This document shows, piece after piece, positions 1 to 64,000 of a stretch of DNA of 64,000 bases; positions within the stretch are counted from its first letter, which is position 1; each line of letters opens with the position of its first letter. The notes beneath the pieces are model-generated. The model searched no databases and had not been told where the DNA came from. It worked only from the letters and a program-made list of their open reading frames with translations. Made by a program: the position numbers and the translations under genes. The stretch is from Pirellulales bacterium (lineage in GTDB: Bacteria; Planctomycetota; Planctomycetia; Pirellulales; PALSA-1355): positions 96,001 through 160,000 of the forward strand of contig CAVTBU010000009.1 of assembly GCA_963733035.1 (NCBI GenBank), read 5' to 3'.

Positions 1-479
1 TAGGCCTCCTGCCAGACGCCTTGCACTTCGCGCAGGAAGATATCGGCCCCAACATTACCGATGCCGTTGAATTGCCGGAGCAGCTTCTTCTCTGCCTCGA
101 CGTCACGCTTGGCCTCCTCGCGGAGTTTTCGCAAGTCACCGCCATAGCGATTGAGCAGTAATTCAGCGGTTTGGCCAAGCATGCGAGATCCGCTCTCATC
201 GTAACGCTTGTAGCCGTGCCAAGTGATCACATCGACGCGGTCCTGCCAGCTCGCGGCAACCATCTTCTTGGGCGTCGTGAGCTTCGCGTCGACCAGAGCC
301 TGGGCCGCTTGAACGGCATTATGGGCTGGGATACGGGCACTCAACAGCAGCGCCTCATTCAGCAGCTGAAACAACGGCGTAGGCGTGTTTTTGAGGCGGA
401 TGCCAGCTTCTTCCGCATAGGTGCGGCCGTACGATATCAGGACACTCTTCACGAGCGCACGATAGTGCTTGCTGGTCAT
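1..479 (-). CDS. HhH-GPD-like endonuclease/DNA glycosylase family protein (3' end runs off the window)
   Basis: Not in the ORF track. Manual translation from ATG 479: MTSKHYRALVKSVLISYGRTYAEEAGIRLKNTPTPLFQLL...GYKRYDESGSRMLG...YGGDLRKLREEA...LLRQFNGIGNVGADIFLREVQGVW. Helix-hairpin-helix-like LxxFxGIGxxGA motif; open to base 1. Confidence 0.7.
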   Translation of the reverse strand, partial: MTSKHYRALVKSVLISYGRTYAEEAGIRLKNTPTPLFQLLNEALLLSARIPAHNAVQAAQALVDAKLTTPKKMVAASWQDRVDVITWHGYKRYDESGSRMLGQTAELLLNRYGGDLRKLREEAKRDVEAEKKLLRQFNGIGNVGADIFLREVQGVWQEA

Positions 480-810
480 TTGTATGGACTTTTGAAATCA
501 GCCGTTGGCTAGGCATCGAAACCGAACCCGGCTTCGGCACAGCGTGTGCCACGTCGCATCCCGATCTCGCATCGCAGCCAACTCGAGCGATGCGGACGAA
601 ATTCCGTCTTCCATTTTGCCGTACCGAAGGGTCAATTTCTGGGAATCACCGGCAGCACAGTCCGGCTGGAATGGTCGGTGTCATGGAGAATTGTCTGTTC
701 GGCGACGTGAGCTAGCCGGTTGCGGTTCAGTGGCTCGCCGGTGTTCGTGCTAGGTCGGCTCATCATCGTGCAGGGCTTCTCAATGAAGGGACAGCACGAA
801 ACCAGTACGC

Positions 811-1491
811 TTATTTCATGTCCGCCACGAAGTGATTTCGTAGCAGCGTGGCGATCTCCGCTTGGCCCGCGGGGTTGGGGTGCATGGCATCGGTGAAGTA
901 AGTGTTGACGTCGGGGACTTCTTGGGCGAGTTCGGCAAAGTGGCGATAGACGTCAATGAGCGGCAAGCCGTGCGCGACGGCGACCTCGCGCACCACGTCA
1001 ACATAGGCCTTCAGGGTGGCGTTGCGCTCGGGCCCGTACTTCGGCCGAATCGCCGGATTGGGAGTCATCAGGATTACCTTGGCGTTTCGAGCCTGCAGCC
1101 TGGCGATCATCTCGTTGAGATTGTTACGGTATTGGTCGACACTAATGCGGGAGGCCGTTTTACCCTCGTCGATCCAGGAATCGTTCAAGCCAAACATCAG
1201 AACCACGTAGTTGGGATGGCAATCGAGAACGTCGGTTTGAAGGCGTTTCAGACCGTCTGCCGTCGTATTGCCGCCGATGCCTGCGTTGATGACTTCGACG
1301 GGTTGCCCGCGGGCGGTCAGTTGTCGTTCGAGGTCAGCGCAGAAAGTTTCATCCGGAAGTACGCCGGGGCGGACGGCCTTGGTCACCGAGTCTCCGAGAC
1401 AGACGATTCGGACCGGGTCGGCGGCTGTCGCGAGGTTACTGCAGACAAGATAGAACATCAGGAGCGGAAGGATCAGCGTCGAGTGTTTCAT
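811..1491 (-). CDS. SGNH/GDSL hydrolase, secreted
   Basis: Signal peptide; blocks GDSVT, NAGIGG, FGLND and DAMHP. Confidence 0.92.
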   Translation of the reverse strand: MKHSTLILPLLMFYLVCSNLATAADPVRIVCLGDSVTKAVRPGVLPDETFCADLERQLTARGQPVEVINAGIGGNTTADGLKRLQTDVLDCHPNYVVLMFGLNDSWIDEGKTASRISVDQYRNNLNEMIARLQARNAKVILMTPNPAIRPKYGPERNATLKAYVDVVREVAVAHGLPLIDVYRHFAELAQEVPDVNTYFTDAMHPNPAGQAEIATLLRNHFVADMK

Positions 1492-1855
1492 AGTTGTCGC
1501 CCCTCACTTTTTTTGCCAGGCAAATACCTGGGGGACATTCTTACCTGCCACGTCGGCGCGTACCAGTTGTCAGAACTGGCGAATCTTGTTTCGAACGGGC
1601 TGGGGACGTCGATCCATAGACCTTCGCCGTGCAGGTAAACGGCAAACGCGCGATGGCTCCGCCCGCAGGGTCGCTGGCACTCAACCAGGTTTACTTTTCC
1701 TACCAAGCCGCGCCGCCATTTTTTGCATTTTCGCGCGGCATTTTGCCTGACGATCGGCTATCCTGTCACGCTAGGCAGTAGGATGCGCCGGTGCGACTCC
1801 CCGAGGAGTCGGCACTGCTTTGACTTCTTGGTAAAGCAACAGGTGCGAGGGAACC

Positions 1856-3442
1856 ATGGCGGTTACGAACCTGGCGGAAATGGCGGAAGACTCGGCCCAG
1901 CGGTTGGGTGAACGAGACTATTTCGAGATCGACGGCGAGAAGTTCACCAACCTAAAACTTCTCGACATGGGGCGGCGGATGCAATCGGCCTTGGCCGGGC
2001 TTGGAATGAAGCGCGGTAAACGGGCCGTCGTCTTGATGATGAATCACGCCCTGGTGTATCCCACGTTTCAGGGAATCTTCCGAACGGGCGCAACGGCCAT
2101 TCCCGTTATGCCGCAAGCGGCCGCTGCCGAGCTTCGCTATGTGCTGGCCGACACCGAGGCGGATATGGTCGTCACCGACGTCGAACGACTGCCTACGGTG
2201 CGCGAGGCAGTGGCCGGTCTGCCGCACGTGCAACATGTTTTGGTGCAAGGGGGCGTTGACAACCGTGAAGCCAGCCCGCCGGAGTTGCGGCTCGATGACC
2301 TCATTCAATCGCCACCGGAAACAAAGCTGCCCAATATCGATCCGAGCGACGTGGCGGTGATGCTCTATTCCTCCGGCACGACCGGCCGGCCCAAGGGTGT
2401 ACTTCTGAGCCACGCGAATCTGCTGGCCAGCGCCGAGGCAGTGCTCGAGTCGGCTGTGCTGGATAGCTGGGAGGGTCCTCGAATCACGCTCAGTGCAATG
2501 CCGATCGCCCATATTTTTGGCGTGGCGATCATGAGCGACTTAATGATGATGCCGGAAAGTCTGCCGGCCGAGAGCAAGTTGATTCAGATGCGGTGGTTCG
2601 ATCCGGAACGGTTCATGGAGTTGATCCAGGAGCACAAATGCACAACGATCGCCGCGGTGCCGACGATTTTGGCCGTGATGCTCCACCATCCGGCAGCCGG
2701 CAAATACGACCTCTCGTCGTTGCGCGAAGTCATCGTGGGCGGCGCGCCGCTGCCGGTCGAGTTGGGACAGGCCTTCGCCAAGCGGTATCCCTGCCGGGTT
2801 CGTGAAATCTACGGGCTGACCGAGGCCTCAGGCCTGGGCACCTCGAACCGTCGCACCGAGGCATTCCGCGCCGGCTCCGCGGGCCGGGCCTACTGCAACA
2901 CCGAACTGAGCATTCAAAACGATAACGATCAGATCCTGCCGACCTGCGAGCGGGGTGAAATCTGCCTGCGGGGGCCGATCGTGATGCTCGGTTATCACAA
3001 CCGCCCGGACGAAACGGCCAAAGTGATTTGCGACGGCTGGCTGCACACCGGCGACGTTGGCTATCTCGACGATGACGGATTTCTATTCGTCGTCGACCGC
3101 AAGAAGGACATGATCATCCGTGGCGGCGAAAACATCTTTCCCGCCGAGCTGGAAGCCGTGCTGCATGAGCATCCGGCGGTGGCCGAGGCCGCGGTGGTGG
3201 GCGTGCCGGACGAAATCTACGGCGAATCCGTGGTTGCGTTCGTCGTTCCCAAACCGGGTACGAATCCGACCGAGGGAGAGCTGATCGAGCACGTCGGTTC
3301 GCAAGTCGCCAAGTTCAAGGCACCATCGCGCGTGCATTTCCTACCGACGCTTCCCAAAGGAGGCATCGGGAAGATTTTGCGGCGCGAGCTACGCGACAAG
3401 GCGGCGGCCATGGGCTCGACGAATGTCGGGCAAACCGGCTGA
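1856..3442 (+). CDS. Long-chain acyl-CoA ligase (AMP-binding)
   Basis: Motifs YSSGTTGRPKG, YGLTE, WLHTGD, DRKKDMIIRGGENI and C-terminal GKI lysine. Confidence 0.93.
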   Translation: MAVTNLAEMAEDSAQRLGERDYFEIDGEKFTNLKLLDMGRRMQSALAGLGMKRGKRAVVLMMNHALVYPTFQGIFRTGATAIPVMPQAAAAELRYVLADTEADMVVTDVERLPTVREAVAGLPHVQHVLVQGGVDNREASPPELRLDDLIQSPPETKLPNIDPSDVAVMLYSSGTTGRPKGVLLSHANLLASAEAVLESAVLDSWEGPRITLSAMPIAHIFGVAIMSDLMMMPESLPAESKLIQMRWFDPERFMELIQEHKCTTIAAVPTILAVMLHHPAAGKYDLSSLREVIVGGAPLPVELGQAFAKRYPCRVREIYGLTEASGLGTSNRRTEAFRAGSAGRAYCNTELSIQNDNDQILPTCERGEICLRGPIVMLGYHNRPDETAKVICDGWLHTGDVGYLDDDGFLFVVDRKKDMIIRGGENIFPAELEAVLHEHPAVAEAAVVGVPDEIYGESVVAFVVPKPGTNPTEGELIEHVGSQVAKFKAPSRVHFLPTLPKGGIGKILRRELRDKAAAMGSTNVGQTG

Positions 3443-3527
3443 ACAATCCCGCGTTTGCAGTTCGGCCGCATGAACCAGGGGCCACGCGACGCGCCATTGG
3501 CTGTCACTGAGACACTTGGATTCGGCG

Positions 3528-4318
3528 TCAGACCTGCCAGTTTGGTTTGCGCTTGTTCATGAAGGCATCGATACCTTCGCGGATTTCAGCGGTTTCCCAG
3601 GCATCAGCTAGGGCGCCTGCCGTGTAAGGCAGGTTCTCGTCGGCACTGTGAGTACTGACGAAGCGGATTAATTCCTTGGCGTTGGCCACCGCCCCTGGGC
3701 GCAAGCAAGCACAGCGCTGACCTCGCGCTCAATTGCCGCATCGAGCTGTTCCATTGTTTCGACGGCTTCGTCCAACAATCCGATGCGCACGGCAGCGCGA
3801 CCGTCCAGCTTGCGGGCAGTCAGAAAGATGCGTCTGGCATTGGGCACGCCGATCTTGGCGACAACATACGGCGAGATCGTGGCGGGAGTGAGCCCCAGCG
3901 TGACTTCACTGAGACGGAAGGTCGCGCCGGCCAAGCCAATTGCCACATCGCATATCGAAATCAACCCCAGCCCACCGCCGAAGGCCGAGCCGTTGATTCG
4001 ACCGATCAGCGGCTTGGGTAGTCGGTCGAGCTCGCGGAGCGTGGAGGCGAATTCCGTGGCATCGGCGATGCGCCCCTCGCGCGTGTTGGTTGCCTGCCGC
4101 TGCATCCCCTTCAAATCGCCGCCTGCGCTGAACACATCGCCGGCACCGGTGAGCACGATCATCCGCACCGCCAAGTCAGCGGCGAGTTGGTCCGTCGCGG
4201 CGCGCAGCTCGCGCATCAGGTCGTTCGACATGGCGTTGCGCGTGTCGGGTTGACTGAGCGTCACCCGGGCCACGCCGCGCGCATCGGTGGCGACGTCGAT
4301 CATTTTGTAAGTGCTCAC
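3528..4318 (-). CDS. Enoyl-CoA hydratase (methylglutaconyl/isohexenylglutaconyl-CoA hydratase-like), frameshifted near 3697
   Basis: FSAGGDL, FGGGLGL and SEVTLGLTPATISPYV crotonase motifs. The C-terminus continues in another frame (PGAVANAKELIRF...EIREGIDAFMNKRKPNWQV*) to TGA at 3528. GTG start at 4318 follows AGGAG. Confidence 0.85.
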
Positions 4319-4519
4319 GGTCGCGACTCCTATCTCATTGCATGCGTCATTGGCAACCATCGGAGATCGTAAAGTACGCGGTCGCGGATGAGAAGATGTT
4401 CCATGCGGAATGACTGCCGGCGAAGGTGGTCCCCACGGCGACGTCGTTTATGAACGCTTCGCTGAACGTGCTCGGTTTGACGCAGATCCGTCTGAATGCC
4501 GCTTCGCCGGGCCCGCCCC

Positions 4520-4760
4520 CTGCACAGTTGGAACCGGAGTTCATCGAAAATGCGTCGGCCAGCGGACCGAGGATTTGCGTGTTCGAGATCTGACGAGCAC
4601 GGTCGTCGTAGTCAGCCGAGGACTTGCTAATCGTGCTTGCCAAAAAGTTCCTCGAATACCATGTTTACCACGTCCTCGTCGTCGAGCAAGGGCGTCTAAT
4701 CGGCATCGTCAGGAAGCTGGACTTGAGGAAGCTGTTCGCGGACAGGGGAGTGGGAATAAA
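4520..4760 (+). pseudogene. Degenerate CBS-domain gene remnant
   Basis: Two frames join to give LRVRDLTSTVVVVS.../LAKKFLEYHVYHVLVVEQGRLIGIVRKLDLRKLFA, a CBS-like pattern. No clean start or full ORF. Confidence 0.5.
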
Positions 4761-4963
4761 GATTGTGAGACGGTCGCGGGATTGGCCTGGTGATGCGGCG
4801 CGGAGTGTCATCGGGCGTGCGTCCCGGATAGACTTTTTGGGAAGGTACGTACGGTTTCTACGCTCTCTGGCATCCAGTCCGCCGCTCAGATAGAATTCCT
4901 CTAGAACGAGCGTTTCTCGGCAGGCCGGTCGGCCTGCTGTTGTCTACCAGGGGGAGCCAGGCT

Positions 4964-6163
4964 ATGACCACGGCAGTTCGCGATTCCAGCTCGGATGTTG
5001 CCATTCCCGGGACCGGATTTACCAAGGCCCATCAACTGTTCCGCGAGTCGGTGCGGCAGTTTGTCGATCAGGAAATCAATCCCTATGTCGACGCGTGGGA
5101 AGACGCCAAGATCTTTCCGGCTCACGATCTGTTCAAGAAGGCTGGCGACTTGGGGCTGCTTGGGCTGTCGTATCCCGAGGAGTACGGCGGTATGGGGGGC
5201 GACTATTGGTATAACCTGGCGCTGTCGGAGGAGTTTGCCCGTATCGACTGTGGCGCGATTCCGATGGCCTTTGGCGTGCAAACCGACATGGCCACGCCCG
5301 CGCTGGCCAAGCACGGCTCGCACGAACTGAAGAAGAAGTATCTGGAGCCGGCCATCCGCGGCGATGCGGTCTGCTCGGTGGCCGTCACTGAACCGGAAGC
5401 CGGCTCGGACGTGGCCAGCATTCGCACCAAGGCCGAGCGCGAAGGCGACCATTACGTGATTAACGGTTCGAAGCTTTTCATCACAAACGGCGCGCAGGCC
5501 GACTGGATCTGCCTGCTCGCTCGCACGACGCCCGGCAAGAGCTATAAGGGCATGTCGCTGATCGTGGTGCCGACCGACACGCCGGGCTTCTCGGTTTCGA
5601 AAACGCTCAAAAAGATGGGCAACTGGGCCAGCGATACGGCCGAGTTGGTGTTCGACAACTGCCGCGTGCCCGTGGCCAATTGCATCGGCGAGGAAGGCCT
5701 GGGCTTCGTCTACCAGATGGAGCAGTTTCAGAACGAGCGTCTGGTGAGTGCCGTCGGCGCCGCGGCCGGTATGGATAAGATCATCAAAATGACGATCGAG
5801 TATTGCCGCGGCCGCAAAACGTTTGGTAAGCCGCTGATCGAAAACCAGTGGATCTACTTCAAGCTCACCGAACTGATCAGCGAAGTCGAAATGCTGCGAC
5901 AGATGTGTTACCATTGCGGCCGGCTGATGGACCGCGGCGAAGACTACACCCGCGAAGCCTCGATGTGCAAGCTGAAGGCTGGGCGGCTGACACGGCAAGT
6001 GGCCGACACCTGCGTGCAGTTTCATGGCGGTATGGGCTACATGGAAGAATATCCGATGGCCCGCTACTTCCGCGACTCGCGGTTGTGGTCGATTGGCGCC
6101 GGCGCCGACGAAATCATGCTCGGCATCATCGCCAAATATGAAGGCATTGCGCCGCCCAAATAG
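4964..6163 (+). CDS. Acyl-CoA dehydrogenase (citronellyl-CoA dehydrogenase AtuD-like)
   Basis: VTEPEAGSD, INGSKLFITNG, QFHGGMGYMEE and IGAGADEIM motifs; atu-like context. Confidence 0.92.
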   Translation: MTTAVRDSSSDVAIPGTGFTKAHQLFRESVRQFVDQEINPYVDAWEDAKIFPAHDLFKKAGDLGLLGLSYPEEYGGMGGDYWYNLALSEEFARIDCGAIPMAFGVQTDMATPALAKHGSHELKKKYLEPAIRGDAVCSVAVTEPEAGSDVASIRTKAEREGDHYVINGSKLFITNGAQADWICLLARTTPGKSYKGMSLIVVPTDTPGFSVSKTLKKMGNWASDTAELVFDNCRVPVANCIGEEGLGFVYQMEQFQNERLVSAVGAAAGMDKIIKMTIEYCRGRKTFGKPLIENQWIYFKLTELISEVEMLRQMCYHCGRLMDRGEDYTREASMCKLKAGRLTRQVADTCVQFHGGMGYMEEYPMARYFRDSRLWSIGAGADEIMLGIIAKYEGIAPPK

Positions 6164-6264
6164 TTCGGGTTAGCAGTTCGGCAGTGTGAGGGCGGAGCAC
6201 GTGCGGCGCCGTGCGAGCTAACGGCGCATCGCGGTGTGACTAGCGAACCAGGAGATCACCAGCG

Positions 6265-7869
6265 GTGCGTCGACAGATTCTCCCGTCGAGACTCGACATC
6301 AGGTCGGAACACTACCAGAAGAATCGCGAGTCGCTACTCGGCCAGCTTGAGGCGCTCAAGCAATTGCTGGCGGCGGCGCGGGCTGGCGGCGGCGAAAAAT
6401 CTGTCGCCCGGCACCATCACCGCGGCAAGCTGCTGGTGCGCGAACGAATCGAAATGTTGCTCGATCGCGATGCGCCTTTCTTGGAGCTGGCACCCGTCGC
6501 CGCCGCAGGAACCGACTATGAAGTCGGGGCGTCGGTGGCCTGCGGCATTGGCGTCGTCTCGGGCGTCGAGTGTTATGTCAGCGGCAACGATCCGACCGTT
6601 CGCGGCGGATCGGTGAACCCGTACACGATGAAGAAGTCGCTGCGCGGCTTTGACATCTGCCGTCGGAATCGGTTGCCCTATATCACGCTGACCGAGTCCG
6701 GCGGTGCCGACTTGCCGAGACAATCGGAGATCTTCCTCCCTGGCGGAGCGTCGTTTCGGCATTTGACGGAACTGTCGGCTGCGGGCATACCAACCATTTC
6801 ACTGGTATTCGGCAACTCGACGGCCGGCGGAGCCTACACACCCGCGATGTGCGACTACACCGTGTTCGTCAAGGAACGGGCCAAGGTCTTCCTGGGGGGG
6901 CCGCCGCTGGTGAAGATGGCCACCGGTGAAGACTCCAACGACGAGGAACTGGGCGGGGCAGAAATGCACTCGCGGGTGTCGGGGCTTTCGGATTATCTGG
7001 CGGTGGACGAATTGGATGCCCTGCGAATTGGCCGCGAGATCGTGGCCAATCTGAATTGGAAAAAGCTGGGCCCCGCGCCGGCGGCCGAGATCGAGGAGCC
7101 CCGGTACGATCCGGAGGATTTGCTGGGGCTGGCGCCAGCCGATTTGAAGGTTCCCGTCGATATGCGGGAGATCCTCGCTCGCGTCGTCGACGGCTCGCGG
7201 TTTCACGAATTCAAGCCGGCGTACGGTCCGAATCTGATCACTGGTTGGGCATCGCTCTACGGTTACGAGATTGGAATTCTAGCCAATCAGCAAGGCGTAT
7301 TGTTTTCGGCCGAGTCGCAGAAAGCGGCCCAGTTCATTCAACTTGCCAACCGGCATGGCGTACCGCTGGTCTTCGTCCAGAACGTGACCGGTTACATGGT
7401 GGGCAAGCAATATGAGCAAGGGGGTATCATCAAGCACGGTGCCCAGATGATCAACGCCGTGTCGAACAGCACGGTCCCGCACTTGACGCTGCAGATCGGC
7501 GGCTCGTACGGTGCCGGGAACTATGGCATGTGCGGCTACGCCTACAAACCGCGGTTCGTATTCATCTGGCCGAATAGCAAGACGGCCGTGATGGGGCCCG
7601 CGCAACTGGCGGGCGTCATGTCGATCGTCAGGCGCGCCGCGGCCCAAGCGGCCGGCAAGCCGTTTGACGAAGCCCAGGATGAGTTTCTGCGCAAGGCCGT
7701 CGAGGATCAGATTGAAAGTGAGTCGCTGGCCACGTTCACCAGCGGGCAGGTGTTTGATGATGGGATTATCGATCCACGTGACTCGCGCACCGTGCTGGGA
7801 ATGGCGCTCTCGGCGGCCATGAGTGCCGAAGTGAAGGGCGCAGAAAAGTTTGGCGTATTTCGGATGTAG
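6265..7869 (+). CDS. Acyl-CoA carboxylase carboxyltransferase subunit (geranyl-CoA carboxylase AtuC/MccB-like)
   Basis: NDPTVRGG, ESGGADLP, STAGGAY, GSYGAGNYGMCG and DDGIIDP motifs; C-terminal FGVFRM. Confidence 0.92.
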   Translation: MRRQILPSRLDIRSEHYQKNRESLLGQLEALKQLLAAARAGGGEKSVARHHHRGKLLVRERIEMLLDRDAPFLELAPVAAAGTDYEVGASVACGIGVVSGVECYVSGNDPTVRGGSVNPYTMKKSLRGFDICRRNRLPYITLTESGGADLPRQSEIFLPGGASFRHLTELSAAGIPTISLVFGNSTAGGAYTPAMCDYTVFVKERAKVFLGGPPLVKMATGEDSNDEELGGAEMHSRVSGLSDYLAVDELDALRIGREIVANLNWKKLGPAPAAEIEEPRYDPEDLLGLAPADLKVPVDMREILARVVDGSRFHEFKPAYGPNLITGWASLYGYEIGILANQQGVLFSAESQKAAQFIQLANRHGVPLVFVQNVTGYMVGKQYEQGGIIKHGAQMINAVSNSTVPHLTLQIGGSYGAGNYGMCGYAYKPRFVFIWPNSKTAVMGPAQLAGVMSIVRRAAAQAAGKPFDEAQDEFLRKAVEDQIESESLATFTSGQVFDDGIIDPRDSRTVLGMALSAAMSAEVKGAEKFGVFRM

Positions 7870-7875
7870 ATCAGC

Positions 7876-9880
7876 ATGAGCAAAAGCGGTTTCCAGAAAA
7901 TCGTGATCGCCAACCGGGGTGAAATCGCTCGCCGGATTATGCGGACGTGCCGCGCGATGGGAATCGCGACCGTAGCGGTTTGTTCTGACGCGGATCGGGA
8001 TGCGCCGTTTGTGCGCGAGGCCGATGAAGTCGTGCCGCTGGGCGGCATGCGCCCGGCCGACTCGTATTTGCGGGCAGATGCAATCATTGAAGCTGCCAGG
8101 CGGGCCGGGGCGGATGCGATTCACCCCGGATATGGGTTTCTGTCGGAGAACGCCGAGTTTGCCAGGGCTTGCGAGGCGGCGGACCTCACGTTCATTGGCC
8201 CGCCAGCCAAAGTAATTGCCGCGATGGGCTCCAAAATCGAGGCCAAGCAGCGCATGCAGGCGGCCGGTGTCCCGCTGTTACCGACCGTCGAGGTGCGCGA
8301 GCAGAAGGCAGTGGATGTGCTGAAGCAAGTCGAGAAGTTCGGCTGGCCGGCACTGGTCAAGGCATCGGCCGGAGGCGGTGGCCGCGGGATGCGAATCGCA
8401 CGCAGCGCAGAGGGTTTTGGCGAATTGCTGGAGGCGGCCCGGCAAGAGTCCTTGGGGGCCTTTGGCGATGGCACGCTGTTTATTGAACCGTACATCGAAC
8501 TGCGCCCGGCATATCGAGGTACAAGTTTTTGGTGACACGCACGGAAATGTCGTGCACCTGTTCGAGCGCGAGTGCTCAATTCAGCGGCGGCATCAGAAAG
8601 TCATCGAGGAGTCCCCGTCAATCGTGCTCGATCATGAGCTGCGCGAGGCAATGACCGACGCGGCGGTACGCGGGGCGAAAGCGATCGACTATGTGAATGC
8701 CGGAACGTTTGAATTCTTGCTCACGCCAGAGCGTAAGTTTTATTTCCTGGAGGTGAATACCCGCTTGCAGGTTGAACATCCTGTGACCGAGATGGTTACC
8801 GGTCTCGATTTGGTACGATTGCAGATCCTGGTTGCCGCCGGCGAGCCGCTCCCACCGGAAGCACATCAGGCGACCGTGACGGGGCACGCGATCGAAGCCC
8901 GACTGTGCGCCGAAGACCCCCGCCAAGACTATCGGCCAGCGGCTGGGAAGCTGCATCGCTTTCGGATTTCGGCCAGCGAAGGGGTGCGTGTCGACTCGGC
9001 CATTGACGATGCCGGATTCGTTTCACCGTTTTACGATTCGATGCTGGCTAAGGTAATCGTGCATGCTCCCACGCGTGAGGAGGCCGCCAAGTGCTTGAGC
9101 CGCGTGTTGGCCGATGCGCAAATTCATGGTCTGCAAACAAACCGTGAACTGCTGGTACGAACGCTTACACATAGGGACTTTTTGGCCGGCGAGACCGATA
9201 CACACTTTCTCGAGCGGCACGATCCGGTGGCCTTGGGAGCGCCACTGGGCGATGTTGCGACCGAGCAACTGCACGCGGCAGCAGCCGCATTGGCCGGTCA
9301 AGCGGAACGGCGACTGACGGCAGCAGTGCTCCGAGGTGCACCCTCCGGCTGGAGGAATAATCCTTCGCAACCGCAGCGGGCTGTCTTCCAGGGCTCGGCC
9401 GGCGAGATCCTTGTCGAGTACGCGTTTTCGCGCACCGGGTTGAACATTTCGGTGGGCGGGAACGAACTGCCCTCAGTCCGATGCCTTGAGGCCTCGCCTG
9501 CGATGGTGCGGCTCGAGCTAGACGGTGTCGAACGAACATGCGCCGTCGAACGCATTGACAACATTTTTTATGTCGACAGCCCGTTGGGCTCGACCGCGCT
9601 CACCGAATGGCCGCGTTTTCCGCCGCCCGCAGACGCCTCCACTGCCGGCTCACTGGTCGCGCCGCTGCCGGGGGTGGTCAATCAATTGAAGGTCAAGCCC
9701 GGCGACACGGTGGCTGCCGGCGACGTGCTGCTGGTCATCGATTCAATGAAGCTGTTGCACGAGATCGCCGCGCCGCAATCGGGCACGGTCATTGAGATTC
9801 GCGTCGAGGCCGGACACCAGGTGGACGCCGGAACGTTGCTGATCGTCATCGAAGAGGCCGGCGAAGCCGCAACTCAGTAA
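7876..9880 (+). CDS. Acyl-CoA carboxylase biotin carboxylase/biotin carrier subunit (AtuF/MccA-like), frameshifted near 8500
   Basis: ANRGEIA, HPGYGFLSEN and KASAGGGGRGM in ORF 7876..8535. RHIEVQ, ERECSIQRRHQK, EVNTRLQVEHPVTE and biotinyl DSMKL in ORF 8378..9880. Confidence 0.88.
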
Positions 9881-9894
9881 CGGAGACCGACGAC

Positions 9895-11658
9895 ATGACT
9901 GCTCCGCTGCGAATCGCGAACTGCTCCGGATTCTATGGAGACCGGCTGGCGGCCGCCCGCGAGATGGTGCTCGGAGGCCCAATCGACTTTCTCACCGGCG
10001 ATTATCTGGCCGAACTGACGATGCTCATCCTGTGGAAGTCGCAGCAGAAAGATCCGGCAACCGGCTACGCGATCACGTTTCTCAGGCAGATGGAAGAGGT
10101 GCTGGGCGAGGCGCTCGACCGCGGCATCAAGGTCGTGGCGAACGCCGGCGGATTGAATCCCGGCGGGCTGACCACGGCGCTGTGCGCAATGTGCGACCGC
10201 CTGGGTTTAAAGGCAAAAATTCTGCATATCGAAGGCGACGACGTGCTCGCACAACTCGGGGCCCTGCAGGCCGACGGCGAGGTCCTGAAGAACATCGATA
10301 CCGGCCAGGCGCTGAATGAGCTAAAGGCCAAGCCCCTGACGGCAAATGCCTATTTGGGTGCCTGGGGCATTGTCGAAGCGCTCAACCAGGGGGCCGATGT
10401 TGTCGTTTGTCCGCGGGTGACGGACGCATCGGTCGTTGTTGGTCCGGCGGCGTGGCATTTCGGTTGGAAGCGCGACGATTGGGACAAGTTGGCCGGCGCC
10501 GTGGCGGCAGGACACATCATCGAATGCGGCACGCAGTGCACGGGCGGCAACTATGCGTACTTTCGCGAGGTACCAGGGCTCGAACACCCCGGCTTCCCGA
10601 TCGCCGAGCTGTATGACGACGGCTCCTCCGTGATTACCAAGCACGAGGGGACGGGCGGGCTTGTTTCAGTCGGCACGGTGACGGCACAGTTGCTTTACGA
10701 AATCGACCAGCCGTCATATGCCAATCCGGACGTCGTGGCCCGCTTCGATACAGTTCAACTCGAACAAGTCGGACCGGATCGGGTACGGGTGTTCGGCACT
10801 CGTGGCGATGAGGCCCCCGGCACTGTGAAAGTTTGTCTGAATTACCTGGGCGGTTACAGCAACCAGGCGACGTTTGTGCTGACGGGTCTCGACATCGAAG
10901 AGAAGGCAGCCCTTGTTGAACGCACGCTGAGAAGCACCCTCGACATCAGGCAGTTCGACGCATTCGAAGTCAACCTGGCGCGGACCGACAAGGCCGACGC
11001 CCATACGAACCAGGAAGCGGCGGCGTTTCTGCGCGTGAGCGTGAAGAGCCAGGATCCCAAGAAGGTGGGGCGAGCATTTTCCGGCGCCGTTGTGGAAATG
11101 GCCTTGGCAAGCTACCCAGGGTTCTTTTGCACGAGTCCGCCCACCGACGCCGGCCCGTTTGGCGTGTATTGGCCGCTACTGATTTCCGGCGACGTCCCGC
11201 AACATGTTGTAGTGCTTGAAAATGGCGAGCGGATTGCCGTGCCATGGTCGGGGCCCGCAACTCGATATTTGCAGCGCGTAGAATCTACACCGCTGGCCCC
11301 GGTGCCGAATGGCCCAACCGAAGAACTGCCGCTGGGGACACTGTTTGGCGCACGATCGGGCGACAAAGGGGGCACCGCGAACATTGGCGTGTGGGCACGC
11401 GATGCGGCCGGGTACGCCTGGCTCCATTCCTTTCTGACGGTAGAGAAACTGAAGGAGTTGATCCCGGAGGCCGCTCATTTGGGAATTGGCCGATTTGAAC
11501 TACCGAACCTGAATGCGCTGAACTTTGTGGTCGTTGGTCTCTTGGGAGAGGGCGTGGCGTCGAGCACGCGGTTTGATCCGCAGGCCAAAAGCCTGGGAGA
11601 GTTTTTGCGTTCTCGCATCGTGCCGCTGCCGAAGTCGCTCTTGGATAAAAACGCTTAG
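9895..11658 (+). CDS. atuA: Acyclic terpene utilization AtuA family protein
   Basis: LRIANCSGFYGDR, DYLAELT, GHIIECGTQCTGGNY, ARSGDKGG and DPQAKSLGE family motifs. Confidence 0.9.
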   Translation: MTAPLRIANCSGFYGDRLAAAREMVLGGPIDFLTGDYLAELTMLILWKSQQKDPATGYAITFLRQMEEVLGEALDRGIKVVANAGGLNPGGLTTALCAMCDRLGLKAKILHIEGDDVLAQLGALQADGEVLKNIDTGQALNELKAKPLTANAYLGAWGIVEALNQGADVVVCPRVTDASVVVGPAAWHFGWKRDDWDKLAGAVAAGHIIECGTQCTGGNYAYFREVPGLEHPGFPIAELYDDGSSVITKHEGTGGLVSVGTVTAQLLYEIDQPSYANPDVVARFDTVQLEQVGPDRVRVFGTRGDEAPGTVKVCLNYLGGYSNQATFVLTGLDIEEKAALVERTLRSTLDIRQFDAFEVNLARTDKADAHTNQEAAAFLRVSVKSQDPKKVGRAFSGAVVEMALASYPGFFCTSPPTDAGPFGVYWPLLISGDVPQHVVVLENGERIAVPWSGPATRYLQRVESTPLAPVPNGPTEELPLGTLFGARSGDKGGTANIGVWARDAAGYAWLHSFLTVEKLKELIPEAAHLGIGRFELPNLNALNFVVVGLLGEGVASSTRFDPQAKSLGEFLRSRIVPLPKSLLDKNA

Positions 11659-11660
11659 CC

Positions 11661-12845
11661 ATGTCACAAGTGCTCAAGGGAATCCGTGTGCTCGACTTTG
11701 GACGCTACATTGCCGGGCCGTATTGCGCGATGATGCTGGCGGATTTTGGGGCCGATGTGATTCGTATCGAGCGCCGCGAAGGCGGAGAAGACCGCCCGGT
11801 CGGGCCCGTCGTGGAAAGCGGCGAGGGAGGACTGTATCTCAGCATCAACCGCAACAAGCGCGGGCTGACGCTCGACCCGTCAAATCCCGAGGCGGAGGAA
11901 ATCGTCCGCCGGCTGGTGAGCAAGGCGGACATTGTCATTGCCAACCTGCCGCTGAACGTGCTGCAGAAGCTGAAGCTCGATTTTGATTCACTCAAGCCGA
12001 TCAAGAACGACATAATTCTCGTGATGGGCTCGGCATTTGGTCCTGATGGACCGTATCGGGATCGAGTCGGCTTCGACGGTATCGCGCAAGCGATGAGCGG
12101 GGCTATGGGACTTACCGGTTTTCCCGAGGCGCCGGTCCGCAGCGTTGTTTCCTGGGTTGACTACGGCACGGCGTTGCATGCCGCCTTTGGAGCGATGGCG
12201 GCGCTCATGCACCGACAGCAAACCGGGCAGGGCCAGGTAGTCGACGTGTCGCTGTTGGCCACAAGCGTTACGTTCATGATGCCCTTGCTGGCGGAACGGA
12301 TGATGACCGACATTCACCGCGTCCGGCAGGGGAACGCCAGTTACTTCGCCGCACCTGCGGACAGCTATCGGACGCGTGACGGTTGGGTACTCGTGCCCAC
12401 GATCGGCCAGCCAATGTTCCGACGCTGGGCCCGGCTGATGGGTCGCGAAGATTTGCTCGACGACCCGCGGCTGCAAGACGACATCAGCCGGGGGAACAAC
12501 TACCAGCTCGTCAACGAAGTGATGACAATCTGGTGCGCCGAACGAACGCGCGACGAAGCCGTGGCGGCGCTCGAAGCAGCGCGGATTCCTTGCGGGCCGG
12601 TGTATGAACTTGACGAAGTGCTCAGCGATCCTCAGGTCGCGGCCCGGCGTTTGATCGAGAAAACGCAATTTGCCGGCAGCAGTCGTGATGTACCTGTCGC
12701 CAACACGCCGGTGCGGCTGAGCGGCTCGCCGGGAGAAATTCGTCACGGCGCGCCGGCACTGGGCCAGCACACCACCGAGATCCTCGCGGAGCATGGTTTT
12801 TCAGCGGCCGAGATTGCGGTATTTCGCGAGCGGGACGTCGTCTAG
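11661..12845 (+). CDS. CoA-transferase family III (CaiB/BaiF)
   Basis: LKGIRVLDF..IAGP, FGADVIRIE, NRNKR, GFDGIAQAMSG and APALGQHT motifs. Confidence 0.93.
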   Translation: MSQVLKGIRVLDFGRYIAGPYCAMMLADFGADVIRIERREGGEDRPVGPVVESGEGGLYLSINRNKRGLTLDPSNPEAEEIVRRLVSKADIVIANLPLNVLQKLKLDFDSLKPIKNDIILVMGSAFGPDGPYRDRVGFDGIAQAMSGAMGLTGFPEAPVRSVVSWVDYGTALHAAFGAMAALMHRQQTGQGQVVDVSLLATSVTFMMPLLAERMMTDIHRVRQGNASYFAAPADSYRTRDGWVLVPTIGQPMFRRWARLMGREDLLDDPRLQDDISRGNNYQLVNEVMTIWCAERTRDEAVAALEAARIPCGPVYELDEVLSDPQVAARRLIEKTQFAGSSRDVPVANTPVRLSGSPGEIRHGAPALGQHTTEILAEHGFSAAEIAVFRERDVV

Positions 12846-12856
12846 CGAACTACGAC

Positions 12857-14242
12857 TCATTCAGTCGCGTTGCCCGGAAAGGGCCCTTGGTTCCACGACC
12901 AAAGGGGCCAACGGGTGTTCGCCGAGCGCATCGTTTCCTCGCCGTTGATGAAGCCGGCGGCGAAGACGATCGCCACAAACGCAATTGCTGTGGCGGCCAC
13001 CCAACGAACCCAGGGGACGGGCACATCGGGCGAATCGGTTGCCGGATCCGCCGACGGCTTGGGCCGAGCCACCGCGGTCGCGACGACGTAAAATGCCATC
13101 AGCGAGAAGATCACCCAAAACACATTATGCATGTTGAGTTGCTTGTCGCGGTGTGGATAGAAGAAATACAGGGCGTTGAGGTTCTGAAACAGCAGCATCG
13201 TGAGCGACAGCCACATCACGGGAAACCAGGCCAGCGACAACCAGCGGCGAAAATCGATGACCATCCAGACGGCCGCACCGGCGAACCCCATGATGCAAAC
13301 CGCGTCGAGCAACCGGAGTATCGTTTCGGCAAGCTCCGGCGGCTGCTGGTAGCCATACGATCGGAGTTGGTTGGCCCAATCCGTCAGCTTTTCCTCGGCA
13401 TTGATACGCGACAAGCGGTGCCAAAGCGGGATTATTCCTAGCACGTAGATCATGCTCAGCACGGAAGCCCAGCCATAGTTCTCGCGCTCCGGGGGCGACG
13501 GATAGGCGTACTTGAGCATTCCAAACGCGAAGATAAAGCCGCCAATCAGCCCGCAAGAAACTTCCATCACGTTCCAGTGGTTGATCGTGAAGTCGAGGCT
13601 CGTGGTTTGCAGCACATTGGCGATGTTGCCAAGCAGCCGGCCGCCCGACATTCCCAGGCCGAAGCCCAGGTATCCGAGCAGTCCGCCACGAAAGCCGCTC
13701 CACTTACGATTCCAGGCCAGCCAGACGAGCTGCGCAAGTGCCGCGCCAAAAAACGTGATCGACGTGTTATTGCGGGGGGGATTGATATCGAAGCCAAGCC
13801 AGGTGACGACGATCAGCGAAGCAAACCAGCCGCCCGCCAGGACAGAACCGATGAGGCCCAGCCACTGGCCCGTTTTCATCGGTTCGCGTTCGAGCACGAG
13901 GCCGACCATCGCGCCGCCGAAAGTTCCCCAGGCGGCACCCTGTAGAAAGAGCGTGAGGAAGCCATAGGAGTAATTGATGAATGTGTCGGACTGCGCGTAG
14001 CCGTGGAGGATGCCATAACTCATGGTGCCGCCAGAGCCGATGCCGATGGCTGAGAGGGCCGCAATGACCGGCATCCACAAGAACAGCGAGCGTTGCCGGC
14101 TAACGTAAGCCAGCCCCAGGGCGAGGCACGCGCCCGGGTACATCGCCCCAATCAGGTGGCCAAAGTCGCCGCGGATACCCCAGCCCAGGCCGACAGCCAG
14201 TGCCACGAACGCACTCCGTACGAGCAGATCCGCCAAAGTCAC
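12857..14242 (-). CDS. Polytopic membrane protein, unknown function
   Basis: Many hydrophobic segments; GWGIRGDFGH and GGTMSYG motifs. GTG start overlaps the stop of the upstream cyclase gene (GTGA). Confidence 0.75.
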   Translation of the reverse strand: MTLADLLVRSAFVALAVGLGWGIRGDFGHLIGAMYPGACLALGLAYVSRQRSLFLWMPVIAALSAIGIGSGGTMSYGILHGYAQSDTFINYSYGFLTLFLQGAAWGTFGGAMVGLVLEREPMKTGQWLGLIGSVLAGGWFASLIVVTWLGFDINPPRNNTSITFFGAALAQLVWLAWNRKWSGFRGGLLGYLGFGLGMSGGRLLGNIANVLQTTSLDFTINHWNVMEVSCGLIGGFIFAFGMLKYAYPSPPERENYGWASVLSMIYVLGIIPLWHRLSRINAEEKLTDWANQLRSYGYQQPPELAETILRLLDAVCIMGFAGAAVWMVIDFRRWLSLAWFPVMWLSLTMLLFQNLNALYFFYPHRDKQLNMHNVFWVIFSLMAFYVVATAVARPKPSADPATDSPDVPVPWVRWVAATAIAFVAIVFAAGFINGEETMRSANTRWPLWSWNQGPFPGNATE

Positions 14243-15042
14243 ATTGTTTCTCCGCTGGTTGTTTCCTCGGGTACGAGCGCGACGGCGCGGCACCAGGCGG
14301 CGCTGGCCTTGTGAATTTTTACTGGCAGGCACGACAGATGAAATCCATATGGGCGTGGAAGCTGATCGAGGTTCGCGAGCTTCTCGATTTGGCAATACTC
14401 GCGCGTGATGCCGGCGAAATGGGCCGGCCAGATGTAGCGGCTGTCGCCCGTGCGGTCGTAGTCGGCCTTCATGTCGGCAAATGGTCGATCGAGCGTGTAC
14501 GCGTCGATGCCGATCACCTTCACGCCTTGTTCGCAAAGCCAAAGTGTTCCCTCGCGCCCAAGGCCCGGCTGGGCGAAATAGGCCGAAGAGCCCATCCGTT
14601 TGTCGGCATCGGTTCGCAAGAGGACAATGTCCAGTGGCCGTAGGGTGTACTCGATCTTGTCGAGAGCCGCCTGCAGGTCATTAACGGTGATGAACTCGCC
14701 GGGTTGCTTGTGCCGCACGTCGATAACCACCCCGGGTGCGAAGCACCACTCAAGCGGCACCTCGTCGATCGTCCGTGCCGGACGACCTTCTGAGACGGGA
14801 GCATAGTGATAGGGCGCGTCGACATGTGTACCTGTATGCGTGATAGCGCGAATCTCCTCGACGGCCCAACCGCGTCCCTCGGAGTAGACGAGATCCTCCG
14901 GCTTGATGCCGAAGTAGTGTTGCATCTGCTGGAGCCCTTCGCCGCCATGCACGACGTACCGGATGTCGGCCGGCATCGGCTCACTTGGAGCCAGGTGCTC
15001 AAGCGGAACGCTCAAGTCGATAATGCGGTGGCGGGGAAACAT
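14239..15042 (-). CDS. Cyclase family (kynurenine formamidase-like) metallohydrolase
   Basis: IIDLSVPL, HTGTHVDAPYH, GIDA and IEKLANL motifs. Confidence 0.9.
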   Translation of the reverse strand: MFPRHRIIDLSVPLEHLAPSEPMPADIRYVVHGGEGLQQMQHYFGIKPEDLVYSEGRGWAVEEIRAITHTGTHVDAPYHYAPVSEGRPARTIDEVPLEWCFAPGVVIDVRHKQPGEFITVNDLQAALDKIEYTLRPLDIVLLRTDADKRMGSSAYFAQPGLGREGTLWLCEQGVKVIGIDAYTLDRPFADMKADYDRTGDSRYIWPAHFAGITREYCQIEKLANLDQLPRPYGFHLSCLPVKIHKASAAWCRAVALVPEETTSGETM

Positions 15043-15167
15043 TCGACTGCTTTCGGCGGGCGGGCTACTTGCGTTACATTAGCGATTCCGCGAGCTGCGT
15101 GCCAGTCGCCTGCGCACAGGACGTGGCAGGTGGCCGCATCGATTCCAAAGGTCAGAAGGAGTTTGCC

Positions 15168-15989
15168 ATGTCGAGCGGAACTCATAGAGCAGAGCCGCTT
15201 CTCGTTGAGCGCCACGAAGTCGACGGCGGCGTGATCCTCCAAATCACGATCAATCGGCCGGAAGTGCACAACGCAGTCGACGGTATCACGGCCAAGTTGC
15301 TGCTAGAGGCGTGGCGGGCCTTTCGCGACGACGATTTGCTGACTGTGGCCGTGCTGCACGGAGCAGGAGACAAGTCATTTTGCTCGGGCGCTGACCTGAT
15401 GGGGCTGGAATCACTCGCTCACTTGGGCGCAACGCGGGAGGAGATAGCGGCCTTCATCGAACACGGCACGGGGCCGATGGGGGGCACGCGGATCGTGCAG
15501 ACCAAGCCCGTCATCACCGTGGCTCAGGGCTATGCCTACGCCGGCGGCTTGGAGCTGTTTTGCCATGGACACATCCGTCTGGCCGAGCCAGCGGCGACGT
15601 TTTCCGTGGCTTGCCGGCGCTGGGGCGTGCCGTTGGTCGATGGCGGCACGGTCTATCTGCCGCGGATGATCGGCTGGGGGCCCGCACTGCCGCTGATCAT
15701 TACCGGCCAGCGTATCACCGCGGAACGGGCGTATCAGCTTGGCTTGGTGTGGGAGTTGGTCGAAACCGGCCAAGGACTGGAACGCGCGATGAACATGGCA
15801 AAGCAAATCTGCCGCCAGCCGCGCGATGCGATGCTGGCCGATCTGAACTCAGCCGTCCACGGATTCAACCTGCCACTGGACAAAGCATTTGAATTGGAAG
15901 CAGAAAGCTTGCATCCGGTGATGCGCAGCGAGAGCACGCGGAAGGGAGTGGACGCTTTTCAGCGCGGCGAGCGGTTTTGGTTTGAGTAG
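15168..15989 (+). CDS. Enoyl-CoA hydratase/isomerase family protein
   Basis: NRPEVHNA, FCSGADL, AGGLEL and CRRWGVPLVDGGT motifs; AGGAG upstream of ATG 15168. Confidence 0.9.
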   Translation: MSSGTHRAEPLLVERHEVDGGVILQITINRPEVHNAVDGITAKLLLEAWRAFRDDDLLTVAVLHGAGDKSFCSGADLMGLESLAHLGATREEIAAFIEHGTGPMGGTRIVQTKPVITVAQGYAYAGGLELFCHGHIRLAEPAATFSVACRRWGVPLVDGGTVYLPRMIGWGPALPLIITGQRITAERAYQLGLVWELVETGQGLERAMNMAKQICRQPRDAMLADLNSAVHGFNLPLDKAFELEAESLHPVMRSESTRKGVDAFQRGERFWFE

Positions 15990-16059
15990 GGCGTTTCGGC
16001 GGACGCAACCGCAAAGCGCCGACGGCGTTGCCTCCGGGCTAAACGTTTTAGAAGGCCGA

Positions 16060-18510
16060 TTAAGCTGCTGGCTTGAGCACCAGCGTGTGTTCGGTTTTGC
16101 CGGGCAGGAATGGGCTTGGTTCGCCGTTGGCCCAGGCCGGATGGCTGTCGCGATAATGGGGCGAAAGGGGATGGCCCGACTGCCCGCACGGCATGTGCAT
16201 GTAGCCGTCTTCCTCGCGGCCAGGAGAAACCGCCATCCGCTGCGAAGCACCACGGGTGGGTGCTTGGATCCGCGGCATGTTGTCGGTGTCGCCATTGAGG
16301 GGCTCAGGCTCCATGTCGAGCCAGCCGGCCAGCCGAGGCACGGCGAGACTTAGCGGATGTTGGATGCGCGTCGTGTTGTAGTTGCCCCAGGTATAGCTGG
16401 CCAGCCTATTCCCGTCCGAGGTACCTTCGTCGATTACATCATCGGCCGCGGCCAGCAGCAATTCGTGCCACGTTTCGTAGCGCGGGTCGATCAGATGTTC
16501 AGGCTGTTCCGAAACTAGCCGCCAAATTGCGCCCTCAACCCGCTCGTAGCGGCCGAGGCGAAAATCCTCATCGAGCTGTCGCGCCGGGGTGCCGAGCACA
16601 TCGCACAGCTGGGCCACGAGCTTGCGGCGAAATTCGCGCACTGCGCGGAAACCGACCGAGTCGACCGCCGCGCGGCCGCCCCAATCTTCCACGTATCCAT
16701 GCAACTCCTGGCGGCGGGGATGATCCTTGAGGGCCTGCTCGTCCAGCGTGTCGAGTAGAAGTTTTTGCCACGGCTCCAAGAGCACCGCCTTGTCATCAAG
16801 CTGGATTCGCAGCATGTCGGCTTCGGTCGCGTTCTCGGTAGCCAACAGATCGTCACGAATCTGTCGCTGGCGAGCGCCCAGGTCGTAGCCGCCGTCACCG
16901 ATGACTTTCAGGTAATCGTCGCTAACGACCCGGGCGTTGGCCGTCCAAATGCGGCCGACTTCCGGTTCAATAATTCGTGGGTATTCTTCGGGGGTGAGGT
17001 AACCTTCCCAGCGATGCGAACCATCGGCCCACGAACTCGGAAGCCGGCCGTCGAAGCCGACGCGGCGGGGAATGCGGCCTAGGATCGTCCAGGCGATGCG
17101 GCCTTGGTCGTCGGCCACCACGAAGTTCTGCGCGGGCGAACCGCTGAGATTCGCCAGGCGCAAAGCGTCTTCGAGCGTTTGAGCCGACTCCAAGTTGATC
17201 AGGTTCATGTTCACGCCATCGGCATCGTGCGCTACCCAGCGCACGGCAAGCGGGCGGCCTTCGTGATCATGCTTCAGAACAGGACCCCAGATCGTGGAGA
17301 CGATCTCGAGCTTCTCGTCGGGCCTGCCTTTGACTTTGATGGTTTCTTCCAGATGCTCGAACTTTCTCGGCCCGTTTGGCGTCAGGTACGAATCCTTGTC
17401 GTCCGGATCGACCTCGACGATAACGACATCGGCCCAGTCGCCTTCGCTGTTGGTGAATCCCCAGGCAACGTGGCCGTTGCTGCCCACCACAAGCGCGGGT
17501 GTGCCAGGAAGCGTCACGCCCGTGACACGCCGTTCCTTTACTTTTTCGTGCTTGACGGTCCCTTCCGTAGCGTTTGCATCGTCACTATCTGCTGCCGGCC
17601 AGACAAACGATGCCCGATACCAGATGTGCGGCACACGAATGCCAAGGTGCATGTCGTCGGCCACCAGCGCGCGTCCGTCCGCCGTTTGTTGGCCCGACAC
17701 GGCCCAGTTGTTGCTGCCCAGACGGAAGTGGTCGATCGGGGCAAGCTGCGACTTGGGGGTCAACGAGCTTCGCGCAACTTGCGTCTCGCTACGGGCATCA
17801 AAGATTTCAGGACCGGGGATTGCCGGAGTGACGAATGCGTCGCCATGAATCGGCGCGTCCCACTCGGTTCCCATCGGCGCCAGGAAATCGAACATCGCTT
17901 TGGGCACAGACGCCTGCAAGACGCCGAGCGCGACTTCGTCGCGGAAGTCGGTACCCTGCAGGTCGAGATACATCGAGAACATGACCAGCGCCGAGTCCTC
18001 GGGCTTCCAAGGGGCGGGCTCAACACCAAGCAGCAGATACTCAAACGGCTTGTTCTTAAGCGATGCCAGCCCGGCATTCGCACCCTTGGCGTAGGCGTCG
18101 AGCAGCGCGCGGTCCTCGTCGTTGCCGGCAGCAATCACATCTTTAGCACGCTTGCGAAATTGATTAACGCGAGCGTCACGATCGTTATCCAGCACTGCCG
18201 GGCCAACCAACTCGGCCAATTCGCCGGCCGAATTGCGGCGCAAGAGGTCCATCTGGAAAAAGCGATCTTGCGCGTGCAGAAATCCCGTGGCATAGGCCAG
18301 GTCGAAACGGTTCTGCGCGCGGATGGTCGGAATGCCCAGTCCATCACGTTCGACGGTCACCGGTGCTTTCAAACCGGCGGCCACGACTTGACCATCAAGT
18401 TGCGGAAGGCTGCCGGTCAGTTGGCCGCGAATCCAAACCGCACCGACCGCGATAATCACAATGAGAATAACAGCCATGCCGGCCGCATATTTGAGGAGAC
18501 GCTTGCGCAT
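16060..18510 (-). CDS. Penicillin acylase family (Ntn hydrolase, peptidase S45)
   Basis: N-terminal TM anchor; GFLHAQDRFFQMDLLRR, nucleophile GSNNWAV, DMHL, WTANAR and GQSGHPLSPHY motifs. Confidence 0.93.
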   Translation of the reverse strand: MRKRLLKYAAGMAVILIVIIAVGAVWIRGQLTGSLPQLDGQVVAAGLKAPVTVERDGLGIPTIRAQNRFDLAYATGFLHAQDRFFQMDLLRRNSAGELAELVGPAVLDNDRDARVNQFRKRAKDVIAAGNDEDRALLDAYAKGANAGLASLKNKPFEYLLLGVEPAPWKPEDSALVMFSMYLDLQGTDFRDEVALGVLQASVPKAMFDFLAPMGTEWDAPIHGDAFVTPAIPGPEIFDARSETQVARSSLTPKSQLAPIDHFRLGSNNWAVSGQQTADGRALVADDMHLGIRVPHIWYRASFVWPAADSDDANATEGTVKHEKVKERRVTGVTLPGTPALVVGSNGHVAWGFTNSEGDWADVVIVEVDPDDKDSYLTPNGPRKFEHLEETIKVKGRPDEKLEIVSTIWGPVLKHDHEGRPLAVRWVAHDADGVNMNLINLESAQTLEDALRLANLSGSPAQNFVVADDQGRIAWTILGRIPRRVGFDGRLPSSWADGSHRWEGYLTPEEYPRIIEPEVGRIWTANARVVSDDYLKVIGDGGYDLGARQRQIRDDLLATENATEADMLRIQLDDKAVLLEPWQKLLLDTLDEQALKDHPRRQELHGYVEDWGGRAAVDSVGFRAVREFRRKLVAQLCDVLGTPARQLDEDFRLGRYERVEGAIWRLVSEQPEHLIDPRYETWHELLLAAADDVIDEGTSDGNRLASYTWGNYNTTRIQHPLSLAVPRLAGWLDMEPEPLNGDTDNMPRIQAPTRGASQRMAVSPGREEDGYMHMPCGQSGHPLSPHYRDSHPAWANGEPSPFLPGKTEHTLVLKPAA

Positions 18511-18757
18511 GTCGATTCCCCAGTAGAATGGCGGGGTGAGAAGACGGATGCCACGTAAATGCTTATTTTCGGCCGGTTGCCGGCGGGCTGCAAGGGTCGA
18601 ACGGTCGACCAAATTCTGTTCACAGGACGAAAGAACTTCCGTCAAGTGGCCATCGGCGAAGGTAATTGGCGAGCAGCGGTTGTCCCGCGCTCACTGTGCG
18701 GCCGATGCCGCCAAGCAATTCTGGTAGAATCGTGGGCCGCCCCAGGAGCCTCGCCGA

Positions 18758-19258
18758 ATGACGATCGACCCGAACTTGCGGATTCGCCAGTTAACGACCG
18801 CCGATGAGCCATTCCTCTGGGAAGCGGCCTATCATGCCATCTTTGTTCCGTCTGGCCAATCGCCGCCGCCACGAAGCATTCTGGCCGACCCGAACATCGC
18901 GCGGTACGTCCAAAACTGGGGTCGAAAAGGAGATCTGGGATTTGCAGCCGAACTCGCCGGTCGAAGGATCGGAGCCTGTTGGCTGCGGCTGTGGTCTGGT
19001 AAAGATCGCGGTTACGGGTACATCGACACGGAAACGCCGGAGCTCTCGCTGGCAGTTTGGCCTGGTCATCGGGCGAAGGGAATTGGCACGCGATTGCTCA
19101 AGGCAACGTTGGCAGAGGCCACGGACTATTCCGGTGTGTCATTGAGCGTTAGCTCCATCAACCCCGCCGTGAGGTTGTACGACCGAATGGGGTTCGCGCG
19201 CATTGATGTGCAAGGCAGCAGCCTGGTCATGCTGCGGCGAAGGGAAAGTTCTGGCTGA
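18758..19258 (+). CDS. GNAT family N-acetyltransferase
   Basis: Motifs HRAKGIGTRLL and NPAVRLYDRMGF. Confidence 0.88.
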   Translation: MTIDPNLRIRQLTTADEPFLWEAAYHAIFVPSGQSPPPRSILADPNIARYVQNWGRKGDLGFAAELAGRRIGACWLRLWSGKDRGYGYIDTETPELSLAVWPGHRAKGIGTRLLKATLAEATDYSGVSLSVSSINPAVRLYDRMGFARIDVQGSSLVMLRRRESSG

Positions 19259-19417
19259 CATGCTATCAATAGCGGCGCTGGGGGCCCTTGGCAGCGGAAT
19301 TTACGGTAGCCCAGATTTGGATCTCAGCGTATGTTTGGGCAACTGAACGGCCGGGGCGCCTTATCCCGCCACGCGCATACCGCAGGCAATATCTACCAAA
19401 TCTGGGAGCCATACGTG

Positions 19418-19861
19418 ATGATTTTGAGACGAATTTTGCTTGGATTGGGCATGACGGTGATGTTAGGTTTTGCCGACACTTCCGGGGCCGCCGAGCCGGG
19501 CCCCGTCGACAAGGACGCGCCCAAGGAATACACCGCCACCAAGAGCGGATTGAAGTATCGCATTTTGCGGAAGGCGAATGGAAAAAAGCCCACCGCAAAA
19601 GACACCGTGACGGTGAATTACCGTGGCTGGCTCGATAGCGGCAAAGTGTTCGATAGCTCGTACGATCGTGGCGAGCCGATCTCGTTTCCACTTAACCGCG
19701 TGATTCCTGGCTGGACCGAAGGCATGCAGCTCGTCGGCGAAGGCGGGATGATCGAATTAGAAATTCCTTCCGAGTTGGGCTACGGCGTCCGGGGTGCCCC
19801 GGGGGCAATTCCACCGAATGCCCGTCTGCACTTTCTGGTCGAGCTGATCGACGTCCAGTAA
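19418..19861 (+). CDS. FKBP-type peptidyl-prolyl cis-trans isomerase, secreted
   Basis: Signal peptide; VTVNYRGWL, FDSSYDRG, VIPGWTEG, LGYG and IPPNA motifs. Confidence 0.93.
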   Translation: MILRRILLGLGMTVMLGFADTSGAAEPGPVDKDAPKEYTATKSGLKYRILRKANGKKPTAKDTVTVNYRGWLDSGKVFDSSYDRGEPISFPLNRVIPGWTEGMQLVGEGGMIELEIPSELGYGVRGAPGAIPPNARLHFLVELIDVQ

Positions 19862-19947
19862 CTCTTCGGTTACAGGCGAGAAATCAACGCGGCCCGTTGC
19901 TTCAATTGGGAAGCAACGGGCCGCTTACTCTTGGACGCACCGCGACA

Positions 19948-21381
19948 CTAACCGAACAGCGATGTGATCGGTCGGCCGCCGTAGACTCGATTCGGGCGTC
20001 CGAAGCGATCGGCGATCGTCGCTTCCGCAGGGATGCCCAGGGCGTGCATCATCGTGGCTGCGTAGTCCAGGGGACTGACGGGCGATTCGTCGGGATGCGC
20101 TGCGTGCTTGTCGCTTCTGCCGTAAACCGCGCCGCCGCGGATGCCGCCACCGGCCAGTAGTCCGCTGTAGCAAAACGGCCAATGAGCCCGACCACCGTCG
20201 TCGGCCGAAAGGTTGTCAATCTGTGGCCGTCGGCCAAATTCCCCGACCCAAGCGACGATCGTATCTTCCAACAAGCCACGGGCGTCGAGGTCCTCTAGCA
20301 GCGCGGAAAGGGCTTGATCGGTTGGTGGGATCAGTTCCTTTTTGAGTCGCGAGAAATTTGCACCGTGGGTATCCCAGAAGTTCCTGCCGTCGTTGTGCCA
20401 ATTGACGCTCACCAGCGGCACACCGTGTTCGACAAGTCGCCGGGCCAGCAGCACGCACTGACCGTGAATATTGCGGCCGTAACGATCTCGAACAGCATCG
20501 GTCTCCTGCGAAAGATCAAACGCATTGCGTGCGGCCTGCGAGGCCAGGAGACCAAATGCCTGTCGTTTGAGACCATCCACATCGGCCGCCTCGAGAGCGG
20601 CGCGCTGACTGTCAATTTCGCCCAATAGCGTCCGGCGCGATTCGATCCGTTCATAGCTAATTCCGTCGGCCAGGCTCAATTCCTGCACGCGCCAGTCGGG
20701 TTTGCTCGGGTCGCCAGTTACGAGCAACGGATCGTACCGGTGTCCCAGAAGTCCGCCTTGCTGGCCTGGTGCCTGGCCGCCGGGCGCTGCCGGGTGGTAG
20801 GCCTTCCATGGCATGGTGACAAACGGCGGCAAGGTACCCGGGGTCTCGTGCAGATGCGCGAGCAGCGAGCCGAGGTGGGGCATGTCTCGGTCGCTTGGCG
20901 GATCGGCGTCGCTATTGATCTTGGGGGCCCAATGGCCCGTGAGCGTCGCGTGACCGCTGGACAGGTGCGCAGGATCCGTGTGGTTCAGCGAGCGGATAAT
21001 CGCCAGCTTGTCGGTCACCTGGGCCACACGCTGAAAGTGCTCACAGATTTGAAGGCCGGGCACCCGCGTCGATGTCGGCTTGAACGGGCCGCGGATTTCG
21101 TCCGGCGCCTCGGGCTTCAGGTCAAACGTGTCGAGCTGGCTGGGGCCACCCCACATGAACAGGAAGATGCAGCGTTTGGCCTTGCCAAAGCCACTTCCCT
21201 GAACACCGGCGGACGAAGCGGCCGCCTGGGCGGCCCAAAGCTGCGGCAGGCTGAGCCCCAGCAGCCCTAAGCCCCCCGCCTGTAGGATTTGGCGACGGTT
21301 GAGTTGGGAAACGCCGTTCCGCAGATCGCGGCATCCTCGATCGTTGAAGTCGCGCACTGGCTGCTGGCGGTGAGGCTTCAT
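19948..21381 (-). CDS. DUF1501 domain protein
   Basis: NRRQILQAG; GGPSQLDTFDLKP, LLARRLVEHGV, WDTH, GEFGR and HWP motifs. Confidence 0.92.
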   Translation of the reverse strand: MKPHRQQPVRDFNDRGCRDLRNGVSQLNRRQILQAGGLGLLGLSLPQLWAAQAAASSAGVQGSGFGKAKRCIFLFMWGGPSQLDTFDLKPEAPDEIRGPFKPTSTRVPGLQICEHFQRVAQVTDKLAIIRSLNHTDPAHLSSGHATLTGHWAPKINSDADPPSDRDMPHLGSLLAHLHETPGTLPPFVTMPWKAYHPAAPGGQAPGQQGGLLGHRYDPLLVTGDPSKPDWRVQELSLADGISYERIESRRTLLGEIDSQRAALEAADVDGLKRQAFGLLASQAARNAFDLSQETDAVRDRYGRNIHGQCVLLARRLVEHGVPLVSVNWHNDGRNFWDTHGANFSRLKKELIPPTDQALSALLEDLDARGLLEDTIVAWVGEFGRRPQIDNLSADDGGRAHWPFCYSGLLAGGGIRGGAVYGRSDKHAAHPDESPVSPLDYAATMMHALGIPAEATIADRFGRPNRVYGGRPITSLFG

Positions 21382-21613
21382 CGCTTCGCTTCCGTGGGAA
21401 TCGGCGGCAGGCGGCTTGTAGGCGGGCGAACGTATCGGCGTGGGTCCATGTATTCTAGCTGGTCGCTAGCGTTTTCGACCAGACGAAAATGGGTAAAATC
21501 GCGCAAACACGCGAGTGACTTTTTTTGTCAGGGGCAGGACGCTAAAGTCTACCGGTCGCACGATTAATGACCGAGCGACGCGCCTTGCGGATTGGTCGCG
21601 ACGATGAGGTAAT

Positions 21614-22276
21614 GTGGTGGAGCCAGCCTTCGACACGAAACAGGCCGTGGCGCGACTGCGCCGCGCGGACCGGGCCTTGGCTAGCGTGATCAAACGGGCG
21701 GGTGCATTCACGCATCGCCCCGAAAAAATGGAAAGCCCGTTTCAGGCGCTCTTTCGCGCGATCATCTACCAACAGCTCTCCGGCAAGGCGGCGTCGACAA
21801 TCCTGGGGCGCGTGATGGCCCACTATCCGACGCGGAGAAGCTTCAAGCCCGCCGCGGTGCTGGCCACGCCGGATGCCAAGCTGCGAGCGGCCGGAATGTC
21901 GAACGCGAAAGTGGCGGCTGTGAAGGATCTCTCGGCCAAAACGCTCGACGGTACGGTGCCCACGCTGGCCCGGCTGGTAAAGATGAGCGACGAAGAAATC
22001 ATTTCGCGGTTGGTCCAGGTACGGGGAATCGGCGTCTGGTCGGTGGAGATGCTGCTGATCTTTCGGCTGGGACGCCCGGACGTGCTGCCAGTGAGCGACT
22101 TAGGCGTGCGGAAGGGCTTCATGCTGACGTACGGGCTCGACGAATTACCAGCGCCCAAGGAGCTACTTGCGCACGGAGAGTGCTGGCGCCCCTATCGCTC
22201 GGTGGCGAGTTGGTACATGTGGCGAGCCGTCGACCTGGCAAAGAACAACGGTAACGGGCGACCGGCGCTGCCGTAG
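21614..22276 (+). CDS. DNA-3-methyladenine glycosylase II (AlkA-family HhH-GPD)
   Basis: IIYQQLSGKAA, VRGIGVWSVEM, RPDVLPVSDLG and WRPYRSVASWY motifs. Confidence 0.92.
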   Translation: MVEPAFDTKQAVARLRRADRALASVIKRAGAFTHRPEKMESPFQALFRAIIYQQLSGKAASTILGRVMAHYPTRRSFKPAAVLATPDAKLRAAGMSNAKVAAVKDLSAKTLDGTVPTLARLVKMSDEEIISRLVQVRGIGVWSVEMLLIFRLGRPDVLPVSDLGVRKGFMLTYGLDELPAPKELLAHGECWRPYRSVASWYMWRAVDLAKNNGNGRPALP

Positions 22277-22316
22277 TCGCTAATCCGTCATGCAGTGCCG
22301 GGGATAGAACCAAAAG

Positions 22317-23771
22317 CTACGCCAGCATCTTTTCCACCACGTTTCCGCCGACGTCAGTCAGGCGAAAGTCACGCCCTTGGAAGCGGTAGGTGAGTTGCAG
22401 GTGGTCGAGCCCCATCAAATGCAAGATCGTCGCCTGCAAGTCGTGCACGTGGATGCGGTCCTCGACGGTGTAGTAACCAAGTTCGTCGGTGGCACCAATG
22501 GTTTGGCCGCCCTTGATGCCGCCGCCGGCCAGCCACATGGTGTAACCGTCGACGTGGTGGTCGCGGCCGATGAGGTCGCGTGGCTCGCCCATCGGCGTGC
22601 GACCGAACTCGCCGCCCCAAACGACGATCGTGTCTTCCAGTAGACCACGGGCTTTTAAGTCTTTGACCAAGGCCGCGGCCGGGCGATCGGTTTCGCGGCA
22701 ACGGGCATCGAGTGGTTCGCCGAGGTGCGTGTCGTTGTTGCCGTGATGATCCCAATCCGTGTGGTAGAGCTGCACGAAACGGACGCCGCGCTCGACAAGC
22801 CGGCGGGCGAGCAGACAGTTGTTGGCAAATGAGGGCTTGCCGGGCTCGGCTCCATAAGCCTCGAGCGTTTCCTTGGTCTCGCTGGTTACGTCGATCAGCT
22901 CCGGCGCGCTTGATTGCATGCGGTACGCCATTTCGTAGGCGGAGATTCGAGTGGCAATTTCCGGATCGCCGACCGCGGCCAACCGCTCGGCGTTGAGCGT
23001 TTGCACGGTGTTGAAGAATTCGGCCTGGCGTCGCTGGTTGACGCCCGCGGGATTCGACAGGTTGAGGATTGGCTCAGGGCCAGGAAGCAGCGGCACGCCC
23101 TGGTAGGCGGTTGGTAAAAAGCCGCTACCCCAAAGCGGATTGCCGCCGCGCGGGCCGCGAGGCCCGGATTGCAACACGACAAAACCTGGCAAGTCGCGTG
23201 ACTCGCTACCGATGCCGTACGTGAGCCAGGCGCCCATGCTGGGCATGCCGAACCGGCTGGAGCCGGTGTTCATGAACAGCTTGGCCGGGCCGTGATTAAA
23301 CACGTCGGTGACCATACTCTTGACGATGCAGACGTCGTCGACGATGGTGCCCAGTTCGGGGAGCAACTCGCTGAGCTCCGCGCCGCACTGACCGTGTTTG
23401 GCAAACTTACGCTTGGTGCCCAGCAGCTTGGCATCACCCTTGATGAAGGCAAAGCGTTTGTTCTTGGTGTATTCGGGCGGAACTACCTGGCCGTCGAGTT
23501 CCTGCAGTTTGGGTTTGTAGTCGAAAAGTTCGAGTTGACTGGGACCACCGGCCATGAACAGGAAGATCACCCGTTTTGCCTTGGGGACAAAATGGGGCTT
23601 CCGCGGCGCGAGCGGATTCCGCAGATCGGGGGGATCAATGGCGGCCTGGGTCTCGCCGGCCAACAGCGACGAGAGGGCGATGGCTCCCAAGCCGACGCCG
23701 CACTGGCCGAAGAAGTGCCGCCGTGTTGTGTGCAGCAGCTGAGTGTCGTGGGCGGCAGATTGCTGTCGCAT
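22317..23771 (-). CDS. DUF1501 domain protein
   Basis: TRRHFF; MAGGPSQLELFDYKP, CLLARRLVERGVRFVQLY, WDHH, GEFGRTP and GRDH motifs. ATG start at 23771. Confidence 0.92.
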   Translation of the reverse strand: MRQQSAAHDTQLLHTTRRHFFGQCGVGLGAIALSSLLAGETQAAIDPPDLRNPLAPRKPHFVPKAKRVIFLFMAGGPSQLELFDYKPKLQELDGQVVPPEYTKNKRFAFIKGDAKLLGTKRKFAKHGQCGAELSELLPELGTIVDDVCIVKSMVTDVFNHGPAKLFMNTGSSRFGMPSMGAWLTYGIGSESRDLPGFVVLQSGPRGPRGGNPLWGSGFLPTAYQGVPLLPGPEPILNLSNPAGVNQRRQAEFFNTVQTLNAERLAAVGDPEIATRISAYEMAYRMQSSAPELIDVTSETKETLEAYGAEPGKPSFANNCLLARRLVERGVRFVQLYHTDWDHHGNNDTHLGEPLDARCRETDRPAAALVKDLKARGLLEDTIVVWGGEFGRTPMGEPRDLIGRDHHVDGYTMWLAGGGIKGGQTIGATDELGYYTVEDRIHVHDLQATILHLMGLDHLQLTYRFQGRDFRLTDVGGNVVEKMLA

Positions 23772-23776
23772 GGCAT

Positions 23777-26290
23777 TTACTCCCGAGTGATAAACTCGTC
23801 GAGATTCAAGAGCACGCGGGCCACCATCGTCCAGGCAGCCGCTTCTTCCGGTGGAGTGGACCCAAGCGGCTGCGGGGCGACCTCCAGCGCGGCGGCACGA
23901 TCGGAAACAAACTCGGTGCGCTGTGACTCCAAGTACTCGAGCAGGCGGACCAGTTCCGAGTCCGTCGGCTTGCGCACGAGAGCTTGCCGGAACGCACACT
24001 CGGCACGAGCGCGATCCCCGGCTGCCGGTTGCGCGAGGAGCTTCGCGGCAAAACCTTGAGCCATTTCGTAGAACGCCCGATCGTTTGCAAGCGTCAGCGA
24101 TTGCAGCGGCGTATTTGAGCGTGCCCGCCGCGTACAGGCAACAACGGCATCGGGAACGTCAAATGTTTTTAAGAAAGGGTAGGGACTGGAGCGCCACAAA
24201 TACGTGTACATGCCGCGGCGGTAGCGATCCTCATTCTTGTTTTCGCCCCAGAATTTCTTCTGCTGCGTGAAGCGATAGATACCCTCTGGCTGCGGTGGAT
24301 AGACGCCGGGCCCGCCGATTTCACGCGTCAATAGGCCGCTGGCAGCCAGCGACACGTCTCGAATCACTTCGGCTTCCAGCCGCAGCCGCTGTTGGCGGCC
24401 AAGCAACTTGTTGTACGGGTCGGCGGCGGCTAGATCCGCGCGCGCTCCAGACGACTGCCGGTAGGTATGACTGGTGACGATCAACCGATGCAAGGCTTTC
24501 TGACTCCAGCCCGCGGCAATGAATTCGCCGGCCAGCCAATCAAGCAAGTTGGGATGCGACGGCAGTTCGCCTTGCATGCCAAAGTCATTCTCCGTAGCGA
24601 CGAGGCCTTGACCGAAGTGTCGCTGCCAGATGCGATTGACCGTAACGCGTGGCGTTAACGGCTGGGCCGGGTCAACCAGCCAGCGGGCGAAATCGAGCCG
24701 GTCGGGACGCTTGCCGTGAACCTTCAGCGGAAGCAGCACCGCTGGCACGCCGGGTTGCACGGCCGCTCCCGTGTTGAGGAAATCACCCCGAATGTGGACA
24801 AAGGTTTCGCGCGGCTCGTCACGTTCGCGCATCACCAGGGTGGTGGTAATCTGTTCGTTGATCTGCTGTTGCTGCTGCTCGAGTTCCTCGATGCGTTTGG
24901 CCAGCGGCACACGCTCGGGATCGATCTTTTGATATTCCTTGCGCAGCAACTCAAGTTGTTCCTTGCTTCGTTCAGGGGCGGGAACGTCGATCGCAGCTAA
25001 AACTTCCGCCGCGAGCTTGAGTTTTTCGCGATTCTCGGCCGGCGTGCTGGCGACCATGGACTCCCACTCGGCCTGTCGGCTGCCGGAGTTGGCGTCGACC
25101 ATTGCCAAGCGTTCGAGTGCCTGCTTGATTTCAGCCGCCAAGGCCGGCGTTTCCTTGGCCTGCTGCTCGGTAGGCACTTGCAGCGTCGGCTCGTCGCCAC
25201 AGTTGAAAATGGCAAAGAGCTGATAGAACTCGCGCTGCGTGATCGGATCGAACTTATGGTCGTGACAACGTGCACAACCAAGCGTTAGGCCCAGAAACGT
25301 GGACCCGATTGTGCTGATGCGGTCGACCACGGCCTCGACGCGGAATTGTTCCTGATCGGTACCACCTTCCTCGTTGACCATCGTGTTGCGCTGGAATCCA
25401 GTGGCAATTCGCTGCTCTCGGGTTGCATCCGGCCGCATGTCGCCGGCGAGTTGATCAATGGCGAACTGATCGAACGGCAGATCGCGGTTAAGGGCATCAA
25501 TGACCCAATCGCGATACTTCCAAATCGATCGTGCACCGTCGATCGTATAGCCGTTCGAATCGGCATAGTGGGCGATATCAAGCCAATGTCGCCCCCAACG
25601 CTCGCCGTAGTGCGGGCTGGACAGCAAGCGGTCAACCAATCGCTCGTAGGCTTCGTCATGTGTATCGGCCAAAAACGCGTCGACTTGTTCAATCGTGGGG
25701 GGGAGGCCCGTCAGATCGAGGCTCACTCGGCGGATCAACGTCGCCTTGTCGGCCTCGGGCGACGGCTCCAAATTGGCGGCCTCGAGCCCGGCAAGGATGA
25801 AGGCATCGATCGGATTTCGCACGAGCTGTGCATGTCTGACAGCGGGCACCTCGACATGGGCGAGCGGCTGAAACGACCAGTGATCGCTTTGACGCTGCAC
25901 AGCAAGCGGATCCGCATCCGCCGGAGCCGTCGCGCCGGCGTCGATCCAGCGCCGCAGAACGGCAATTTCGGCGGTTGATAACGGTGGGCCGTCCGGGGGC
26001 ATCTTGGCCACGGCATCGCCGTCGCCGCACACGGCCTGGATCAGCAGGCTTTTGCCGCTGTCGCCCACAACGATGGCCGGTCCACTATTGCCTCCCAGCA
26101 ACCGTGTGTCGGCGCGGTCGAGCCGAAGGCCGGACTCCTGTGTATCGGCGCCGTGGCATTCAAAACAGTGTTGCGACAGAATTGGTTGCACGTCGCGGAC
26201 GAAGTCGACGTCGGTCGCCAACACCGGGAACGCCCACATTGCCGTGCAGGCTATCATCACCAAGCGCGTTGTCCGGGGAAAGGCTGACAT
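23777..26290 (-). CDS. PSD1 and planctomycete cytochrome c domain protein (DUF1549/DUF1553)
   Basis: CFECH and CARCHDH heme motifs; HWSF, RRVSLDLTGLPP, YGERWGRHWLD, RVTVNRIW, TPLQSL and LNLDEFITRE motifs; upstream of DUF1501. Confidence 0.93.
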   Translation of the reverse strand: MSAFPRTTRLVMIACTAMWAFPVLATDVDFVRDVQPILSQHCFECHGADTQESGLRLDRADTRLLGGNSGPAIVVGDSGKSLLIQAVCGDGDAVAKMPPDGPPLSTAEIAVLRRWIDAGATAPADADPLAVQRQSDHWSFQPLAHVEVPAVRHAQLVRNPIDAFILAGLEAANLEPSPEADKATLIRRVSLDLTGLPPTIEQVDAFLADTHDEAYERLVDRLLSSPHYGERWGRHWLDIAHYADSNGYTIDGARSIWKYRDWVIDALNRDLPFDQFAIDQLAGDMRPDATREQRIATGFQRNTMVNEEGGTDQEQFRVEAVVDRISTIGSTFLGLTLGCARCHDHKFDPITQREFYQLFAIFNCGDEPTLQVPTEQQAKETPALAAEIKQALERLAMVDANSGSRQAEWESMVASTPAENREKLKLAAEVLAAIDVPAPERSKEQLELLRKEYQKIDPERVPLAKRIEELEQQQQQINEQITTTLVMRERDEPRETFVHIRGDFLNTGAAVQPGVPAVLLPLKVHGKRPDRLDFARWLVDPAQPLTPRVTVNRIWQRHFGQGLVATENDFGMQGELPSHPNLLDWLAGEFIAAGWSQKALHRLIVTSHTYRQSSGARADLAAADPYNKLLGRQQRLRLEAEVIRDVSLAASGLLTREIGGPGVYPPQPEGIYRFTQQKKFWGENKNEDRYRRGMYTYLWRSSPYPFLKTFDVPDAVVACTRRARSNTPLQSLTLANDRAFYEMAQGFAAKLLAQPAAGDRARAECAFRQALVRKPTDSELVRLLEYLESQRTEFVSDRAAALEVAPQPLGSTPPEEAAAWTMVARVLLNLDEFITRE

Positions 26291-26400
26291 CGGCGAGCGG
26301 GTCGGCTTTCTGGTGGCGCGGCGGGATTGTCGCCCGGCGGGAACGAATGGGCGACTTCAATCATCATAGACGAAACGCGGGGGGCTGAAAACCATCCGAA

Positions 26401-27405
26401 TTAGTCCGCAAGGGTTCCGTCGCCGGAGATTCGACGCCAAATCGCGGCTTGCCCCCGAGCGCTGAGCAGTTCCGTATCTTCCGGCGAAACGAGCGTCAGA
26501 TGTTTGGCCAGCCCGAGCTCCTCGAGCGCGGTGCGATAGCTGGCAGAAAGAGGTGCCGTGGCACATAGAACAATGGGTGTTGGTTCACTCGCCTCCTGCA
26601 TGAGATAGGCGAGTTCGGCACCGAGCAAAACCCCACTGAGAAACGCTCGATTTTTCGCCCCAGAGATGCCCAAAAGGAGTTGTCTCGTACGGACGCGAAA
26701 CAGCGCGGCCCCGAGAGGCAGCGACGCTCCGGCGCGAACACCGGCCCTGAGCGAATCTGCCTCGGCAAGGACCTCGGCAATACTGGCGTCTACTTGCGTT
26801 GAGTGTTGCAAGATGCTGTGCGTTGTCAGCACATCGAATAGCTCGCCAGTCATGAATGTTTGAAATGACACGAGTTGCCCATGCTCGACTAGCATGTGTT
26901 TGGAATGCGTGCCCGGCTTGATAACCCGCGCCGCTTCGGCAAGGTGTTTGGCCCCAGGCAGCGTGAACAGTCCGATCAGTTCGGTCTCTTCGCCCCGCAT
27001 CACGTCTTCGTCGGACCGGACGCCGGAAATGAGCACAACGCGGTGTGAGCCGACTTTGCTCTCCAGCGGCTCGGCGTCGCTCGACGTCAACCCGGATCCA
27101 TCGACCGGTATTGGCAGGCGGGCATAGGGCAGTTCCTGCCAACCGATCGACGAGGTGGCCATGCCGGAAACGAGGATCGGCGCGCCGGCCAGTAATTCGG
27201 GCTGATCGGCAATGAGCGGGCGAATTCCCTCGGCAAGCAGCGCACGATAGGCCGGGGACCGTTCGTCGGAACCGTGAAGCTTGGCCAGACTTGCCACGCC
27301 GTCATAGGAGCGAAATTCTGCAGTAACCTGCCAGCTATCGAGACGCACGATCCGCAACCGCAGGCGGCTGGTCCCCCAATCGCAATTGACGATGGCTGTT
27401 GGCAT
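26401..27405 (-). CDS. dgoK: 2-dehydro-3-deoxygalactonokinase
   Basis: DWGTSRLR, GMATSSIGW, DVMRGEETELIG, PGTHSKH and TFMTGELF motifs. Confidence 0.9.
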   Translation of the reverse strand: MPTAIVNCDWGTSRLRLRIVRLDSWQVTAEFRSYDGVASLAKLHGSDERSPAYRALLAEGIRPLIADQPELLAGAPILVSGMATSSIGWQELPYARLPIPVDGSGLTSSDAEPLESKVGSHRVVLISGVRSDEDVMRGEETELIGLFTLPGAKHLAEAARVIKPGTHSKHMLVEHGQLVSFQTFMTGELFDVLTTHSILQHSTQVDASIAEVLAEADSLRAGVRAGASLPLGAALFRVRTRQLLLGISGAKNRAFLSGVLLGAELAYLMQEASEPTPIVLCATAPLSASYRTALEELGLAKHLTLVSPEDTELLSARGQAAIWRRISGDGTLAD

Positions 27406-27634
27406 GCGATGAAAGATGTAACGCGACGCCGCCCCCCTGGGATCTCGGGATCGGCAAACTACCCAGTTTCACTAGGCCATCGTGGCGGGGCGAGAAACAA
27501 TGGAAATTGTCGACTAGCACGAACCGGATGGCGGAACTTTAGCCAGCCGCCGGGGTATCAATAGTCAGTGGAGTTTGACGTTCTGCTGTAAAGGCGTCAA
27601 CGGCTTCCATTTAGCTGTCCAGGTGGCATCAGGC

Positions 27635-28366
27635 ATGACTGCAAACCATCGCCGCCAGCGGGGTTTCACACTCGTCGAATTGCTGGTCGTCATCGCAATT
27701 GTGGGCATTCTGGTGGGGATGCTTCTCCCGGCGGTGCAATACACGCGTGCCGCCGCTCGTCGAGCCCAATGCCTATCGCAGCTCCACAACATCGGCATTG
27801 CAATGACGAACTACATGGATACCCACGGCCAGATGGCCCGTTTTCCGGACTGCGCTCGGATGCCCAGTATTTCAAAACGTGAAAGCATCGTGACGACGCT
27901 CGGACCTTACGTGGAACGGGGAAACCTGATCGTCGACCGCTCGGATGTCGACACGCCAACTGCCGCACCTGCTGACGACGATCCCTACGCCGATGCCAAT
28001 CCGGACGCAGACCCGACGCCAGCTCCGACAGCGCCGGGCTCAAAACGACAGTTGGAACACGACCCGATTTTCCGCTGCCCGAGCGACGACATGGTTTACC
28101 GAGATGAGGCCCTGGCGAGTATTTCGAAACCGGCCGAATCGATGAGCTATTACGAAGCTGAGGGGACAAGCTACGAGTACAACGACCGGGATCTGGCCTG
28201 GAAAACTCGCCCTCAGGTTTGCACCTATCGCCGCCGTGGAGTAGAGATCCAGCGCAGCAGCGCCACGGTGTGGATCGCCTACGATTTCGACCACTTCCAC
28301 GGTTCAAAAGGCGAAGACGGCGCACGGTGTTTCGTTTATATGGACGGCCATGCCGACTCGAAGTAA
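27635..28366 (+). CDS. Prepilin-type N-terminal cleavage/methylation protein (DUF1559-like, C-terminal H-X9-DG-type motif)
   Basis: [40 protein letters not shown] and C-terminal H...FVYMDGH. Confidence 0.92.
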
Positions 28367-28393
28367 CCGGTTGGCGGAAAGCGAACAACGCAC

Positions 28394-28999
28394 ATGAACA
28401 ATTCCAGGGTGATTCGACGACCAGTAGCGACACGTAGCGCAACGAAGGAAAAAACGGGCGGCAGAGGCAAGTGGATTGCCGCCGTACTACTTCTATTGCT
28501 GATGGCGGGGATCGCCTACGCGTTCTACCCCAGCCGCGACCCGGCGCTGGCGCGCATTGACGAAATTCGAGCCCAGATGGATGGTGCCAGTGATGCCCAG
28601 CGACGCGAACTCTGGGGCGAAATGCGCAAGCAGTTCGAAAACCTGTCGCCCGAAGCGCGTGACCAGATGCGCGAGAATTGGGGACAGCGTCGCGAAACCC
28701 GCGAGGGACAACGCCTAAGCGAGTTCTTTGCACTCTCGCCGCAAGAGCAGATCAAGAAGCTCGACGAGGACATCAAGCGCGACGCACAACGCCGTAGGCA
28801 GTGGGCGCAGCGGTCTGGCAACGGCGGCCAAGCGGGTCGTGGGGGACCCGGTGGAGGGCGAGGGCGAGGCGGAAATAACAGCGGCGATCCCAACGCCCGG
28901 CGCAAGAGCTATCTGGATAATTCGTCCGCCATGTCGCGAGCGATGCGCGGCGAATACCGCCGAATGCGAGACGAACGCAGCAAGCAACTTGGCTTGTGA
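28394..28999 (+). CDS. Hypothetical membrane-anchored helical R/E-rich protein
   Basis: One TM segment (WIAAVLLLLLMAGIAYAF), charged helices and a Gly-rich loop; 27 bp after the prepilin-like gene. Confidence 0.75.
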   Translation: MNNSRVIRRPVATRSATKEKTGGRGKWIAAVLLLLLMAGIAYAFYPSRDPALARIDEIRAQMDGASDAQRRELWGEMRKQFENLSPEARDQMRENWGQRRETREGQRLSEFFALSPQEQIKKLDEDIKRDAQRRRQWAQRSGNGGQAGRGGPGGGRGRGGNNSGDPNARRKSYLDNSSAMSRAMRGEYRRMRDERSKQLGL

Positions 29000-29144
29000 T
29001 GTTTCGCGATCCAGAGCTTTCGGCTACGAATTGCCGTTGACTCACAGAAGGTGCTGCCTCTAAACTCCGCCCCCTCCCGGTTCTCGCGTGATCGACAACG
29101 CGAAACGAAGAACCGGCACTGACAGTCTTCATGGGGACGTTTCG

Positions 29145-29381
29145 ATGCGGCTGCTGATTTTTCTCGGTGTCTTGGCAGTGATTGGTCTCGTTGTTACCGG
29201 CGCAATCAAGTTGCAACGGACCGACGACAACACCATTACGATTCAGATCGACAAAACGCGCGTCAAGCAAGAGGCCAGGACTGTCGTGGATAAAGGCGAG
29301 GCCGTGCTGGAAGGCGCCAGTTCCGCGGTGCGCGAAGCCGCCCGCCAACCAGAGGCCAGTCAAGATCCCGTTTCGCGTTAA
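29145..29381 (+). CDS. Small exported/membrane-anchored hypothetical protein
   Basis: MRLLIFLGVLAVIGLVVTGAI N-terminus; GGGGA upstream; amphipathic C-terminus. Confidence 0.65.
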   Translation: MRLLIFLGVLAVIGLVVTGAIKLQRTDDNTITIQIDKTRVKQEARTVVDKGEAVLEGASSAVREAARQPEASQDPVSR

Positions 29382-29635
29382 TCCTGGTCGTCCACCTCGC
29401 CGGATTCGAACTCTCGTGAGATTGCCGCCACACGTCGGCGGCCGAAGCAACTCGCAGTTGCCGGCTTCTCCCTGCGCCGGCGAACTTTTTTCATGCCTCG
29501 CGGCCGCAAAAAAACCTTGTCTGAGGCTGGTATCAGCCCCCTCTGACAAGTATCTTGGCCGCATGGGAATACGGTCCGAGGCGGTGCCGCTCCGCCCTCT
29601 GACGCGGCGTCCCGAAACAGCAGAGGCGAGAGGCC

Positions 29636-32041
29636 ATGCACCACCGCGACTCAGGGACAGGCTTGCGCCGACGAAACAATGAGGGAGGCCGCCAGCGCCG
29701 CTTGCTGATCGAGCTGCTCGAAGAGCGCCGCGTGTTGGACGCAGCGAGCCCCGCCAGCCTGGGGACAGCCGAGCCGGCGGCCAGTCTGGAGAAGCCGTGG
29801 CAAAATGACGTCTACCGATTGGACGTCAACAACGACGGCGTCACCAGTACCAATGATTTGCTCGTCGTGATAAACGCCATTCTGAATGGCAAGACCGGCG
29901 CACTGCCGGTGCCCCCTTCCGAACCGGTCGAATTGTTTTACGACACCAACGGCGACAATCGGCTGACATTCGCCGATTTGCTCGGAATCGTCAACGGGCT
30001 TTTGCAGCCGCCAGTTGTCGAAACGACAACCTTGACGAACTTTACCGTTGATGTCACGCCGCAGGTAACCGTCAAGACCACTGTCGCCGGCACCGGACAA
30101 TTGCCAGACGGAACAACAGTCTTCCTGGACGTCGACCTGAACAACGACGGCGACTTTGCGGATCCAGGGGAAATGGCGCACACCCAATCGACACTCTATC
30201 AGGGACAGTCGGTGTTCTCACTTACGCCGGCGCTCGCGCGGGACAACACCGCGACCTACACCGTGCAGTTGCGGGCGCGGGTGCAGAATAGCAACGGCGT
30301 GTTTGGACGAAGCGACGCTTTGCCTCTGGTAGTCGATACGTTGACTTCCGACGCGCTTGCGAATTATGTCTACTCGCCCGATCCATCGTACGGATACGCG
30401 CCGTTCCCCAGTGAAACGCGGACCACCTTGTTGGGCAGCTATACGTACTACGCCATCGACATGACGAGTCAAACGTGGCGCACAGCGGACGAGGTCAACC
30501 TGCCCGTTTGGCACCATTGGCTCACGATGTATGTGCCCTCTGTTCAGACCTCCAATACGGCCATGTTGTTGATCGACGGCGGTAACAACCAAAACTTTGA
30601 CACACCGCCGGGCGCGATCGACCTGCTCGGCCAGGCGGCGGTCTCCTTGGGCACGGTGGTGGTCCATTTGAGCGACGTGCCCAGCGAACCGCTGGTGTTT
30701 GCCGATGAGACTAGCGGACGGAGCGAAGACGCGATCATCGCCTACTCGTTTGACAAGTTCATGAACAACATCGGTCAGCCTGGGAACGACACCTGGCCGG
30801 TGCTGGTGGCCATGGTAAAGAGCGCTGTGCGGGCGATGGATACCGCCCAGGCCATGGTCCCGTCGTTGACGGATTTTGTTGTCACCGGCTACTCCAAGCG
30901 CGGCTGGACGACATGGCTGACAGCCGCAGTGGATAATCGCGTGCGGGCCATTATCCCAGGCGTGTTCGACAATCTGAACCAGGGGCCACAGATGGTCCAC
31001 CACTACGGTGCGTACGGTTTCTTCTCACCGGCGGTGCAGGACTACAACGACAAGCATATTTTCGATCGCATTATCTCGCCCGCCGGGGAGCTGCTGTCGC
31101 AGATTGTCGATCCGTACCGGTACTTAAACAACGGCCGGTTCGACAACATGCCGAAGTTGCTGATCAACTCCGCAGGCGACGAGTTCTTCAACTCGGACTC
31201 AGCCCAGTTTTACTTCGACGACATTCCCGGCGACCAGAACTACCTGATCTATTTGCCCAACACAGGACACGGCCTGGATATAAACCTGAACGATCCGAAC
31301 TCTTCGGCCAGCCAGGTCGCCAGCAGCACACTGACGTTTGTCAACGCAATCTTGAATAATGATCCGCTTCCCAAGTACTCGTGGACCGTGGGCCAGGACG
31401 GCGCCATCCGTGTTGAAACCGATACCACGCCGCTCGAAGTCAGGTTGTGGCATGCCGACAATCCCGTGGCGCACGACTTCCGACATGCTTACAATCCAGG
31501 CATTTCCTGGACATACGAGACGCTCAATCCAACTGCTCCCGGCGTGTACGTGGGCAACGTGGATATGCCGGACAGCGGCGCGCGGGCGTATTTTGTGCAA
31601 TTGATTTACCCGAATACCAGCGGCAGTGTGATTCCAGTCGTTTCCGATCCATACGTGTTCACGACGGAAATCCGCATCAAGTCAACGTTGCCTCTTTATC
31701 CGTGGCCCTACGAGACGGCCTTTGGCGACGGTGCGCCGCTGACGGCGATTGCCACGGCGCTGGTTACCGAAGCCCCCCTCGCTCCGCTGGAAAACGGAAG
31801 TGTCAATGCCGTGGCAAGCGCGTTGGCGCTGGAACAAGAATCGTTTGACGGGTTGGACGACGAAGCGGACTTGACACTGCCACCACCGGCGGTTGAGCCC
31901 AGTGCATTGAAGTCCGTCGTCAGCTCGTCCGCATCGCCCGTTGAGTTGGGTGGGCCACCTAAACCAAGCATCGCGAAAACCGCCTCCGAGGACTTCTTGG
32001 ATTCCCTGGTCGACGACGCGCTGTTGGAGCTGCTCGCGTAA
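29636..32041 (+). CDS. Dockerin + PqaA-family alpha/beta hydrolase, paralog 1
   Basis: RRLLIELLEERRVLDA N-terminal motif; dockerin-like DVNNDG...YDTNGDN; MTSQTW, HHW, SEDAIIAY, MVKSAVRAMD, GYSKRGWTTW, DPY, GDEFF and PNTGH. Confidence 0.88.
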   Translation: MHHRDSGTGLRRRNNEGGRQRRLLIELLEERRVLDAASPASLGTAEPAASLEKPWQNDVYRLDVNNDGVTSTNDLLVVINAILNGKTGALPVPPSEPVELFYDTNGDNRLTFADLLGIVNGLLQPPVVETTTLTNFTVDVTPQVTVKTTVAGTGQLPDGTTVFLDVDLNNDGDFADPGEMAHTQSTLYQGQSVFSLTPALARDNTATYTVQLRARVQNSNGVFGRSDALPLVVDTLTSDALANYVYSPDPSYGYAPFPSETRTTLLGSYTYYAIDMTSQTWRTADEVNLPVWHHWLTMYVPSVQTSNTAMLLIDGGNNQNFDTPPGAIDLLGQAAVSLGTVVVHLSDVPSEPLVFADETSGRSEDAIIAYSFDKFMNNIGQPGNDTWPVLVAMVKSAVRAMDTAQAMVPSLTDFVVTGYSKRGWTTWLTAAVDNRVRAIIPGVFDNLNQGPQMVHHYGAYGFFSPAVQDYNDKHIFDRIISPAGELLSQIVDPYRYLNNGRFDNMPKLLINSAGDEFFNSDSAQFYFDDIPGDQNYLIYLPNTGHGLDINLNDPNSSASQVASSTLTFVNAILNNDPLPKYSWTVGQDGAIRVETDTTPLEVRLWHADNPVAHDFRHAYNPGISWTYETLNPTAPGVYVGNVDMPDSGARAYFVQLIYPNTSGSVIPVVSDPYVFTTEIRIKSTLPLYPWPYETAFGDGAPLTAIATALVTEAPLAPLENGSVNAVASALALEQESFDGLDDEADLTLPPPAVEPSALKSVVSSSASPVELGGPPKPSIAKTASEDFLDSLVDDALLELLA

Positions 32042-32123
32042 TCAGGGCAAAACCGGGAACCGTATCGGCCGTCGCGGCTGCCGATACCAAGGCCATCGTC
32101 CGATCATCACTGAGGAGGGGCCA

Positions 32124-34454
32124 ATGAGAGCGACGCCGAAACGTTCTGCGCGACGGGCACATACAACACGTCGTTCACTATTCGTCGAGCCTTTGGAAGA
32201 GCGGCGATTGTTAGCGGCGGCAAGCCCGGTTGGCGACACGCCTTGGCACAACTCCACCTATCGACTTGACGTCAATAATGACTCGACGATCTCGCCGAGT
32301 GATCTGCTGGTCATTGTCAACAAGATTCTGAAGGATGGTTACGGCGAACTTCCCACTTCGCCGCCAGATCCCGTCGAGTTTTATTACGACACGACAGGCG
32401 ACAATCGGCTTACGGCAGGCGATTTGCTCGCGGTCATCAACGGCATTCTCACGCCACCGGAAGTGAGCATCACGACCGTCACGCCGTTCACGATTGATCT
32501 GACGCCGCAAGTCACTGTCACCACGACGCCGCGGGGCACCGCCACGCTGCCCGACGGAACTCCGGTCGAGATCGACGTCGACCTCAACAACGACGGCGAC
32601 TTTGCCGACCCGGGCGAACGAAGCCAAACGCAATCGACCCTATATCAAGGGCAGGCGACCTTTGACCTGAATCCCGGGCTCTCGGCCACGCCCGACTTGT
32701 ATGATGTCAAGCTTCGAGCCCGCGTCCAGAATTCGGACGCCGTGCCCGGAACATCGGCCGGGCTGACGTTGGGGGTAGACAACCGCACGTCCGACGCACT
32801 GCAGAACTACGTTAATGCGCCCGACGATTCATATACCTACAGCCTATACAGCCCGGACGACCTCACCAGCAGCGAGTACACCTATTACGTGCTCAAAATG
32901 ACCAGCCAGACGTGGCGGTCGACTGCCGATGTCAATGACCCAGTGTGGGACCACTGGATCGGTGTGTACGTGCCGAACAGCCCAATCAACAACACCGCAC
33001 TGATGGCAATTGACGGGGGAAGCAATACCAACGGTCCTCCGTCCAATTTGCCGGACACATTAGGCGCATTCGCCGTGCTCAGCGGGACCGTGGTATTTGA
33101 TTTGACGACCGTTCCCAACGAACCCGTCACCTTCACCGACGAGACGTTCTCGCGCAGCGAGGACGAAATCATCGCCTACACATTCGACAAATACATGCAG
33201 CACCTTGGTGAGCCAGGCAACGAGACCTGGCCCTTGTTGCTGCCGATGGTCAAGAGCGCTGTCCGCGCAATGGACACGATTCAGACCTTCATTCCCATCA
33301 TACGACCCGGCTCGACGATCGACGACTTTGTGGTATTCGGCGGCTCGAAGCGCGGCTGGACAACCTGGCTCACGGCGGCCGTCGACGATCGCGTTGCGGC
33401 GATCATGCCCGGCGTGATCGACTTGCTCAACATCGCACCGCAGATGGTGCACCACTACGCTGCTTACGGAAGCTTTTCCCCAGCAATCGAGGATTATGAG
33501 AATCTGCATATTTTCGATCGGTTGCTGACCGACGCCGGACGCGACTTGTTCCGAATCGTCGATCCCTATCGATATCTGAACAATGGACGCTTTGACAACA
33601 TGCCCAAGTTGCTCGTCAATTCGTCGGGCGATGAATTCTTTGTTTCCGACTCGGGGCAATTCTATATCCACGATCTGCCGGGCAACTTGAATCGTCTCCG
33701 CTATGTTCCCAATACGGGACACGGGCTCGAGGACACGGCCATTTTCAATAGCATCGTCAGTTTTTACGGAGCTTTTCTGCTCGGTCTTCCATTGCCCCAG
33801 TACTCCTGGACGGTTGAGCAGAACGGCGAAATCCATGTGCAAACGACGGCCTTTCAGCCGCCGAGCCAAGTGTTGCTCTGGCAGGCGACCAATCCGATAG
33901 CGCGGGACTTCCGCCACTATCTGACTGGCGACATCTGGACATCAACTCCGCTGGTGGACCAAGGGGGTGGAACCTACGTGGGCGACGTGCCGATGCCGGC
34001 ATCGGGGGCTACCGCCTATTTTGTCGAACTGACCTTCCCGTTCCCCACGTCGGGAATTCCGCCCTACGTTTTCACCACCGAAATTCACGTGAAGTCCACA
34101 TTGCCGCTTTATCCGTGGCCGTTCGATTCGGTGTCCGCGGATGCAACTCCATTGGTCGATCCATTGGTCGCAATGGCGGTGGGCAGCGGCGCGGTTCTAT
34201 TGCAGGACCCAACTCTGAATGCAGTTGCAAGCGCCCTGGCGCTCGACCAGGAATCGTTCGATGGCCTGGACGAAGCCGACGTCGCCTCGCTGCCGGTGGT
34301 GCCTGTGGCGGCATACGTTGCCAACCCGACGGTTCGTTCCGCGATTCCCCTCGATGCAAAGAACCCGCCCGATGCCCCCGGAGTCGCGGAGGACGAAGTT
34401 GATGAATTTTCTGGTTTCTTGCTTGACGACGCGCTGCTAGAACTGTTGGCGTAG
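32124..34454 (+). CDS. Dockerin + PqaA-family alpha/beta hydrolase, paralog 2
   Basis: GAGGAGG then ATG 32124; SLFVEPLEERRLLAA, dockerin-like repeats, GGSKRGWTTW, GDEFF and PNTGH. Confidence 0.88.
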   Translation: MRATPKRSARRAHTTRRSLFVEPLEERRLLAAASPVGDTPWHNSTYRLDVNNDSTISPSDLLVIVNKILKDGYGELPTSPPDPVEFYYDTTGDNRLTAGDLLAVINGILTPPEVSITTVTPFTIDLTPQVTVTTTPRGTATLPDGTPVEIDVDLNNDGDFADPGERSQTQSTLYQGQATFDLNPGLSATPDLYDVKLRARVQNSDAVPGTSAGLTLGVDNRTSDALQNYVNAPDDSYTYSLYSPDDLTSSEYTYYVLKMTSQTWRSTADVNDPVWDHWIGVYVPNSPINNTALMAIDGGSNTNGPPSNLPDTLGAFAVLSGTVVFDLTTVPNEPVTFTDETFSRSEDEIIAYTFDKYMQHLGEPGNETWPLLLPMVKSAVRAMDTIQTFIPIIRPGSTIDDFVVFGGSKRGWTTWLTAAVDDRVAAIMPGVIDLLNIAPQMVHHYAAYGSFSPAIEDYENLHIFDRLLTDAGRDLFRIVDPYRYLNNGRFDNMPKLLVNSSGDEFFVSDSGQFYIHDLPGNLNRLRYVPNTGHGLEDTAIFNSIVSFYGAFLLGLPLPQYSWTVEQNGEIHVQTTAFQPPSQVLLWQATNPIARDFRHYLTGDIWTSTPLVDQGGGTYVGDVPMPASGATAYFVELTFPFPTSGIPPYVFTTEIHVKSTLPLYPWPFDSVSADATPLVDPLVAMAVGSGAVLLQDPTLNAVASALALDQESFDGLDEADVASLPVVPVAAYVANPTVRSAIPLDAKNPPDAPGVAEDEVDEFSGFLLDDALLELLA

Positions 34455-34511
34455 CGACGGCGAAACCAGACAAATCTGTGCGGTCACCCGACAACCACGA
34501 GGAAATGGCCG

Positions 34512-36884
34512 ATGAAGGCGGTACCGATGCGTGCAGCGCGACGGGCGCGAACGGTGAGTCGCTCGTTGAACGTGGAGATGCTCGAAGAGCGCCGGCTACT
34601 TGCCGCGGCAAGTCCGCTGGCCGACGTCGCGGAAACGCCGTGGCACAACGGCACCTACCGGCTCGATGTCAATAATGACTCGTCCGTCACGACGGACGAT
34701 TTGTTGGCAATCGTCAACAAGGTCTTGCGCGACGGTTACGGCGAGTTGCCCAGCACTCCGCCCGATCCGGTAACGTTGTACTACGACACGACCGGCGACA
34801 ACCGCCTCACGGCGAGCGATTTGATTAGCGTCATCAACGGCATTTTGGCGCCGCCGGAAGTGACCCTCTCCATGTTCACGCCGTTCACGGTGGACCTGAC
34901 GCCCGAGGTGACGGTCGTGGCGACGCCGCAGGGCAATGCCACGCTGCCCGACGGGACGCCGGTCGATCTTGACGTTGATCTGAACAACGACGGCGACTTC
35001 AACGATCTCGGTGAACGCTCACAAACCGAATCGGTACTTTATCAGGGACAGGCCCGCTTTAGCCTCAACCCCGGACTGCTGCCAACGCCGGATTTGTACG
35101 ACGTCCGACTGCGGGCCCGCGTGCGCAATTCCGAGGCCGTCGAAGGCGCGTCGACTCCGCTGACGCTCCAGGTCGACAATCGGACGTCCAGCGCCCTGAA
35201 AGACTACGTGAACGCGCCGAGCACGTTTTCGTGGGAGGAGCAGGCACCGCCGAAATATGGGACCAGCGCGACACCGTACGCCTACTACGTGCTGCAGATG
35301 ACCAGCCAGGTGTGGCGCAGCGCGGCCGACGTGAATTTGCCCGAGTGGCACCACTGGATGGAAATCTACGTGCCGACCGACGATGTGGGAAATGTTGTCG
35401 CGGTTAATTCCACGTCGTTGTTGTTCATCCGGGGAGGGAGCAACACCAGCAATGCACCCAATCAGCCCGACGCGACCATGGCGCAAATCGCCACCGAAAC
35501 GCAGTCGGTCGTGACCGTGCTGCGCGACGTGCCGAGCGAACCGCTCATTTTCACGGATGAAACGCAACCCCGCGAGGAAGACGAGATCATCTCCTACACG
35601 CTCGACAAATACCTGGGTCACATCGGCGATCCGGGGAACGAGACGTGGCCGCTGCTGTTGCCAATGGTCAAAAGCGCTGTCCGCGCGATGGATACCGTGC
35701 AGACATTCATCACATATCTCGACGAGAATCAGCACATTGACAACTTCTTCGTCTCGGGCGAGTCCAAACGGGGCTGGACCACCTGGTTGACCGCGGCCAC
35801 CGACGACCGCGTCCGCGGCATCATACCGGGCGTGTTCGACAACTTGGATCAGGCCGCGCAGATGGTCAACCACTACGGCGTGCTGGGCAAATTTTCCGAA
35901 GAAGTGCGCGACTACACGAACTTTCAAATCTTCGAACGCATCCTGACACCCGAGGCCCAACTTCTGGGCAAAATCGTCGACCCCTACAGCTATCTGCGCA
36001 ACGGCCGCTTCGACAACATGCCCAAGCTGATTCTGAACTCGGCGGGCGATGAGTTTTTCGTGCCGGATTCCTCGCGGTTCTACTTTCAGGACTTGCCCGG
36101 CGATCAGAACTATCTGCGGTACATACCCAATACGGGTCATGGACTGGACGAACGCGCCGTCAGCAGCCGGCGGACGTTTTACGACGCGATTCTCAATGAT
36201 CGGCCGCTCCCCAAGTATTCCTGGACGGTCGATCAGGACGGCTCGATCCACGTGCAGACCGATACTCAGCCGCTGGAAGTGCGGCTCTGGCAGGCGACCA
36301 ATCCCGTCGCGCGAGACTTTCGCCACGGCTACAACCCAAGTGTCATCTGGACGTCAACGCTGCTGGACTCAACCACGCCAGGAAGCTACACCTATGTGGG
36401 GAATGTCGACACGCCGCCCAGTGGCGCCACCGCCTACCTCGTCGAATTGACGTTCCCCAACTCCGTGCCGGGTGCCGACCCCTACGTCTTCACGACTGAA
36501 GCAAGAATCAAGAGTCCAATTCCGCTGGCCGCCTGGCCTTACGCAACCGGACTCGTTGCCGATCCGTCGGCGACCGCCCTGGTCGAAAGCGAAGTGGCAA
36601 GTCCCGCCACGACCCCGTCCGTCGCAACTGACGAAGGATCACGCAATGCTGTCGCCGTGGCGCTGGGGCAAACAACCTCTAGTACGGTAGCTTTTCAGGC
36701 GGCCGCAAACCCGTTCGTCGACTTACCCGCTGCTCCCGTCAGCTCAACCGTGAGCATGTCACCCAGCATGCTATTGGAAGTTCCCAGCGGCGACGAAAGT
36801 TTGGCGATTGAGCCCAACGCCGGTCCCGACGCGAACCTCGTCGACCATTTGCTCGACTCGACGCTCGACGAACTATTGGCCTAA
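34512..36884 (+). CDS. Dockerin + PqaA-family alpha/beta hydrolase, paralog 3
   Basis: SLNVEMLEERRLLAA, dockerin-like repeats, GESKRGWTTW, GDEFF and PNTGH. Confidence 0.88.
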   Translation: MKAVPMRAARRARTVSRSLNVEMLEERRLLAAASPLADVAETPWHNGTYRLDVNNDSSVTTDDLLAIVNKVLRDGYGELPSTPPDPVTLYYDTTGDNRLTASDLISVINGILAPPEVTLSMFTPFTVDLTPEVTVVATPQGNATLPDGTPVDLDVDLNNDGDFNDLGERSQTESVLYQGQARFSLNPGLLPTPDLYDVRLRARVRNSEAVEGASTPLTLQVDNRTSSALKDYVNAPSTFSWEEQAPPKYGTSATPYAYYVLQMTSQVWRSAADVNLPEWHHWMEIYVPTDDVGNVVAVNSTSLLFIRGGSNTSNAPNQPDATMAQIATETQSVVTVLRDVPSEPLIFTDETQPREEDEIISYTLDKYLGHIGDPGNETWPLLLPMVKSAVRAMDTVQTFITYLDENQHIDNFFVSGESKRGWTTWLTAATDDRVRGIIPGVFDNLDQAAQMVNHYGVLGKFSEEVRDYTNFQIFERILTPEAQLLGKIVDPYSYLRNGRFDNMPKLILNSAGDEFFVPDSSRFYFQDLPGDQNYLRYIPNTGHGLDERAVSSRRTFYDAILNDRPLPKYSWTVDQDGSIHVQTDTQPLEVRLWQATNPVARDFRHGYNPSVIWTSTLLDSTTPGSYTYVGNVDTPPSGATAYLVELTFPNSVPGADPYVFTTEARIKSPIPLAAWPYATGLVADPSATALVESEVASPATTPSVATDEGSRNAVAVALGQTTSSTVAFQAAANPFVDLPAAPVSSTVSMSPSMLLEVPSGDESLAIEPNAGPDANLVDHLLDSTLDELLA

Positions 36885-36901
36885 GCTGCCAATCTGGCCG
36901 C

Positions 36902-37943
36902 TCAGCCGCCAACGGGGATGGCAAAGTTGCCTTGCAGGTCGTGCCACACGGTATGGACGTGATTGGCCGGATTGCCGGCCGAATCGGGCTGGGTGTTGTT
37001 GAACTCGATCAGGAACGACTTGCCCTGGACGCGGTAGTCGTGTCCGATGCCGGGCTTGTCCGCGCCCGCCCAGCAGAACGTCACGCCGTCGATGCCGTTG
37101 GATTCGATCTTCGCCAGACGCGCGGCCGCGACGTCGGCCGGCAGATTGTGGGCGTAGGTCGCGATCAGTTTTTGCAACGTTGCCAACTGCTCGGACGACA
37201 TTTCGCTGGCGGGCAGACCGACCGCGGACGAAATGGGAGGCGACGCTTTGCCAGCGTCACGTACGTCGTTGGGAGCCTTGTCCGCCACGACGGCTTTCTT
37301 GCGCTGCTCGTCATTCAACGAGTGCAATAGGTCGAACGCCAATTGCTCCTCGTCGGCCAGCACGCGCAGTCCTTTTTTGAACTGCGGCCCGTAGTCGGCC
37401 TGCAGCGTCGCCGGATTGGCGCCAAAGAACGTGGGCGTCGAGGAGACCACCTGATTGCCGTCGACCACGAAGTTGAGCGAGAGGTGATGTCCCTCGACGC
37501 TCAATCCCCAGCGGCTATCGGACGATGGCTTGCCAAACAGCGTAAAGTAATACCGTTCGGTGTCGCGAATCATCCCATTCACACGGCTTTTCTCCAACTC
37601 GTGAAGAATCGCTTCCAGCTGCATGATTTTGGTGGCCTTTTCATAGCCGACCGCACTGAGCGCGCTGTGCAGCAGTTCGAACGCGGCCTTACGCTGGCCG
37701 GGCTCCATGTCCTTCACCTGCAGCCCCTTGCGCGAGGGCTTGGGAATGTAGTGCCAATCGGTTCGCGCCGGGCCATCGTACGGGAGCAACGTTTGGCTGC
37801 GTTGGTTGGCGGACAACATATCGACAAATCGCTCGGCAGCGGCAGTCATCTCCGTGCCGCTGGAGGCCGGCTTGAAGCGCGGCACCCAGCGCGATGACAA
37901 GCACGAGGAGAATGACCGGCAGACGAAGTTTCAATTGACGCAT
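36902..37943 (-). CDS. DUF3500 domain protein, frameshifted in the signal-peptide region (about 37880)
   Basis: WHYIP..RKGL, LSAVGYEK, YYFTLFGKP, WGLSVEGHHLSLNF, PTFFGANP and NHVHTVWHD motifs. The signal peptide MRQLKLRLPVILLVLVIALG is in another frame. Confidence 0.82.
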
Positions 37944-38059
37944 GGCAATCGCTCTGTCGTTAACGAGGTTGGCGGGCAGGTTAGGCGCGACGGCATCAGT
38001 ATAACCGAACGCGCGGCTCGATTCCCAGCCGTGGGGAATCGCGGCGATTTGGCGTGAAA

Positions 38060-38666
38060 TCAACGCTCGTGATTATCCGCTCGAAGGTCACCGCGATGGT
38101 GGCCACCGTCGAAGTGCAGATGCACGTTGGGCAGAGCTTCGCCCAAGGCCGTCATCCCTGCTTCGGTGCCCCGTGTACCATCCAGATACAAGGAACGCAG
38201 GCTCGGCACGTCATGTAGGTGCGCAAGTCCGACGTCTGTAAGCGGGGCGTCGATCAGGTGCAAATGTTCCAGCTCATCGAGATTCCGAAGGGCGACGATT
38301 CCATCGTCCGTGAGCTGCGCTGGCCAGGCGGAGCTGCTGAAGGTGTTTCATCGCCGCGATTTGTGCGAGTCCAGCATCAGTAATCGTTGTGCGCGAAAGG
38401 TTGATCCGCCGGAGCTTGTCTTCGAGCCCGGCCAGGTGCCGCAGGTCGTCGTCGGTGACAAGCTGGTCGTCCACGCGAATCTGCTCGGACTTCCCGTCGC
38501 GAACCGCTTCGGCCTGCTCGGCGAAGCTCGGATCGGCGGAAACGCCTACCGGCTGCGGCGGCATCTCGGTCGCTGGTTCCACGCAAGAGGAAAGACCCAC
38601 GCAGAGCAGCAAGCAGCCCAGACCGGACCAGCGCGAGGCCACAAAACATTGTGCGACGATTGGCAT
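38060..38666 (-). CDS. Leucine-rich-repeat protein, probable lipoprotein, frameshifted near 38315
   Basis: LLLCVGLSSC lipobox-like; LRR units LRRINLSRTTITDAGL and LQQLRLAS, continuing in another frame as LEHLHLIDAPLTDVGL and LRSLYLDGT. Confidence 0.75.
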
Positions 38667-38674
38667 GAGAATCC

Positions 38675-39160
38675 TCAGGTGCGGCAACTGGGGCAAGCCA
38701 TCACGTAGCGGGTCATGCCGCGGCGCACTTGCCGAAGCGTCATGACGGCGCCGCAGCGCGGGCAGTATTCCGCTGGACCACTCGATTCGCCACGGTCGCT
38801 CTTTGCCTGACACGCCACGCACAGTTCGGCACGGGGAAAGATTTCCAGTCGCTCAGGGGGGATCGGCTGGTCGCAGGCGGCGCACTTGCGGGCCATGCCC
38901 CATTCTTCATCGTTGGTCTCGTCCTCGGCGGCGGTCGCCGTCAGGCCGATCGCCTGGCACTTGGGACAAGTTAATCGCGTTGTCGCGGCCCGGAGCAACT
39001 CGGGCAGATGTTCCGCCTCGGGCGCGGCATCTCGGCGAACCATGCCAGCGGTGCGCAGCCAGTTGAGCATCTGCGTCGGACCGCACAGCGTGCTCCATTC
39101 GCACTCTTGGCAAGCTAGTTGAATCCACTCAGCCACACGATCCTCCGCTGGGGGCATCAT
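38675..39160 (-). CDS. TraR/DksA C4-type zinc finger protein with extra zinc ribbons
   Basis: CAACDQPIPPERLEIFPRAELCVACQ plus CQEC, CPKC, CPRC and CPSC. Confidence 0.8.
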   Translation of the reverse strand: MMPPAEDRVAEWIQLACQECEWSTLCGPTQMLNWLRTAGMVRRDAAPEAEHLPELLRAATTRLTCPKCQAIGLTATAAEDETNDEEWGMARKCAACDQPIPPERLEIFPRAELCVACQAKSDRGESSGPAEYCPRCGAVMTLRQVRRGMTRYVMACPSCRT

Positions 39161-39274
39161 TTGCCGCGCGCGGCCGAACTGCGAGCCGTTGGCGGAGTCG
39201 CGGCGCGACAATTATACTCCTGGTTGCGGCACTGCGTCAGGCCGGCCGGACCAACCACCAGGAGCAACTTTGCG

Positions 39275-40159
39275 ATGAGCTTCCCCCGACGAACCTTCTT
39301 GGAATCGGCCCTCGTGCTGGCCGGCGGCGCTGCGTTTTCGACGACGGCCGCCGCCGCGAAGGATGACGACCACTCGCAGCTCGGCAAAACGCCGCATACG
39401 AAATTCGCCGTCAACGTGGAGATGTGGTGGCGAAAGCTGCCGTTCATCGAGCGGATCAAGCAGGCGGCGGCGCTCGGGTTTCCGGCGATTGAGTTTTGGC
39501 CCTACGAAGGGAAGAAGCTCGACGAGGTCACTCGCACCTGCCAGGACTTGAACCTGGCGATCGCTCAGTTTACCGCCTGGGGATTCGTACCGGGCATGAA
39601 CGATCCGAAGAATCACGATCGGTTGGTCAAGAAGATCACCGAAGCCTGCAAGGTCGCCAAGCAGATCAATTGCCCGTTGATGACCGTCGTCGGCGGCAAT
39701 GACCAGCCGGGCATGACGCAGGCCGAGATGCACGAGAACATCATCAAGGGGCTCAAACTCGTGGCCCCGATCGCCGAGGACAACGAAATCATGTTGATCC
39801 TCGAGCCGATGAACATTCGCGTCGATCACAAGGGGCATTGCCTGTACGGCTCGCCCGACGCCGTGCGGATTTGCCGCGAGGTGAATTCGCCGATGGTGAA
39901 GATCAATTGGGATCTTTATCACATGCAACTCAGCGAAGGAGACCTGTGCGGACGACTGAAAGACGGCTTCGATCAGGTTGGCTATCTGCAATTGGCCGAT
40001 ACCCCTGGCCGGCACGAACCGGGCACCGGCGAGATTCACTATCCGCGCGTGCTGCGGCAGGCATACGAACTGGGCTATCGCGGCTACGTGGGCCTGGAAT
40101 GCAATCCGACCGAGGAACTGGCAGCCGCGAAAGCGGTCGCCCAGGCGGACGTGTGGTGA
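39275..40159 (+). CDS. Hydroxypyruvate isomerase-like TIM-barrel protein with Tat signal
   Basis: PRRTFL twin-arginine; GFPAIEFW, LEPMN..VDH, WDLYHMQ, ADTPGRHEPGTGEI and VGLE motifs. Confidence 0.9.
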   Translation: MSFPRRTFLESALVLAGGAAFSTTAAAAKDDDHSQLGKTPHTKFAVNVEMWWRKLPFIERIKQAAALGFPAIEFWPYEGKKLDEVTRTCQDLNLAIAQFTAWGFVPGMNDPKNHDRLVKKITEACKVAKQINCPLMTVVGGNDQPGMTQAEMHENIIKGLKLVAPIAEDNEIMLILEPMNIRVDHKGHCLYGSPDAVRICREVNSPMVKINWDLYHMQLSEGDLCGRLKDGFDQVGYLQLADTPGRHEPGTGEIHYPRVLRQAYELGYRGYVGLECNPTEELAAAKAVAQADVW

Positions 40160-40336
40160 GGGCGTGGTCGAGTTGGCGTCCGATTGAGAAGGGGCTCCAA
40201 CGATTCTGATTCGTTTCGCGAGCACGTTCGTTCGCCGACGTCGACTCCCAATGTTTTGGGCTCCCGAAGGGGCAACTGTAAGCAATTAAAAACAGGATGT
40301 TGATAAAAAACCACCAAGGGCACAAAGGACGAATTG

Positions 40337-40388
40337 AAAACAAAAAAACCAAAACGCCAGCGCGCAAGGGTGCGCACGGCGTTTGGTT
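40337..40388 (-). terminator. Hairpin with flanking A-tract (terminator-like for a minus-strand transcript, or bidirectional)
   Basis: aaaacaaaaaAACCAAAACGCCaGCGCGC-aagg-GTGCGCacGGCGTTTGGTT. Confidence 0.45.
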
Positions 40389-40959
40389 GGACGCTTTTTA
40401 AAAACAGAAGCGTGTCGTGCTCGGTTGAGCCGGGATTGGACTTTGAAAGTGGTTAATGGTTGGTCACTCCTCGGCCATCGACCGAGCGGCGCGACACGCG
40501 GCATGCAGCACGAAGCACTCGTTTTACCAGTACGTCAAGTGACGGCGGCTTCCGCCACCGCCAAGCCAGGCTAAAAAACCTTCGTGCGGCAAAGACAGCC
40601 AGACCTGCCGCGCAAGAGCAGCGCCGTGGTACCCCGGCGCCGTCGTATTGCGGCAAGCGGCGAACATGTGGACGCAAGCGAACCCCGTAATCCTCGTGCC
40701 GCCGAAACGTGTCGGCGGGGATGGGCAGGTTCCAAAGACAAGACAACCAAGGTCCCAGGCTTGTTGCTCGTCCACACGTCGCAGGCCATCCGACCGCGGG
40801 TGAGTATGCCGCAGGTGCTGGCCCGATTTCAAGCAGCTATTTTTGTTCGCTCGTCGCAGCGGCACTCCCGTTCTTCGCATTAACCGCTCTGGTTGGCGTA
40901 CCTGTCGCGGCTCGAATAGACTTGGCCTGTACGCACATCCCCGTATTCGGAGCCCTGGC

Positions 40960-42093
40960 ATGCAACACCCTTTCAGTCGCCGCGGTTGGCATCGCCTGAT
41001 CGTCTTCGCGATCGCGCAGGTTCTCTGGATCGCAGGATCTGGCTTACTGCTGGCCGAAGAAGAACCGGTGCGGCGCTATCTGTACGTCGCGGTGCCGGGA
41101 GTGCGAGACTACCTGGAATACGGCGGTCACGGGTTGCTGGTATTCGATATCGACCACGACTACCAGTTCGTCAAACGCATTCGCACTGCTGGTCTGAGCC
41201 ACAAGGGCAAGCCGCTCAACGTCAAAGGCATTTGCGGCTCCGAGGTAACCGGCCGGCTGTACATCAGCACGATCAAGCAACTGATGTGCCTGGACATCGA
41301 AGCCGACACGATTCGCTGGGAGCGACCCTACCTGGCCGGCTGCGACAGGATGTCGATCACGCCGGACGGCCAGACGATTTACTTACCATCGTTGGAAGGT
41401 CCCATTTGGTACGTGGTCAGTGCGACCGAGGGACACGTGCTGCGGGAGATCCGGCGCGACTCTGGAGCACACAACACCATCGTCGGACTGTCGGGCAAAT
41501 TCGCCTATCTGGCCGGATTGCGGTCGCCCCTGTTGAGCGTTGTCAGCACGGCAGACGACAGCGTGCGGACGGTCGGCCCGTTTGGCAACAGCATTCGGCC
41601 GTTCACGATAAACGGCCGCGAAACGCGGTGCTACGTCAACGTCAACGATTTGCTCGGCTTCGAGATCGGCAACGTCCAGACCGGCGAGCGGCTGCATCGC
41701 GTGGAGGTCGCAGGGTTCGAAAAAGGACCCGTCAAACGGCACGGTTGCCCCAGCCACGGCGTGGGACTGACGCCCGACGAGCGAGAGGTGTGGGTTACCG
41801 ACGCCCATAACCGCCGGATGCACGTCTTCGACAACACGGTCGAACCGCCGAAGCAAGTGGCCAGCATCGAACTGCGCGACGAGCCGGGCTGGATCACATT
41901 CAGCCTCGACGGACGCCATTGCTGGCCCTCGACGGGCGACGTGGTCGATACGCAAACGCGGCAAATTGTTGCTCGACTGACCGACGAACAGGGCCGCGCC
42001 GTGCAGAGCGAAAAGATGATTGAAGTGCACTTGCAGGGGGGCAAGCCGGTGCGGCTGGGGAATCAGTTTGGAATTGGGCGGGTGGTGGATTAG
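40960..42093 (+). CDS. YncE/YVTN-like beta-propeller protein, secreted
   Basis: Signal peptide; repeated blades ITPDGQTIY, LSGKFAY, LTPDEREVWV and FSLDGRHCW. Confidence 0.8.
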   Translation: MQHPFSRRGWHRLIVFAIAQVLWIAGSGLLLAEEEPVRRYLYVAVPGVRDYLEYGGHGLLVFDIDHDYQFVKRIRTAGLSHKGKPLNVKGICGSEVTGRLYISTIKQLMCLDIEADTIRWERPYLAGCDRMSITPDGQTIYLPSLEGPIWYVVSATEGHVLREIRRDSGAHNTIVGLSGKFAYLAGLRSPLLSVVSTADDSVRTVGPFGNSIRPFTINGRETRCYVNVNDLLGFEIGNVQTGERLHRVEVAGFEKGPVKRHGCPSHGVGLTPDEREVWVTDAHNRRMHVFDNTVEPPKQVASIELRDEPGWITFSLDGRHCWPSTGDVVDTQTRQIVARLTDEQGRAVQSEKMIEVHLQGGKPVRLGNQFGIGRVVD

Positions 42094-42209
42094 CAGGGAG
42101 GCGGTTAGCCAATTTCCACGGTACTGGCCCCCTCCATCTTGCTCGATTACACTAAAGGCTCTCGCCAACCTTCTACCCGCCCGCATTGTTTCACAGGAGA
42201 GAGCTCCCC

Positions 42210-43604
42210 ATGAGCCAAGATGCATCACGCGGCCCTTCGCGCCGTGAATTCCTGCAGAACACCGGCCGTGCGGCCGCTGCCACGGCCCTGGTATCGATGG
42301 CCGTTCCAATGGTCCATGCCGCCGAGGACAACACGCTGCAATTGGCGCTGATCGGCTGCGGCGGGCGCGGGGGCGGAGCCGCGGACAACGCGCTATCGGT
42401 GACAGCCGAATCGCCTGTGAAACTGGTGGCGATGGCCGACGTGTTTCACGACCGGCTCGATACGGCTTACAACGCGCTGTCGAACCGACATCAAGACAAG
42501 GTGGAAGTGCCAGACGAGCGAAAGTTCATCGGCTTCGATGCCTACAAGAACGCGATGGACTGCCTCAAGCCGGGCGACGTCGCAATCTTTGCCACGCCGC
42601 CGGCGTTTCGCTGGGTGCATTTCAAGTATGCGATCGAGAAGGGCTTGAACGTCTTCATGGAGAAGCCGGTGACGGTCGACGGCCCGACGTCGCGCAAGAT
42701 GTTCGCGCTGGCCGAGGAAGCCGACAAGAAGAACCTGAAGGTGGGTGTGGGCCTGATGTGCCGACACTGTTTGGCCCGCAACGAGCTGTTCGATCGCATC
42801 CAGAACGGCGAGATCGGTCAGATCACACTGCTGCGCGGCTATCGCATGCACCCGCCCGTGGGCTCGGCGTTCACCAAGCGAATGCCGGAAGGGGAGAACG
42901 AGCTGGAATGGCAGATTCGCAACTTCCACAGCTTCTTGTGGTCGAGCGGCGGCTGCTACAGCGACTTCTACATCCACAACATCGACGAGTGCTGCTGGAT
43001 GAAGAACTCCTGGCCAGTGAAGGCCCAGGCCTTGGGCGGCCGCCACTATCGGGGCGACTACATCGACCAGAACTTCGACGTGTACGCGGTCGAATACACG
43101 TTTGACGACGGAGCGAAGCTCTATTTCGACGGCCGCACGATGGCCGGCGCCATGCAGCAGTTTGCCAGCCAGGCCCACGGCACCAAAGGTTCGGCCCATA
43201 TTTCGGGCCCGGGCCACGCTCCGGCCAAGTGCAAGATCTTCCGCGACCAGAACATCACCCGTCGCGGCGGCGACATCGCCTGGGCCTACTCCCAGCACGA
43301 ACCTAGCCCCTACGAGCTGGAATGGATCGACCTGTACCAGGCGATTCACCAGGACCGGCCCTACAACGAGGTGGTCCGCGGCACCCAGGCCAGCCTGGTG
43401 ACGTCGATGGGCCGCATGGCCGCTCACACCGGCCGCGAAGTGACCTACGACGAGATCCTCAACTCCGAACACGAATTCGCGCCGTCGGTCGATCAGTTGG
43501 TGCTCGGCGGCGAGGCGCCCATCAAGGCCGATTCGCAAGGCAAGTACCCGGTTCCGCAGCCGGGCATCACAACCGATCGCGAGTTCCCTGCTGCAACCTC
43601 GTGA
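42210..43604 (+). CDS. Gfo/Idh/MocA oxidoreductase with Tat signal
   Basis: SRREFL; IGCGGRG, ATPPAFR, EKP and IHNID motifs. Confidence 0.93.
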   Translation: MSQDASRGPSRREFLQNTGRAAAATALVSMAVPMVHAAEDNTLQLALIGCGGRGGGAADNALSVTAESPVKLVAMADVFHDRLDTAYNALSNRHQDKVEVPDERKFIGFDAYKNAMDCLKPGDVAIFATPPAFRWVHFKYAIEKGLNVFMEKPVTVDGPTSRKMFALAEEADKKNLKVGVGLMCRHCLARNELFDRIQNGEIGQITLLRGYRMHPPVGSAFTKRMPEGENELEWQIRNFHSFLWSSGGCYSDFYIHNIDECCWMKNSWPVKAQALGGRHYRGDYIDQNFDVYAVEYTFDDGAKLYFDGRTMAGAMQQFASQAHGTKGSAHISGPGHAPAKCKIFRDQNITRRGGDIAWAYSQHEPSPYELEWIDLYQAIHQDRPYNEVVRGTQASLVTSMGRMAAHTGREVTYDEILNSEHEFAPSVDQLVLGGEAPIKADSQGKYPVPQPGITTDREFPAATS

Positions 43605-43626
43605 GTTGAAACGTCAACACGATAGG

Positions 43627-43665
43627 ACAGCCCCGCGAGAAGCGTTTCTCCGGGGCTGTTTTTTT
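43627..43665 (+). terminator. Rho-independent terminator
   Basis: ACAGCCCCGcGAGAA-gcgt-TTCTCCGGGGCTGT followed by a T-run. Confidence 0.8.
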
Positions 43666-43702
43666 GCGCGCGTCCCGAACGCGATCGGTCGAACGGCACG
43701 AC

Positions 43703-44899
43703 TCAGAACCAAGTGCTGAGTAGTTCTCCCACGGCCAGGCCGATGGCGGTGCCGATGGTGTAACCCCAGATACCAACCAACAGGGCCGGTAGCACAAGCT
43801 TCGACCAGCCCATGGAGATGGCCATCGCCGCGGCACTCGGGGGGCCGCCGAGCGTGGCATTGACCGAGAGGGCCAGGTGCTCAAGGTTCATTCGCAACAG
43901 TTTGCCGGCGGCAAAGGTGACCGCCAGATTCACCAACGCCATGATCAGGCAGAAGATGAACATCATGGGCACCTTCGTAAAAACGGTGTAGAGATCGGCC
44001 GGCAAGCCGATCGAGAACAGGTACACGTAGAGCAGATAACCTCCCATTTCTTCGGCACCGTTGAGTTTTCCTAGCGGGCGGCTGGCAACGGTGGCAATGA
44101 GGGTGGCCCAAATGGTGATGTGGATGTAACTGTTACTGAGCAGCTTCGCGGCCACCGAGGCTTCGCTGCCGGAAGCCACGAACTGATGTTCCACCAAGGC
44201 GGCCGTTGCTTTGGCGAGCGCCACGATGGCGGTGGCCACGGCTAGCGAACTCGCGATATCGAGCAGCGAGATTCCTTTGCGTCCCCAGTGCTCGGCGGCG
44301 AGCGAGCGGCTGTCGACGGCGTCGACCGAATCGGGATGCGGATAGAACTTGCGAACCCATTTGCTGTTGCAGAGCAATAGCAGTGTGATGAACATGCCGG
44401 CCATGATGAAGTTATCGGCGACCAACAGCGGACCGGTCACGTCGCCCGTCACGCGGTACGATGCCGCGACGGCCGAGAAATTCACGCTGCCGCCGATGTA
44501 ACTGCCGGTCATGATGCCGCCGACCTGCGATGTGTCCGGCACGTGTGAATGCAGCATCGCCGCGGCTGCAATCGCTCCGGCAACCGTTCCGGCCGCGGAA
44601 AGGTGAAACGCAATAAACAGCCAGCCAGTGGTCCGCGCTATGTAGAACACGTTGGCGCGAAACAATAGCAGCGGAATCGCCAGCGGCACAAGCTGGTCGG
44701 TGATGACGTCGTACACTGGTGCCGTTGGCGGCATCAACCGCAGATTGGCCAGCGCCATCGCAATGCACAAGGCGAGGACTGGGCCACTGAGCCTGGCGGC
44801 CCAGGAGTAGGTTTGTTCGAGCCAGATGCTCAGCGCCACGCCGCCCAATATTACGGCCCACAACAGCCACGTGTCGTCGGGCTTGATGAGTGTTTCCAT
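43703..44899 (-). CDS. DUF819 family membrane protein
   Basis: Multi-TM; PLAIPLLLF, GSYIGGSVNF, ADN, NATLGGP and GIWGYTIGT motifs. Confidence 0.85.
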   Translation of the reverse strand: METLIKPDDTWLLWAVILGGVALSIWLEQTYSWAARLSGPVLALCIAMALANLRLMPPTAPVYDVITDQLVPLAIPLLLFRANVFYIARTTGWLFIAFHLSAAGTVAGAIAAAAMLHSHVPDTSQVGGIMTGSYIGGSVNFSAVAASYRVTGDVTGPLLVADNFIMAGMFITLLLLCNSKWVRKFYPHPDSVDAVDSRSLAAEHWGRKGISLLDIASSLAVATAIVALAKATAALVEHQFVASGSEASVAAKLLSNSYIHITIWATLIATVASRPLGKLNGAEEMGGYLLYVYLFSIGLPADLYTVFTKVPMMFIFCLIMALVNLAVTFAAGKLLRMNLEHLALSVNATLGGPPSAAAMAISMGWSKLVLPALLVGIWGYTIGTAIGLAVGELLSTWF

Positions 44900-44922
44900 G
44901 CGGAATTCAGGCGCCCAACCGA

Positions 44923-46638
44923 CTAATCGAAACGACGAGGGAGGTATTGGTTCGCCATGATCGCGCCTGTGCAATTGCCGGCCGAATCGAGTTGAAACAC
45001 GACTTGCTCGTCGGCGTACATGCCCGGCGGCAGCGCAAATGTCACGCGGTTCAGCGGTGTCAGGCGATAGTCGTACTCGTTTTCAACCGTGGCATACAGA
45101 TGGCCGTGGCGAATCGAAACCACCAGCGGAATGAACTCGGGCCCGTACTTCCCGACGAGTGCCTGCCAAGCGGCGGGGGACTTGTCGGTGTTGCTCACCC
45201 GCGTGAAGGTCTGCCCGGCCGCGGCGAAGCCGGTCACTTCGCCGGCCGCCGATTTGGAGAACACAAACGGGCTGCGGCTCATGATGCGGCCGTCGGCCAG
45301 GAATTCGAGCGGCGCGGTGGCTTCCAGGCGGATCGGTTGCCCCGAAAGCTGGCCGACGAGTGATTGCCCGGCAACTTCCAAATGCGCCCAGTAGCTGGTG
45401 GACTCGTAGTCGCCGGCGAGTTCAGCCAGCTCGGTGCTGCTTACTTCGACGATCGGCTCGGGCTCGGGGATCTTTTCGCCGCGGAGCCGTTCGAGCAGCA
45501 AGTCGAGCGAGAGATCTGCCAGCCGCCGCACTGGAGCCATGGCGATGTCGGCATTCGACAAGACCAGCGCGCCGATCCGCTCGTCTGGAATTACGATCAA
45601 GGTTGTGGTGAAACCGTAAACTGCACCGCTGTGCTGAATTGTCTTGCGACCGCGATACTGGCCGACATGGAAGCCGAGTCCGAAACCCGTTTCGTCATCG
45701 ATCAGTTGCGGCGTGCACATCATTTCGAGCGAAGCCGGGTGCATGAGCGGCGGGTTCAATTCGGCCGAAGCATCGCCCCCCAGCATAAAAATAGCGAACC
45801 TCGCCAGGTCCTTGGCCGTGGTGTACAGGTTGCCGGCGGGCTGGGTGCCGAGTTCGAACTCGGGGGCCGCCTCGAAATAGTACTCGCCGTCGCCGCGGGC
45901 GATTCGCATTCGCCCCTTGGCCAGACGCGCACGCAACTCGTCGTTCATTGTCCAGGCGGAACTCGTCATACCGAGCGGACCGAGAACATGCTGCTGTTGA
46001 TACTCGGGGTAGGGGAGCCCGCTCTGGGCGACGACGGCCGCGCCGGCGATCGTGGGACCGACGTTCGAATAGCGAGTTTTCGTGTTCGGCGGATTGACGA
46101 GCGCGCAACCGGCTACGCTCGCGAGCGTCGCCTCGATCGTCGGCTGACTCGGATCAAGGTAACCGCCCACCGGCGCCTCGCGAACCATGCCCGAGCGATG
46201 GCAGAGCAGCTGCCGCAACGTGATCGGCCGTGTCTCTGCAAACGGCGAGACGATCGAGAACTCTGGCAGCGCGGCCTGAATCGGAGCATCCAGGTCGAGC
46301 TTGTCCTGTTCGACAAGCTGTACGACGGAGACGGCATTGAAAAGCTTTGAAATCGAGCCGGCACGGTAGATCGTATCGAGGGTGGCGGGCTTGTTCGCAA
46401 TCCAATCGGCCAGACCATAGCCCGCGACGTGCACAATCTGGCCGTCGACCACCCAGGCCACGCAGCAGCCGGGCAGGATTCCGTGTGCAAGTTCATCCGC
46501 AGCGGCTTGGGCAAAACGCTTTTGCAGCGGTGCGTAGTCGACGGTCTTTTCATCAGCCCGGACAGATGTTGCGAGCGCGCCGACGATAAACGCAAATAGC
46601 GCGACGCAAGTGGCAGGGTGCGGCATGCTGCGAGTCAT
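44923..46638 (-). CDS. Serine hydrolase (beta-lactamase class C-like), secreted
   Basis: SISK (SxxK), LLCHRSG, YSN, PLGM and HSG motifs. Confidence 0.9.
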   Translation of the reverse strand: MTRSMPHPATCVALFAFIVGALATSVRADEKTVDYAPLQKRFAQAAADELAHGILPGCCVAWVVDGQIVHVAGYGLADWIANKPATLDTIYRAGSISKLFNAVSVVQLVEQDKLDLDAPIQAALPEFSIVSPFAETRPITLRQLLCHRSGMVREAPVGGYLDPSQPTIEATLASVAGCALVNPPNTKTRYSNVGPTIAGAAVVAQSGLPYPEYQQQHVLGPLGMTSSAWTMNDELRARLAKGRMRIARGDGEYYFEAAPEFELGTQPAGNLYTTAKDLARFAIFMLGGDASAELNPPLMHPASLEMMCTPQLIDDETGFGLGFHVGQYRGRKTIQHSGAVYGFTTTLIVIPDERIGALVLSNADIAMAPVRRLADLSLDLLLERLRGEKIPEPEPIVEVSSTELAELAGDYESTSYWAHLEVAGQSLVGQLSGQPIRLEATAPLEFLADGRIMSRSPFVFSKSAAGEVTGFAAAGQTFTRVSNTDKSPAAWQALVGKYGPEFIPLVVSIRHGHLYATVENEYDYRLTPLNRVTFALPPGMYADEQVVFQLDSAGNCTGAIMANQYLPRRFD

Positions 46639-46690
46639 GGTGCAGGACCGGTTTGGGTGGATCAATGCGCCGCCCGTGCAAATCCACCGG

Positions 46691-47858
46691 CTAGAGCACT
46701 CGGCCAAGCCCGTCGACCAACTGGTCGATCATGGACCGCGTGTGCGTGGCAAAAACGGCGACGCGCAGCATACCATCGGGCCCTGCGCCTGCATAGTTGC
46801 GGGTGTAGGCGATGGCGATACCAGCCGCGAGCAACTGCTGCTGAACGCGCTGCATGTCGGCGGCATTTTCGAGGCGGAAGCTAATGATGGGTGTCGGCCA
46901 GGGTTCAATCTCCAAGCCAAGGTCTCGCAAGGCGTCGCGCGCGTATTTGGCATTGTCCGCTAACTGCGACCTTAGGGCCGGCTCGGTCTGTATGATCTCC
47001 AGCGCCCTGGCCGTTGCGGCGGCGACGGGAGCGGCCGGCGCGCTTGCGCCGCGAAACCAGCCACTCGACTGGCGCACGTCGCTCAGGAATTCGCGCGTGC
47101 CGACGATCGCGCCGCCCTGACCGCCGACGGCTTTGCTCAGCGTCGTGGTGTGGTAGACGGCCGTGCGCTCGACTGCCGGCGCAGACGCGTTAATTCGCTG
47201 CGGCGCGACGCCCGCCAGTTCCAAGCTGCCGCGACCGCCGCTGCCGAGGACGGCCATGCCATGCGCATCATCCACGAGCAACATGGCACCCTGATAGGCA
47301 TCGAGGATCGATAGATAGTCGCCAAGCGGCGCCAACCGGCCACTAGCGGCGAATACACCGTCGGTCATCACCAGCGGGCGCTGGCCTGGGTGCAGTTCGT
47401 GGCGCAAGCAATTCCGACATGTGCTGGGGATCGCGATGCCGAAACGCCAGCGGTGGACGGCTTAGCTCGGTCAGCCAATGCGTAGCCTCGCGCAGACAAT
47501 CGTGTGCCGACTCATCGATGAGTACCAGATCCACGAACTTGCTGAGCGCCGCTGCCAGGGCAAAATTCACGGCGTAGCCACTGACCAGGTAGCAGCACTC
47601 CTCGGCACCGAGAAACGTTGCCGTGCGCCGCTCGACTTCGAGAACTGGGGGACTAGTTCCATAGCCGCTGCGCGTGGTGGCCGTATGAATGCCGTACTTG
47701 ACACACGCCTGTTCGGCCGCCGCGATGACGGCCGGATGGCCTTGCAATGCCAGGTAGCCGGTGCCGGCGAAATACAAACATTCGCGGCCGCTCAACCATG
47801 CGTGCGTTGCCGGCGCCGATTCCATCAGGGGGAAATCATCTGAGGCCGGACGGGACAT
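46691..47858 (-). CDS. Class I/II PLP aminotransferase (8-amino-7-oxononanoate synthase-like), frameshifted near 47405
   Basis: N-half: FAGTGYLAL, SGYAVN, DESAH, FRHRD. C-half: TDGVF, VDDAHG, TLSKAVG (PLP Lys), LRVAV. Confidence 0.83.
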
Positions 47859-47974
47859 GGTCTGCTGCTGGCGAAGGACCGAATGTTGCTGCGGCCACGA
47901 TTTTAGCCCGGAATGAGACCTGGATAGTCTCAAATGATCCCCCGAGGCCGGAATTAATCAGGGATGGGAGGGTA

Positions 47975-48040
47975 TTGACTTGGTGATTTGGGTAATTAGG
48001 GTGGATTCTTACTGCGATCGACTCTGATACGCTGCGCAGC
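47975..48040 (+). promoter_or_regulatory. Sigma70-like promoter plus GCTGCGCAGC palindrome upstream of small protein A
   Basis: TTGACT(47975)-N16-TAGGGT(47997); palindrome at 48031-48040. Confidence 0.45.
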
Positions 48041-48142
48041 ACTTCGAGTCGCAAGCACCCGGTTTCCGCCCACGTTGGAAAATCCTTCGTTGGGCTCGTT
48101 ATCTCATTGCCCCACTGCGACTTTTGACGAGGATTTCCCCCT

Positions 48143-48571
48143 ATGAAGAACATTCTGATTCCCTGTGCCGCGTTGGCGCTGGTCTGTGGTCTGATTTCCG
48201 TGTCGACGGCGGGCGAACCCGCTGCCATTTCCGACTCAACGCTCGGCAGCATGGGCTTGGGCGGCATGCAGAAGATGTCGGATACCGATGGCCTTTTGGT
48301 CCGTGGTAAGGGCTACACCGGCTACGGCGGTGGCACCTCGGCCTCCGTTTGGGGCGGGAGCAGCGCCAACTGGTACGGTGGCCAGTCGTCGAACAACAAC
48401 TATGAAGCCAGCTCGTCGTGGTTGGGCCACGGCTCGTCGGCCACGGGTGGCAGCCTGAGCTTCGCCGGCAAGATCCAGGGCAGTTACGCGGCCGACCCGA
48501 CCGGTTCGGCTCTGTCGCTCACGATTTGCGGTGGTTTCGCCGGTGGCGGGGCCTTCGCGATTGCTCATTAA
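48143..48571 (+). CDS. Small secreted Gly/Ser-rich protein A (candidate fibre/amyloid or peptide precursor)
   Basis: Sec signal (..VSTA), pro-motif LGSMGLGGMQKMSDTDGLLVRGKG, G/S/N/W-rich core; paralog of the next two ORFs. Confidence 0.85.
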   Translation: MKNILIPCAALALVCGLISVSTAGEPAAISDSTLGSMGLGGMQKMSDTDGLLVRGKGYTGYGGGTSASVWGGSSANWYGGQSSNNNYEASSSWLGHGSSATGGSLSFAGKIQGSYAADPTGSALSLTICGGFAGGGAFAIAH

Positions 48572-48606
48572 CCCAGTCTCGGTCCCAACGCCGACCTCAC
48601 TCTTCG

Positions 48607-48646
48607 AAGACCTGGTTGCCCCCCGCTCGGCAGCCAGGTCTTTTTT
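48607..48646 (+). terminator. Rho-independent terminator after gene A
   Basis: AAGACCTGGTTGCC-ccccgctc-GGCAGCCAGGTCTT followed by TTTT. Confidence 0.85.
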
Positions 48647-48769
48647 AATTGGATTTGCCAAAAACATGCGGGCTTGGGGAACATTTGGACGCTGAAACGC
48701 CGGTTTTTGGCAGCGAGCAGGTGCTGTTGGAGAACTAGTGAAGATAGTAGGAATATACCGATCACCCTG

Positions 48770-48823
48770 TTGACAATGGTTTTAGCGGCAATTAGTCTGC
48801 TACTCGATTGGTCGCTGCGCAGC
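48770..48823 (+). promoter_or_regulatory. Sigma70-like promoter plus GCTGCGCAGC palindrome upstream of small protein B
   Basis: TTGACA(48770)-N17-TAGTCT(48793); palindrome at 48814-48823. Confidence 0.55.
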
Positions 48824-48959
48824 ATCAATCCGGTTTGACAGTCGAGGCCAGCAGGCCGCTGTTGAACGCGTTTTCCCTCATTTTGCCAGGCGCATGCCAG
48901 CCATGTCGCCACCTTCGGGGGATGTCTAGCTACGGTGATTCCACTTTCATGAGGACACA

Positions 48960-49355
48960 ATGATGAAGCACGTTGCAATTGCTTGTGCGGCAGTGATGTT
49001 GTTTGCTGCCACGGCGACGGCTGCCGAGCCGGTTGCCAAGTCGACCCTCAGCAGCATGGGCCTGGGCGGGATGCAGCAGATGTCGGACAACGACGGTCTG
49101 GCTGTCCGCGGTAAGGGTACGTTCGCCCACGTATGGGGCGGAAGCCAGGCGAATTGGTACGGCGGTCAGTCGTCGACCAACAACTACAATGCAGGCGCCC
49201 AGTGGCTCGGCAAGAGCTCGACCGCCGTTGGCGGTAGCTTGAGCTTTGCTGGCAAGCTGCAGGTCAGCGGTGCCGCCGATCCGACCGGCTTCGCCATCCA
49301 AGGCCAATTGGGTGTTGGCTTCGCCGGTGGTGCGGCGTTCGCCAAGGCTTGGTAA
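48960..49355 (+). CDS. Small secreted Gly/Ser-rich protein B
   Basis: GAGGA RBS; Sec signal (..ATATA); LSSMGLGGMQQMSDNDGLAVRGKG; core collinear with A. Confidence 0.87.
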   Translation: MMKHVAIACAAVMLFAATATAAEPVAKSTLSSMGLGGMQQMSDNDGLAVRGKGTFAHVWGGSQANWYGGQSSTNNYNAGAQWLGKSSTAVGGSLSFAGKLQVSGAADPTGFAIQGQLGVGFAGGAAFAKAW

Positions 49356-49404
49356 CAAGCGGAATCGCTTGCTCATTGCGGCAAGTGCTCCCGTCTTTGC
49401 ACAA

Positions 49405-49451
49405 GCTGGCCCTGTCGTCGAATAGTCGGTGACAGGGCCAGCCCCTTTTTT
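49405..49451 (+). terminator. Rho-independent terminator between genes B and C
   Basis: GCTGGCCCTGTCGTCGA-atag-TCGGTGACAGGGCCAGC ccc TTTTTT. Confidence 0.8.
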
Positions 49452-49464
49452 CAGCGAGGCCTCG

Positions 49465-49794
49465 ATGACAAAGATCTTCGTGTTAACGATCGCCCTGGTG
49501 ATTTCGTGCAGTGCAATTGCGGTGGCGGCCGATCAAGCCGTCTCCGCCGCGACGCTGGGAGCGATGGGCATCGGCCAGATGCAACCGCTGTCGGACGAAG
49601 ATGGCCTGGCCGTACGCGGTAAAGGCACTTTCGCCAACGTCTGGGGTTTTAGCCAGGCGAGGTGGGGCGGCCAATCGTCGTCGAACAACTACTCGGCCGG
49701 TTCCAGCTGGTTGGGACAGAGTTCTTCGGCATTGGGAGGAAGCCTAAGCTTTGGTGGGAAGGCGCAACTCGGCTTTGGTCATTTCGGTTGGTAA
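49465..49794 (+). CDS. Small secreted Gly/Ser-rich protein C (short paralog)
   Basis: GAGG then ATG 49465; Sec signal (..AIAVA); LGAMGIGQMQPLSDEDGLAVRGKG; lacks the C-terminal AADPTG segment of A and B. Confidence 0.83.
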   Translation: MTKIFVLTIALVISCSAIAVAADQAVSAATLGAMGIGQMQPLSDEDGLAVRGKGTFANVWGFSQARWGGQSSSNNYSAGSSWLGQSSSALGGSLSFGGKAQLGFGHFGW

Positions 49795-49822
49795 CGACCA
49801 TCTGAGGACGCCAGTAAACGAC

Positions 49823-49865
49823 CGGGCCCTGTCCACCTGTAAAGTTGGACAGGGCCCGTTTTTTT
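49823..49865 (+). terminator. Rho-independent terminator after gene C
   Basis: CGGGCCCTGTCCA-cctgtaaagt-TGGACAGGGCCCG followed by TTTTTTT. Confidence 0.85.
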
Positions 49866-49882
49866 GCTTTCCGCAAGGTGCG

Positions 49883-51070
49883 CTAGTACATGATACCCGC
49901 ACCGATCGTCAGGCCCACGAGTTGGAACAATATGTCGCCAGCCTGAGTGGTGGCAAAGCTCGAAGCGGTTCCGCTGTTGGCGACCGACAGTGCTCCCGCG
50001 GCCACTCCGGCATTCGCGTCCCAGTATTGCCACTCGATGCCCGTGCGAAAGAACGCTCGGCCGGGAAGGCACCGCAAGCACGCATCCCATTGCAGTCCGG
50101 CACCGAGTTCCATGATGAACATGTCGCCGTTGCCCTTGGCCAGGGCGCCGTCGGTCGACTCAAAAAACCCGGAACCGTTGGCCGCTTGCGTGTTGGTTTG
50201 CGCGGTGGCAACGCCGTTGCCCCACAAGATCGAGTAGCGGTTGGTGAAATAGGCTTTGAGAGCCCCATCGTCGCAGAACAGCGGCCGCAGCCCCCACACT
50301 CCGAATGTCAAGCCGGCCCCGTTGAACTGCTGGCCGGCGTACGACATCGACTGCACGAGGTCGCTGCCAAACGTGTTCTGTGTCCATAAGCTGCGGTCGT
50401 TGTTTACCGAGGCGTACCGCGCTCCCAGGAATCCGTACATGTCCCAATTGTGCCAGCAGAAGCGGCGCTGCACCTCCAGGTCGACAGTATAGATGTTGAA
50501 CGTGTCGAACAGGATGACGCCACTCTGCACGGCGTCGGGGATTGCCGGAATAAAACCGTTTGCCGACGTCCCGGAGTTCCAGTAGCGGCCAACCAGCCCC
50601 CAGCACTCACCCATCACACCCATGGTGACTCGAGGCCCGACAAGGAGCCCACCTTCGACCGAACCGAGTGCCGAGTTGTTCACAATCGACACGTCGCCGA
50701 GGCTGTTCGAAAAACCATTGTTGAGAAAGTTGCGACTGATTTGCGGCCAAAAGAAGGTCGCCTCGATGCCCACGACGAACTGGCAACGCGGGCCGCAGCC
50801 GCCCGTGTAGCAAGTCGTGCACTGCCCTGGAAGCGGAGCCACGGCGCTTTGTGCTTCGGGCGTTTCAACCGGCTCCTGGGCATCCCAGCGGCTGGTAGGC
50901 ACTTGCGCCGGAGCGGGTGTCGCCGGCTGCACGGTTTGTTGCGCGGAAACCTGTTGGATGAGAGGCGGACGGAACACCGGTTCGGTGAAATCGTCGCCAT
51001 GAGCTGAGCCGGCGGCGGCACATCCAATCGCCGCGATCAGCGAGCAGAACCATTTTCGAGTTGTCTTCAT
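49883..51070 (-). CDS. Putative outer-membrane beta-barrel protein (planctomycete Lpg1974/BBP7-like)
   Basis: GAGGAG RBS; signal peptide; Pro/Gln-rich linker; Cys cluster CTTCYTGGCGPRC; amphipathic strands (GIEATFF, DLEVQRR, GARYASV, ELGAGLQW, TGIEWQYW); C-terminal GLTIGAGIMY. Confidence 0.72.
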   Translation of the reverse strand: MKTTRKWFCSLIAAIGCAAAGSAHGDDFTEPVFRPPLIQQVSAQQTVQPATPAPAQVPTSRWDAQEPVETPEAQSAVAPLPGQCTTCYTGGCGPRCQFVVGIEATFFWPQISRNFLNNGFSNSLGDVSIVNNSALGSVEGGLLVGPRVTMGVMGECWGLVGRYWNSGTSANGFIPAIPDAVQSGVILFDTFNIYTVDLEVQRRFCWHNWDMYGFLGARYASVNNDRSLWTQNTFGSDLVQSMSYAGQQFNGAGLTFGVWGLRPLFCDDGALKAYFTNRYSILWGNGVATAQTNTQAANGSGFFESTDGALAKGNGDMFIMELGAGLQWDACLRCLPGRAFFRTGIEWQYWDANAGVAAGALSVANSGTASSFATTQAGDILFQLVGLTIGAGIMY

Positions 51071-51377
51071 CTCCTCACCCCTCCTGGGAGAGCTGGTTGC
51101 CACGGCGGGCATCGCCAGCGAATGCGAACCGTATTTGTCTAATGTTCAGAACGCGCTTGGGTCGTCCACCGCTTCGAACGCCTCGGCCGGTCTTACCCCA
51201 TCCGACTTTGACGTTCGATCCCCGCGGCAAACCGCGAACCGGTGCAATGGCGCGAGGCGCCACCGCACTTTTCGTTGCACGTATCATCGTCCGCATGATC
51301 GGACGAATTGATGCCTCATGTCTTCGGCGGATCAACACTTACAACCGATACGCCCAGAATATGCGTTACGGCTGACG

Positions 51378-51597
51378 CAACCGTTACAGATTCCGCCGCA
51401 AGTAGTCTTCCGGCCGGACGCGTGAGATGCTGTCAACCCCCGGCGAGCAGCCGCAAGTCCAAGGGGCAAAAAGAGAAAGCTGCGTAATGCAGCCGTCTGT
51501 AAAGCTGGGGATCCTGGCGAAACTTTGGCGGCTCGTATGACTGTTCTCATTGTATGGGATATGGCGGTCGATCCAGTTCCAAGGGCTGTAACGGTTG
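51378..51597. promoter_or_regulatory. 12-bp inverted pair in the divergent promoter region
   Basis: CAACCGTTACAG (51378-51389) and CTGTAACGGTTG (51586-51597) are exact reverse complements. Confidence 0.5.
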
Positions 51598-51747
51598 TAC
51601 CCGGATCGAAGAAGGTGCCGCAGCCTTGGAAACAAGTTGAGTTGAGACCATCAGGTTGCCTGGTTCGCACAAATCTCGTGGTGTGCGGGCCAATTTGCAG
51701 GCTACCGAACCGACAGGCAGCGGGCATCAGTAGTAAAAGGGTGGGCC

Positions 51748-53097
51748 ATGGATGAACCGCACGGGATCTCGGGACGACGCCTCCCGCAGCGATCCGCGCG
51801 ACGAGTCTTCGCCGCAGGGCTACTAGTTCTGTGCGCGCTCAACGTGGCCCCGGCCCAGGGCGACGAGCCGGAGGGTCCCCGCGCCCTTTCGGCCGTCGCA
51901 ACAACACCCGCGGCACAGCCAATTTCGCTGCCGCCGAGGTCACACCGCCTGCCGCCGGTCGAAGCGTCAACGACGTCCGGGTTTGCGAGCTACGCCGCCG
52001 GCCAATCGGCGCCACTGTTCGCCGACCCGTACGACGGCCAGCAGGTCAACTACATAACCGCGGCACCCGGCGGGCCGGCGGCTTCGACGTCAAATCCGCT
52101 CACGGCCCTGACTCCCGGTCAGCCATTGATTCGTTTTTCGGGCATGCAAGATCCAGACGCTCCGCGTCCGCCGGCCGAGAAGAACGCGGATTCCGCCGCC
52201 GAAGGCGGCCCAGATACGGAAGCTGGCGAGGGGGCCGAACAAACCTACGGACAAGCGCCGACCAACAACTCGCTGCAGTTTCTGCGCGACGTCGACGTCT
52301 TGCTCGCGCCTGGCAAGTGGCAGTTCGATACCGGCTTCGTCTACACGCACTTCTCCAATAACTTTCCCGTCGCCCTCATCAACGGTGGAGGAGACGTGGT
52401 GGGCGTGGAACAAGGCGAGGTACGGCGCCGGTTGCTCTACACTCCGCTGGCCTATCGCTACGGCATAACGAACAACATTCAGTTCTTCTCCTTCATGCCA
52501 GTCGGGTTTTCCAACACGCAGTTCTCGTCGCTCAACACCAGCGAAACCACGAACGTCAGCGGTTTGGGCGATCTGACGGCCGGCGTGAGCATCCACCTGA
52601 TCAAAGGAGAAGACCAGATGCCGGACGTGATCGGCACGGTCGGCTTCACGGCGCCGACCGGAAAGTTTTCGACGCCGATCTTTGGTCTTGTGCCGGGATC
52701 CAATCTGGGCCAGGGATACTGGGCCTACAACGCGCAATTGCTGTTCATTAACCGTTACGACCCGGTGATCGTGTTTTACGGAGGTGGTTACCGGCACTTG
52801 TGGGAGCGCAGCTTCAACGGTCAGCTGATCGCGCCAGGCGAACAAGTGAACTACATGCTTGGCGTCGGCTTCGCCGTCAACGATCGCGTTACACTGAGTT
52901 CCACGTTCCAGGGCTACTACATTACAAATACGTTCATCAACGGCTCGAACCTTCGCGGCTCGAACCTGGAGCCGTTGAGCATGCGATTCGCTGCAACGAT
53001 CGTGCGAAACTGCCGAATTATCGAACCATTCGTGCAATTAGGGGCGACGAATTCCGCCCCGCGGGTCAACGTAGGCGTGGTCGTAACGTTCTACTAG
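51748..53097 (+). CDS. Outer-membrane beta-barrel transporter (FapF/SphA/MetA-pathway-like)
   Basis: Signal peptide (..APAQG); long P/A-rich periplasmic arm; then LLAPGKWQFDTGFVY, YRYGIT, SGLGDL.AG, TAPTG, GQGYW, YDPVIVFYGGGY and GVGFAVND; aromatic C-terminus TFY; adjacent to a C39 peptidase. Confidence 0.75.
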   Translation: MDEPHGISGRRLPQRSARRVFAAGLLVLCALNVAPAQGDEPEGPRALSAVATTPAAQPISLPPRSHRLPPVEASTTSGFASYAAGQSAPLFADPYDGQQVNYITAAPGGPAASTSNPLTALTPGQPLIRFSGMQDPDAPRPPAEKNADSAAEGGPDTEAGEGAEQTYGQAPTNNSLQFLRDVDVLLAPGKWQFDTGFVYTHFSNNFPVALINGGGDVVGVEQGEVRRRLLYTPLAYRYGITNNIQFFSFMPVGFSNTQFSSLNTSETTNVSGLGDLTAGVSIHLIKGEDQMPDVIGTVGFTAPTGKFSTPIFGLVPGSNLGQGYWAYNAQLLFINRYDPVIVFYGGGYRHLWERSFNGQLIAPGEQVNYMLGVGFAVNDRVTLSSTFQGYYITNTFINGSNLRGSNLEPLSMRFAATIVRNCRIIEPFVQLGATNSAPRVNVGVVVTFY

Positions 53098-53153
53098 TCG
53101 CCCCGCCAGTCGAGCATGTCAGGTCTTTCCAGCAGCGAATAAGGGAGCTTCGC

Positions 53154-53921
53154 ATGGCCGCACAATTCGCTCATCGCTGGGTCTGGCACCCACGAAACAT
53201 CCGCAACACTTGTCTGGCGTGGCTGGTGGCGTGTTTCCTGTCCGCATTGGCGGCTCCGGCTTGCGCTCAATTCAACCAATACACGCGGGCTCCTATCCGA
53301 AACCCAGATCGAATCATTCGCGAATACGTTTGGAGCTACAAGGAACTGCGCAAGCGCCAGGTGGTAATGCAGAAGCTCGACTACTCATGCGGCGCCGCGT
53401 CGCTGGCAACGATCTGCCGTTACTATTGGGGCGATAATATCACGGAGGAGACTTTTCTGCGGCTGATTCCGAAGCTGAAGCTCACCGCCGCACAAATCAA
53501 GGATCGCATTGAGAACGGACTCACGCTGACCGATCTGCGCGACATGGCCAACCTGGCGGGTTACCAGTCGTCGATGGGGAAAGTGAAGTTCTCGGAACTG
53601 GCCGAGGCCAAAGTGCCGGTAATTGTCGGTATCACGGTGCGCAAGCACGATCACTTTGCCGTCTTTCGCGGCACCGACGGCTATTACGTCTATCTGGCCG
53701 ACCCCATTCGCGGCAATATCCGCGTGGTGGCCGACACGTTTGTGCGGGAATGGCAACAGAATGCGATCCTGGTCGTCGCCAAGCCCGGCGCGAAGGTAAA
53801 GGAGGTCAATCCGATGGGCGTGCGGTTCCCGGAAATCTTCCGTGGGCTGCTGAACGACCAGACGGTGAACCGCAACTGGACAATGAGCACGGTTCCCAAC
53901 CCGGTCCGCATCGGACAGTAG
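53154..53921 (+). CDS. Stand-alone C39 family cysteine peptidase with signal peptide (FapD-like)
   Basis: GGGAG RBS; signal ..LSALAAPACA; QKLDYSCGAASLATI (Gln/Cys), HDHFAVFRG (His), YLADPIRG (Asp); no ABC or TM domain. Confidence 0.88.
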   Translation: MAAQFAHRWVWHPRNIRNTCLAWLVACFLSALAAPACAQFNQYTRAPIRNPDRIIREYVWSYKELRKRQVVMQKLDYSCGAASLATICRYYWGDNITEETFLRLIPKLKLTAAQIKDRIENGLTLTDLRDMANLAGYQSSMGKVKFSELAEAKVPVIVGITVRKHDHFAVFRGTDGYYVYLADPIRGNIRVVADTFVREWQQNAILVVAKPGAKVKEVNPMGVRFPEIFRGLLNDQTVNRNWTMSTVPNPVRIGQ

Positions 53922-54079
53922 GTCAATTGCCCGCCCGGCGACGGGCTTCCGGCAAGGACATCCGTGGAACGACGTCGCGACGCTTGCGGCAATTTGGCCA
54001 CAAACGCGGGATGCAATTTCTTGACCAGCGAGCTACGATTGAGCAGCGGCGGGGTCGCCAGGGTCGTAAAGGAAATCCC

Positions 54080-54778
54080 ATGTCCGAGATGTCCGAGCCA
54101 AGTTCGTCGGAATACCACGGTGAGCGCCTGGAGTTCTTAACGGTTCTGGGGCTGGCTCCGCCGGTTACCGAGGAGGACGTCAAGCAGGCATACCTCGTCA
54201 AAGCCCGCACCGCGCACCCGGACCAGGGAGGAGACGTCGAGCAGTTCAAGCGGCTTCAAGAAGCGTTCGAGCAGGCTACGGAGTACGCCCGTTTCAAGTC
54301 GAGCCGCATGCAATGGCTCAGCCGGTGGGTCGAGCAATATGCCGAGCAAGACAAGTTCATCGAGCGCATCAAAGGCCTGGGGGGGCACGTCGAGGTGAAG
54401 GCCTCGGACCCGATGACCCGCTCGATCGGGCCCGACTTTGCCGTCGTGCTCGACAAGCTGACGGGCATCTCGCTGGAAGGTCCTAACATCGACGACGCCA
54501 CGATGGCGGAACTCGTGAGCCAGAAGCGGATGCTCGCCGGCCTGCACAAACTAGCACTCCTCGATACGTCCGTCACCTACGTTGGTCTTCTCAAAGTTCG
54601 AGAGTTGCAAAACCTTCGCGAGTTGGATTTGAGCGGCACGGAAGTCGACCCCGCCACGCTTGAGCCAGTGCTGCGAGAACTGCGCTCGCTCGAAGTGCTG
54701 AAACTCGACCGGACCGGCATTGGCTGGCCGGCACGGGTGAAGTTGCGAGTGCGGTATCGCAACTTGACGATCTCCTAG
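54080..54778 (+). CDS. J-domain (DnaJ) plus leucine-rich-repeat protein
   Basis: VLGL....TEEDVKQAY...AHPDQGG..EQFKRLQEAFE (HPD motif); C-terminal LRR units LHKLAL, LRELDLSGT and LEVLKLDRT. Confidence 0.8.
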   Translation: MSEMSEPSSSEYHGERLEFLTVLGLAPPVTEEDVKQAYLVKARTAHPDQGGDVEQFKRLQEAFEQATEYARFKSSRMQWLSRWVEQYAEQDKFIERIKGLGGHVEVKASDPMTRSIGPDFAVVLDKLTGISLEGPNIDDATMAELVSQKRMLAGLHKLALLDTSVTYVGLLKVRELQNLRELDLSGTEVDPATLEPVLRELRSLEVLKLDRTGIGWPARVKLRVRYRNLTIS

Positions 54779-54816
54779 CCGCGGCCGCCAGTCGTAGCCG
54801 CAAGGATTCTCCCACC

Positions 54817-56859
54817 ATGAAACGCTACCTTGCGATTGCCGTTTCTTTCTTGCTCGCTTCGAGTTTTTATACATCGGTTTGGGCGGCAGAAGCGCTACGG
54901 CCGCCCGCTGTTCCGCTGGTCACAATCGATCCCTACTTCAGCTGCTGGTCCATGGGTGACGAGCTTGCCGGCGACTGGCCCAAGCACTGGACCGGCCGAC
55001 CACACGCGATGACCGGCCTGGTGCGTGTTGACGGCCAGGCGTGGCGGTTCATGGGGGCCGCACCCGAGGTAAAGCGATTGGCCGATCAACTTTCGGTGGA
55101 CGTTCAGGCCACGCAGACGGCATATCGCTTTCGAGCGGGGGACGTGGACCTGACCGTCACCTTTACTTCGCCGCTACTGTTGGAGGACTTGGACCTGCTG
55201 TCGCGCCCGGCCAGTTACGTGACGTTCAAAGTCACTGCCAACGACGATGAAGCACACGCCGTGCAGCTATATTTCGACGCAACCGCCGAATGGTGCGTCA
55301 ATGATCCGCGGCAGCAGGTCGAGTGGAGCCGTGTCGCGGTGTGCGGGTTGGACGTGATGCGAGTTGGTTCGGTGGATCAGAAAGTCCTCCAGACCAAGGG
55401 GGACAACGTACGCATCGATTGGGGATATTTCTACGTGGCCGTGCCTGAGAAGCAGGCCACCTGCGTAGTCGCCTCGGACAAGACGGCGCACGGCGCGTTC
55501 GTCGCTGGCAATCCGCTACCGGCCCAAGACGATCCGGATCAACCGCGGATGGCTCGCGATCGTTGGCCGGTGCTGGCGGCCGAGTTCGAGCTGGGCAAGG
55601 TCGGCCAGACGCCCATTCAACGGCATGTGATCTTGGCCTATGACGATCTCGAGGCGGTGGAGTACTTTGGTCAGCCCCTAAAAGCGTGGTGGCGCCGAGG
55701 AAAAAATGCCGCGGCCGAATCGATGCTGGCCGCGGCCGAGCGAGACTACGTGGCGGTGCTCCAGCGCTGTGACGTATTTGATGCGCAACTTGCCGAGGCG
55801 GCCGCGGAGGCCGGCCGCGATGAATATGCCGCGCTTTGCCGGTTGGCATATCGCCAGGCAGTTGCCGCCCACAAGTTGGTGGCCGGACCGGATGGGCAAC
55901 CGTTGTTCTTTTCGAAAGAAAATTTCTCAAACGGTTCGATCGGTACGGTGGACGTCACGTATCCGTCGGCGCCGCTGTTCTTGATCTACAATCCCGTGCT
56001 CGTGCGGGGGATGGTCGAACCGATCTTTCACTATGCCGAGCGTGGCGGCTGGACGAAACCGTTCGCCGCGCACGACGTGGGAACCTATCCGCTGGCCAAT
56101 GGGCAAACCTATCCCGAGGACATGCCAGTTGAAGAGTGCGGCAACATGATCATCTTGGCCGCCGCCCTCGCCCGCGCCGAAGGCAACGCTGATTATGCCG
56201 CGAAACATTGGGAAACATTGACGGGGTGGGCCCGGTATCTCAAGAGCGAGGGATTCGACCCGGCCAACCAACTCTGCACCGATGATTTTGCCGGACACCT
56301 GGCCCACAACACCAACTTGTCGATCAAGGCCATCGTGGCACTGGGTTGTTACGCTCAACTGGCCGACAAATTGGGGCACAAAGATGTCGCGCGGGAATAC
56401 TCCGCACTGGCCCACCAACTCGCGGCAAAGTGGTCGAAACAGGCCTCCGATGGCGATCACACGCGGCTGACGTTCGACCACCCCGAAACCTGGAGCCAAA
56501 AGTACAATCTGGTGTGGGACAAAATGCTCGACCTGAACCTATTTTCGCCCGAGATTGCCGATCGCGAGATCGCCTACTATCTAACGCGACAAAATGAATT
56601 TGGGCTGCCCCTCGATAGCCGCAAGACGTATACGAAATCGGACTGGATCATGTGGACGGCGGCCATGGCCGATTCGCGCGACGATTTTGCCGCGCTCGTC
56701 CACCCTGTTTTTCGCTACGTGAACGAAACGCCAACGCGCATTCCGTTGAGCGATTGGCATGAGACGACCAACGGCAAGGCGGTTGCCTTTCGCGCTCGAA
56801 GCGTCGTCGGCGGTTACTTCATGAAGCTATTGGCCGAACGTTGGCAGGGAGAACAGTAG
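54817..56859 (+). CDS. Glutaminase A (GtaA)-like / DUF4965-DUF5127-DUF1793 protein, secreted
   Basis: RPPAVPLVTIDPYFSCWS, RIDWGY, KENFSNGSIGTVDV, AHDVGTYP, MPVEECGNM, TDDFAG, SQKYNLVWD, KSDW and ARSVVGG motifs. Confidence 0.85.
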   Translation: MKRYLAIAVSFLLASSFYTSVWAAEALRPPAVPLVTIDPYFSCWSMGDELAGDWPKHWTGRPHAMTGLVRVDGQAWRFMGAAPEVKRLADQLSVDVQATQTAYRFRAGDVDLTVTFTSPLLLEDLDLLSRPASYVTFKVTANDDEAHAVQLYFDATAEWCVNDPRQQVEWSRVAVCGLDVMRVGSVDQKVLQTKGDNVRIDWGYFYVAVPEKQATCVVASDKTAHGAFVAGNPLPAQDDPDQPRMARDRWPVLAAEFELGKVGQTPIQRHVILAYDDLEAVEYFGQPLKAWWRRGKNAAAESMLAAAERDYVAVLQRCDVFDAQLAEAAAEAGRDEYAALCRLAYRQAVAAHKLVAGPDGQPLFFSKENFSNGSIGTVDVTYPSAPLFLIYNPVLVRGMVEPIFHYAERGGWTKPFAAHDVGTYPLANGQTYPEDMPVEECGNMIILAAALARAEGNADYAAKHWETLTGWARYLKSEGFDPANQLCTDDFAGHLAHNTNLSIKAIVALGCYAQLADKLGHKDVAREYSALAHQLAAKWSKQASDGDHTRLTFDHPETWSQKYNLVWDKMLDLNLFSPEIADREIAYYLTRQNEFGLPLDSRKTYTKSDWIMWTAAMADSRDDFAALVHPVFRYVNETPTRIPLSDWHETTNGKAVAFRARSVVGGYFMKLLAERWQGEQ

Positions 56860-56899
56860 GCGACTGAGCGTCCCCTAGCGAGGCTTGGCGGGCCCAATC

Positions 56900-58286
56900 T
56901 CACAACAGCGTCCCCTGCAAGAAGAACAGGGCAACGGTAAAGTAGATCACAAGTCCCGTCACGTCGACCAATGTGGCCACGAACGGTGCCGAGGACGTGG
57001 CCGGATCGAAGCCCAGATACTTCAACAAGATCGGTAACATCGCGCCGGAGATGGTACCCCACATCACGATGCCGACCAACGTGACGGCCAGCGTCATTCC
57101 GATCAGATGCCAATGGGGGCCGTAGAAATCGGAAAACATGCTCCATAGGGCGATGCGCAAAAAGCCGATTGTGCCAAGGATCAGCCCGAGCATGAATCCC
57201 GACGCAACCTCCCGACGCAATACGCGCCCCCATTCCTGAACGCGAAACTCACCGAGCCCGAGTCCACGAACGATCAGCGTGGCAGCCTGCGATCCCGAGT
57301 TGCCGCCGCTGGAAATTATCAGCGGCACGAAGATCGCCAATACCGGAGCGACGGCAATCAGTCGCTCGTAGTGCCCCATGGCGCTTGCGGTGAGTAATTC
57401 GCCCATGAACAGCAGCACCAGCCAGGGCGCACGTTTGCGGACCATGATCGCCAGCGGCGTGGTGATGTAAGGTTCCTCGAGGGCTTGCACGCCACCCATC
57501 TGCTGGATTTCGCGGGTGGCTTCCTCATCGGCCACGTCGAGCACGTCATCGACCGTAACGATGCCAACCAGCAGTCCATCGTCATTGGTAACTGGTAGCG
57601 CCGTGCGGTCGTACTTCCGAAACAGGTCGACAGCCTCCGCCTTCTCGTCAGCGACGCGCAGGCAGACGAAGCTGCGGTCCATCAGGCTGTGAACCGTGGC
57701 CGCGGGAGGCGCCAGCAGGACCTCGCGCATACGAATGTCGTCGATCAGTTTGCCGTGCTCGTCGATGACGTAGATGGCGTTGAGCGTTTCGCTATCCTTG
57801 CCGTAGGTACGCACAAAATCGAGTACGTGCTCGACACTCCAACGCTCCTTGACCGCGATGTAGTCAGGTGTCATCAAACGGCCCACGCTATCCTCGGGAT
57901 ACGCCAGCAAGGATTCGGCCACCTTGCGTTCGTCCGGCGACAGCAGGGTGAGCAGGCGTTGCTCCCGATCGGGTGGCAAATCTTCGAGGAACCGCGTGCG
58001 GTCGTCCGGGGCCATGCCGTTGAGGATCTTGGTAACCTCACCAATTGGCAGCGACTCGACCAGATGGCGCTGCACATCGATCTCAAGATAGGCGAACGTA
58101 TCGGCAGCCAGTTCCTTGGCCAGGGCCCGGAAAACGAACGCCTGTTCCTCGGGCTCCAAATCCTCAAGTAGCACGCACCAGGTCGGGCGGAATCCATTCG
58201 CTGAGCACCTCATGGAGCGTGGTGACGTCCTTCGAGACGATGAGTTCGCGAATTTCCGGCAGCACGAGTTTCTCGAGCATGCTCAT
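56900..58286 (-). CDS. mgtE: Magnesium transporter MgtE, frameshifted near 58175
   Basis: YPEDSVGRLMT, CBS pair, GIVTVDD, GGNSGSQAAT and DPATSSAPFVATLVDVTG motifs. The N-terminus MSMLEKLVLPEIRELI...EWIPPDL is in another frame. Confidence 0.9.
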
Positions 58287-58498
58287 GGGTCGACGTCCTG
58301 GGCCAGCGCCATCGAAAAACGGGTCGGGCAAAAACTAGCATCAATCTAGCAATTCTCCGGGCAGGGGAGCGTAACGGCAAGCGACGATTTCGAGATCCCG
58401 CTTGTGAAGTTGATCGGATAGGGTTGCTGATCAGGCCCCGGTGCCGATAGGATTCTCTGCAGTCGACTTTTTCGCCTACAAAGTTTCGGAAACGCACG

Positions 58499-59437
58499 AT
58501 GCCACCGACGCTCGACATGCACCCCGCTTCTCCGGACGAACTGGCCTCGGCCCACCGCAACGTTTTCGACATCTGGAGCAAAGGTCTGCCGCTGGAGGAG
58601 CACGTTCGCTCGCGAACCGAGTCACCCAAGCACCGGCTGGCCACCTGGTATGTCGGCTGCGTGGACGGTCAGGTCGTCGTTTCGCTCGGCTGCTACCCCC
58701 TCGCGTTCTATTTCCGCGGCCAGCAAGTACCGGGGTTTTCGATCGGCTCGGTATACACGGTGCGAGAGTTTCGCGGCCACGGTTTTGCCCCCCAGTTGAT
58801 CGACTGGGCCGAACGCCACGAGCAGCAGCGAGGCGCGGTCATCAGCCTGCTCTATTCCGATATCAATCCAGACTACTACGCGCAGCTGGGCTACCACTTG
58901 TGTCCGTCGCTCGAGGGCTGGCTCGACCCGCGAGACTACTCGTCACCAGTTACACCCGCGCACGAGCTGGTGCCGATTTCGGCCGGCGAGCAGCTGCCAA
59001 CCCTGATGCGACTCTACGCGGACTATCACGGCAGCATGCCGTTGGCGATCGCCCGCGACGCATCGTACTGGCAGGCCCTGCTGGAACGATTCACCGACGA
59101 CCGTTTCTTTGCCTTCGAGGACCGCAATGCGGGCTGGCACGGCTACGTGCGCATTGGTCAAAGCGGCCAGGCGCTGCGGATCACGGATTACGCGCTGTCG
59201 GACCAGTCGCTCGAACTAGCCGAGGAATTCTATGCCGCCGGGATCGCGCTGGCCCGCTCCGAAGGCGCCGAACGATTTGGCGGCTGGCTGCCCGACCATC
59301 CCTCGGCGATGCAGTTCTTTGACCTCACGCCCCGAAAAACCGAAATCACGATGGTGAAATCACTGGACGCCGCCCACCCCATCGACGACGAAATGGCCGA
59401 ATTGGCGAGCCGCTTTTGCGAGATTGACCACGTGTGA
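58499..59437 (+). CDS. GNAT family N-acetyltransferase
   Basis: IGSVYTVREFRGHGFA and LLYSDINPDYYAQLGY motifs. Confidence 0.85.
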   Translation: MPPTLDMHPASPDELASAHRNVFDIWSKGLPLEEHVRSRTESPKHRLATWYVGCVDGQVVVSLGCYPLAFYFRGQQVPGFSIGSVYTVREFRGHGFAPQLIDWAERHEQQRGAVISLLYSDINPDYYAQLGYHLCPSLEGWLDPRDYSSPVTPAHELVPISAGEQLPTLMRLYADYHGSMPLAIARDASYWQALLERFTDDRFFAFEDRNAGWHGYVRIGQSGQALRITDYALSDQSLELAEEFYAAGIALARSEGAERFGGWLPDHPSAMQFFDLTPRKTEITMVKSLDAAHPIDDEMAELASRFCEIDHV

Positions 59438-59558
59438 TCGGGCCGCGGCACGTACGGTCGCGCCGGCCGTGCAATTCGACAAATCCTTGGATTGAGCCTA
59501 GGATGGTCTCGAATAATTGCCATCGACCTGCCCCTGTCTCCTGCTGGAGGTCACTCGG

Positions 59559-60956
59559 ATGCGGCGCTGCTTGCTCGGTCTCGGCATGGTGTGTGTGCTG
59601 TTTGGCTCCTCTTCGCAGGCAGCGGAGGCCAACAAACCGTCGCGGCCGAACGTGCTGTTCATTGCCGTCGATGATCTGAACCATTGGGTCGGCTATCTGC
59701 ACCGCAATCCGCAGACGATCACGCCGAACATCGATCGGCTTGCGAGCCGCGGAGTACGGTTCACGCGGAGCTACTGCGCGGCGCCCAGTTGTAATCCCTC
59801 GAGGGCGGCACTGATGTCGGGCCTGCGCCCCTCGACGACAGGTGTCTACGAAAACAACGACGACTGGCGGCCGCACATCCCGCTCGATCTGCCGCTCACC
59901 ACTACATTTCGCAAGGCCGGTTACTACGTCGCCGGATCCGGAAAGATCTACCACGGGTCCTATCCGCGGCGAGAGGAATGGGACGACTACCTGGAGTCGG
60001 AGGGAAAGGATCCCAAGCCGCTCGGCAATACGGGCGTCGGCGGTATCCGCTTCGCGCCGCTCGACTGCGACGACCAGGATCTGCGCGAATGGCGGATTGT
60101 CGATTACGGCATCGAACAACTCAAACGCGATCACGACAAGCCCTTTTTTCTGGCCGTTGGACTGCACAAGCCGCACATGCCCTGGAACGTGCCGCGGAAG
60201 TACTACGACATGCATCCGCTGGACCAGATCGTCTTGCCGAAGCATATCGCGGGCGACTTGACCGACATTCCGGCGGCTGGCGTGGCGATGGCCAAACCCG
60301 AGGGCGACCATAAGAGAATGCTCGAGTCTGGCAGGTGGAAGGAAGCCGTGCAGAGCTACCTGGCTGCCATTACGTATGCCGATGCGATGATTGGACGCTT
60401 GCTCGATGCGCTCGATGCCAGCTCTTATCGGGATAACACCATCGTCGTCTTATGGGGCGATCACGGCTGGCACCTGGGGGAAAAGGAGCATTGGCGAAAG
60501 TTCGCCCTCTGGGAAGAAGCGACGCGTGCCCCGCTGATTTGGGTCGTGCCCGGGGTTACTCAAGCCAACACGGTTTGCGAGCGCACGGTTGATTTCATGA
60601 GCATTTACCCCACCTTGACGGATCTATGTGGCATAGACACACCCGAACATGTCGAAGGCAAGAGCATCCGGAAGCTGCTGGCGGCACCGTCGGAGCCGTG
60701 GAATCCGCCGGCGCTGACGACGCACGGGCGAAACAATCACGCGGTACGCAACGAGGACTGGCGTTACATTCGCTATGCCGACGGCAGCGAGGAGCTTTAC
60801 GACGAGACGACCGATCCCTACGAGTGGAAAAACCTGGCCACAAGCGCCGATCAGAGTGACCGCAAGGCTCAGCTGGCCCAATACCTGCCGAAGCAGAACG
60901 TGCCCGACGTCTCGGACGCTGCGAAGCGTAAGAGACCTGGCAAAGCCGTCCAGTAG
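59559..60956 (+). CDS. Sulfatase (iduronate-2-sulfatase/choline-sulfatase-like), secreted
   Basis: PNVLFIAVDDL, CNPSR (formylglycine motif), GKIYH, HKPH and GDHGWHLGEK. Confidence 0.93.
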   Translation: MRRCLLGLGMVCVLFGSSSQAAEANKPSRPNVLFIAVDDLNHWVGYLHRNPQTITPNIDRLASRGVRFTRSYCAAPSCNPSRAALMSGLRPSTTGVYENNDDWRPHIPLDLPLTTTFRKAGYYVAGSGKIYHGSYPRREEWDDYLESEGKDPKPLGNTGVGGIRFAPLDCDDQDLREWRIVDYGIEQLKRDHDKPFFLAVGLHKPHMPWNVPRKYYDMHPLDQIVLPKHIAGDLTDIPAAGVAMAKPEGDHKRMLESGRWKEAVQSYLAAITYADAMIGRLLDALDASSYRDNTIVVLWGDHGWHLGEKEHWRKFALWEEATRAPLIWVVPGVTQANTVCERTVDFMSIYPTLTDLCGIDTPEHVEGKSIRKLLAAPSEPWNPPALTTHGRNNHAVRNEDWRYIRYADGSEELYDETTDPYEWKNLATSADQSDRKAQLAQYLPKQNVPDVSDAAKRKRPGKAVQ

Positions 60957-60978
60957 GCGGGAGTGTGGAGGGCAAAGC

Positions 60979-61542
60979 ATGGAATCAGTTGTGCCGCCTC
61001 CGGTGCCGCCTTTGTCGATCAAGGAACCTCCTGACCGGTTGACGATCCGGCGATTGCTGTTGCTCATGGTTGGTACAGCAGTGGGATTGACTCTGTTTGC
61101 TCCGCGGCTGGGGCCAAATGATCTGACGAGAACGGAAAGCTGGCGCGAGGTAAGCTTCTCAGTGATCATCGGCCTGACGCTGCCGGCTCCTCTGTTTGCA
61201 ATCCGATACCGCTTCAGACGTCGGGGTCTCGGCTCGGGGGGATTGTTTGCGCTTGCGATCGGCCTGGGCGTGTGGCTGATGTTGCCAGCAGCTCTGATCG
61301 ACTTGATCGAGCGGATGCGCTCTCCCGCGAACATGCGAAACGCCGTCGGGGCGTGCCTCTACTTCGTGATGCCGATGATGGGGCTGTGGTACCTGCTGGC
61401 CGGTTTGGCATCGGGCCATGTGAGCCGACGCCTAGTCAGCCCGGGCACACCTTGGATCGACCGATACGGCTATCTCCTGGCCCTGCTCTGGACACCCCTC
61501 GGTGCCTGGCACGTCGTCGATGTCTATCGCGACGTGTTGTAG
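60979..61542 (+). CDS. Hypothetical membrane protein
   Basis: About five hydrophobic segments; planctomycete-type LTIRRLLLLM start; GGAGGG upstream. Confidence 0.7.
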   Translation: MESVVPPPVPPLSIKEPPDRLTIRRLLLLMVGTAVGLTLFAPRLGPNDLTRTESWREVSFSVIIGLTLPAPLFAIRYRFRRRGLGSGGLFALAIGLGVWLMLPAALIDLIERMRSPANMRNAVGACLYFVMPMMGLWYLLAGLASGHVSRRLVSPGTPWIDRYGYLLALLWTPLGAWHVVDVYRDVL

Positions 61543-61559
61543 GTGGCGGCAGTTGCTTT

Positions 61560-64000
61560 TCAATTGCCGGCGTCAGAAGCAGAAGCGGCCGCCGAATCGC
61601 TGACGCGAGCACCGGGAAGCAGCAGATTATTGAATCGGTCGACCGGTTGGTCGGCCGTCCATGCCATGCCCCGCAACACGAGTAGCCGGAACAGCTGATC
61701 GTCAAACGTCCAGCTGTAGTGTCCCAGAATGCAAGCGAATACGCGTCCCTGGCCGGGCCGGTAGGTCCAGAGCAGCGGTCGCGGCATGCCGTCTTCGACT
61801 TGGGTGGCCAGCACCTGGACGCGGCTCTCATCGCCGATGAGTTGCCAATAGCTTTCGTCGACGAAATGCAGGGTGGTAAAGCCCGCCGTGATGGGATGTG
61901 GCTGTGGCATGCGCAGATTGAGATCGAGTTCGCCGTGGCGGTATTTCGACCCGTCGGGGTTCCAGGCCAAACCGATTCGCTCCGCGTATTCTTCCGGCGC
62001 CCGTTGGCCGTTGACAGCGTAGTGCAACAGCACGAGTCCGCCGCCACGATCGAAATAGGCGTCAAGTTCTCGTGCGCGCGCCGGCGCCCAGGCTGGGTTG
62101 GCCGAAAACATCACGATGACGTCGGCCGTTTCCCACTGCTGGGGCGTCGGCCACGGGTCGGCCGTTTCGACAGTTACCGCGGCAGCGAGGTTTAGCAACC
62201 GGGTCCATCGCGCCTGCCAGGCCGGGTAGTCATGTTCGCCGGGGCCATGGTCTTTGGGACCGGCGACAAGTACGATCTCGAGCGGTTTGAGCTGTTCAAA
62301 GTCGACCGGTTTGGCATCGCGGAGGACGGCACCGATCTCCGCCCGTGTTCGCGCTGGCGGCGCGCCGGGTTGTTCGATGGGTGCCGGCTTTAAATCGCTC
62401 GGTTCGGCCAGCAGGAGAAAGCAGAGCAGGTCGCGCATCGCGTTCTCGCCAAGCAGTTTCGGAATCCCTTCCGGCATAATCGAAATCGTGGCTGGTTTCA
62501 TTTCCTCAACACTATCTCGCCGCACCTCGGTTTCAAGCCCCTTGGCGTCGCCGATCCGCAGCAGGTCGCCTTGTGGCTTGACCATGCCCGTCAGCACGCG
62601 GCCATCGTCGAGCACCACGTTGTAGGCCTGGTTGTCGGGGTTGATCGCAAAACTGGGATGCGTGATGTCGCGCAGCACGGAAGTGTAGTCGCGATGCACG
62701 AGGTTCGACAGGTCCGGTCCAATCCAACCGCCGCGACCACTCACGGTGTGACACTTTCCGCATTGTGCCTTTTCGCCGTAAAAGAGCTCGCGGCCGCGGT
62801 GCCAGTCGCCACCGGCCAGCTCGGCCTGCGCAGCGGACATCGGCCCAGACGTGTCATCCGATCGTCGTGCCCAGGGGAGCATGAACTTTCGCGGCTGAAA
62901 GGCTCGAGGGCGAGGGTCTTCGTCGGTGTGCCAACTGGCGGAGAGAACTTTGTCACCGCCACCGGTTGTCAGCACGATCTCGACAGGAATCCAATCGTTA
63001 CTCACCTCCTCTTTCGTCCATTCCAAACGATGCGTACCGTCAATCGTCGGCTTCGAGTGATGCTCTTTCTCGCCATCGACAAACGTTAGAGGCGCGGCTG
63101 ACGTGAGCACAACGGTAACGTTCTCCGGGGGAAATTCCGCATCCGGCGTCGAGCCGGGCTGCACGGCCGGCCGCAGCATGCGCGAAAGGTCGAGTTGTGA
63201 ACGAAGCGTCATCGTTCCGGGGATTGAGGAAATCTCCGCGAGGCGGTCGGCTTCGGCAGTGCCCACGATCAGTCCTCTTGCCGCGCCCAAATCGACATGC
63301 GGCAGCCAGCTCTGCCAGTCCGACTTCCCATCGGCCGACCGCCACTCCGCCTCGACTCCCGACAGATCGTAGCTGACTTCCACATCGGGAAGCTGCGGCA
63401 GCGCGTCGGCTGGGCTTGAAGACATTTCGTTGGCCGTTGGGAAGATCGCGGCATAGCCAACGGCCTGGGCATGTGCCCCGGTATTCAATATCAGCGAACG
63501 CCGGTCGGCCGTGAGATTGGCCGCAAGCACCGGCAGCACTCCGCGCGGCGTTCGCATTTGCCGTTCGACGACGGCATAGCCGGGCCACAGCGACTCGAAA
63601 CGGTCGCCAGCCCGCACGTAGGCGCCGGATTCAATCATGGCGTTCGAGTAGCGTCGGAATTCTTCCGCGTCCAGCGGCCGATCAAAAGCGATGCGCACTT
63701 CATGCGGCGAGGCCGCCCAGGCGCGGACGGGCTGCGGTCGCTGCGGTTCGGCATAGTGCAACTTGTAGAGTTTGCCCTGACCGCTGGGCCCGCTTCCCCA
63801 GTCGGGTCCTCCACTGTGAACCGCTACAACCAGATCGCCGTCGGGCGATAAGCAAGAATCGATCGTGAGCATGTTGAGGCAACCGAGAACGTCGGCATCA
63901 GCCACGTAGCCTAAGTCGGTCTTCACGAGCGTCGTGCGGAACAGTTTGCCGCGGGAATACCCGCACACGAAGGCATTGTCCTGCCACCACGTCGGCCCAA
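61560..64000 (-). CDS. PVC-type heme-binding CxxCH protein with C-terminal ThuA-like domain (5' part outside the window)
   Basis: GDWHRGRELFY...CGKCH..GPDLS and SIMPEG; ThuA-like GPKDHGPGEHDY, HPIT, DESYW and GRVF...GH. Frame stays open to the window edge. Confidence 0.87.
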   Translation of the reverse strand, partial: GPTWWQDNAFVCGYSRGKLFRTTLVKTDLGYVADADVLGCLNMLTIDSCLSPDGDLVVAVHSGGPDWGSGPSGQGKLYKLHYAEPQRPQPVRAWAASPHEVRIAFDRPLDAEEFRRYSNAMIESGAYVRAGDRFESLWPGYAVVERQMRTPRGVLPVLAANLTADRRSLILNTGAHAQAVGYAAIFPTANEMSSSPADALPQLPDVEVSYDLSGVEAEWRSADGKSDWQSWLPHVDLGAARGLIVGTAEADRLAEISSIPGTMTLRSQLDLSRMLRPAVQPGSTPDAEFPPENVTVVLTSAAPLTFVDGEKEHHSKPTIDGTHRLEWTKEEVSNDWIPVEIVLTTGGGDKVLSASWHTDEDPRPRAFQPRKFMLPWARRSDDTSGPMSAAQAELAGGDWHRGRELFYGEKAQCGKCHTVSGRGGWIGPDLSNLVHRDYTSVLRDITHPSFAINPDNQAYNVVLDDGRVLTGMVKPQGDLLRIGDAKGLETEVRRDSVEEMKPATISIMPEGIPKLLGENAMRDLLCFLLLAEPSDLKPAPIEQPGAPPARTRAEIGAVLRDAKPVDFEQLKPLEIVLVAGPKDHGPGEHDYPAWQARWTRLLNLAAAVTVETADPWPTPQQWETADVIVMFSANPAWAPARARELDAYFDRGGGLVLLHYAVNGQRAPEEYAERIGLAWNPDGSKYRHGELDLNLRMPQPHPITAGFTTLHFVDESYWQLIGDESRVQVLATQVEDGMPRPLLWTYRPGQGRVFACILGHYSWTFDDQLFRLLVLRGMAWTADQPVDRFNNLLLPGARVSDSAAASASDAGN

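Follow-up and report, generated by a model that had tools for sequence, protein, structure and literature searches.

A conserved gene set in a soil planctomycete (Pirellulales) appears on balance to encode a module of the Fap type that secretes and matures, in two steps, a cargo family of its own. The cargo proteins are small, rich in glycine, and of a family not previously described; they carry a putative protease-recognition tag behind the export signal. The gene set lies in a window of 64,000 nucleotides, which is the whole stretch of DNA analyzed.

Organization of the locus

An earlier note on this DNA had claimed six genes between 47975 and 53921, and all were found where it placed them. 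Their order is also borne out: three small paralogs come first, then a gene for a barrel, a divergently placed gene for a second barrel, and the gene of a stand-alone C39 peptidase. The features are as follows.

48143..48571, + strand: cargo A, 142 aa; matches the family profile with E 1.6e-68
48606..48651, + strand: 15-pair hairpin with a T-run, immediately 3' of cargo A; terminator-like
48960..49355, + strand: cargo B, 130–131 aa; start at 48960 or 48963
49405..49450, + strand: 17-pair hairpin with a T-run, immediately 3' of cargo B; terminator-like
49465..49794, + strand: cargo C, 109 aa; short paralog without the last hairpin
49883..51112, − strand: barrel 1, 409 aa; outer-membrane β barrel, probably a divergent Legionella_OMP/BBP7-type porin
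51748..53097, + strand: barrel 2, 449 aa; FapF-type
53154..53921, + strand: C39 peptidase, 255 aa, stand-alone, with a signal peptide

N-terminal signal peptides were identified by reading the sequences for basic residues, a hydrophobic stretch, and Ala-x-Ala. The likelier start of barrel 1 is the Met at 51070. Hairpin plus T-run sites are no commoner in the region than in shuffled sequences, so that the placement of the two hairpins alone is suggestive of terminators. The gene after the C39 peptidase encodes a DnaJ-LRR protein. In the genome itself, the cargo genes number exactly three, and the peptidase and the pore have one match each.

Conservation of the gene cluster

Other Pirellulales genomes carry the four gene families as a group in 57 loci, and with this recurrence the arrangement is not due to chance. 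The pore gene adjoins the peptidase gene in the same direction in every one of the 57 loci, and the linkage of cargo homologs to a C39 peptidase and a barrel, as expected in the earlier note, is tight. Thirty-nine loci have 6 kb or more of flanking sequence on either side; 38 of these contain cargo and 37 contain barrel 1. A species-wide scan of 185,579 species genomes yielded 79 loci; 78 show the pore beside the peptidase, 64 contain barrel 1, and 55 contain cargo. At least four loci with enough flank (L065, L085, L088, and L089) have no barrel 1 near the cluster, and extra peptidase copies are seen in some loci (L082 and L083). No fifth recurring gene family was found around the cluster; four families are conserved. 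The module is also present in a cultured strain, Bythopirellula polymerisocia Pla144 (L155).

Cargo and peptidase also follow each other across genomes. Both are present in 52 of 301 Pirellulales genomes and neither in 243, with three genomes containing cargo only and three the peptidase only. Their distribution is equally patchy inside 12 or more families. Five genomes without cargo near the cluster all contain 3–7 leader-bearing genes elsewhere. Between same-genus relatives, the identities are 73% for cargo B, 74% for the peptidase, 70% for barrel 1, and 62% for barrel 2. Proteins A, B, and C are very likely the cargo of the peptidase–pore pair.

The peptidase and the FapF-type pore

The peptidase contains a single C39 domain (Pfam Peptidase_C39, E 2.3e-17), and the Pfam domain search found no ABC domain. 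Against NCBIfam models, it scores 83 bits with FapD (E 1.8e-23) and 74.2 bits with FilB (E 1.1e-20), far below the FapD equivalog cut-off of 330 bits and below the FilB cut-off of 475 bits; ABC-fused C39 families score 31 bits or less. Residues Gln73, Cys79, His167, and Asp183 are invariant in all 42 aligned sequences. The hits in Pirellulales comprise 55 strong ones in frames of 239–401 aa and four weak ABC-type ones in frames of 765–835 aa.

Barrel 2 begins with a signal peptide and about 130 linker residues rich in Pro and Ala, followed by a plug helix and a barrel of the FapF type (residues ~165–449). The barrel displays a GLGD motif at residue 272 and an APTG motif at residue 302. A profile of 47 orthologs matched FapF alone in the PDB (four distinct sequences, best E 1.5e-32). 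The alignment covers chain residues 15–327 of 334, beginning at the plug region and running through the final strand. The NCBIfam FapF model gives 35.8 bits (E 3.8e-9), with an equivalog cut-off of 700 bits. On sequence grounds, barrel 2 is a true FapF homolog, with homology spanning the plug and the 12-strand barrel of FapF. Residues 38–165 contain 15.6% Pro and 18% Ala and are weakly conserved, and distant orthologs can be aligned only from about residue 150 on. These matches agree with the earlier note in its picture of a FapD-like C39 peptidase lacking an ABC domain and of a FapF-like second barrel with GLGD and APTG motifs.

The cargo family

The cargo proteins consist of a Sec signal, a pro-region that is conserved over about 28 residues and ends in Val-Arg-Gly, and a variable β domain rich in Gly, Ala, and Ser. 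Cargo B and C share 65% and 55% identity with cargo A, and the DNA of the three genes can be aligned as well, at 66–79%. The part of cargo A after the pro-region has 87 residues, with 24% Gly, 18% Ser, and 14% Ala. The family is unannotated, numbers 1173 cluster representatives, and has 1–11 copies per genome. Its composition is 17% Gly, 15% Ala, and 13% Ser, at a median length of 78 residues. Short forms are also found in relatives (L034, 5695–6015; L037, 4347–4661).

Asn and Gln account for 5.3% and 3.1% of the cargo, and Asn/Gln repeats are absent. Proteins A, B, and C matched no NCBIfam family, Fap subunit models included, and their sole Pfam match was a sub-threshold one of cargo B to DUF4179 (E 0.056; 14.3 bits, where the cut-off is 30.1). 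The suggestion that the cargo lacks FapC-type repeats and is an apparent new family therefore stands. The earlier note mentioned neither the conserved pro-region nor the likely MOMP/BBP7-type porin nature of barrel 1.

In the AF2 model of cargo B, two short helices in the pro-region are followed by four long β strands, with block means of 74–90 over residues 51–130. The first hairpin is polar, as read from the sequence. The cargo model has no significant structural match (Foldseek E of 0.18 and VIA Z of 4.0 at best); the folds that it weakly resembles are long hairpins from pore-forming proteins, all below significance. The C-terminal tail is conserved as Gly-Gly-x-x-x-Ala-x-Ala-x. The last residue is Phe, Trp, or Tyr in only 73 of 245 cargo proteins, and thus cargo proteins do not generally have the classical signal for outer-membrane insertion.

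Class II microcins have a composition and length similar to those of the cargo family. The small proteins might accordingly be microcin-like antibacterial peptides that exit by Sec, the periplasmic peptidase, and the outer-membrane pore, with no ABC exporter. The pore-former hairpins provide a lead only, being below significance, but a constant leader that resembles the double-glycine consensus of bacteriocins and microcins, followed by a variable C-terminal part in multiple copies per genome, would also fit. Such a role is unlikely, however. An immunity gene was not found; the frames of 25–54 aa inside the 388-base gap between cargo A and B are unconvincing, and the tandem cargo arrays of relatives leave scant intergenic room. 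The cluster contains four conserved gene families only and no ABC exporter, and the porin among them has no obvious part in toxin export. In same-genus relatives, the cargo is conserved as much as the machinery. The short paralog type is retained across relatives, which fits major and minor structural subunits.

The pro-region and its modeled docking on the peptidase

The consensus of the pro-region is (V/I)-S-x-S-T-L-x-x-M-G-L-G-G-M-Q-x-M-S-D-x-(D/E)-G-x-x-(V/I)-R-G-(K/M)-G. Leu(−21) and Gly(−17) do not vary across 318 distinct sequences, and conservation ends two residues past Arg-Gly. Directly behind Arg-Gly, 57% of the leader sequences have Lys and 23% have Met, which would make an unusual P1 residue. 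The leader has no canonical Gly-Gly. A part of PMC1538908 lists the double-glycine leader consensus LSXXELXXIXGG with the C39 protease. Compared with the consensus given there, M-S-D-x-(D/E)-G-x-x-(V/I)-R-G agrees at five of seven fixed positions in one register; it deviates in the last Gly, replaced by Lys or Met, and in the Leu at −7, replaced by Gly.

A complex was modeled from peptidase residues 40–255 and cargo B residues 21–80. Three runs gave a score of 0.81, and the best of three controls gave 0.00. The runs have at least 70% of contacts in common, with a partner pLDDT of at least 62. Among solved complexes, 116 of 157 attain this mark, as do 2 of 215 among mismatched pairs; these counts apply only roughly here, since the complex was modeled from alignments made for this analysis. 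The interface involves residues 73, 76–80, and 165–168 of the peptidase, which form the active site, and residues 21–53 of the cargo; cargo residues 44–53 share it with these active-site residues. C39–leader complexes are already among the solved structures, and the pass may reflect likeness to them. The pro-region is likely a tag that the peptidase, judging from the model, binds, and that it probably cleaves.

A different division of labor would make the pro-region a targeting or anti-aggregation signal only and direct the peptidase to another target, such as the linker of barrel 2. Part of PMC5557850 raises cleavage of the FapF linker by FapD as a possibility. The linker here is disordered and rich in Pro, in keeping with that idea, and the leader is missing Gly-Gly at the expected site. 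Yet the linker is poorly conserved, the leader and the peptidase co-occur almost perfectly, and the modeled interface unites cargo residues 44–53 with the active site, which together make this division very unlikely.

Barrel 1 is a porin-like protein

Barrel 1 is probably a divergent porin of the Legionella-MOMP/BBP7 type. It possesses conserved cysteines and very long strands of up to ~30 residues, which reach well past the membrane thickness in the AF2 model. The mean pLDDT of the model is 80.7, with block means of 76–98, mostly above 90, over residues 111–409. The best Foldseek match is a Legionella porin I (9nh1, E 3.5e-10, TM 0.64–0.71 by target length). The window's own copy matched no Pfam family, PF05150 is matched by 6 of 42 orthologs (best E 7.6e-6), and Atlas neighbors of barrel 1 bear PF05150 or PF07585.

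The presence of barrel 1 in nearly all fully flanked loci, the height of its strands, the four long strands modeled per cargo subunit, and the conserved cargo tail would suit an outer-membrane complex in which the cargo is retained on barrel 1, as an oligomeric β-barrel cap or a porin extension, and which the peptidase and the pore merely supply. Such a complex is quite unlikely, given the polar first hairpin of the cargo, the minority of cargo C termini with an aromatic residue, and the clusters without a nearby barrel 1.

Proposed mechanism

In the proposed Fap-type module, the precursors A, B, and C would cross the inner membrane via Sec, as their signal peptides imply. In the periplasm, the FapD/FilB-like C39 peptidase would bind the pro-region, in line with the docking model, and presumably cut at, or one to two residues past, the invariant Arg-Gly. 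The mature part, 57–87 residues here, nearly uncharged and unfolded, would then exit via the plugged FapF-type barrel, as homology suggests. Outside, it may fold into two long β hairpins and then self-associate, since the hairpins are unable to be stable alone. Speculatively, self-association might take place on barrel 1, whose long strands would rise above the membrane.

The product is possibly a surface or extracellular β polymer, a fibre or matrix, although this is put forward tentatively. The cargo has no Asn/Gln repeats, and its model has no significant structural match, so that these data do not point to a fibre. A broader proposal, which is doubtful, is that the cargo proteins are subunits of a new planctomycete surface polymer, their two-hairpin units stacking or forming rings to give a fibre or tube seeded on the tall MOMP-type barrel, and that the pro-region is the first general recognition code of periplasmic FapD/FilB-class peptidases.

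The module represents a candidate surface or matrix component with a dedicated outer-membrane secretion route for Pirellulales, for which literature searches found no description of a comparable system. Parts of PMC6173800 report co-localized fapD–fapF homologs in 'five additional phyla', and the substrate and recognition signal of FapD-type peptidases are described as still undetermined, even the substrate in Pseudomonas, in parts of that paper and of PMC5557850. The 318 natural leaders, with their invariant positions, and the docking model bear on the recognition signal of FapD-type peptidases. They make the recognition question testable with a peptide and the purified 25-kDa enzyme.

Comparison with known systems

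The module resembles Pseudomonas Fap (fapABCDEF) in having a plugged outer-membrane barrel with a PTG motif beside a signal-peptide-bearing stand-alone C39 peptidase, with Sec-dependent cargo encoded alongside. Extra peptidase copies, as in L082 and L083, are described for FapD as well in the supplement of PMC6173800. In contrast to Fap, which belongs to Proteobacteria, the module has a Pirellulales host, no homologs of FapA, FapB, FapC, or FapE, an extra MOMP-type barrel, and cargo with a sharply defined conserved pro-region. The N-terminal part of its pore reads as Pro-rich with no evident coiled coil, and may thus differ from the FapF pore, which a periplasmic N-terminal coiled coil trimerizes.

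The Acinetobacter Fil pilus system likewise has a stand-alone C39 peptidase, FilB, which the peptidase here matches. Part of PMC11784438 names FilA as a pilus subunit. A fibre is putative in the planctomycete, and the six other window proteins compared matched no Fil model in NCBIfam at E 0.1 or better.

Like the module, double-glycine bacteriocin and microcin export relies on a C39 peptidase and an N-terminal leader; the leader here agrees in part with the consensus listed in PMC1538908 and, in the model, docks on the peptidase. Unlike in those systems, the leader stands behind a Sec signal, the periplasmic peptidase is unfused to an ABC transporter, and Arg-Gly-(Lys/Met)-Gly takes the place of Gly-Gly. 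Finally, barrel 1 appears related to the porins Legionella MOMP (PF05150) and BBP7 of planctomycetes (PF07585), with 9nh1 nearest in fold, but differs from them in that its clade is specifically linked to the peptidase–pore pair.

Gene organization and flanks of the module

The six genes of the module span 48143-53921 of the window.

Cargo A: plus strand, in tandem with B and C, 142 aa
Cargo B: plus strand, in tandem, 130-131 aa
Cargo C: plus strand, in tandem, 109 aa
Barrel 1: minus strand, porin-like barrel, 409 aa
Barrel 2: divergent from the barrel 1 gene, FapF-like pore, 449 aa
C39 peptidase: 57 bases beyond the barrel 2 gene, stand-alone peptidase, 255 aa

Cargo A, B, and C are paralogues that share 55-65% protein identity and 66-79% DNA identity. 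A long hairpin with a T-run follows both A (15 pairs) and B (17 pairs), and a 5-pair hairpin with a T-run follows C. The terminator scan returned 6 sites against 6.7 expected and the promoter scan 2 against 1.8, neither above chance. Only the position of the long hairpins, right behind A and B, is suggestive of terminators.

The GC content of the module equals that of its flanks. The flanking genes are the same in same-genus relatives, so the module is not a recent insertion. Close relatives are labeled Pirellulales or Planctomycetota. Among public runs, small shares of sequence occur in five soil-metagenome DNA runs, and no RNA run is listed.

On one side, a class I/II aminotransferase gene (46691-47933, minus strand) is split into overlapping frames at 46691-47407 and 47343-47933, which by arithmetic are mutually out of frame. 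It is a single frame in the relatives L034 and L035. This frameshift marks either a pseudogene or an error of assembly. On the other side, a gene for a DnaJ-domain and leucine-rich-repeat protein (54080-54778, plus strand) directly follows the peptidase gene. Five close-relative loci (L033-L037) also have it close behind the peptidase gene; in a further three (L038, L044, and L045), 3-8 kb separate the two genes. All eight loci belong to same-family genomes; elsewhere the gene is not part of the module. Further downstream, a GtaA-type glutaminase-like gene (54817-56859, plus strand) carries DUF4964, DUF5127, and a six-hairpin domain (E 6e-145); its product is unrelated to the module.

The FapF-like pore and the C39 peptidase

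Barrel 2 matches FapF, the pore of the Pseudomonas functional-amyloid system (Fap), in NCBIfam with an E of 3.8e-9 and Phenol_MetA_deg in Pfam with an E of 2.8e-4. A profile of 47 barrel 2 orthologues matches FapF chains only in the PDB (best E 1.5e-32), and the alignment extends from the plug-helix region to the final strand. The GLGD and APTG motifs that the earlier note read in barrel 2 are present in its sequence. The N-terminal ~130 residues are Pro/Ala-rich and poorly conserved, and thus the coiled coil of FapF is not evident.

The peptidase scores 83 bits with FapD, the Fap peptidase, and 74 bits with FilB, its counterpart in the Acinetobacter pilus system, against at most 31 bits for ABC-fused C39 families. 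Residues Gln73, Cys79, His167, and Asp183 are invariant in all 42 aligned peptidase sequences. No FapD match above the cut-off was found in 14 control genomes. Peptidase genes form a tandem pair in L082 and L083, and the pore-peptidase pair is duplicated in L038 and L099. These duplications parallel the several FapD copies remarked on in the supplement of PMC6173800.

The porin-like barrel 1

Barrel 1 was considered as a second FapF-like barrel and rejected, since its hhalign probability with the profile of barrel 2 was 1.5%. Its own profile found no match among PDB sequences at an E of 10 or better. The AlphaFold2 model is a confidently predicted barrel with strands of up to ~30 residues, and the nearest structure is Legionella porin I (9nh1). 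Neighbors of barrel 1 in the Atlas carry Legionella_OMP or BBP7, and PF05150 is matched by 6 of 42 barrel 1 orthologues.

The cargo family

Searched against Pfam and NCBIfam, A, B, and C match no family above threshold. The 120 listed cargo relatives, of 129 found, are nameless or called hypothetical protein, with no Pfam domain recorded. When 75 family members drawn from the loci are aligned, three parts follow one another: a signal peptide, a sharply conserved pro-region, and a variable part. The variable part is Gly/Ala/Ser-rich and sparsely charged, has a median length of 78 residues, and ends in a Gly-Gly-x-x-x-Ala-x-Ala-x tail. The pro-region ends in Val-Arg-Gly. Every one of 318 distinct leaders has Leu(-21) and Gly(-17), and conservation stops two residues past Val-Arg-Gly. 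A profile of the signal peptide and pro-region matches 1173 cluster representatives at E <=1e-3 and 636 at E <=1e-10. The 150 representatives listed of the 1173 are 59-261 aa long, and the leader is N-terminal in nearly all of them.

The mature part of cargo B is predicted by AlphaFold2 to form four long strands arranged as two hairpins, with a mean pLDDT of 77. The model has no significant structural match: the best Foldseek E is 0.18, and the best VIA wide match (Z 4.0, rmsd 4.6 over 79 residues) falls under the usual noise level. A short paralogue without the last hairpin, represented in the window by cargo C (49465-49794), persists in several relatives, as in L034 (5695-6015) and L037 (4347-4661), a hint that major and minor subunits are separate types. 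The copy number of cargo genes varies widely, with 11 matches over several contigs in genome G183 and five tandem genes in L115 (12558-15891).

We hypothesize that the cargo forms fibers. The main rival reading takes these small Gly-rich proteins for microcins; no convincing immunity-like small genes were found between the cargo genes.

Modeled docking of the leader and the proposed cut

In the proposed route, the cargo would be exported by Sec, trimmed of its pro-region by the peptidase, and released through the FapF-like pore. When the peptidase was modeled in complex with cargo B residues 21-80, the score was 0.81 in three runs, against 0.00 for the best of three controls. At least 70% of contacts recur across the runs, with a partner pLDDT of at least 62. 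Of 157 solved complexes, 116 attain the docking mark; of 215 mismatched pairs, 2 do. Solved C39-leader complexes exist, and the docking pass may reflect a likeness to them.

The residue pairs of least error in the model follow the leader over the enzyme, with Leu29 of cargo B near peptidase residue 207. Met32 to Leu34 are predicted to lie near residues 152-154, Met37 and Gln38 near 142-144, and Leu46 near 124-126. Val48 is modeled in a pocket formed by peptidase residues 124, 125, 159, 201, and 204. One modeled interface holds cargo B residues 44-53 together with active-site residues 73, 76-80, and 165-168.

The double-glycine leader consensus is given as LSXXELXXIXGG in PMC1538908. Matched to it by analogy, the leader would have Val at P4 and the invariant Gly at P2; the cut would then fall after Lys or Met.

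Co-occurrence and linkage of the components

The cargo profile matches 55 of 301 Pirellulales genomes, and the peptidase strongly matches 55 of the 301, with 4 weak ABC-type matches besides. Both components are present in 52 genomes, cargo only in 3, peptidase only in 3, and neither in 243 (Fisher test, p 7.5e-51, kin genomes not being independent). The stronger point is the patchy co-occurrence, repeated within a dozen families.

The pore gene is adjacent to and co-directional with the peptidase gene in 57 of 57 loci. Around the peptidase gene, cargo is found in 47 of these loci and barrel 1 in 46; where both flanks reach 6 kb or more, the counts are 38 and 37 of 39 loci. Most of the incomplete loci are truncated by a contig end, and barrel 1 is missing despite sufficient flank in L065, L085, L088, and L089. 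L088 and L089 hold the most divergent peptidase-pore pairs, with peptidases 38-39% identical to that of the window. Within 9 kb, cargo is not found at L089 and only a weak match (E 3.5e-6) occurs at L088. The two loci may represent a subtype with a different cargo.

A scan of species genomes was made with the peptidase alignment, the cargo being too variable, and yielded 529 peptidase relatives. Of the 79 best loci among these, 78 have the pore gene next to the peptidase gene, 64 hold barrel 1, and 55 hold cargo. One carrier of the module, Bythopirellula polymerisocia Pla144 (L155), is a cultured strain. No cargo was found by profile or pattern within 9 kb at seven loci (L117, L121, L128, L133, L136, L137, and L139). 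Five of the seven genomes were searched, and all carry cargo elsewhere, with 3-7 leader genes. No fifth conserved gene family was found around the module. Two module-bearing contigs, L112 and L129, are labeled Granulosicoccus sp. and Candidatus Hydrogenedentales, which may be the outcome of misbinning or of gene transfer.

Among 401 sampled Planctomycetota genomes, most of which belong to other orders, the Pirellulales carriers G000 and G047 were the only two in which leader and pore were found, a result that means not found in those searched rather than absence. The sample also gave two further weak partial pore matches.

Comparison with the Fap system

According to PMC5557850, PMC6173800, and 10.64898/2026.10.01.755530, the substrate of FapD is still undetermined and the subunit FapE sheds ~70 N-terminal residues. 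The fap operon has been expressed in E. coli (PMC5557850). Co-localized fapD-fapF homologues are noted in five further phyla in PMC6173800, and a pair of this type is therefore not new by itself. The new elements are the Pirellulales cargo family of mini-proteins with four predicted strands, a leader with Arg-Gly-(Lys/Met)-Gly and without Gly-Gly, the linkage of a MOMP-type barrel to the module, and the broad comparative support. Although homologous to the Pseudomonas proteins, the pore and the peptidase both score far under the NCBIfam equivalog cut-offs.

Follow-up and report, generated by a model that had tools for sequence, protein, structure and literature searches.

The stretch of Pirellulales DNA analysed here (the window, 64,000 nucleotides) carries three small genes, A, B and C, next to genes for two candidate outer-membrane barrels and a cysteine peptidase (Table 1). 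The three encoded proteins share a common layout, in which a Sec-type signal peptide is followed by a block of about 32 residues (TLxSMGLGxMQxMSDxDGLxVRGKG, hereafter the leader) and then by a core rich in Gly, Ser and Asn. Their signal-peptidase sites are of the AxA type (STA↓G, ATA↓A and AVA↓A in A, B and C), with the motif beginning 5–9 residues downstream. A first-pass annotation had pointed to a shared motif after the Sec signal, and the strings that it quoted were indeed found at residues 32–57 of A, 28–53 of B and 29–54 of C, numbered from the ATG at 49465; the start at GTG 49429, from which the C reading frame is listed, would add an unlikely N-terminal extension of 12 residues. That the low-complexity core begins directly after RGKG, as also claimed, holds for B and C but not for A, where seven residues (YTGYGGG) intervene. 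A terminator-like site lies behind each of the three genes, which suggests that the subunits are encoded as separate units.

Table 1 Features of the locus, in window coordinates.
Feature	Position	Strand	Remarks
Substrate A, 142 aa	48143..48571	+	
A, signal peptide, residues 1–23	48143–48211	+	
A, leader, residues 24–57	48212–48313	+	Ends ...LLVRGKG; then 7-residue insert and G/S/N-rich core
Hairpin and T-run after A, terminator-like	48606..48643	+	
Substrate B, 131 aa	48960..49355	+	
B, signal peptide, residues 1–21	48960–49022	+	
B, leader, residues 22–53	49023–49118	+	Ends ...LAVRGKG
Hairpin/T-run site after B, similar	49405–49442		
Substrate C, 109 aa from ATG 49465	49465..49794	+	Core shorter than those of A and B
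C, signal peptide, residues 1–21	49465–49527	+	
C, leader, residues 22–54	49528–49626	+	
Hairpin/T-run site after C, similar	49836–49853		
Outer-membrane beta-barrel candidate, 409 aa	49883..51112	-	Signal peptide, Pro/Gln linker, Cys-rich stretch, C-terminal aromatic residue
FapF/FilC-like outer-membrane barrel, 449 aa	51748..53097	+	Presumed export channel
Stand-alone C39 cysteine peptidase, 255 aa (P0247)	53154..53921	+	Signal/anchor residues 1–38 (...ACA↓Q)

Overall, A, B and C are 55–65% identical to each other, and searches with the whole proteins (E ≤ 0.1) returned no NCBIfam family and no meaningful Pfam family; a match to DUF4179 (E 0.056) was rejected, as it falls on the signal peptide. 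In the AF2 model of B, a helix spans residues 43–50 and a beta core with four long strands begins at residue 53, while the leader is modelled as two short helices outside this core (pLDDT 62–73). A Foldseek search with the B model gave no match at E ≤ 0.001.

The leader belongs to a family that is large in Pirellulales, with 532 representative clusters, in which the block is the best-conserved part and many clusters match profile positions 1–60 only. Aligning 106 diverse members with MAFFT showed that R50, G51, G34 and the signal-site A21 (B numbering) are invariant and that conservation reaches 90% or more at L30, D43 and G46; within R-G-K-G, the K is kept in 68% and the second G in 86% of these sequences, and at one locus (L018) R-A-K replaces R-G-K. 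Information content falls from 3.5–4.3 bits in the leader to at most 2 bits after G53, with the exception of G60, and indels are placed exactly at the junction (VRG-TFA, VRGKG-TFA, VRGKG-YTGYGGG-TSA). When family members in which 30 or more residues follow the anchor, 233 in all, were grouped by BLAST components, at least 39 unrelated core types were obtained, the type seen in the window accounting for 180 members and 38 other components for the remaining 53. These other cores are rich in Pro, Cys, His or Gly/Phe, and two cases of a foreign core lie beside a peptidase gene (L011, 10730–11041; L019, 7583–7975). Because it is found on at least 39 unrelated core types, the block behaves as a modular leader, and because one leader precedes so many unrelated low-complexity cores in Pirellulales, it appears to act as the address tag of a pathway. 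Judged from the alignments, the similarity of the motif is far beyond chance or plain paralogy.

The peptidase encoded nearby matched the Pfam C39 family (PF03412) with 61.9 bits, against a cut-off of 22, over residues 186–327 of the long open reading frame. Its AF2 model (pLDDT 83) had PCAT1, ComA PEP and LahT150 with leader (6mpz) as best Foldseek matches, with E values of 1e-9 to 1e-8 and target-normalised TM-scores of 0.76–0.83. Instead of forming the N-terminal domain of an ABC exporter, it is a stand-alone protein of 255 residues with a signal-like segment; its relatives measure 184–346 residues, and, in the part of the alignment displayed, full-length sequences start with a signal-like segment. 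The catalytic residues Q73, C79, H167 and D183 are invariant in all 58 aligned relatives. Its best NCBIfam match was FapD (E 4.8e-23, 81.6 bits, cut-off 330), and it also matched FilB (E 2.8e-20, 72.8 bits, cut-off 475). The C-terminal tail is also conserved, at residues ~212–240; the idea that this tail (…NPMGVRFPEIFRG…) is a leader mimic was dropped, its spacing between the acidic residue and R-G being different.

Upstream of the peptidase gene, at a distance of 57 bases, lies the gene for the FapF-like barrel, a protein with a long Pro/Ala-rich N-terminal region and weak family matches (PF13557, 21.4 bits, cut-off 22; FapF NF058560, E 3.8e-9, 35.8 bits, cut-off 700). The second barrel, of 409 residues, is likewise conserved in the module. 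It matched no family in Pfam or NCBIfam scans, and its protein-language-model features resemble those of Legionella_OMP/BBP7-type porins, which we take as a lead only. No shared conserved motif like that of the leader was seen on the other proteins of the module.

To relate leader and peptidase to one another, we compared their occurrence across a sample of 251 genomes from the class. Matches to the leader profile were obtained in 17 genomes and to the peptidase in 16 (E ≤ 1e-10), and all 16 peptidase genomes were among the 17 leader genomes, with a leader reading frame 0.16–5.5 kb from the peptidase gene in each, although these counts overstate independence because the genomes are related to each other. 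The genome studied here has one FapD-like C39 gene and, 3.4 kb away, three leader genes, which are its only copies of the leader. A leader HMM of 29 positions, a search that the first-pass annotation had suggested, recovered a leader reading frame from each of the 15 peptidase loci that were fetched and gave no such frame for the locus of the one discordant genome. Using tblastn over the same 15 loci, we found the FapF-like gene in every one and the 409-residue barrel in 14. The full module was also present in four of five additional loci in named MAGs of Pirellulales and Rubripirellula, these five being the loci returned by a related-locus search with the alignment of the three paralogues. 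Two departures from the simple arrangement were seen: the 10-kb contig of L031 carries a leader gene but lacks a peptidase, and in one genome (G227) two additional leader genes lie on other contigs.

We then predicted the complex of peptidase residues 39–214 with residues 22–66 of B, in three runs alongside three controls. The ipSAE values were 0.83, 0.75 and 0.82 (median 0.82), compared with 0.00 for the best control, and the runs shared at least 85% of contacts, with a partner pLDDT of at least 71. Of 157 solved complexes, 116 reach the ipSAE mark, as do 2 of 215 mismatched pairs, which is a rough guide only, own alignments having been used. In the predicted interface, residues 73, 76–80, 165–168 and 184–185 of the peptidase meet residues 43–54 of B, which are laid over the catalytic residues, in agreement with the pairing that the first-pass annotation had proposed; the catalytic Cys is absent from the contacts with the least error. 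This result may in part reflect solved complexes of C39 peptidases with leaders (6mpz, 6v9z).

Among known systems, the Fap pathway of Pseudomonas, with FapD, FapF and the fibre proteins FapB, FapC and FapE, is similar in that an exported stand-alone C39 peptidase adjoins a FapF-related barrel and small Sec-exported proteins rich in Gly, Ser and Asn; here, peptidase and barrel are found together in all 15 fetched loci (by tblastn) and in four of the five MAG loci. It differs in that the FapD and FapF scores given above lie far under the equivalog cut-offs, that the planctomycete module has the additional 409-residue porin-like barrel, and that the substrates here form a separate, unannotated family, all with the leader, which ends in R-G-K-G and is attached to many unrelated cores. 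NCBIfam scans of the neighbouring proteins gave no match to FapA, FapB, FapC or FapE. In the accessible text of two studies (PMC5557850, 2017; PMC6173800, 2018), the catalytic Cys of FapD is required for Fap secretion, the N-terminal ~70 residues of FapE are unseen by mass spectrometry, the target of FapD-type periplasmic C39 peptidases is given as undetermined, and fapD–fapF pairs are reported from five further phyla with the cargo unnamed; the accessible part of a 2026 preprint speaks of ‘precursor processing’ only (10.64898/2026.10.01.755530). As for the DxxLxxLRG motif that the first-pass annotation had ascribed to FapE, the proteins at the FapE position in three proteobacterial Fap-like loci do carry the motifs ...ELxxMRGG, ...VLARQRGG and ...LEESRGG, preceded in two of the three by a signal-like start. 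Searching 1100 stop-to-stop reading frames of six Fap/Fil-like loci (Acinetobacter, Polymorphobacter, Cupriavidus, Croceicoccus, Deinococcus and Aeromonas) with the 29-position leader HMM gave a best E of 0.87 and left the motif-bearing genes unmatched, so the likeness to the Fap/Fil motifs rests on inspection by eye and on a regular expression that was written after the motifs had been seen, whose three hits, all flanking the peptidase gene, are a lead and no statistic.

The Fil system of Acinetobacter (filABCDEF; NCBIfam NF050077–NF050081, NF033645) also resembles the planctomycete module. The peptidase matches FilB, FilC is FapF-related, a second barrel stands beside the FapF-like one (FilD in Fil, the 409-residue protein here), and A. 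baumannii FilA shows ...MQSMDDAALSAATGQDG... right after its signal peptide, a hydrophobic-x-D...L...G-x pattern resembling that of the leader. However, the FilB score falls well short of its cut-off, whereas the six Fil models give 333–786 bits on a true Fil locus, all above cut-off except FilD (726 versus 970). The second barrel here appears BBP7/Legionella_OMP-like (a lead only) and not FadL-like, and the subunits measure 109–142 residues compared to ~290 in Fil. No protein of the module matched FilA, FilC, FilD, FilE or FilF in NCBIfam, and nothing on the processing of FilA was found in the literature accessible to search. Among PDB sequences, a phmmer search with A. baumannii FilA gave no match at E ≤ 0.01, and the family profile matched on a signal peptide only.

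Double-glycine leaders, cut by the PCAT/AMS peptidases ComA, LahT and PCAT1, share with our system the peptidase fold, the catalytic set and a helix followed by an invariant Gly. The consensus of C39 leaders is LSxxELxxIxGG, and in one register five of its seven positions are matched in B (M41, S42, D45, V49 and G51). In contrast to such leaders, which start a cytoplasmic precursor, the leader here stands behind a Sec signal and its peptidase is periplasm-facing and unfused to an ABC transporter; P1 would be Lys, and at P7 Gly takes the place of Leu. Of the double-glycine-type label given in the first-pass annotation, the tie to an adjacent C39 peptidase stands, but the sequence is R-G-K-G and not G-G, G-A or G-S, the leader profile misses the proteobacterial motifs, and bacteriocin-leader models gave no match either to the whole proteins (Pfam and NCBIfam, E ≤ 0.1) or to leader fragments (Pfam, E ≤ 10).

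Taken together, the second tag of A, B and C is very probably recognised by the neighbouring exported cysteine peptidase and is likely to be cut off by it. We further consider it fairly probable that a Fap/Fil-type outer-membrane export module, comprising the C39 peptidase, the FapF-like barrel and the porin-like barrel, takes the three proteins as its substrates, with the following sequence of events. A, B and C would cross the inner membrane via Sec and lose their signal peptides. The ~32-residue leader, now N-terminal and predicted to consist of a short helix, a Gly-rich turn, a helix from D43 to R50 and then G51-K52-G53, would bind the substrate groove of the periplasm-facing peptidase, a step supported by the complex model and the co-occurrence. 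The peptidase would then cut at the invariant R-G, with VRGK↓G in B, after the next residue, as the favoured site because of the alignment to double-glycine leaders and to the R-G-G sites of Fap-like proteins; cuts directly after RG (G51) or after RGKG (G53 of B) are putative alternatives. The canonical register would place Lys, Thr, Met or Gln at P1, whereas known C39 substrates have a small residue there. R-A-K at L018 is better accommodated by a cut after RG/RA. If Fap and Fil are a guide, the beta-rich core of ~55–90 residues that is set free would finally leave through the FapF-like barrel and form a surface structure. Export by Sec first and action of the C39 peptidase second, the two-step maturation that had been proposed, is the best reading in view of co-occurrence and adjacency, modularity, the catalytic residues together with the signal, and the complex model, while cleavage at RG/KG stays putative. 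The accompanying suggestion of an acidic pro-segment that maintains the solubility of the core finds no support in the net charge from the signal site to RGK, which is ~0 in B, -1 in A and -2 in C.

The conservation, modularity and co-occurrence of the block would suit a retained tag as well as a cleaved one. In curli, for example, the N-terminal 22 residues of CsgA stay on the mature protein. The block could be a targeting or docking segment that guides export by binding either the FapF-like channel or the peptidase, the latter in the role of a chaperone-like receptor. The true substrate of the peptidase would then be elsewhere, for instance in the FapF-like barrel with its disordered N-terminal region, which is long and Pro/Ala-rich here. 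In its accessible text, Rouse et al. 2017 (PMC5557850) see FapF itself as a possible FapD target and describe C39-like domains that bind only. Such non-cleaving domains, however, lack the catalytic Cys, whereas the Q/C/H/D set is complete in every relative aligned here; the conserved motif is confined to the leader proteins within the module; the complex model threads residues 43–54 past the catalytic residues, beyond the distal groove alone; and conservation breaks off abruptly at the RG(KG) junction, the place at which indels gather. On this evidence we regard a retained tag as unlikely.

The site contains no Gly-Gly and its basic residue (R-G-K) would be acceptable to trypsin-like periplasmic or surface proteases, which would allow the block to be cut by another protease or autocatalytically. 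It could equally be structural, an N-terminal strand or helix for polymerisation whose role is not fixed by any related fold in the Foldseek search of the substrate model, with the peptidase doing an unrelated step at the locus such as channel opening. We hold this improbable: the contrast between the peptidase–leader complex and its controls speaks against it, as does the modelled position of the leader outside the beta core, and the occurrence of the leader on cores of unrelated composition speaks against a structural role inside one fold. Finally, with A, B and C as similar overall as they are, their likeness might be ascribed to recent paralogy, the motif having no function of its own. This we count as already refuted, with hardly any probability left to it, as the block is the best-conserved part across the 532 clusters, many of them matching in profile positions 1–60 alone, and neither R50 nor G51 varies among 106 diverse sequences whose cores are not alignable.

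Returning to recognition and removal of the leader by the adjacent peptidase, we tentatively suggest a broader possibility, that FapD/FapF-type pairs are not amyloid-specific and instead serve a general two-step secretion across the outer membrane, in which a post-Sec leader in the periplasm would be the export ticket and its removal by a C39 peptidase the licensing step. The substrate of FapD/FilB would then be the cargo’s own second leader, and dozens of unrelated low-complexity cargos of Pirellulales, whether Gly/Ser/Asn-, Pro-, Cys-, His- or Phe/Gly-rich, would share one leader (…MSDxDGxAVRG…) and be routed by it via a common peptidase and channel.

The locus offers a clean test case, with one peptidase, three adjacent substrates and an invariant R-G at the proposed site, with docking that passes its controls, and with a family of sufficient size to demonstrate that the tag can move from cargo to cargo. 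If the proposed cleavage is true, it would name the substrate class of FapD-type periplasmic C39 peptidases, provide a short tag whose ability to direct proteins across an outer membrane could be put to the test, and extend Fap/Fil-type export to Planctomycetota, with new cargo.

The three leader genes A, B and C lie in tandem in the window (G+C ~60%), and each encodes an N-terminal signal peptide with an AxA-type site, a shared block and a core rich in G/S/N/A and aromatic residues, with a terminator-like hairpin and T-run 3' of each gene. ATG 49465 was taken as the start of C because our collection contains exactly the 109-aa form (P0082). The block strings quoted for the three proteins in the first-pass annotation match our translations to the letter, and a leader search of the genome returned these three genes only.

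Features of the leader-peptidase locus and its flanks (window coordinates)
Feature	Coordinates	Strand	Size	Remarks
Class I/II aminotransferase	46691-47933	-		appears split into two overlapping ORFs
Aminotransferase ORF, N-terminal part	47343-47933			weak match only
Aminotransferase ORF	46691-47407			Aminotran_1_2 positions 143-360
Gene A	48143-48571	+	142 aa
Gene B	48960-49355	+	131 aa
Gene C	49465-49794	+	109 aa
Barrel candidate	49883-51112	-	409 aa	downstream of A/B/C
Protein with weak FapF / Phenol_MetA_deg similarity	51748-53097	+	449 aa	downstream of A/B/C
C39 peptidase	53154-53921	+	255 aa	downstream of A/B/C
DnaJ (J-domain) and leucine-rich-repeat protein	53750-54778	+		directly after the peptidase

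The barrel candidate has no Pfam or NCBIfam match. Its Pro/Gln linker leads into a Cys-rich stretch (CTTCYTGGCGPRC), and features from a language model put it close to the Legionella_OMP/BBP7 porins (score 0.98; a lead only). The DnaJ-LRR gene is probably outside the core module, since it is retained only in the closest relatives (genome G219 and three loci from metagenome-assembled genomes, MAGs). The aminotransferase may owe its split to a frameshift or to an error in sequencing.

A word-indexed search with B gave 102 relatives, none with a name other than 'hypothetical' and each from a source of Pirellulales type. Where the sources of relatives carry a name, they put the window in Pirellulales (Planctomycetota). 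A profile of A, B and C, searched against a set with a single representative for each 50% cluster, matched 532 proteins at E <= 1e-3, of which 78 reach E <= 1e-10; many of the 532 match over positions 1-60 only, that is, over signal and block. The anchor hydrophobic-S/T-D-x-x-G-x-x-V/I-R-G was present in 235 of 246 family sequences; among the other 11 are fragments and a 1897-aa protein whose match is confined to the core. This regular expression fixes R-G, and the invariance of that pair must therefore rest on alignment. An unbiased alignment (MAFFT) of 106 diverse members shows no variation at the signal-site A21 or at G34, R50 and G51 (B numbering), and conservation of at least 90% at L30, D43 and G46. 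The positions L30, M33-L35, S42-D43, G46, V49-G51 and G53 carry 3.5-4.3 bits of information, and downstream of G53 the content is at most 2 bits, G60 excepted. With the anchor removed, BLAST sorted the 233 cores that are 30 residues or longer into 39 components; the window's core type accounts for 180 cores, and the other 53 are spread over 38 components of Pro-, Cys-, His- or Gly/Phe-rich sequences. The leader/core junction tolerates indels: B reads VRGKG-TFA, A reads VRGKG-YTGYGGG-TSA, and one genome family has VRG-TFA. The block behaves as a leader or address tag does, unlike part of one fold.

Two further leader ORFs that adjoin peptidase genes (locus L011, 10730-11041; locus L019, 7583-7975) have quite different cores, one with a 37-residue Phe/Pro-rich tail and the other with a Lys/Val/Asp repeat (…VKVKADVKVKARV…). 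Many family cores close with a strand of alternating small and hydrophobic residues and a final aromatic or basic residue (…AFAKAW, …AFAIAH, …FAFAK, …AFAR), as noted for window 48143-49794 and for members P0204, P0205, P0217, P0228 and P0236. In the monomer model of B, residues 43-50 are predicted to form a helix, and G51-K52 lie between it and four long strands that start at residue 53 (13-18 residues each; core pLDDT 84-92). A structure search of the PDB returned no fold match for this model; the modelled strand pattern resembles a beta-barrel piece or a stacking unit.

Leader and peptidase also occur together. The genome has one FapD-like gene, the peptidase of this locus. Across 251 evenly sampled genomes of the class, 17 matched the leader profile and 16 the peptidase (E <= 1e-10), all 16 lying within the 17, and neither was found in 234; in the discordant genome, G089, the leader match has E 5.7e-4 and was not recovered by a cleaner leader HMM of 29 positions. 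The nearest leader ORF lies 0.16-5.5 kb from the peptidase in 16/16 genomes (< 0.4 kb in 8/16). Positive genomes are scattered over six families (f1-f5, f15), for example 2/4 in genus g2 and 5/7 in g4; they are kin of one another, and co-occurrence is given as counts without a test statistic. All 15 peptidase loci fetched gave a tblastn match to the FapF-like gene, and 14 of them (all but L019, the G020 locus) to the 409-aa barrel; the leader HMM, which the first-pass annotation had proposed to search near C39 genes, found a leader ORF in each of the 15. The full module is present in four of five loci from named Pirellulales and Rubripirellula MAGs, and the fifth, a 10-kb contig, has the leader gene alone.

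The peptidase scores 61.9 bits against Pfam C39, and E 4.8e-23 and 2.8e-20 against NCBIfam FapD and FilB, all NCBIfam scores being far below the equivalog cut-offs. Q73, C79, H167 and D183 are invariant in 58 aligned relatives, the full-length rows shown begin with a basic and then a hydrophobic stretch, and in the window's peptidase this N-terminal segment runs as far as ...ACA|Q (residue 38); judged from sequence, the enzyme looks active and periplasm-facing. The best structural matches of its AF2 model (pLDDT 83 overall, > 90 over residues 70-220) are PCAT1, ComA PEP and LahT150 with bound leader (6mpz). Past the catalytic domain, a family-conserved tail (residues ~212-240, …KVKxxNPMGxRxxExxRGxLNDQTVRRN…), with its own R-G and with E227 and Q236 at least 90% conserved, is modelled with high confidence to about residue 230; channel docking and autoregulation are possible roles.

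A model of peptidase and pro-peptide, also proposed earlier, was predicted from peptidase residues 39-214 (57-row alignment) and B residues 22-66 (106-row alignment), and gave ipSAE values of 0.83, 0.75 and 0.82 (median 0.82) against 0.00 for the best of three controls, with at least 85% of contacts common to the runs and a partner pLDDT of at least 71. The docking mark is attained by 116/157 solved complexes and 2/215 mismatches, counts that are only rough here because custom alignments were used. The predicted interface joins peptidase residues 73, 76-80, 165-168 and 184-185, in the catalytic neighbourhood, to substrate residues 22-54, and among the least-error contacts V49 of B would touch five peptidase residues (124, 125, 159, 201, 204). 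The pass may partly reflect likeness to C39-leader complexes, since such complexes are solved; that likeness is the point at issue, yet is no proof of binding or cutting by this copy.

Three registers are candidates for the cut. Double-glycine leaders follow the consensus LSxxELxxIxGG, and a cut after K52 (VRGK|G), slightly favoured, places M41, S42, D45, V49 and G51 on its P12, P11, P8, P4 and P2; it also aligns R-G-x with the R-G-G of FapE-position proteins in Fap-like loci of Polymorphobacter, Croceicoccus and Cupriavidus, and with the G-K, G-R, G-Q and G-E ends of their neighbours, of Acinetobacter FilA and of a Deinococcus protein. A cut after G51 (VRG|K) remains a candidate, as R and G are the sole invariant pair and conservation and indels shift exactly there; the single exception among loci has R-A-K, a Gly-to-Ala change being the classic variation at P1. 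A cut after G53, the 'KG' of the first-pass annotation, is the third candidate.

By family assignment the locus is not a member of the Fap/Fil operons, although by analogy we infer that it works like both systems. In the passages of Rouse et al. 2017 (PMC5557850) drawn on here, FapD C38A abolishes FapC secretion, no peptides were found for the N-terminal ~70 residues of FapE, the FapD target is called unclear, and Fap proteins are stated to have no canonical C39 sites. Excerpts of a 2018 review (PMC6173800) again call the FapD substrate undetermined and mention fapD-fapF pairs in five other phyla, and those of a 2026 preprint (10.64898/2026.10.01.755530) hold nothing further on it. On a Deinococcus sp. 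plasmid (locus L027, 5895-6452), a protein annotated 'polymorphic toxin type 33 domain-containing' adjoins a small barrel and a C39 peptidase that stands alone; it carries …LSDAELDEVKGE… far behind its signal peptide, and a leader-like tag may also serve toxin delivery in that phylum.

The earlier proposal of likeness to double-glycine leaders does not extend to homology, none being detectable to bacteriocin leaders (Pfam/NCBIfam models) or proteobacterial motifs (leader HMM). The pro-segments, described as acidic and as keeping the core soluble, have net charges of only ~0 (B), -1 (A) and -2 (C), and the solubility claim is unsupported. What stands is the leader role, for which conservation, portability, co-occurrence and docking all argue: the block likely serves the periplasmic C39 peptidase next to it as a leader, and maturation would likely take two steps, the C39 cut being putative. 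Our literature searches, which covered planctomycete FapD/FapF, periplasmic C39/double-glycine systems and the processing of FilA/FilB, gave no account of this leader, which would be new and unusually portable, in a system of the Fap/Fil kind.
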